Part shown: piece after piece, positions 1-11,842 of the stretch | Layout of the letters: every line of letters starts with the position of its first letter | Position numbering within the stretch: position 1 is the first letter of the stretch | From: Pseudobacteriovorax sp. | Lineage (GTDB): Bacteria; Bdellovibrionota_B; Oligoflexia; Oligoflexales; Oligoflexaceae | NCBI GenBank assembly: GCA_050293845.1 | Contig: JBNKNM010000177.1 | Location: forward strand, 1 to 11,842 | Length of the DNA stretch: 11,842 nt | Reading direction: 5' to 3' | Program-made: the position numbers and the translations under genes | Notes under the pieces: generated by a model | What the model was told of the DNA's origin: nothing | Databases searched by the model: none | The model's input: only the letters and a program-made list of their open reading frames with translations

Positions 1-146
1 TAATGGTACACATTTTTGGAAAGCTAGCAGCGTCGATTATGCTAATGATGGGAATTTGAACTGGTTATTCGAATTATTATTTATAAAACTTTTTAACAGG
101 ATATAAGTAAAAATGGCGTGTTTTTGGTTTGCTAAACGATGAAGAA

Positions 147-174
147 TTAAACATGACACGGTGCCATATATAAT
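147..174 (+). promoter_or_regulatory. Candidate sigma70-type promoter for the ligase operon (TTAAAC-16 nt-TATAAT)
   Basis: Perfect TATAAT at 169-174 and a weak -35 (TTAAAC) at 147-152, 57 nt upstream of the TTG start. The region is AT-rich, so a chance match is possible. Confidence 0.3.
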
Positions 175-218
175 TTAAGTTGCAGAGTTGGTCTGATCTG
201 TGTCCCTAGGGAGTTTCT

Positions 219-224
219 GAGGAG
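219..224 (+). promoter_or_regulatory. Shine-Dalgarno site for the 232 ORF
   Basis: GAGGAG at 219-224, 7 nt before TTG at 232. Confidence 0.75.
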
Positions 225-231
225 CCGAACA

Positions 232-1683
232 TTGAAAAACCTGATCGTCGTTAGTTATAAGAACCAAATAGAGTCCTTCACAGGTTTTGATCACACTGCT
301 GAAATATTAACAGCCAAAGAATACCTGAACCGTGAATATCCCAAACGTGAACGCATACGAGTATTTAATCTCTGCAACGACTACGACTATTGCAAAAAAG
401 GATACTACGTATCGTTACTAGCTGAAGCAAGAGGGCACCGCCCCTTTCCAGATATTTCCTCTATCTCAGATTTTCAAAGTAAGGAATCCCAAAAGGCTTT
501 ATCTTCGAGCATTTCGGAAACCCTGACCAAATCCCTCAAGGACTTAAAGTCAGATCAATTCGAACTCAGTGTATATTTCGGTAAGAACCTGGCTCAAAAA
601 TATCAAGCTCTAGCCAAACAAATCTTTAACTTTTACCAATCACCATTGATCCGGGTCTATTGTTCCCGTAAAGACCAGCATTGGACGATCAAGTCAGTGC
701 GTCCCATCTCTTACAAAGAGGTTCCTAAAAATCATCGTGAGTTTCTCCAAGAAGCCCTTGTCGAGTTTTTTGGCAGCTCTCGCATTGCTCCTAAGAGTAA
801 GGTTAAAAATTGGCGCTATGACATTGCCATTCTCTGCAACCCCGATGAGGCTCTTCCCCCCTCAAACGAAGGAGCAATAAGAGGCTTCATGCAAGCAGCA
901 AAGGACTTGCGGCTTCGTGCCGAAATTATCGGCCCAAAAGACATTGCATTACTAAGTCGTTTCGATGGACTTTTTATCCGCGAAACCACAAACGTATTTG
1001 ACCATACCTTTAAGTTCGCCAAAAAAGCTGAACTAGAGGGCCTAGTGGTCATCGACGACCCCCAATCGATATTGAGATGTTGCAATAAAGTTTTTTTACA
1101 TGACCTTCTTATGAAGAAACGTCTATCGGTACCTAAGACTTGGATCTTACATAAGGATACTGATCTAGATAAGTTTCAGGACTATCCCCTTATTATAAAA
1201 AAACCCGATAGTGCTTTCTCAGCAGGAGTGAAAAAAGTCAACTCCTTAGACGAATTGATCATTCAATCACAGGAATATTTCAAGCAGTCTGACCTCTTAA
1301 TCCTCCAAGAGTTTATGAAAACGGATTTCGACTGGCGCATTGGTGTCCTAAATAACGAAGCTATGTATGCCTGCCGCTATTATATGGCACCGAATCACTG
1401 GCAGATCATCAAACGCGAAGGAGAGAATACATCTGAGGGAGAGGCCGATTCAATTCCAATTGAAGAAGCTCCACCAGCTGCCGTACAATTAGCACTAGCA
1501 GCCTGCAAAGAAATCGGCACCAGCCTTTATGGAGTAGATATCAAGGAAAAAGATGGACAATTTTATATTATTGAGGTTAATGACAACCCTTCCATTGAAA
1601 AGGGCTACGAAGATCTTGTTCTTGGACAAAGCCTCTATCAAAAAATCATGACGACTTTTCTCACTCGATTGGAATCACGATGA
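232..1683 (+). CDS. RimK-family ATP-grasp peptide/amide ligase with N-terminal RLAN domain (483 aa)
   Basis: N-terminal RLAN-type motif RVFNLCNDYDYCKKGYYVSLLAEARGH. ATP-grasp motifs LFIRETT, VIDDPQSILRCCNK, PLIIKKPDSAFSAGVKKV, QEFMKTDFDWRIGV, YGVDIKE and IEVNDNPS. TTG start with SD. Longer than canonical ribosomal-S6 RimK and RLAN-fused, so no symbol is given. Confidence 0.9.
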   Translation: MKNLIVVSYKNQIESFTGFDHTAEILTAKEYLNREYPKRERIRVFNLCNDYDYCKKGYYVSLLAEARGHRPFPDISSISDFQSKESQKALSSSISETLTKSLKDLKSDQFELSVYFGKNLAQKYQALAKQIFNFYQSPLIRVYCSRKDQHWTIKSVRPISYKEVPKNHREFLQEALVEFFGSSRIAPKSKVKNWRYDIAILCNPDEALPPSNEGAIRGFMQAAKDLRLRAEIIGPKDIALLSRFDGLFIRETTNVFDHTFKFAKKAELEGLVVIDDPQSILRCCNKVFLHDLLMKKRLSVPKTWILHKDTDLDKFQDYPLIIKKPDSAFSAGVKKVNSLDELIIQSQEYFKQSDLLILQEFMKTDFDWRIGVLNNEAMYACRYYMAPNHWQIIKREGENTSEGEADSIPIEEAPPAAVQLALAACKEIGTSLYGVDIKEKDGQFYIIEVNDNPSIEKGYEDLVLGQSLYQKIMTTFLTRLESR

Positions 1684-2909
1684 ACCGCTGGCCGTTTAAA
1701 CTGTTCGAAAAGTATGGTATTGAACTGGAATATATGGTGGTCGATAAAATTTCACTTCAAGTGAAGCCTATAGTAGATCAGCTATTTCTTAAGTTATCGG
1801 GGCAAGTTGAGGAAGAAGTAAAAGGCCAAGAAATCAACCTTTCCAATGAACTCGTAAGCCATGTTGTTGAGTTGAAAAATGCTCGCCCCGAAGAAAATAT
1901 ATTAGCTCAGCAGCTACCTTTTCAATCTAAAATTCTGGAAGTGCAAGATGCACTGGAAGAGTTTGATTGTATTCTCTTACCCACCGCCATGCATCCTTGG
2001 ATGGACCCGGAAAAAGAAACACAATTATGGCCCTATGGAAATAGGGATATCTATAACGCCTACGATAAAATCTTTAGTTGTCAAGGGCATGGATGGGCTA
2101 ACCTTCAGAGCATGCATATTAATATTTCTTTTGGCAGCGACGAAGAGTTTGCACTGCTCAATAGCGCTATCCGAGCTATTTTGCCACTGATTCCTATTTT
2201 GTCCTCAAGCTCTCCCCTAGTTGAGGGTAAACTCACCCAGTTTCATAGCAGTCGACTAACATATTATTTAGAGAATCAGGCCCGTGTGCCATCGATCATT
2301 GGTGATGTCATTCCGCCTACAGTCTCCAGCGAGAAAGATTTTACCGCAAAAGTTCTTCAACCCATGTACAGTGACATCGCTCCATTTGATCCAGAAAAGC
2401 TGTTACAAGAAGAATGGCTCAACTCAAGAGGCGCGATTCCTAAGTTCAAGTATGGCTGTATGGAAATTCGTTTGGCAGATTTGCAAGAAACGCCTTCTAT
2501 GGACTTACAACTTGCCGCATTTTGGACTACCCTACTGCAGACCTTTGCAAAAAAGTCCTGGGGCGATATCGAAGCAATGGACCGTATTTCCAGTGCAAAC
2601 TGCAAACTTGTTTTCCTTGAAACCATCAAGAATGGCGAAAATGCAGTGATCCGCGACTTAGATTACCTGCATGCTTTTGGGGTGAATCAAGCCTGTACAG
2701 GACGGGACTTAATTCATCACATCTATGAAACAATATCTAAGTTCACTCCCAGTCTGGATACTCCAGCTATTCTTTGGATCTTACAGCATGGCAGCCTCTC
2801 CAGCCGCATCATTGAATCCCTAGGAGGCAATACAAGTCGCGAGGCTGTATCATGGGTATATAGAGAACTAAGTCAATGTCTTGTGCGGGGGGACGCCTTT
2901 GCCCCTTAA
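1680..2909 (+). CDS. Glutamate--cysteine ligase family 2 (GCS2/YbdK-like) carboxylate-amine ligase (409 aa)
   Basis: Motifs GIELEYMVVD (ExE metal ligands), NELVSHVVELK, TAMHPW, NLQSMHINI and WLNSRGAIPKF...MEIRLAD. ATGA 4-nt overlap with the upstream stop (1680-1683). Confidence 0.88.
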   Translation: MNRWPFKLFEKYGIELEYMVVDKISLQVKPIVDQLFLKLSGQVEEEVKGQEINLSNELVSHVVELKNARPEENILAQQLPFQSKILEVQDALEEFDCILLPTAMHPWMDPEKETQLWPYGNRDIYNAYDKIFSCQGHGWANLQSMHINISFGSDEEFALLNSAIRAILPLIPILSSSSPLVEGKLTQFHSSRLTYYLENQARVPSIIGDVIPPTVSSEKDFTAKVLQPMYSDIAPFDPEKLLQEEWLNSRGAIPKFKYGCMEIRLADLQETPSMDLQLAAFWTTLLQTFAKKSWGDIEAMDRISSANCKLVFLETIKNGENAVIRDLDYLHAFGVNQACTGRDLIHHIYETISKFTPSLDTPAILWILQHGSLSSRIIESLGGNTSREAVSWVYRELSQCLVRGDAFAP

Positions 2910-3588
2910 GATACTGGTGACATGCGAGCATGGAGACATGTTCGTGCCCAAAGCTCTAACGGAATATCTTTCCACTGAAGACCCTCGGTTGAGAGGTCAT
3001 GAGGGGTTTGACTTTGGAGCTGCGGAGGTCAGTCGATCCATTAGCGAAGCCTTAAATGCTAAGCTCTTAATATTCCATATCACAAGGTTACTCATCGATA
3101 GCAACCGTAGCTGGGAATCCCAGAAAAAGAAGGTTGCAAACTATTCCGAAGAAGCTCTGGATACTGTAAAATCCGCTTACTTCAACTACAGAAATACCGG
3201 CTTTGATCTCGTAGAAAGTTATACTGCGTTAGAAGCTCATTGCTTAGTTCTTTCCATACATTCATTTACTCCAATTTATAAAGGCAAGGCACGTAGAACA
3301 GACATAGGATTGTTGTTTAGAACTGGTATTAAGAAAGAGTTTAAGTTAGCTAACTGCCTCAAAACATCGTTGGCTGATAGCGGGTATACAATTCATTTAA
3401 ATCAACCCTACCAGGGATATACTGACTGCTACGTGAATGATATATCCGACAAATACCTAAACCACCCAATGGTGGGCTTGTGTATTGAATTAAATCACCG
3501 CATACTGAAAAATCCAAACTCTCGCAGGAAAGTTAGTGACTGCCTTGTCGCTGCCATTACAGAGTTCGCCCAGTCTCAAAGACTGTAA
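2899..3588 (+). CDS. N-formylglutamate amidohydrolase-family Zn-dependent hydrolase (about 229 aa)
   Basis: Motifs LVTCEHG, HEGFDFGA, TRLLIDSNR, LSIHSFTP, DIGLLF, NQPYQG and IELN. Start moved from the ORF-track 2881 to TTG 2899, which has GGGGGGA at 2887-2893 and overlaps the GCS2 stop by 11 nt. Confidence 0.87.
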   Translation: MPLKILVTCEHGDMFVPKALTEYLSTEDPRLRGHEGFDFGAAEVSRSISEALNAKLLIFHITRLLIDSNRSWESQKKKVANYSEEALDTVKSAYFNYRNTGFDLVESYTALEAHCLVLSIHSFTPIYKGKARRTDIGLLFRTGIKKEFKLANCLKTSLADSGYTIHLNQPYQGYTDCYVNDISDKYLNHPMVGLCIELNHRILKNPNSRRKVSDCLVAAITEFAQSQRL

Positions 3589-3742
3589 ATTAATTTGAAT
3601 ATAGAATTCAATGGGTCCGTCAGAGAAAAATTTTAACAAATAAATGAAGATTAAGCTTTTATTCTAGTATGTTAGCTATAATCTAGTCTAACTCCCTATA
3701 GTTTTGGGAGAAATACTTAAATCCAATGATAAAATATTCCTC

Positions 3743-3769
3743 TAATAAATAGGGCCTCGGACCCGATAG
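3743..3769 (+). promoter_or_regulatory. Possible sigma28/FliA-like promoter upstream of the DUF4382 lipoprotein
   Basis: TAAT-N15-CCCGATAG versus the consensus TAAA-N15-GCCGATAA: correct spacing, 3 mismatches. Confidence 0.2.
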
Positions 3770-3830
3770 GACTAGTCTGGGTGATATCGGTTATAAACCT
3801 TTATTTACCTTTATAAAAGGATGATGAGCA

Positions 3831-4754
3831 TTGAGAGTAATGAACATATTCGTGATAGTCTTCCTAATGGCTTTACTATGGATTAGTGGAGCTTGTGGCA
3901 TATATATAGGAAATCCTGAAGATGATAATACGACAACAGCACAGCCCACATCGAATGATCCCAATAGTCCTGAAGGCGATCCAGGCACTACCCCCAACAC
4001 GAGTGATCCTAATACAGGCGATCCCAATACGGGTGACCCCAACCAAGGTAACTATGAAGATGAGATTATCGTTATTTCCTTAGCAGATGCGCCCGTTGAC
4101 GATCTCAGTGAAATCAATGTCCTAGTTGATGGTATTAATGTAAAACCAAGCGAAGGGGACTGGATATCCCTTGATCTCACCACAAATGAAGCCATCAATC
4201 TTCTCAATTATCAGGATGGTAATAAATTTGCCCTGGGTATTTCCAGTACACTTCCTTATGGTGACTATACACAGATTCGTATAATCTTAAATGCAGATAC
4301 TCCTGTCACTGCTAAGGATACCAATGGTGAGGAGGCAAACATTCGCATCCCAAGTGCGACAGCTTCAGGCATCAAGGTTCAATATCCGTTCTCAGTCACC
4401 GATGATGCGCAGACTAGCGTTACCCTGGATTTCGATCTTCGTTCTTCTATTAAGAAAACCGGAAAATCTTATATGGTACAGCCTGTCATACGTGCCTCTA
4501 ACGACAAATCGAGTGCTTCCATAAAAGGTGAATCGCAAGGCAAAATAGTATGTTTATATTCAAGTGATAATACTGCTGATAGCGATGATGATAGTTGCGA
4601 AAGCTCTTCAGGATCTGCAAAGGTTAAGAACGGAACCTTCCAAATTCATTTCATCGAGGCTGGAAGCTATTATATCCGTACATTCATGGAAGATGACACC
4701 AGCCAAGTTTCAGAACCGTTCACTGTTCAGGAAGGTGAAAAGAAAGTTCTTTGA
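3831..4754 (+). CDS. DUF4382 domain-containing lipoprotein (307 aa; alternative start ATG 3840)
   Basis: Hydrophobic signal ending ISGA-C (lipobox), then a P/T/D/N-rich linker. DUF4382-type motifs ISLADAPVDDLSEINV, INLLNYQDG, LPYGDYTQIRIIL, IPSATASGIKV and VTLDFDLRSSI...YMVQPVIR. C-terminal carboxypeptidase-regulatory-like beta domain (GTFQIHFIEAGSYYI). AAGGA at 3817-3821. Confidence 0.85.
   Translation: MRVMNIFVIVFLMALLWISGACGIYIGNPEDDNTTTAQPTSNDPNSPEGDPGTTPNTSDPNTGDPNTGDPNQGNYEDEIIVISLADAPVDDLSEINVLVDGINVKPSEGDWISLDLTTNEAINLLNYQDGNKFALGISSTLPYGDYTQIRIILNADTPVTAKDTNGEEANIRIPSATASGIKVQYPFSVTDDAQTSVTLDFDLRSSIKKTGKSYMVQPVIRASNDKSSASIKGESQGKIVCLYSSDNTADSDDDSCESSSGSAKVKNGTFQIHFIEAGSYYIRTFMEDDTSQVSEPFTVQEGEKKVL
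4005..4049 (+). repeat. 3 x 15-bp in-frame tandem repeat encoding DPNTG-DPNTG-DPNQG
   Basis: gatcctaatacaggc / gatcccaatacgggt / gaccccaaccaaggt. Differences are mostly at third codon positions. Further degenerate DP units lie upstream from 3957. Confidence 0.85.
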
Positions 4755-4888
4755 AACTGAAATGATATTAAGAGATTTAATACCGGGTTATGGTTATATC
4801 TTACAGGACGTCATACTAACTTGGTGGATGACCGTAAAACAGTAAGAAGGAAGGAGTGACCCATAACTCCAAGCCCCCATTACGATAC

Positions 4889-4907
4889 AGCCTGCTACAC
4901 GCAGGCT
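4889..4907. other. GC-rich hairpin (7-bp stem, 5-nt loop) downstream of the DUF4382 gene
   Basis: AGCCTGC-TACAC-GCAGGCT is a perfect stem. It lacks a good U-tract on either strand, so a terminator role is uncertain. Confidence 0.4.
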
Positions 4908-5011
4908 TGCCTAAGGAAAAGGAAATACTAGGAATAGCTTAATTTTTATATATTTTTCCATTGGTTTTTGGCTCGATACTGAAGAAATGTTTGCCAACGG
5001 ATGCTAAAAGT

Positions 5012-5064
5012 TATGCCAATTATCTTAGCAAAGCTTATAAATCTTTTCTAAGATAATTGGCATA
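5012..5064 (-). terminator. Long inverted repeat (perfect 17-bp arms); possible terminator or 3' stabilising stem of the - strand operon
   Basis: TATGCCAATTATCTTAG (5012-5028) is the exact reverse complement of CTAAGATAATTGGCATA (5048-5064). The 19-nt spacer pairs further (AAAG/CTTT). It is followed on the - strand by ACUUUU. The repeat itself is certain; the function is inferred. Confidence 0.5.
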
Positions 5065-5305
5065 GAAGACTCCTAGGGATAACTGTTTGAGTAAATTTTT
5101 ACATAAACATCTTTTCTTTCTAAAGGCTTTGGGTCTCCTGATCCTAGCACTGAACATTCCTGTGGCTCCTGTCAGGTTTGGTGTCATAACCTCAGATTTC
5201 CAATAGATTTATGCTTCAACGCGAAAATAAGAAGCAATTCACTGGACTTCTAACACAGTCTTTGGCGATCAGCCACAAAATACAGAATTCATGCAACCTC
5301 CAAGC

Positions 5306-5830
5306 TTACTTGCGACAATTAAACTCAAAATCACACTGTCGTCCCATAATCATTTCGTCACATGGCCACCGCATGGCTGTCCCACTTCTATGGCAACGTA
5401 TGATCTTGGTCGTTGTCGTGGTGCTATAGCCAAAAAATGGATTGGGAAAGAGATCTGCCATCACCTGCTCAGCCTTGCACCGTGCCTCCAAGTGCCTTCC
5501 ATCTCGCAAAAATTTTAGTGTGCCATCACTAAAATCAAAGGTCCCTTTATTACTGCCATCCCCGACATAGCTGCCGTCGAGAAAAACTTTGATCTTCGCA
5601 TTCTTAGAAACTTTATAGCACTTACCAAGCAGGACCCTGGGATCATGAAATGAGTTGGGTTGGAATTCCGCGAGTAGCCCCGTTGCCTTGAAACTGCTTG
5701 ATGTCTTGTCTCCTCCCGACTTACCAGAATCGATTTGCACTGTGACTGATTCTTTGGGAGAGTCAGATGAATTGCCACAGGCGACCATGGATAGGCTTAA
5801 ACACAGTAAAGACATTTTCAATAATTTCAT
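5306..5830 (-). CDS. Hypothetical Cys-rich lipoprotein (about 174 aa)
   Basis: Start revised to ATG 5830 (GAGGT SD at 5836-5840). MKLLKMSLLCLSLSMVA-C lipobox, S/G-rich linker and six further Cys (an even number), four of them clustered in the last 30 aa. Last long ORF of the operon. Confidence 0.8.
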   Translation of the reverse strand: MKLLKMSLLCLSLSMVACGNSSDSPKESVTVQIDSGKSGGDKTSSSFKATGLLAEFQPNSFHDPRVLLGKCYKVSKNAKIKVFLDGSYVGDGSNKGTFDFSDGTLKFLRDGRHLEARCKAEQVMADLFPNPFFGYSTTTTTKIIRCHRSGTAMRWPCDEMIMGRQCDFEFNCRK

Positions 5831-5860
5831 AAGCAACCTCACTATCTGTTTTCCCTTCAG

Positions 5861-6511
5861 TTAAATATCACAGCTCAGACGAACTTTGTAACCGTTGTTT
5901 TTATCCCATGTAGGAGATAAATCAACACAGATTGCCTCTTGCTGAAATTCTGTTACCGGCATGGTACGATCCCCAACATTTACATAGCCAAAGATATCGA
6001 CATAACCGAATACGGTAAAGTAGCAAAACCCAACTTCTGTGAACAGATTTTCTTTCACTAAATTAGAGTCGATACATACTTGCCCTTGTTCTAATGACAA
6101 CTCTCCATGGCACCAATGAGTTCCATCCCTTTCATCACAGGCATTGCGATCTAAGATACTGCACTGTTGACGAATCACCTTGGATTTACCAAATTTTGGC
6201 TCTACCAAAAATAGATCTTGAGCCTCTTGAATCAAGGCGTCACGCCCCGCTACCACAATAGCTCTAGACCCCGCTTTCACGGTCACGACTTCATTAATTT
6301 CAATTTCTGAAACCAGAAATTCTGACTCTAAGACTTCAGCCTGAATTCCAAGTTGGCAGCGATAGCCTAGATCAGAAGAGGTATTATTGGCAATGATTCT
6401 TATATCATGCTGATCAGGAAACATTGGGCTAGTAAAAACCTTAACATCGCTAGCGAAAAGGCTACTAGTGGATAACATCAGTGTGGATAAAGTCATTAAT
6501 CGAGACATCAT
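5861..6511 (-). CDS. Hypothetical secreted protein with 8 Cys (about 216 aa)
   Basis: Start revised from 6589 to ATG 6511 or 6508 (GGAG at 6517-6520), which removes the overlap with the upstream gene. Sec-type signal ...LMLSTSSLFA-SD, beta-rich mature region with 8 Cys. Confidence 0.8.
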   Translation of the reverse strand: MMSRLMTLSTLMLSTSSLFASDVKVFTSPMFPDQHDIRIIANNTSSDLGYRCQLGIQAEVLESEFLVSEIEINEVVTVKAGSRAIVVAGRDALIQEAQDLFLVEPKFGKSKVIRQQCSILDRNACDERDGTHWCHGELSLEQGQVCIDSNLVKENLFTEVGFCYFTVFGYVDIFGYVNVGDRTMPVTEFQQEAICVDLSPTWDKNNGYKVRLSCDI

Positions 6512-6525
6512 ATAAACTCCATTTT

Positions 6526-7137
6526 TTAAGATCCTGATATGTGCCAAGCAAATGAGACAGGCCAATCTATGGTTTGAAATCCATTCCATGCTTGTAGCTT
6601 AAATTCTATGGAACCGAGCAAGGCGAGAGTTACGGTAAAATTTTTCTCAACCTTATCTCCGTGGATTGCATCCACCATCATGGAGACAACAATTTCTCCC
6701 CCTTGGATACCACCTGTGATAGTTGTTCTGGAAACCCAGTTGGCTACAGGTCCCATCAGTGAGATAGTGCCATTTGCGAAGTTAGGGTAGGTAAATACGG
6801 CATGAGGCTCACGCTTAAGTATTTCCTCCATTAAAAATCGATACTCATCCAGTTCTTCAAATCTGCTAGGATTGGGAACCAAGCGAAACGAAATTAACCG
6901 TCTTCCGTCTGATAGCTTCAGTACTCTCTGCTGTTTGCTTCCCCCTTCTTCTTTAACCTGAAAGGATTTAGGGATCAGATAGAATAGCTTAGGATTATTT
7001 TTATCTCTAAAAACCGCTGGGCTTTTCGCGACCAAACTGCCATCAGTAAACTGTACCGGCTGGGTAATATCTACAAGATTCTCGGCAAATAATCCACTAC
7101 TCAAAGTCAAAAAATAAATAAATAACAGTGTTCTCAT
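6526..7137 (-). CDS. Hypothetical secreted protein, short paralogue C of the unnamed tandem family (203 aa)
   Basis: Signal peptide MRTLLFIYFLTLSSGLFA-EN and SD GAGGAG at 7144-7149. Shares RDKNNPKLFYLIP, LISF, EILKREPHAVF and NG motifs with the two upstream ORFs. Confidence 0.85.
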   Translation of the reverse strand: MRTLLFIYFLTLSSGLFAENLVDITQPVQFTDGSLVAKSPAVFRDKNNPKLFYLIPKSFQVKEEGGSKQQRVLKLSDGRRLISFRLVPNPSRFEELDEYRFLMEEILKREPHAVFTYPNFANGTISLMGPVANWVSRTTITGGIQGGEIVVSMMVDAIHGDKVEKNFTVTLALLGSIEFKLQAWNGFQTIDWPVSFAWHISGS

Positions 7138-7147
7138 AATTAACTCC

Positions 7148-8305
7148 TCAAAAAAATGAACCAGCAGCTATTGGATCAAAACATCCAAGCAGTGGATCAC
7201 AAATAGGATCTACAGGCGCGCACCCTAAAATAGGATCACATACAGGGGGCTCTTCACCTCCCCCACCGGGGACAAGCTCTTCACACCCCATTCCTTCATT
7301 AGAATAATTAAAAAATAGATGTGAGTATTTGAGACAAGCCCCTTTTAAATGGCTACCAAGTTGGGCTCGTTGCAGGGAGGTTTGGGTTCCCCTTTTGGTA
7401 CTAAGTTCAATAATTTCACTGCTATCTTGCAGTTGATCAAGATAAAGGAGGTGGGGATAAAACAACCAATTTTTTGGGGGCTGCTGCCAAAAAATTTTTG
7501 GCATTAAAGGAGACAAGGCCGCTGCCGCCTTCAATATGAACTGTGGATCGCTATTGATGTCCTGCAAGGGAATCACTGATTTACCGCCATCAAAGTTAAA
7601 TCCGATACTTTGGATTATCATCTGACGAACCCAGTCTCCATCTAAATTATTTCCTTTTCGAATACTCTCCAAGAAATGGTCGTTATCTCTTATATGTCTT
7701 AAAAAGTTGTCTTTATGAATCTTAAAATCGTAGTTTTTCGAAATTTCCTTAGCAATAAAGGAAAAGTCAAAACCGAGAGACAGTAAACTTCCATTTCTCG
7801 TAGAGGCATGCAAAGTTAAAATATCAACCCCTTCTGGGCTGATCTTGGCATGAAAGGGAAGAGCCACATTTAAATTAGCATTACTGAATTCACTAGATTC
7901 AGCGATAATACGATAATTAAAAGATGACTCCATCAAATTCACTGTCAATTTGCCACTCGAGATGGGTAGCATGGAAAATCTTGCATTTGGGTTAGCTCTT
8001 TTTATCTCAGAAAGAACCCTCTCAAAGCCAGTAGCCGGTTGTATACGAACCATCATCAAAATATGACCGTAACCAGCATCATCTATCACCATGCGAAACA
8101 GCGGATTGCCGTCTTCCTTCTCCAAATTTATTTTGCTTGGTACCACATAAAAATGATCACTATCATTTTCATCCACCAGAAGCTTCACGCTATGATTCAT
8201 AAGAGTGGAGTTCAAACCTGGAGTGGACACACTTTCAACCAACGGAATACTATAGGCATTCGCGTAGTAAATAGAAAAAATCAGGACTACTCTTAAAAAA
8301 AACAT
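7148..8305 (-). CDS. Hypothetical secreted protein, paralogue B of the unnamed tandem family, with Cys/Pro repeat tail (385 aa)
   Basis: Signal peptide ending ANAYS-IP and SD AAGGAG at 8312-8317. Motifs VDENDSDHFYVVP, DGNPLF, EIKRANPNARF and CLKYSHLF...GC. Confidence 0.85.
   Translation of the reverse strand: MFFLRVVLIFSIYYANAYSIPLVESVSTPGLNSTLMNHSVKLLVDENDSDHFYVVPSKINLEKEDGNPLFRMVIDDAGYGHILMMVRIQPATGFERVLSEIKRANPNARFSMLPISSGKLTVNLMESSFNYRIIAESSEFSNANLNVALPFHAKISPEGVDILTLHASTRNGSLLSLGFDFSFIAKEISKNYDFKIHKDNFLRHIRDNDHFLESIRKGNNLDGDWVRQMIIQSIGFNFDGGKSVIPLQDINSDPQFILKAAAALSPLMPKIFWQQPPKNWLFYPHLLYLDQLQDSSEIIELSTKRGTQTSLQRAQLGSHLKGACLKYSHLFFNYSNEGMGCEELVPGGGGEEPPVCDPILGCAPVDPICDPLLGCFDPIAAGSFF
7181..7246 (-). 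repeat. Two in-frame repeats P(V/I)CDP(I/L)LGC with 39-bp period
   Basis: PVCDPILGC (7220-7246) and PICDPLLGC (7181-7207) follow a PGGGGEEP linker. Confidence 0.85.
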
Positions 8306-8316
8306 TGATCACTCCT

Positions 8317-9390
8317 TTAGTACGAAAAGACTACTGACGGCCAGAATGGCAAACTCGGGTCCTGCTCATAATTCAAAGTAGAGGGACTAGACTGCGAGGG
8401 ATTTTCTGGAATGATTCGATCCGGACACCCACTATGAATTTTTCGATCATGACTTCTAAAGACAAATAAATCTGGATACTCATTGCATAAGCTGCCAATT
8501 GAGAATCCGACAGCTGCCTTGAATGCAAAACTCGCATCACTCTTTACTGTCAACTCTTCAATCATGTTTTTGTGACAAGATTCCGGGTCTACTGTATACC
8601 CAACAAAAGGACTTTGCGGTAAAGTAGAAACAAAACAGGAGTCCCGACCTAAGCTGGACAAATAACTTAAGATAAAATCCCAAGGAACATCAGGCCCACT
8701 GGTGAAGACCTTTAGCCCTTCATCCCTACGAAGAACTTGTAATTCTTCTGATATAGTCTTTTGTGAGTGGATCAGCTTTTGAGAGGCATTTTCAATAAAC
8801 ATCTCACGATCGAATCGTACCATCGCCACAGAAGGAAACGTTTCCGCTTCAAAATCATAGTGATAATTCACACCAAGTATAGCCCCTGTTTGAAGAGCCG
8901 TAACAAGTAAATCTCCTTGATCTTTATTAAAATGAATCGCTACCGACCATGGATTACCAAGACTTGATTCTACCAATGGTGTTCCTGCTTCAAAAACTTC
9001 ATCTCCATCCTGAGTCCTTATCGTCAAGCTATAGGATCCGGAGCGCACATCTACTAACTTAAATTGCGCTTGCGGATTCTCTTCTAAAATTTTCTGACGA
9101 GACTGCTCAAATGCGGGCCAATCAATGTCAGGTTTTACAGTAAAAGAAATCAACGCCCCCTTCGGGTGATAAGAAAACCCAAAGTCAGGATAACCTTCCT
9201 TATCGTAGACAATTCCTAAGCGATTATAGGGGACATGAAATAAATTATGGTCTTCGCTATCTCGCAACATTGTGATGGCCTCCTGACCTGGAGATCCCAA
9301 GCTTAAATGGCTTGCATCACCATCCACAAAAGGGATGGCCTGGGCTTGCCCACACAACAACATGAAGAGTATAGTACTTCTCTTGATCAT
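8317..9390 (-). CDS. Hypothetical secreted protein, paralogue A of the unnamed tandem family (357 aa)
   Basis: Signal peptide ending AQA-IP and SD AAGGAAGG at 9396-9403. Motifs RDSEDHNLFHVP, EGYPDF, KILEENPQAQF and CNEYPDLF...GC, with a P/S-rich tail. Confidence 0.85.
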   Translation of the reverse strand: MIKRSTILFMLLCGQAQAIPFVDGDASHLSLGSPGQEAITMLRDSEDHNLFHVPYNRLGIVYDKEGYPDFGFSYHPKGALISFTVKPDIDWPAFEQSRQKILEENPQAQFKLVDVRSGSYSLTIRTQDGDEVFEAGTPLVESSLGNPWSVAIHFNKDQGDLLVTALQTGAILGVNYHYDFEAETFPSVAMVRFDREMFIENASQKLIHSQKTISEELQVLRRDEGLKVFTSGPDVPWDFILSYLSSLGRDSCFVSTLPQSPFVGYTVDPESCHKNMIEELTVKSDASFAFKAAVGFSIGSLCNEYPDLFVFRSHDRKIHSGCPDRIIPENPSQSSPSTLNYEQDPSLPFWPSVVFSY

Positions 9391-9405
9391 AACAACCTTC
9401 CTTCT

Positions 9406-11793
9406 TTAATCTTCGGGATCAGGAGCACCATCACCAGGGTGCACGACGACATTATAAAGGCGATCCAAGGCTTTTCCTTTTTCATCCGTAGCAAAAAGCC
9501 GATCTAAAATATCTATCCAAATCGAACGCACATTGCCCCAGTGCATTTTGTAGTACAAGGGATAGTTAAAGGTGACATCTGGCTCAGGATCTGCCACCGG
9601 CTGCACAATCGCTAAACGCTCAAAAAGTGCTTGTTGCAGTGACATTTGCGCTAAGATGTCCAGAAGAATTTCCCTAGGAATTAAATTCCTCTTTAAGAAG
9701 TCCTGCAATACTTGATATTTAGATAAGACAGTAGGGATATCTAAAAAGTCTTGGTGTTCAGCCTCCTGGGGATGAACTTTTTCTTGGGCAAAAACGTCTT
9801 TAGTCCATCGAAAAACTAATTGCGCCATAAACCGCTCCCGTTCCTCGATTTCCATTTGCTGGATAAATCTATAAGCCATGCGCCGTGGATTGAAAAATGT
9901 TTGTGCTGTAACGGATACTTTTGCCGGGCCATTTTTCAACATCGATTCTAAAAAGTAGAACACTGCCTCTTCATGCTTTAGCTCACGTAGAAGCAATCCA
10001 GCTACTGCAAATCTCACATCAGGATCACCGTCGGAAGACATAAGCTTCAATAGCTCGCCTGTGACATCCCCATTGGTAGGATGAAATCCAATTCGTCTTG
10101 GAGTATTTTCATTTTCCAGTGAGACTCCCGCTTGGCTGGTCAATGACCCATCAAGGACAATCATTGCTGAAATGCCTCCACGCAGGCGGTTTTTCAAGCG
10201 TATTTCAACTTCTGTGATAAACTCATCCCTTTCAGTTTCGATAAAGCGGCTATTAATGCTATCTAGATGCTGGGGTTGAGCACTACCACTGCCAAAAATA
10301 CTAATTTTATTCCGCAGATCTGTTTCAGAGATTTTCCCACCAAACGTCAGTTTGATAATCGAACCAGGTGTAACAAAACCTCCCTGATTGGGGTCACTTT
10401 CAAGCAGTGCCGGATAATCTGAATTTTCTTTAAATCGACAAAGGTCGAGCTGTAGATCGATCACGCTAGAAAAGCCCATACCAAATGATGGACCTGCGTC
10501 AGGAGGTAGAGCTAGGTCATTTAAAACATCACATTGACCGGCGTACTCTAAAACAAACTCCATTCCAGCTTTGAATTCCATCATTCCAGCCTCCGAGGCT
10601 GACTCGTGCCGTATCATATCCAACTCTGCAGCAGCACCTATTGCAACTCTTCGCACCTGGGGATTTTCATCGGAAAGCGCTTCAACAATAATTTGATTGC
10701 TTTGTGAGGACCACTGCCCGGCCCTTCCTAGAGCATAGATAGCAGCAGATCGAACCGATGCTTCTGAATCCCGTGCACCATCGATAAGAAGTGAGATTCC
10801 AAATTGATCATTTTCTACAACATTCCTAAGAGCTGCAATCATCTGTGATTTTGCAACGGGATGACGTTCGATTTGTATCGCTGAGTATAAAGCGAGGCGT
10901 GCAAACTCAAGTACCTTCGCTTCGTAAGCAGGAACATGAAGGAGACAGACATTATCCATAATACTTAAGGCTTGAACGTCATCGACATCAGTCATACGAT
11001 CAAAAAGATTGCTTGAAACGAGGGGGACTTGAGGACACCCAACAGCAACAGGCATCGCCACGCGTAAGTCCCCGGGATCTAATGGGTTTGGCACGTCCTC
11101 AGCTTTACGTGGGATACAAGCTGGAATCCCATGTAACATGGATCGCGGATCAGTATTTGGATCAGCAAAGTAAAAATTTTGAAAATCAAACCCTGTGGAC
11201 CATGGTAGATCGGGACAATGAGATTGAACAGCTTGGTCCCTTAAGGCTAACGCGGCGGCACCTCTGACTAAAGGAGCTTCGTCTTGCAGTAATTGAATTA
11301 GCCTTGAATTAATTAGAAAACTTTTATTTCCTTGTAAGCGTAGAGCCGCCGCTGCCTCCCGTCTAACCAGAGCTTTTGTATCATAGCTGGCATTAAGGAG
11401 AGAATACATGACCATGGAACTGAAGTTGCCATGGGTTCCCATCACTTTCGCAGCCCCTGCTCGTTCATAACCGTCTTTCGAATCGATGCTATCTAAGGCC
11501 ATAGCTGTAACAATAGTACGTTGCCAATTTTCCGAAGACGCTGGTTGCTGGGCAAATGTCTTCAACATTTCTGCCCTTAAACGACTGTCTTTAGTTTCAT
11601 AGTACTCGCTGTTTAATTGCCAGAAGTTAGTAGAGGTTTCAAAGTCATTACAATAACCCTGATAAAAGGGTGGTAAGTCTTTTTTAGAAATAGGCTCAGC
11701 ATCACCACACTCTTGCGCCTTGAGTCTAAACTGCAAGTTCGCGTTAACAAACTCTTCTGAAACATTAAAACCAAAATTTCTGCAGCATTTCAT
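9406..11793 (-). CDS. HEAT-repeat protein with inserted Big_5-like Ig domain (795 aa or more; true 5' end uncertain)
   Basis: HEAT/PBS-lyase-type repeats SYDTKALVRREAAAAL, LLQDEAPLVRGAAALAL, ARDSEASVRSAAIYALG, ALSDENPQVRRVAIGA and DGDPDVRFAVAGLL. Ig-like pattern at aa 461-573. No SD before ATG 11793. Confidence 0.8.
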   Translation of the reverse strand: MKCCRNFGFNVSEEFVNANLQFRLKAQECGDAEPISKKDLPPFYQGYCNDFETSTNFWQLNSEYYETKDSRLRAEMLKTFAQQPASSENWQRTIVTAMALDSIDSKDGYERAGAAKVMGTHGNFSSMVMYSLLNASYDTKALVRREAAAALRLQGNKSFLINSRLIQLLQDEAPLVRGAAALALRDQAVQSHCPDLPWSTGFDFQNFYFADPNTDPRSMLHGIPACIPRKAEDVPNPLDPGDLRVAMPVAVGCPQVPLVSSNLFDRMTDVDDVQALSIMDNVCLLHVPAYEAKVLEFARLALYSAIQIERHPVAKSQMIAALRNVVENDQFGISLLIDGARDSEASVRSAAIYALGRAGQWSSQSNQIIVEALSDENPQVRRVAIGAAAELDMIRHESASEAGMMEFKAGMEFVLEYAGQCDVLNDLALPPDAGPSFGMGFSSVIDLQLDLCRFKENSDYPALLESDPNQGGFVTPGSIIKLTFGGKISETDLRNKISIFGSGSAQPQHLDSINSRFIETERDEFITEVEIRLKNRLRGGISAMIVLDGSLTSQAGVSLENENTPRRIGFHPTNGDVTGELLKLMSSDGDPDVRFAVAGLLLRELKHEEAVFYFLESMLKNGPAKVSVTAQTFFNPRRMAYRFIQQMEIEERERFMAQLVFRWTKDVFAQEKVHPQEAEHQDFLDIPTVLSKYQVLQDFLKRNLIPREILLDILAQMSLQQALFERLAIVQPVADPEPDVTFNYPLYYKMHWGNVRSIWIDILDRLFATDEKGKALDRLYNVVVHPGDGAPDPED

Positions 11794-11842
11794 TTGCTAC
11801 GTTCACATATGGGGTGCAAGACAGAATAGTCTCCAGGACCTT
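11765..11842 (-). other. Probable coding sequence entering from the right edge (upstream gene end, or frameshifted N-terminal part of the HEAT gene)
   Basis: Two - strand frames are open from the edge: KVLETILSCTPYVNVANEMLQKFWF* (stop 11765-11767) and GPGDYSVLHPICERSK* (TGA at 11790-11792, overlapping ATG 11793 as ATGA). Confidence 0.5.

Follow-up and report, generated by a model that had tools for sequence, protein, structure and literature searches.

HEAT and ARM solenoids generally serve as protein-binding scaffolds, and karyopherins, the PP2A A subunit (PP2A-A) and the alphaRep binders are all scaffolds of this type. Canonical HEAT repeats are common to the PBS-lyase/alphaRep proteins, karyopherin-beta, PP2A-A and the first product of the operon described here. 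The latter differs from them, however, in being exported, in its 14 conserved cysteines, in an inserted beta region, and in being encoded together with exported beta-sandwich paralogues.

Two further groups of described systems invite comparison. Chaperone-usher pili are encoded by operons that carry usher and PapD-like chaperone genes, and the subunits of type V pili are lipoproteins of the FimA/Mfa families. The operons of chaperone-usher pili and of the type V pili of Bacteroidota also consist of rows of diverged paralogous exported subunits accompanied by a lipoprotein, as in our locus, but they have no counterpart to its large HEAT solenoid. At the level of single domains, LEA-2/WHy proteins (1xo8, the At1g01470 protein, and the luminal domain 8b7d of TMEM106B) and the SgrA ligand-binding domain 5fce are the best structural matches of the model of paralogue B, the core of which is a helix-capped, Ig-like sandwich. 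In the family to which B belongs, called F1 below, the sandwich is discontinuous, with a helical insert of about 95 residues and a Cys-bridged C-terminal part.

The window, that is, the whole stretch of 11,842 nt that was analysed, carries six co-oriented genes on its minus strand, between positions 11842 and 5306 (Table 1). Gaps along the operon are 15, 11, 10, 14 and 30 nt, and AG-rich Shine-Dalgarno-like sites, read by eye, lie 5 to 10 nt 5' of the five downstream starts. The gaps of the first-pass annotation were reproduced exactly, its six ORFs are present as described, and the Shine-Dalgarno-like sites agree with the five that it gave. These ORFs are genes rather than chance reading frames, since other genomes contain homologues and repeat the gene order, and the six-gene co-oriented operon is real. 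No Rfam family was found in the window.

Table 1. Genes of the operon, in order of transcription
Gene	Position	Strand	Remark
HEAT-solenoid gene	9406..11842	-	listed ORF 11793-9406
Paralogue A gene, 357 aa	8317..9390	-	
Paralogue B gene, 385 aa	7148..8305	-	
Paralogue C gene, 203 aa	6526..7137	-	
Cys-rich protein gene, 216 aa	5861..6511	-	
Lipoprotein gene, 174 aa	5306..5830	-	last gene of the operon

The first gene needed to be corrected. It is truncated at its 5' side by the end of the contig, and a surplus T in the run at 11776-11773 divides it into an upstream frame (11842-11765), which matches residues 102-120 of the homologue P0016, and a downstream frame that corresponds to the listed ORF of 795 aa. 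In a contig from run X1, which extends about 597 nt beyond the window, one letter is absent at 11773. P0017, a near-identical protein of 910 aa belonging to the same 90% cluster, reads through the T run and has a signal peptide at its start. Because the X1 assembly is without the extra T and P0017 reads through, the annotated 795-aa ORF is an assembly artefact. The true HEAT protein, as predicted from P0017, is 910 aa long and secreted. The start initially placed at 11793 must therefore be abandoned, since no stop codon closes the frame between it and the end of the contig, and a 1-nt difference in the T run interrupts the gene. The operon had also been expected to continue past the right edge of the window; this holds for the HEAT gene itself, which crosses the edge, and is seen for this first gene only. 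The N-terminal part of the gene was found on no other contig of the assembly (G000), nor was any G000 contig found to overlap the right end of the window.

Membership of the HEAT families is clear. The window protein scores above the curated cut-offs of both Pfam HEAT_2 (PF13646; 65 bits for a cut-off of 27.7, 7.7e-18) and HEAT (PF02985; 57 bits for a cut-off of 23.5, 8.7e-16), in three stretches each, and its homologue P0014 matches likewise. Among PDB sequences, it matches HEAT chains of the alphaRep/PBS type (4.6e-24). The AF2 model (pLDDT 59) places helices at residues 13-190 and 262-456, strands at 463-570, and helices again at 577-784; the protein comprises an N-terminal Cys-rich region, two HEAT blocks, an inserted beta region and a C-terminal helical region. 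In a Foldseek search the solenoid resembled karyopherins and PP2A-A, with 192 chains at E<=0.001. The proposal of a HEAT plus Ig protein thus stands for its HEAT part, whereas the 'Ig' part is a low-confidence beta region (residues 463-570, pLDDT about 45-70). Outside its own 90% cluster, two homologues only were found, P0014 and P0016 (whose cluster also holds P0018). Both have signal-peptide-like N-termini, and 14 cysteines are invariant among three HEAT homologues that share only 26-36% identity.

Signal peptides were judged by a heuristic, namely a hydrophobic 9-mer of 1.9-2.7 in the first 15 residues and small residues at -3/-1. Signal-peptide-like N-termini were recognised in A, B, C and the Cys-rich protein, and the last protein has a lipobox, MVAC, ending at Cys18, in agreement with the four signal peptides and one lipoprotein that had been read from the sequence. 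A type I signal peptide or type II lipobox, the mark of Sec/Lol export, was therefore recognised by this heuristic in every product, for the HEAT protein by way of P0017. With the signal peptide of the full-length HEAT form included, the predicted signals show every one of the six products to be exported. No further transmembrane segment was detected in any of the six proteins by the hydrophobicity heuristic. The mature parts contain 10 cysteines in the HEAT protein (window ORF), 4 in A, 6 in B, none in C and 8 in the Cys-rich protein, while that of the lipoprotein contains 6 in addition to the lipid-modified one. The even counts in five of the six products, with zero in C, agree with the earlier remark that cysteines are paired in most of them, and together with the 14 invariant HEAT cysteines they fit an oxidising compartment.

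The three central genes had been described as diverged copies of one domain, and BLASTP and profile-profile comparisons agree on this. By BLASTP, A is similar to B (E 2e-6), B to C (3e-5) and A to C (0.15); profile comparisons among the three give 95-97%, and the profile of the C family (A7) aligns to that of the A/B family (A2) at 96.8% (E 2e-10, 169 columns). A, B and C are, on these alignments, true paralogues. A is a long F1 member with a signal peptide, the shared N-terminal module, 4 cysteines and a Pro-rich tail. Its homologues occur in four genomes (G103, G104, G011 and G012); it matches no Pfam or NCBIfam family, and a word-based search of 5.8 billion clusters returned A itself only. 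B, also a long F1 member, has a signal peptide, a beta-sandwich core, a helical insert at residues 198-291 and a disordered Pro/Cys-rich tail; its cysteine pair C324 and C341 is invariant in 15 sequences. Among 1.84 billion representatives, 11 relatives of B were found, and a search of the ESM Atlas gave no usable match. C is a member of the F2 family, which has representatives in five other loci, and corresponds to the beta-rich N-terminal module of F1, of about 190 aa; like A and B it carries a signal peptide, but its mature part is free of cysteine. In profile comparisons, the superfamily extends to F1short (96.3%) and F3 (94.0%), and probably to F6 (74.1%). For the superfamily of A, B and C, no match was found in Pfam, NCBIfam or among PDB sequences.

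The AF2 model of B (pLDDT 75, pTM 0.60) gave nothing at E<=0.001 against the PDB with Foldseek. Its best structural matches are 5fce (Z 8.5), 1xo8 (Z 6.9) and 8b7d (Z 6.6), values that lie within the background range that the tool reports for models without a true match. As modelled, the B fold is a generic sandwich and carries no functional information.

The last two genes are of another kind. The Cys-rich protein belongs to no Pfam, NCBIfam, PADLOC or PHROGs family and has no PDB sequence match; it retrieved itself only, both from 131 phylum genomes and, by the word-based method, from 5.8 billion clusters. A resemblance to a 177-aa ORF of genome G103 (E 5e-4 in a small database) was not confirmed by the phylum scan, and a comparison with F1short revealed no relationship. 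The lipoprotein has weak partial matches in three other genomes (E 2e-4 to 1e-2) and no PDB match; comparison with the lipoproteins F13 and F15 of the related clusters showed no relationship either. On these searches, both proteins are orphans and lie outside the conserved core. The first-pass annotation had proposed a six-component system: the operon does have six genes, but since the last two are unconserved even within the phylum, this wording overstates the conserved core.

What is conserved becomes apparent when related clusters are compared. The F1 family is present in 6 of the 131 phylum genomes. A true HEAT homologue is present in two, and in both cases lies directly upstream of F1 members. 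In three further loci, a large Cys-rich signal-peptide protein, F9, occupies the equivalent position upstream of F1 arrays; F9 may be homologous to the window HEAT protein (F10), with which it aligns in hhalign at only 37.6%, over the HEAT repeats alone. Altogether, a large solenoid or F9 precedes F1 in five of the eight loci examined, from four genomes and two taxonomic families. Six of the eight loci encode a lipoprotein, and six an F2 member. The order F1-F6-F7-F3-F8-F2-F1short-lipoprotein is kept in three loci of three genomes. In the remaining three of the eight loci (L011, L012 and L013), F1 arrays stand without a solenoid gene in the fetched DNA, L011 stopping at a contig edge. The cluster was not found in a genome of the same genus (G001, 94% complete), and searches of metagenome and genome contigs with the HEAT protein, P0003 and P0004 found no related locus. 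The HEAT homologue P0018 and the B-like P0019, each on a 7017-nt NCBI contig, probably share one contig. Other genomes, too, thus have paralogue arrays accompanied by a large solenoid protein and a lipoprotein, the association that the neighbourhood check suggested at the outset was meant to look for. The window operon represents one version of a modular cluster found in a few genomes of this phylum, and it follows from that recurrence that the envelope or surface module is real.

The earlier statement that the operon matches no named system was borne out: Pfam, NCBIfam, PADLOC, PHROGs and PDB sequence searches returned HEAT repeats only. The HEAT protein is the only one of the six products with Pfam or NCBIfam matches. 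PADLOC gave two weak HEAT-repeat matches (5.9e-5 and 1.1e-4), and no window protein matched the phage proteins of PHROGs. Hallmarks of T6SS, eCIS, Tc toxins and BAM/TAM (sheath, tube, baseplate, TcA/B/C, Omp85) were absent from the six proteins at E<=1, a test that covers this 11.8-kb contig. On the evidence of these family searches, no described protein family accounts for five of the products, nor for at least five more families in the related clusters. The shared F1/F2 module is very rare, and it is unusual for an exported HEAT solenoid to be linked genetically to an array of paralogues.

How, then, might these proteins work? In the reading that we favour, to which we give a probability of about 0.45, the products assemble outside the cytoplasm, or at least cooperate there like a single assembly, with disulfides for stability, the solenoid as base and the lipoprotein as tether. 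The HEAT solenoid would bind the beta-sandwich paralogues as their scaffold, the lipoprotein would fix the whole to a membrane, and the variable set of paralogues would provide surface or envelope functions particular to each lineage, for example in contacts with prey, host or substrate. Because no catalytic domain is present, the proteins are likelier to have a structural or binding function than an enzymatic one. A complex prediction for mature A and B with C as partner returned 'no answer' (score 0.00), which speaks neither for nor against such an assembly. If the products do assemble, they would constitute an envelope or surface apparatus of a new kind, and would offer a new fold family for characterisation. 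In its most specific form, the proposal is that of a new extracytoplasmic machine, confined to this small phylum, expanded to 10 family-profile matches in one genome and serving cell or surface contact, in which a secreted, disulfide-locked HEAT solenoid organises a variable set of F1, F2, F3 and F6 subunits, from a new beta-sandwich superfamily, on a lipoprotein anchor; we consider this form unlikely.

The operon may instead be a co-regulated array of independent secreted proteins (for example diversifying adhesins, binding proteins or effectors) arisen by tandem duplication, which form no stable complex and of which the HEAT protein is one more secreted binding protein. The paralogues are indeed very diverged (15-28% identity), and their copy number varies, with 10 family-profile matches in G011 and 1-3 elsewhere. 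Within the related clusters, adjacent genes code for secreted LRR, RCC1-repeat and trypsin-like proteins, which would suit a secreted interaction repertoire, and the solenoid is absent from some loci. However, three loci share one order of distinct families, and in five the solenoid is followed by F1; fixed order and tight spacing are more typical of cooperating products. We regard an array of this kind as somewhat unlikely. Several observations, on the other hand, point away from the assembly reading: with three of eight loci lacking the solenoid in the fetched DNA, the F1 family can apparently work alone; F9 aligns with the HEAT protein over the repeats only; the last two genes of the operon have no relatives in the other clusters; the cluster was not found in G001; and the generic fold of B says nothing about function.

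Polymerisation of the beta-sandwich paralogues into a fibre or pilus-like structure is also conceivable, for instance if the conserved mature N-terminus or the C-terminal tail served for strand exchange, with the lipoprotein as anchor and the solenoid as assembly factor. The layout, an array of paralogous exported beta-sandwich proteins with a lipoprotein, is what would be expected, and the first mature residues are conserved: of 38 family members, 32 have proline at position +2 behind the predicted cleavage site, compared with 20 among 54 further signal-peptide-like ORFs from these loci, in a crude test by regular expression. Moreover, long members carry an aromatic-x-Pro motif at their extreme C-terminus. 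However, Pfam revealed no usher, PapD-like chaperone, FimA/Mfa or sortase family in the window and seven related loci (44 related-locus ORFs scanned), nor a pilin family in any cluster. The signal peptides of A, B and C are of type I, whereas type V pilins carry those of lipoproteins, and the three proteins have no Pfam match. The B model, finally, is a complete sandwich with no obvious missing strand, although its N-terminal 30 residues have a pLDDT under 62. We therefore find a fibre improbable.

A periplasmic function in binding lipids or hydrophobic ligands, F1 being a distant LEA-2/WHy-like domain with a lipid groove, in a system that would move lipids or lipoproteins across the envelope, appears more improbable still. 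A lipid groove has been proposed for LEA-2 domains (bioRxiv 10.1101/2021.03.12.435176). LEA-2 folds account for two of the three best matches of the B model, but at the background Z values given above. The LEA_2 HMM (PF03168) matched neither A, B, C nor 15 family members at E<=1; in G000, its only matches were on contig C24, to a separate canonical lipoprotein of about 150 aa. A profile of 10 LEA_2 proteins compared by hhalign with F1, F1short, F2, F3 and F6 gave 1% or less.

It is very improbable that the operon encodes a pore-forming or binary toxin of several components, with the F1 helical insert refolding into a membrane-spanning element: such a toxin would fit the secreted paralogues, built of a beta core with a helical insert, and the neighbours in related loci that look like secreted interaction proteins, but no MACPF, CDC, aerolysin, ClyA, Tc or Bin family was found with Pfam and NCBIfam, none of these occurs among the listed fold matches of B, and there is no evidence of an amphipathic hairpin.

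On the 3' side of the operon, a scan found no terminator directly after the last gene; the sole terminator-like site, at 4870-4853, lies about 440 nt 3' of it, and is within the number expected by chance. The gene that follows the lipoprotein gene is convergent, and a neighbouring gene encodes a GCS2 protein.

The six co-oriented ORFs on the minus strand of the window form a compact operon, with the intergenic gaps of 15, 11, 10, 14 and 30 nt that the first-pass annotation had claimed, and with AG-rich ribosome-binding sites, as judged by eye, ahead of all five downstream starts. The operon ends at 5306, because the next downstream gene, coding for a DUF4382 protein, is convergent with it. Its base composition (GC 0.39 to 0.46) matches that of the remainder of the contig, which the window covers completely (G000:C177, 11,842 nt, among the 741 contigs of the 6.68 Mb source genome G000). 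By a simple heuristic, A, B, C and the Cys-rich protein have signal-peptide-like N-termini, the last protein has a lipobox ending at Cys18, and none of these five has a further hydrophobic segment, in line with the exported-protein operon proposed at first reading. Counted in the mature parts, cysteines number 4 in A, 6 in B and 8 in the Cys-rich protein; C has none and the lipoprotein has 6.

Features of the window and of the models of its proteins
Feature	Position	Strand	Basis
RimK-like ATP-grasp with RLAN domain	232-1683	+	
GCS2 carboxylate-amine ligase	1680-2909	+	
N-formylglutamate amidohydrolase-family protein	2881-3588	+	
DUF4382 protein	3831-4754	+	
Lipoprotein	5830-5306	-	ORF call, 174 aa
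Cys-rich protein	6511-5861	-	ORF call, 216 aa
C	7137-6526	-	ORF call, 203 aa
B	8305-7148	-	ORF call, 385 aa
A	9390-8317	-	ORF call, 357 aa
HEAT protein ORF	11793-9406	-	ORF call, 795 aa
HEAT block 1	about residues 60-190		AF2, pLDDT 70-90, well modelled
HEAT block 2	about residues 265-390		AF2, pLDDT 70-90, well modelled
HEAT protein beta region	residues 463-570		AF2, low confidence
HEAT protein C-terminal helical region	residues 577-784		AF2
B beta-sandwich	N-terminal strands 41-197, C-terminal strands 298-333		AF2
B helical insert	residues 198-291		AF2
B disordered tail, Pro/Cys-rich	residues 345-385		AF2

On the 795-aa HEAT ORF, the same heuristic found no signal peptide. Upstream of its ATG, an open frame runs in from the contig end, overlaps the ATG and stops at 11767-11765. 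Two HEAT homologues, P0016 (930 aa; 34% identity, 97% coverage in a database search) and P0014 (900 aa, found in genome G103 by the phylum scan), carry a signal-peptide-like N-terminus followed by a Cys-rich region. The upstream frame of the window aligns with residues 102-120 of P0016 (58% over 19 aa), immediately before the point where the alignment of the 795-aa ORF begins, and therefore indicates that a single base breaks the frame within the A3T4 run (11779-11773). The break is confirmed twice. An independently assembled contig of sequencing run X1, possibly the source sample, covers 11692-11842 at depth 6.75, lacks one letter at 11773 and extends about 597 nt past the window. P0017, a 910-aa protein encoded on a 16,764-nt contig and grouped with the 795-aa protein at 90% identity, is uninterrupted at this point and has a typical signal peptide at its start. 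The 795-aa ORF is thus false, created by this single extra-base difference between the assembly and the X1 contig, and the real first product is an exported protein of about 910 aa. All six operon products are exported. Fourteen cysteines are invariant across P0017, P0016 and P0014 despite 26-36% identity, a pattern that fits a disulfide-bonded extracytoplasmic HEAT protein.

The AF2 model of the 795-aa part (three-sequence alignment, mean pLDDT 59) contains repeats of the PBS-lyase/alphaRep type, and taken whole it resembles karyopherins, PP2A-A and designed ARM/HEAT binders. Of the 'HEAT plus Ig' architecture initially suggested, the HEAT part is right, while the Ig part, which would correspond to the low-confidence beta region, is only plausible. 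A 257-nt contig of run X5, from another study ('salt marsh metagenome'), equals 10701-10957 with zero differences, a small habitat hint only.

A, B and C had no Pfam or NCBIfam match at E<=1, apart from one chance-level NCBIfam match of A (E 0.12). They are diverged paralogues of one domain, as had been supposed: BLASTP relates A to B (2e-6) and B to C (3e-5), with A to C at 0.15, and a profile of six C-like proteins matches one of 15 A/B-like proteins (96.8%, E 2e-10, 169 columns); C thus corresponds to the N-terminal module of A and B. Relatives are rare. A word-based search for A in 5.8 billion clusters returned A itself alone, phmmer with B against 1.84 billion representatives gave 12 proteins at E<=0.001, B included, the cluster members looked up were all named 'hypothetical protein', and the family profile found nothing below E 0.34 among PDB sequences.

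When 116 ORFs of the window and of seven other fetched loci were clustered, A and B fell into F1 (21 members) and C into F2 (6 members); further families were F3, F6, F7, F8, F9 and F10, as well as the lipoprotein families F13 and F15. F10 comprises the window HEAT protein and a G103 protein, and F9 three large proteins (826-919 aa) with signal peptides and many cysteines, one of them weakly matching HEAT_2. The long form of F1 matches F1short (96.3%), F2 (95.5%) and F3 (94.0%), and F6 at 74.1%, a profile comparison by which F6 probably joins the superfamily. Most members of F1, F1short, F3, F6 and F7 (window, L011-L015, L034, L035) have a proline at +2 after the predicted cleavage site (AxA/xP) and, about 25-35 residues further, an acidic stretch, after which comes a strand motif of the form hydrophobic-aromatic-x-Pro; a crude regex count of the N-terminal pattern gave 32/38 family members versus 20/54 other signal-peptide-like ORFs of the same loci.

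In the profile scan, the family occurred in 6 of 131 phylum genomes, from two taxonomic families (G011, 10 matches; G103, 3; G000, 2; G012, G104 and G007, 1 each), while G001, a genome of the same genus that is 94% complete, gave no match; a true HEAT homologue was present in two, G000 and G103. The ten matches of G011, which belongs to the same taxonomic family as G000, lie on four contigs (L011, L013, L014, L015) in two cluster layouts, a strong lineage-specific expansion. The window order is F10-F1-F1-F2-Cys-rich protein-lipoprotein, and that of G103 is F10-(255 aa)-F1-F1; directly upstream of this HEAT homologue, a third F1 sits among three secreted RCC1-repeat (beta-propeller) proteins (L034, G103:C132, 13519-19522). 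G011 contigs C18 and C187 have F3-F2-F1short-lipoprotein-F9-F1(-F1-F1), and G104 has F1-like-lipoprotein-F9-(251 aa)-LRR-F1-F6-F7-F3-F8-F2-F1short-lipoprotein. G012 and G011 C107 have F1-F6-F7-F3-F8-F2-F1short-lipoprotein, with no solenoid within the fetched DNA, and G011 C344 has three F1 and a trypsin-like protease, with the contig end upstream. In 5 of 8 loci, F1 genes thus have a large solenoid-type protein directly upstream, and a lipoprotein and an F2 member each occur in 6 of 8. The association of paralogue arrays with a large solenoid protein and a lipoprotein, raised by the first-pass annotation, recurs. We call F9 and F10 positionally equivalent only, since their homology is not established (37.6%). 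An NCBI contig of 7017 nt carries P0018, from the P0016 cluster, and one of the same length carries P0019, which clusters with the B-like P0003; the two are probably one contig, which would add a further HEAT-F1 linkage. Just downstream of the G104 cluster, a YcaO-domain protein and a GNAT acetyltransferase (L035, G104:C112, 423-1937) are probably unrelated to it.

At the cluster end, only the presence of some lipoprotein is conserved. The window lipoprotein had nothing beyond weak partial matches and no relationship to F13/F15, and the Cys-rich protein had no relatives in the phylum scan, the word-based global search, PDB or any family library; both are lineage-specific additions.

Modelled by AF2 from a 15-sequence alignment (pLDDT 75, pTM 0.60), B is a beta-sandwich with a helical insert; C324 and C341 are invariant in 15/15 sequences. 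Foldseek gave no match at E<=0.001. Exhaustive structural comparison returned 5fce (SgrA domain, Z 8.5), 1xo8 (LEA14, Z 6.9) and 8b7d (TMEM106B luminal domain, Z 6.6), then many Ig/FnIII/C2 sandwiches (Z 5-6), values that the comparison tool regards as typical of models without a true match. A LEA-2 identity failed at the sequence level: the LEA_2 HMM skips the window genes and picks out a different, canonical lipoprotein in G000 and in 33 of the 41 related genomes, and a profile of 10 such lipoproteins matches F1, F1short, F2, F3 and F6 at 1% or less.

We infer, with a probability of about 45%, an extracytoplasmic assembly in which the HEAT solenoid would scaffold the beta-sandwich subunits and the lipoprotein would tether them; its role, at the envelope or surface, would be structural or one of binding. 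This reading is drawn from the co-oriented operon with 10-30 nt gaps, six exported products, pervasive paired cysteines and no catalytic domain, and from a solenoid of protein-binding class, paralogous sandwich proteins, a membrane anchor and the recurring gene order. The main rival, which we consider rather unlikely, is a co-regulated array of secreted paralogues, each acting independently: their extreme divergence, varying copy number and LRR, RCC1 and protease neighbours speak for it, and the fixed order of distinct families speaks against it. With little or negative support, a fibre made by strand exchange is improbable, a LEA-2-like lipid system very improbable and a multi-component pore former hardly credible.

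Five of the six products could be placed in no described family, and nothing in the operon maps to a described system, as the first reading had concluded. We rate the operon as lying outside known kinds, with putative function and assembly: a new family and a new architecture with comparative support.

On the plus strand, the RimK-like, GCS2 and amidohydrolase genes probably form one operon, to judge by their overlapping starts and stops, and it may make or trim a gamma-glutamyl-type peptide. The DUF4382 protein has a lipobox-like N-terminus and a Pro/Asp/Asn/Thr-rich low-complexity linker with short GDPNT-like repeats.
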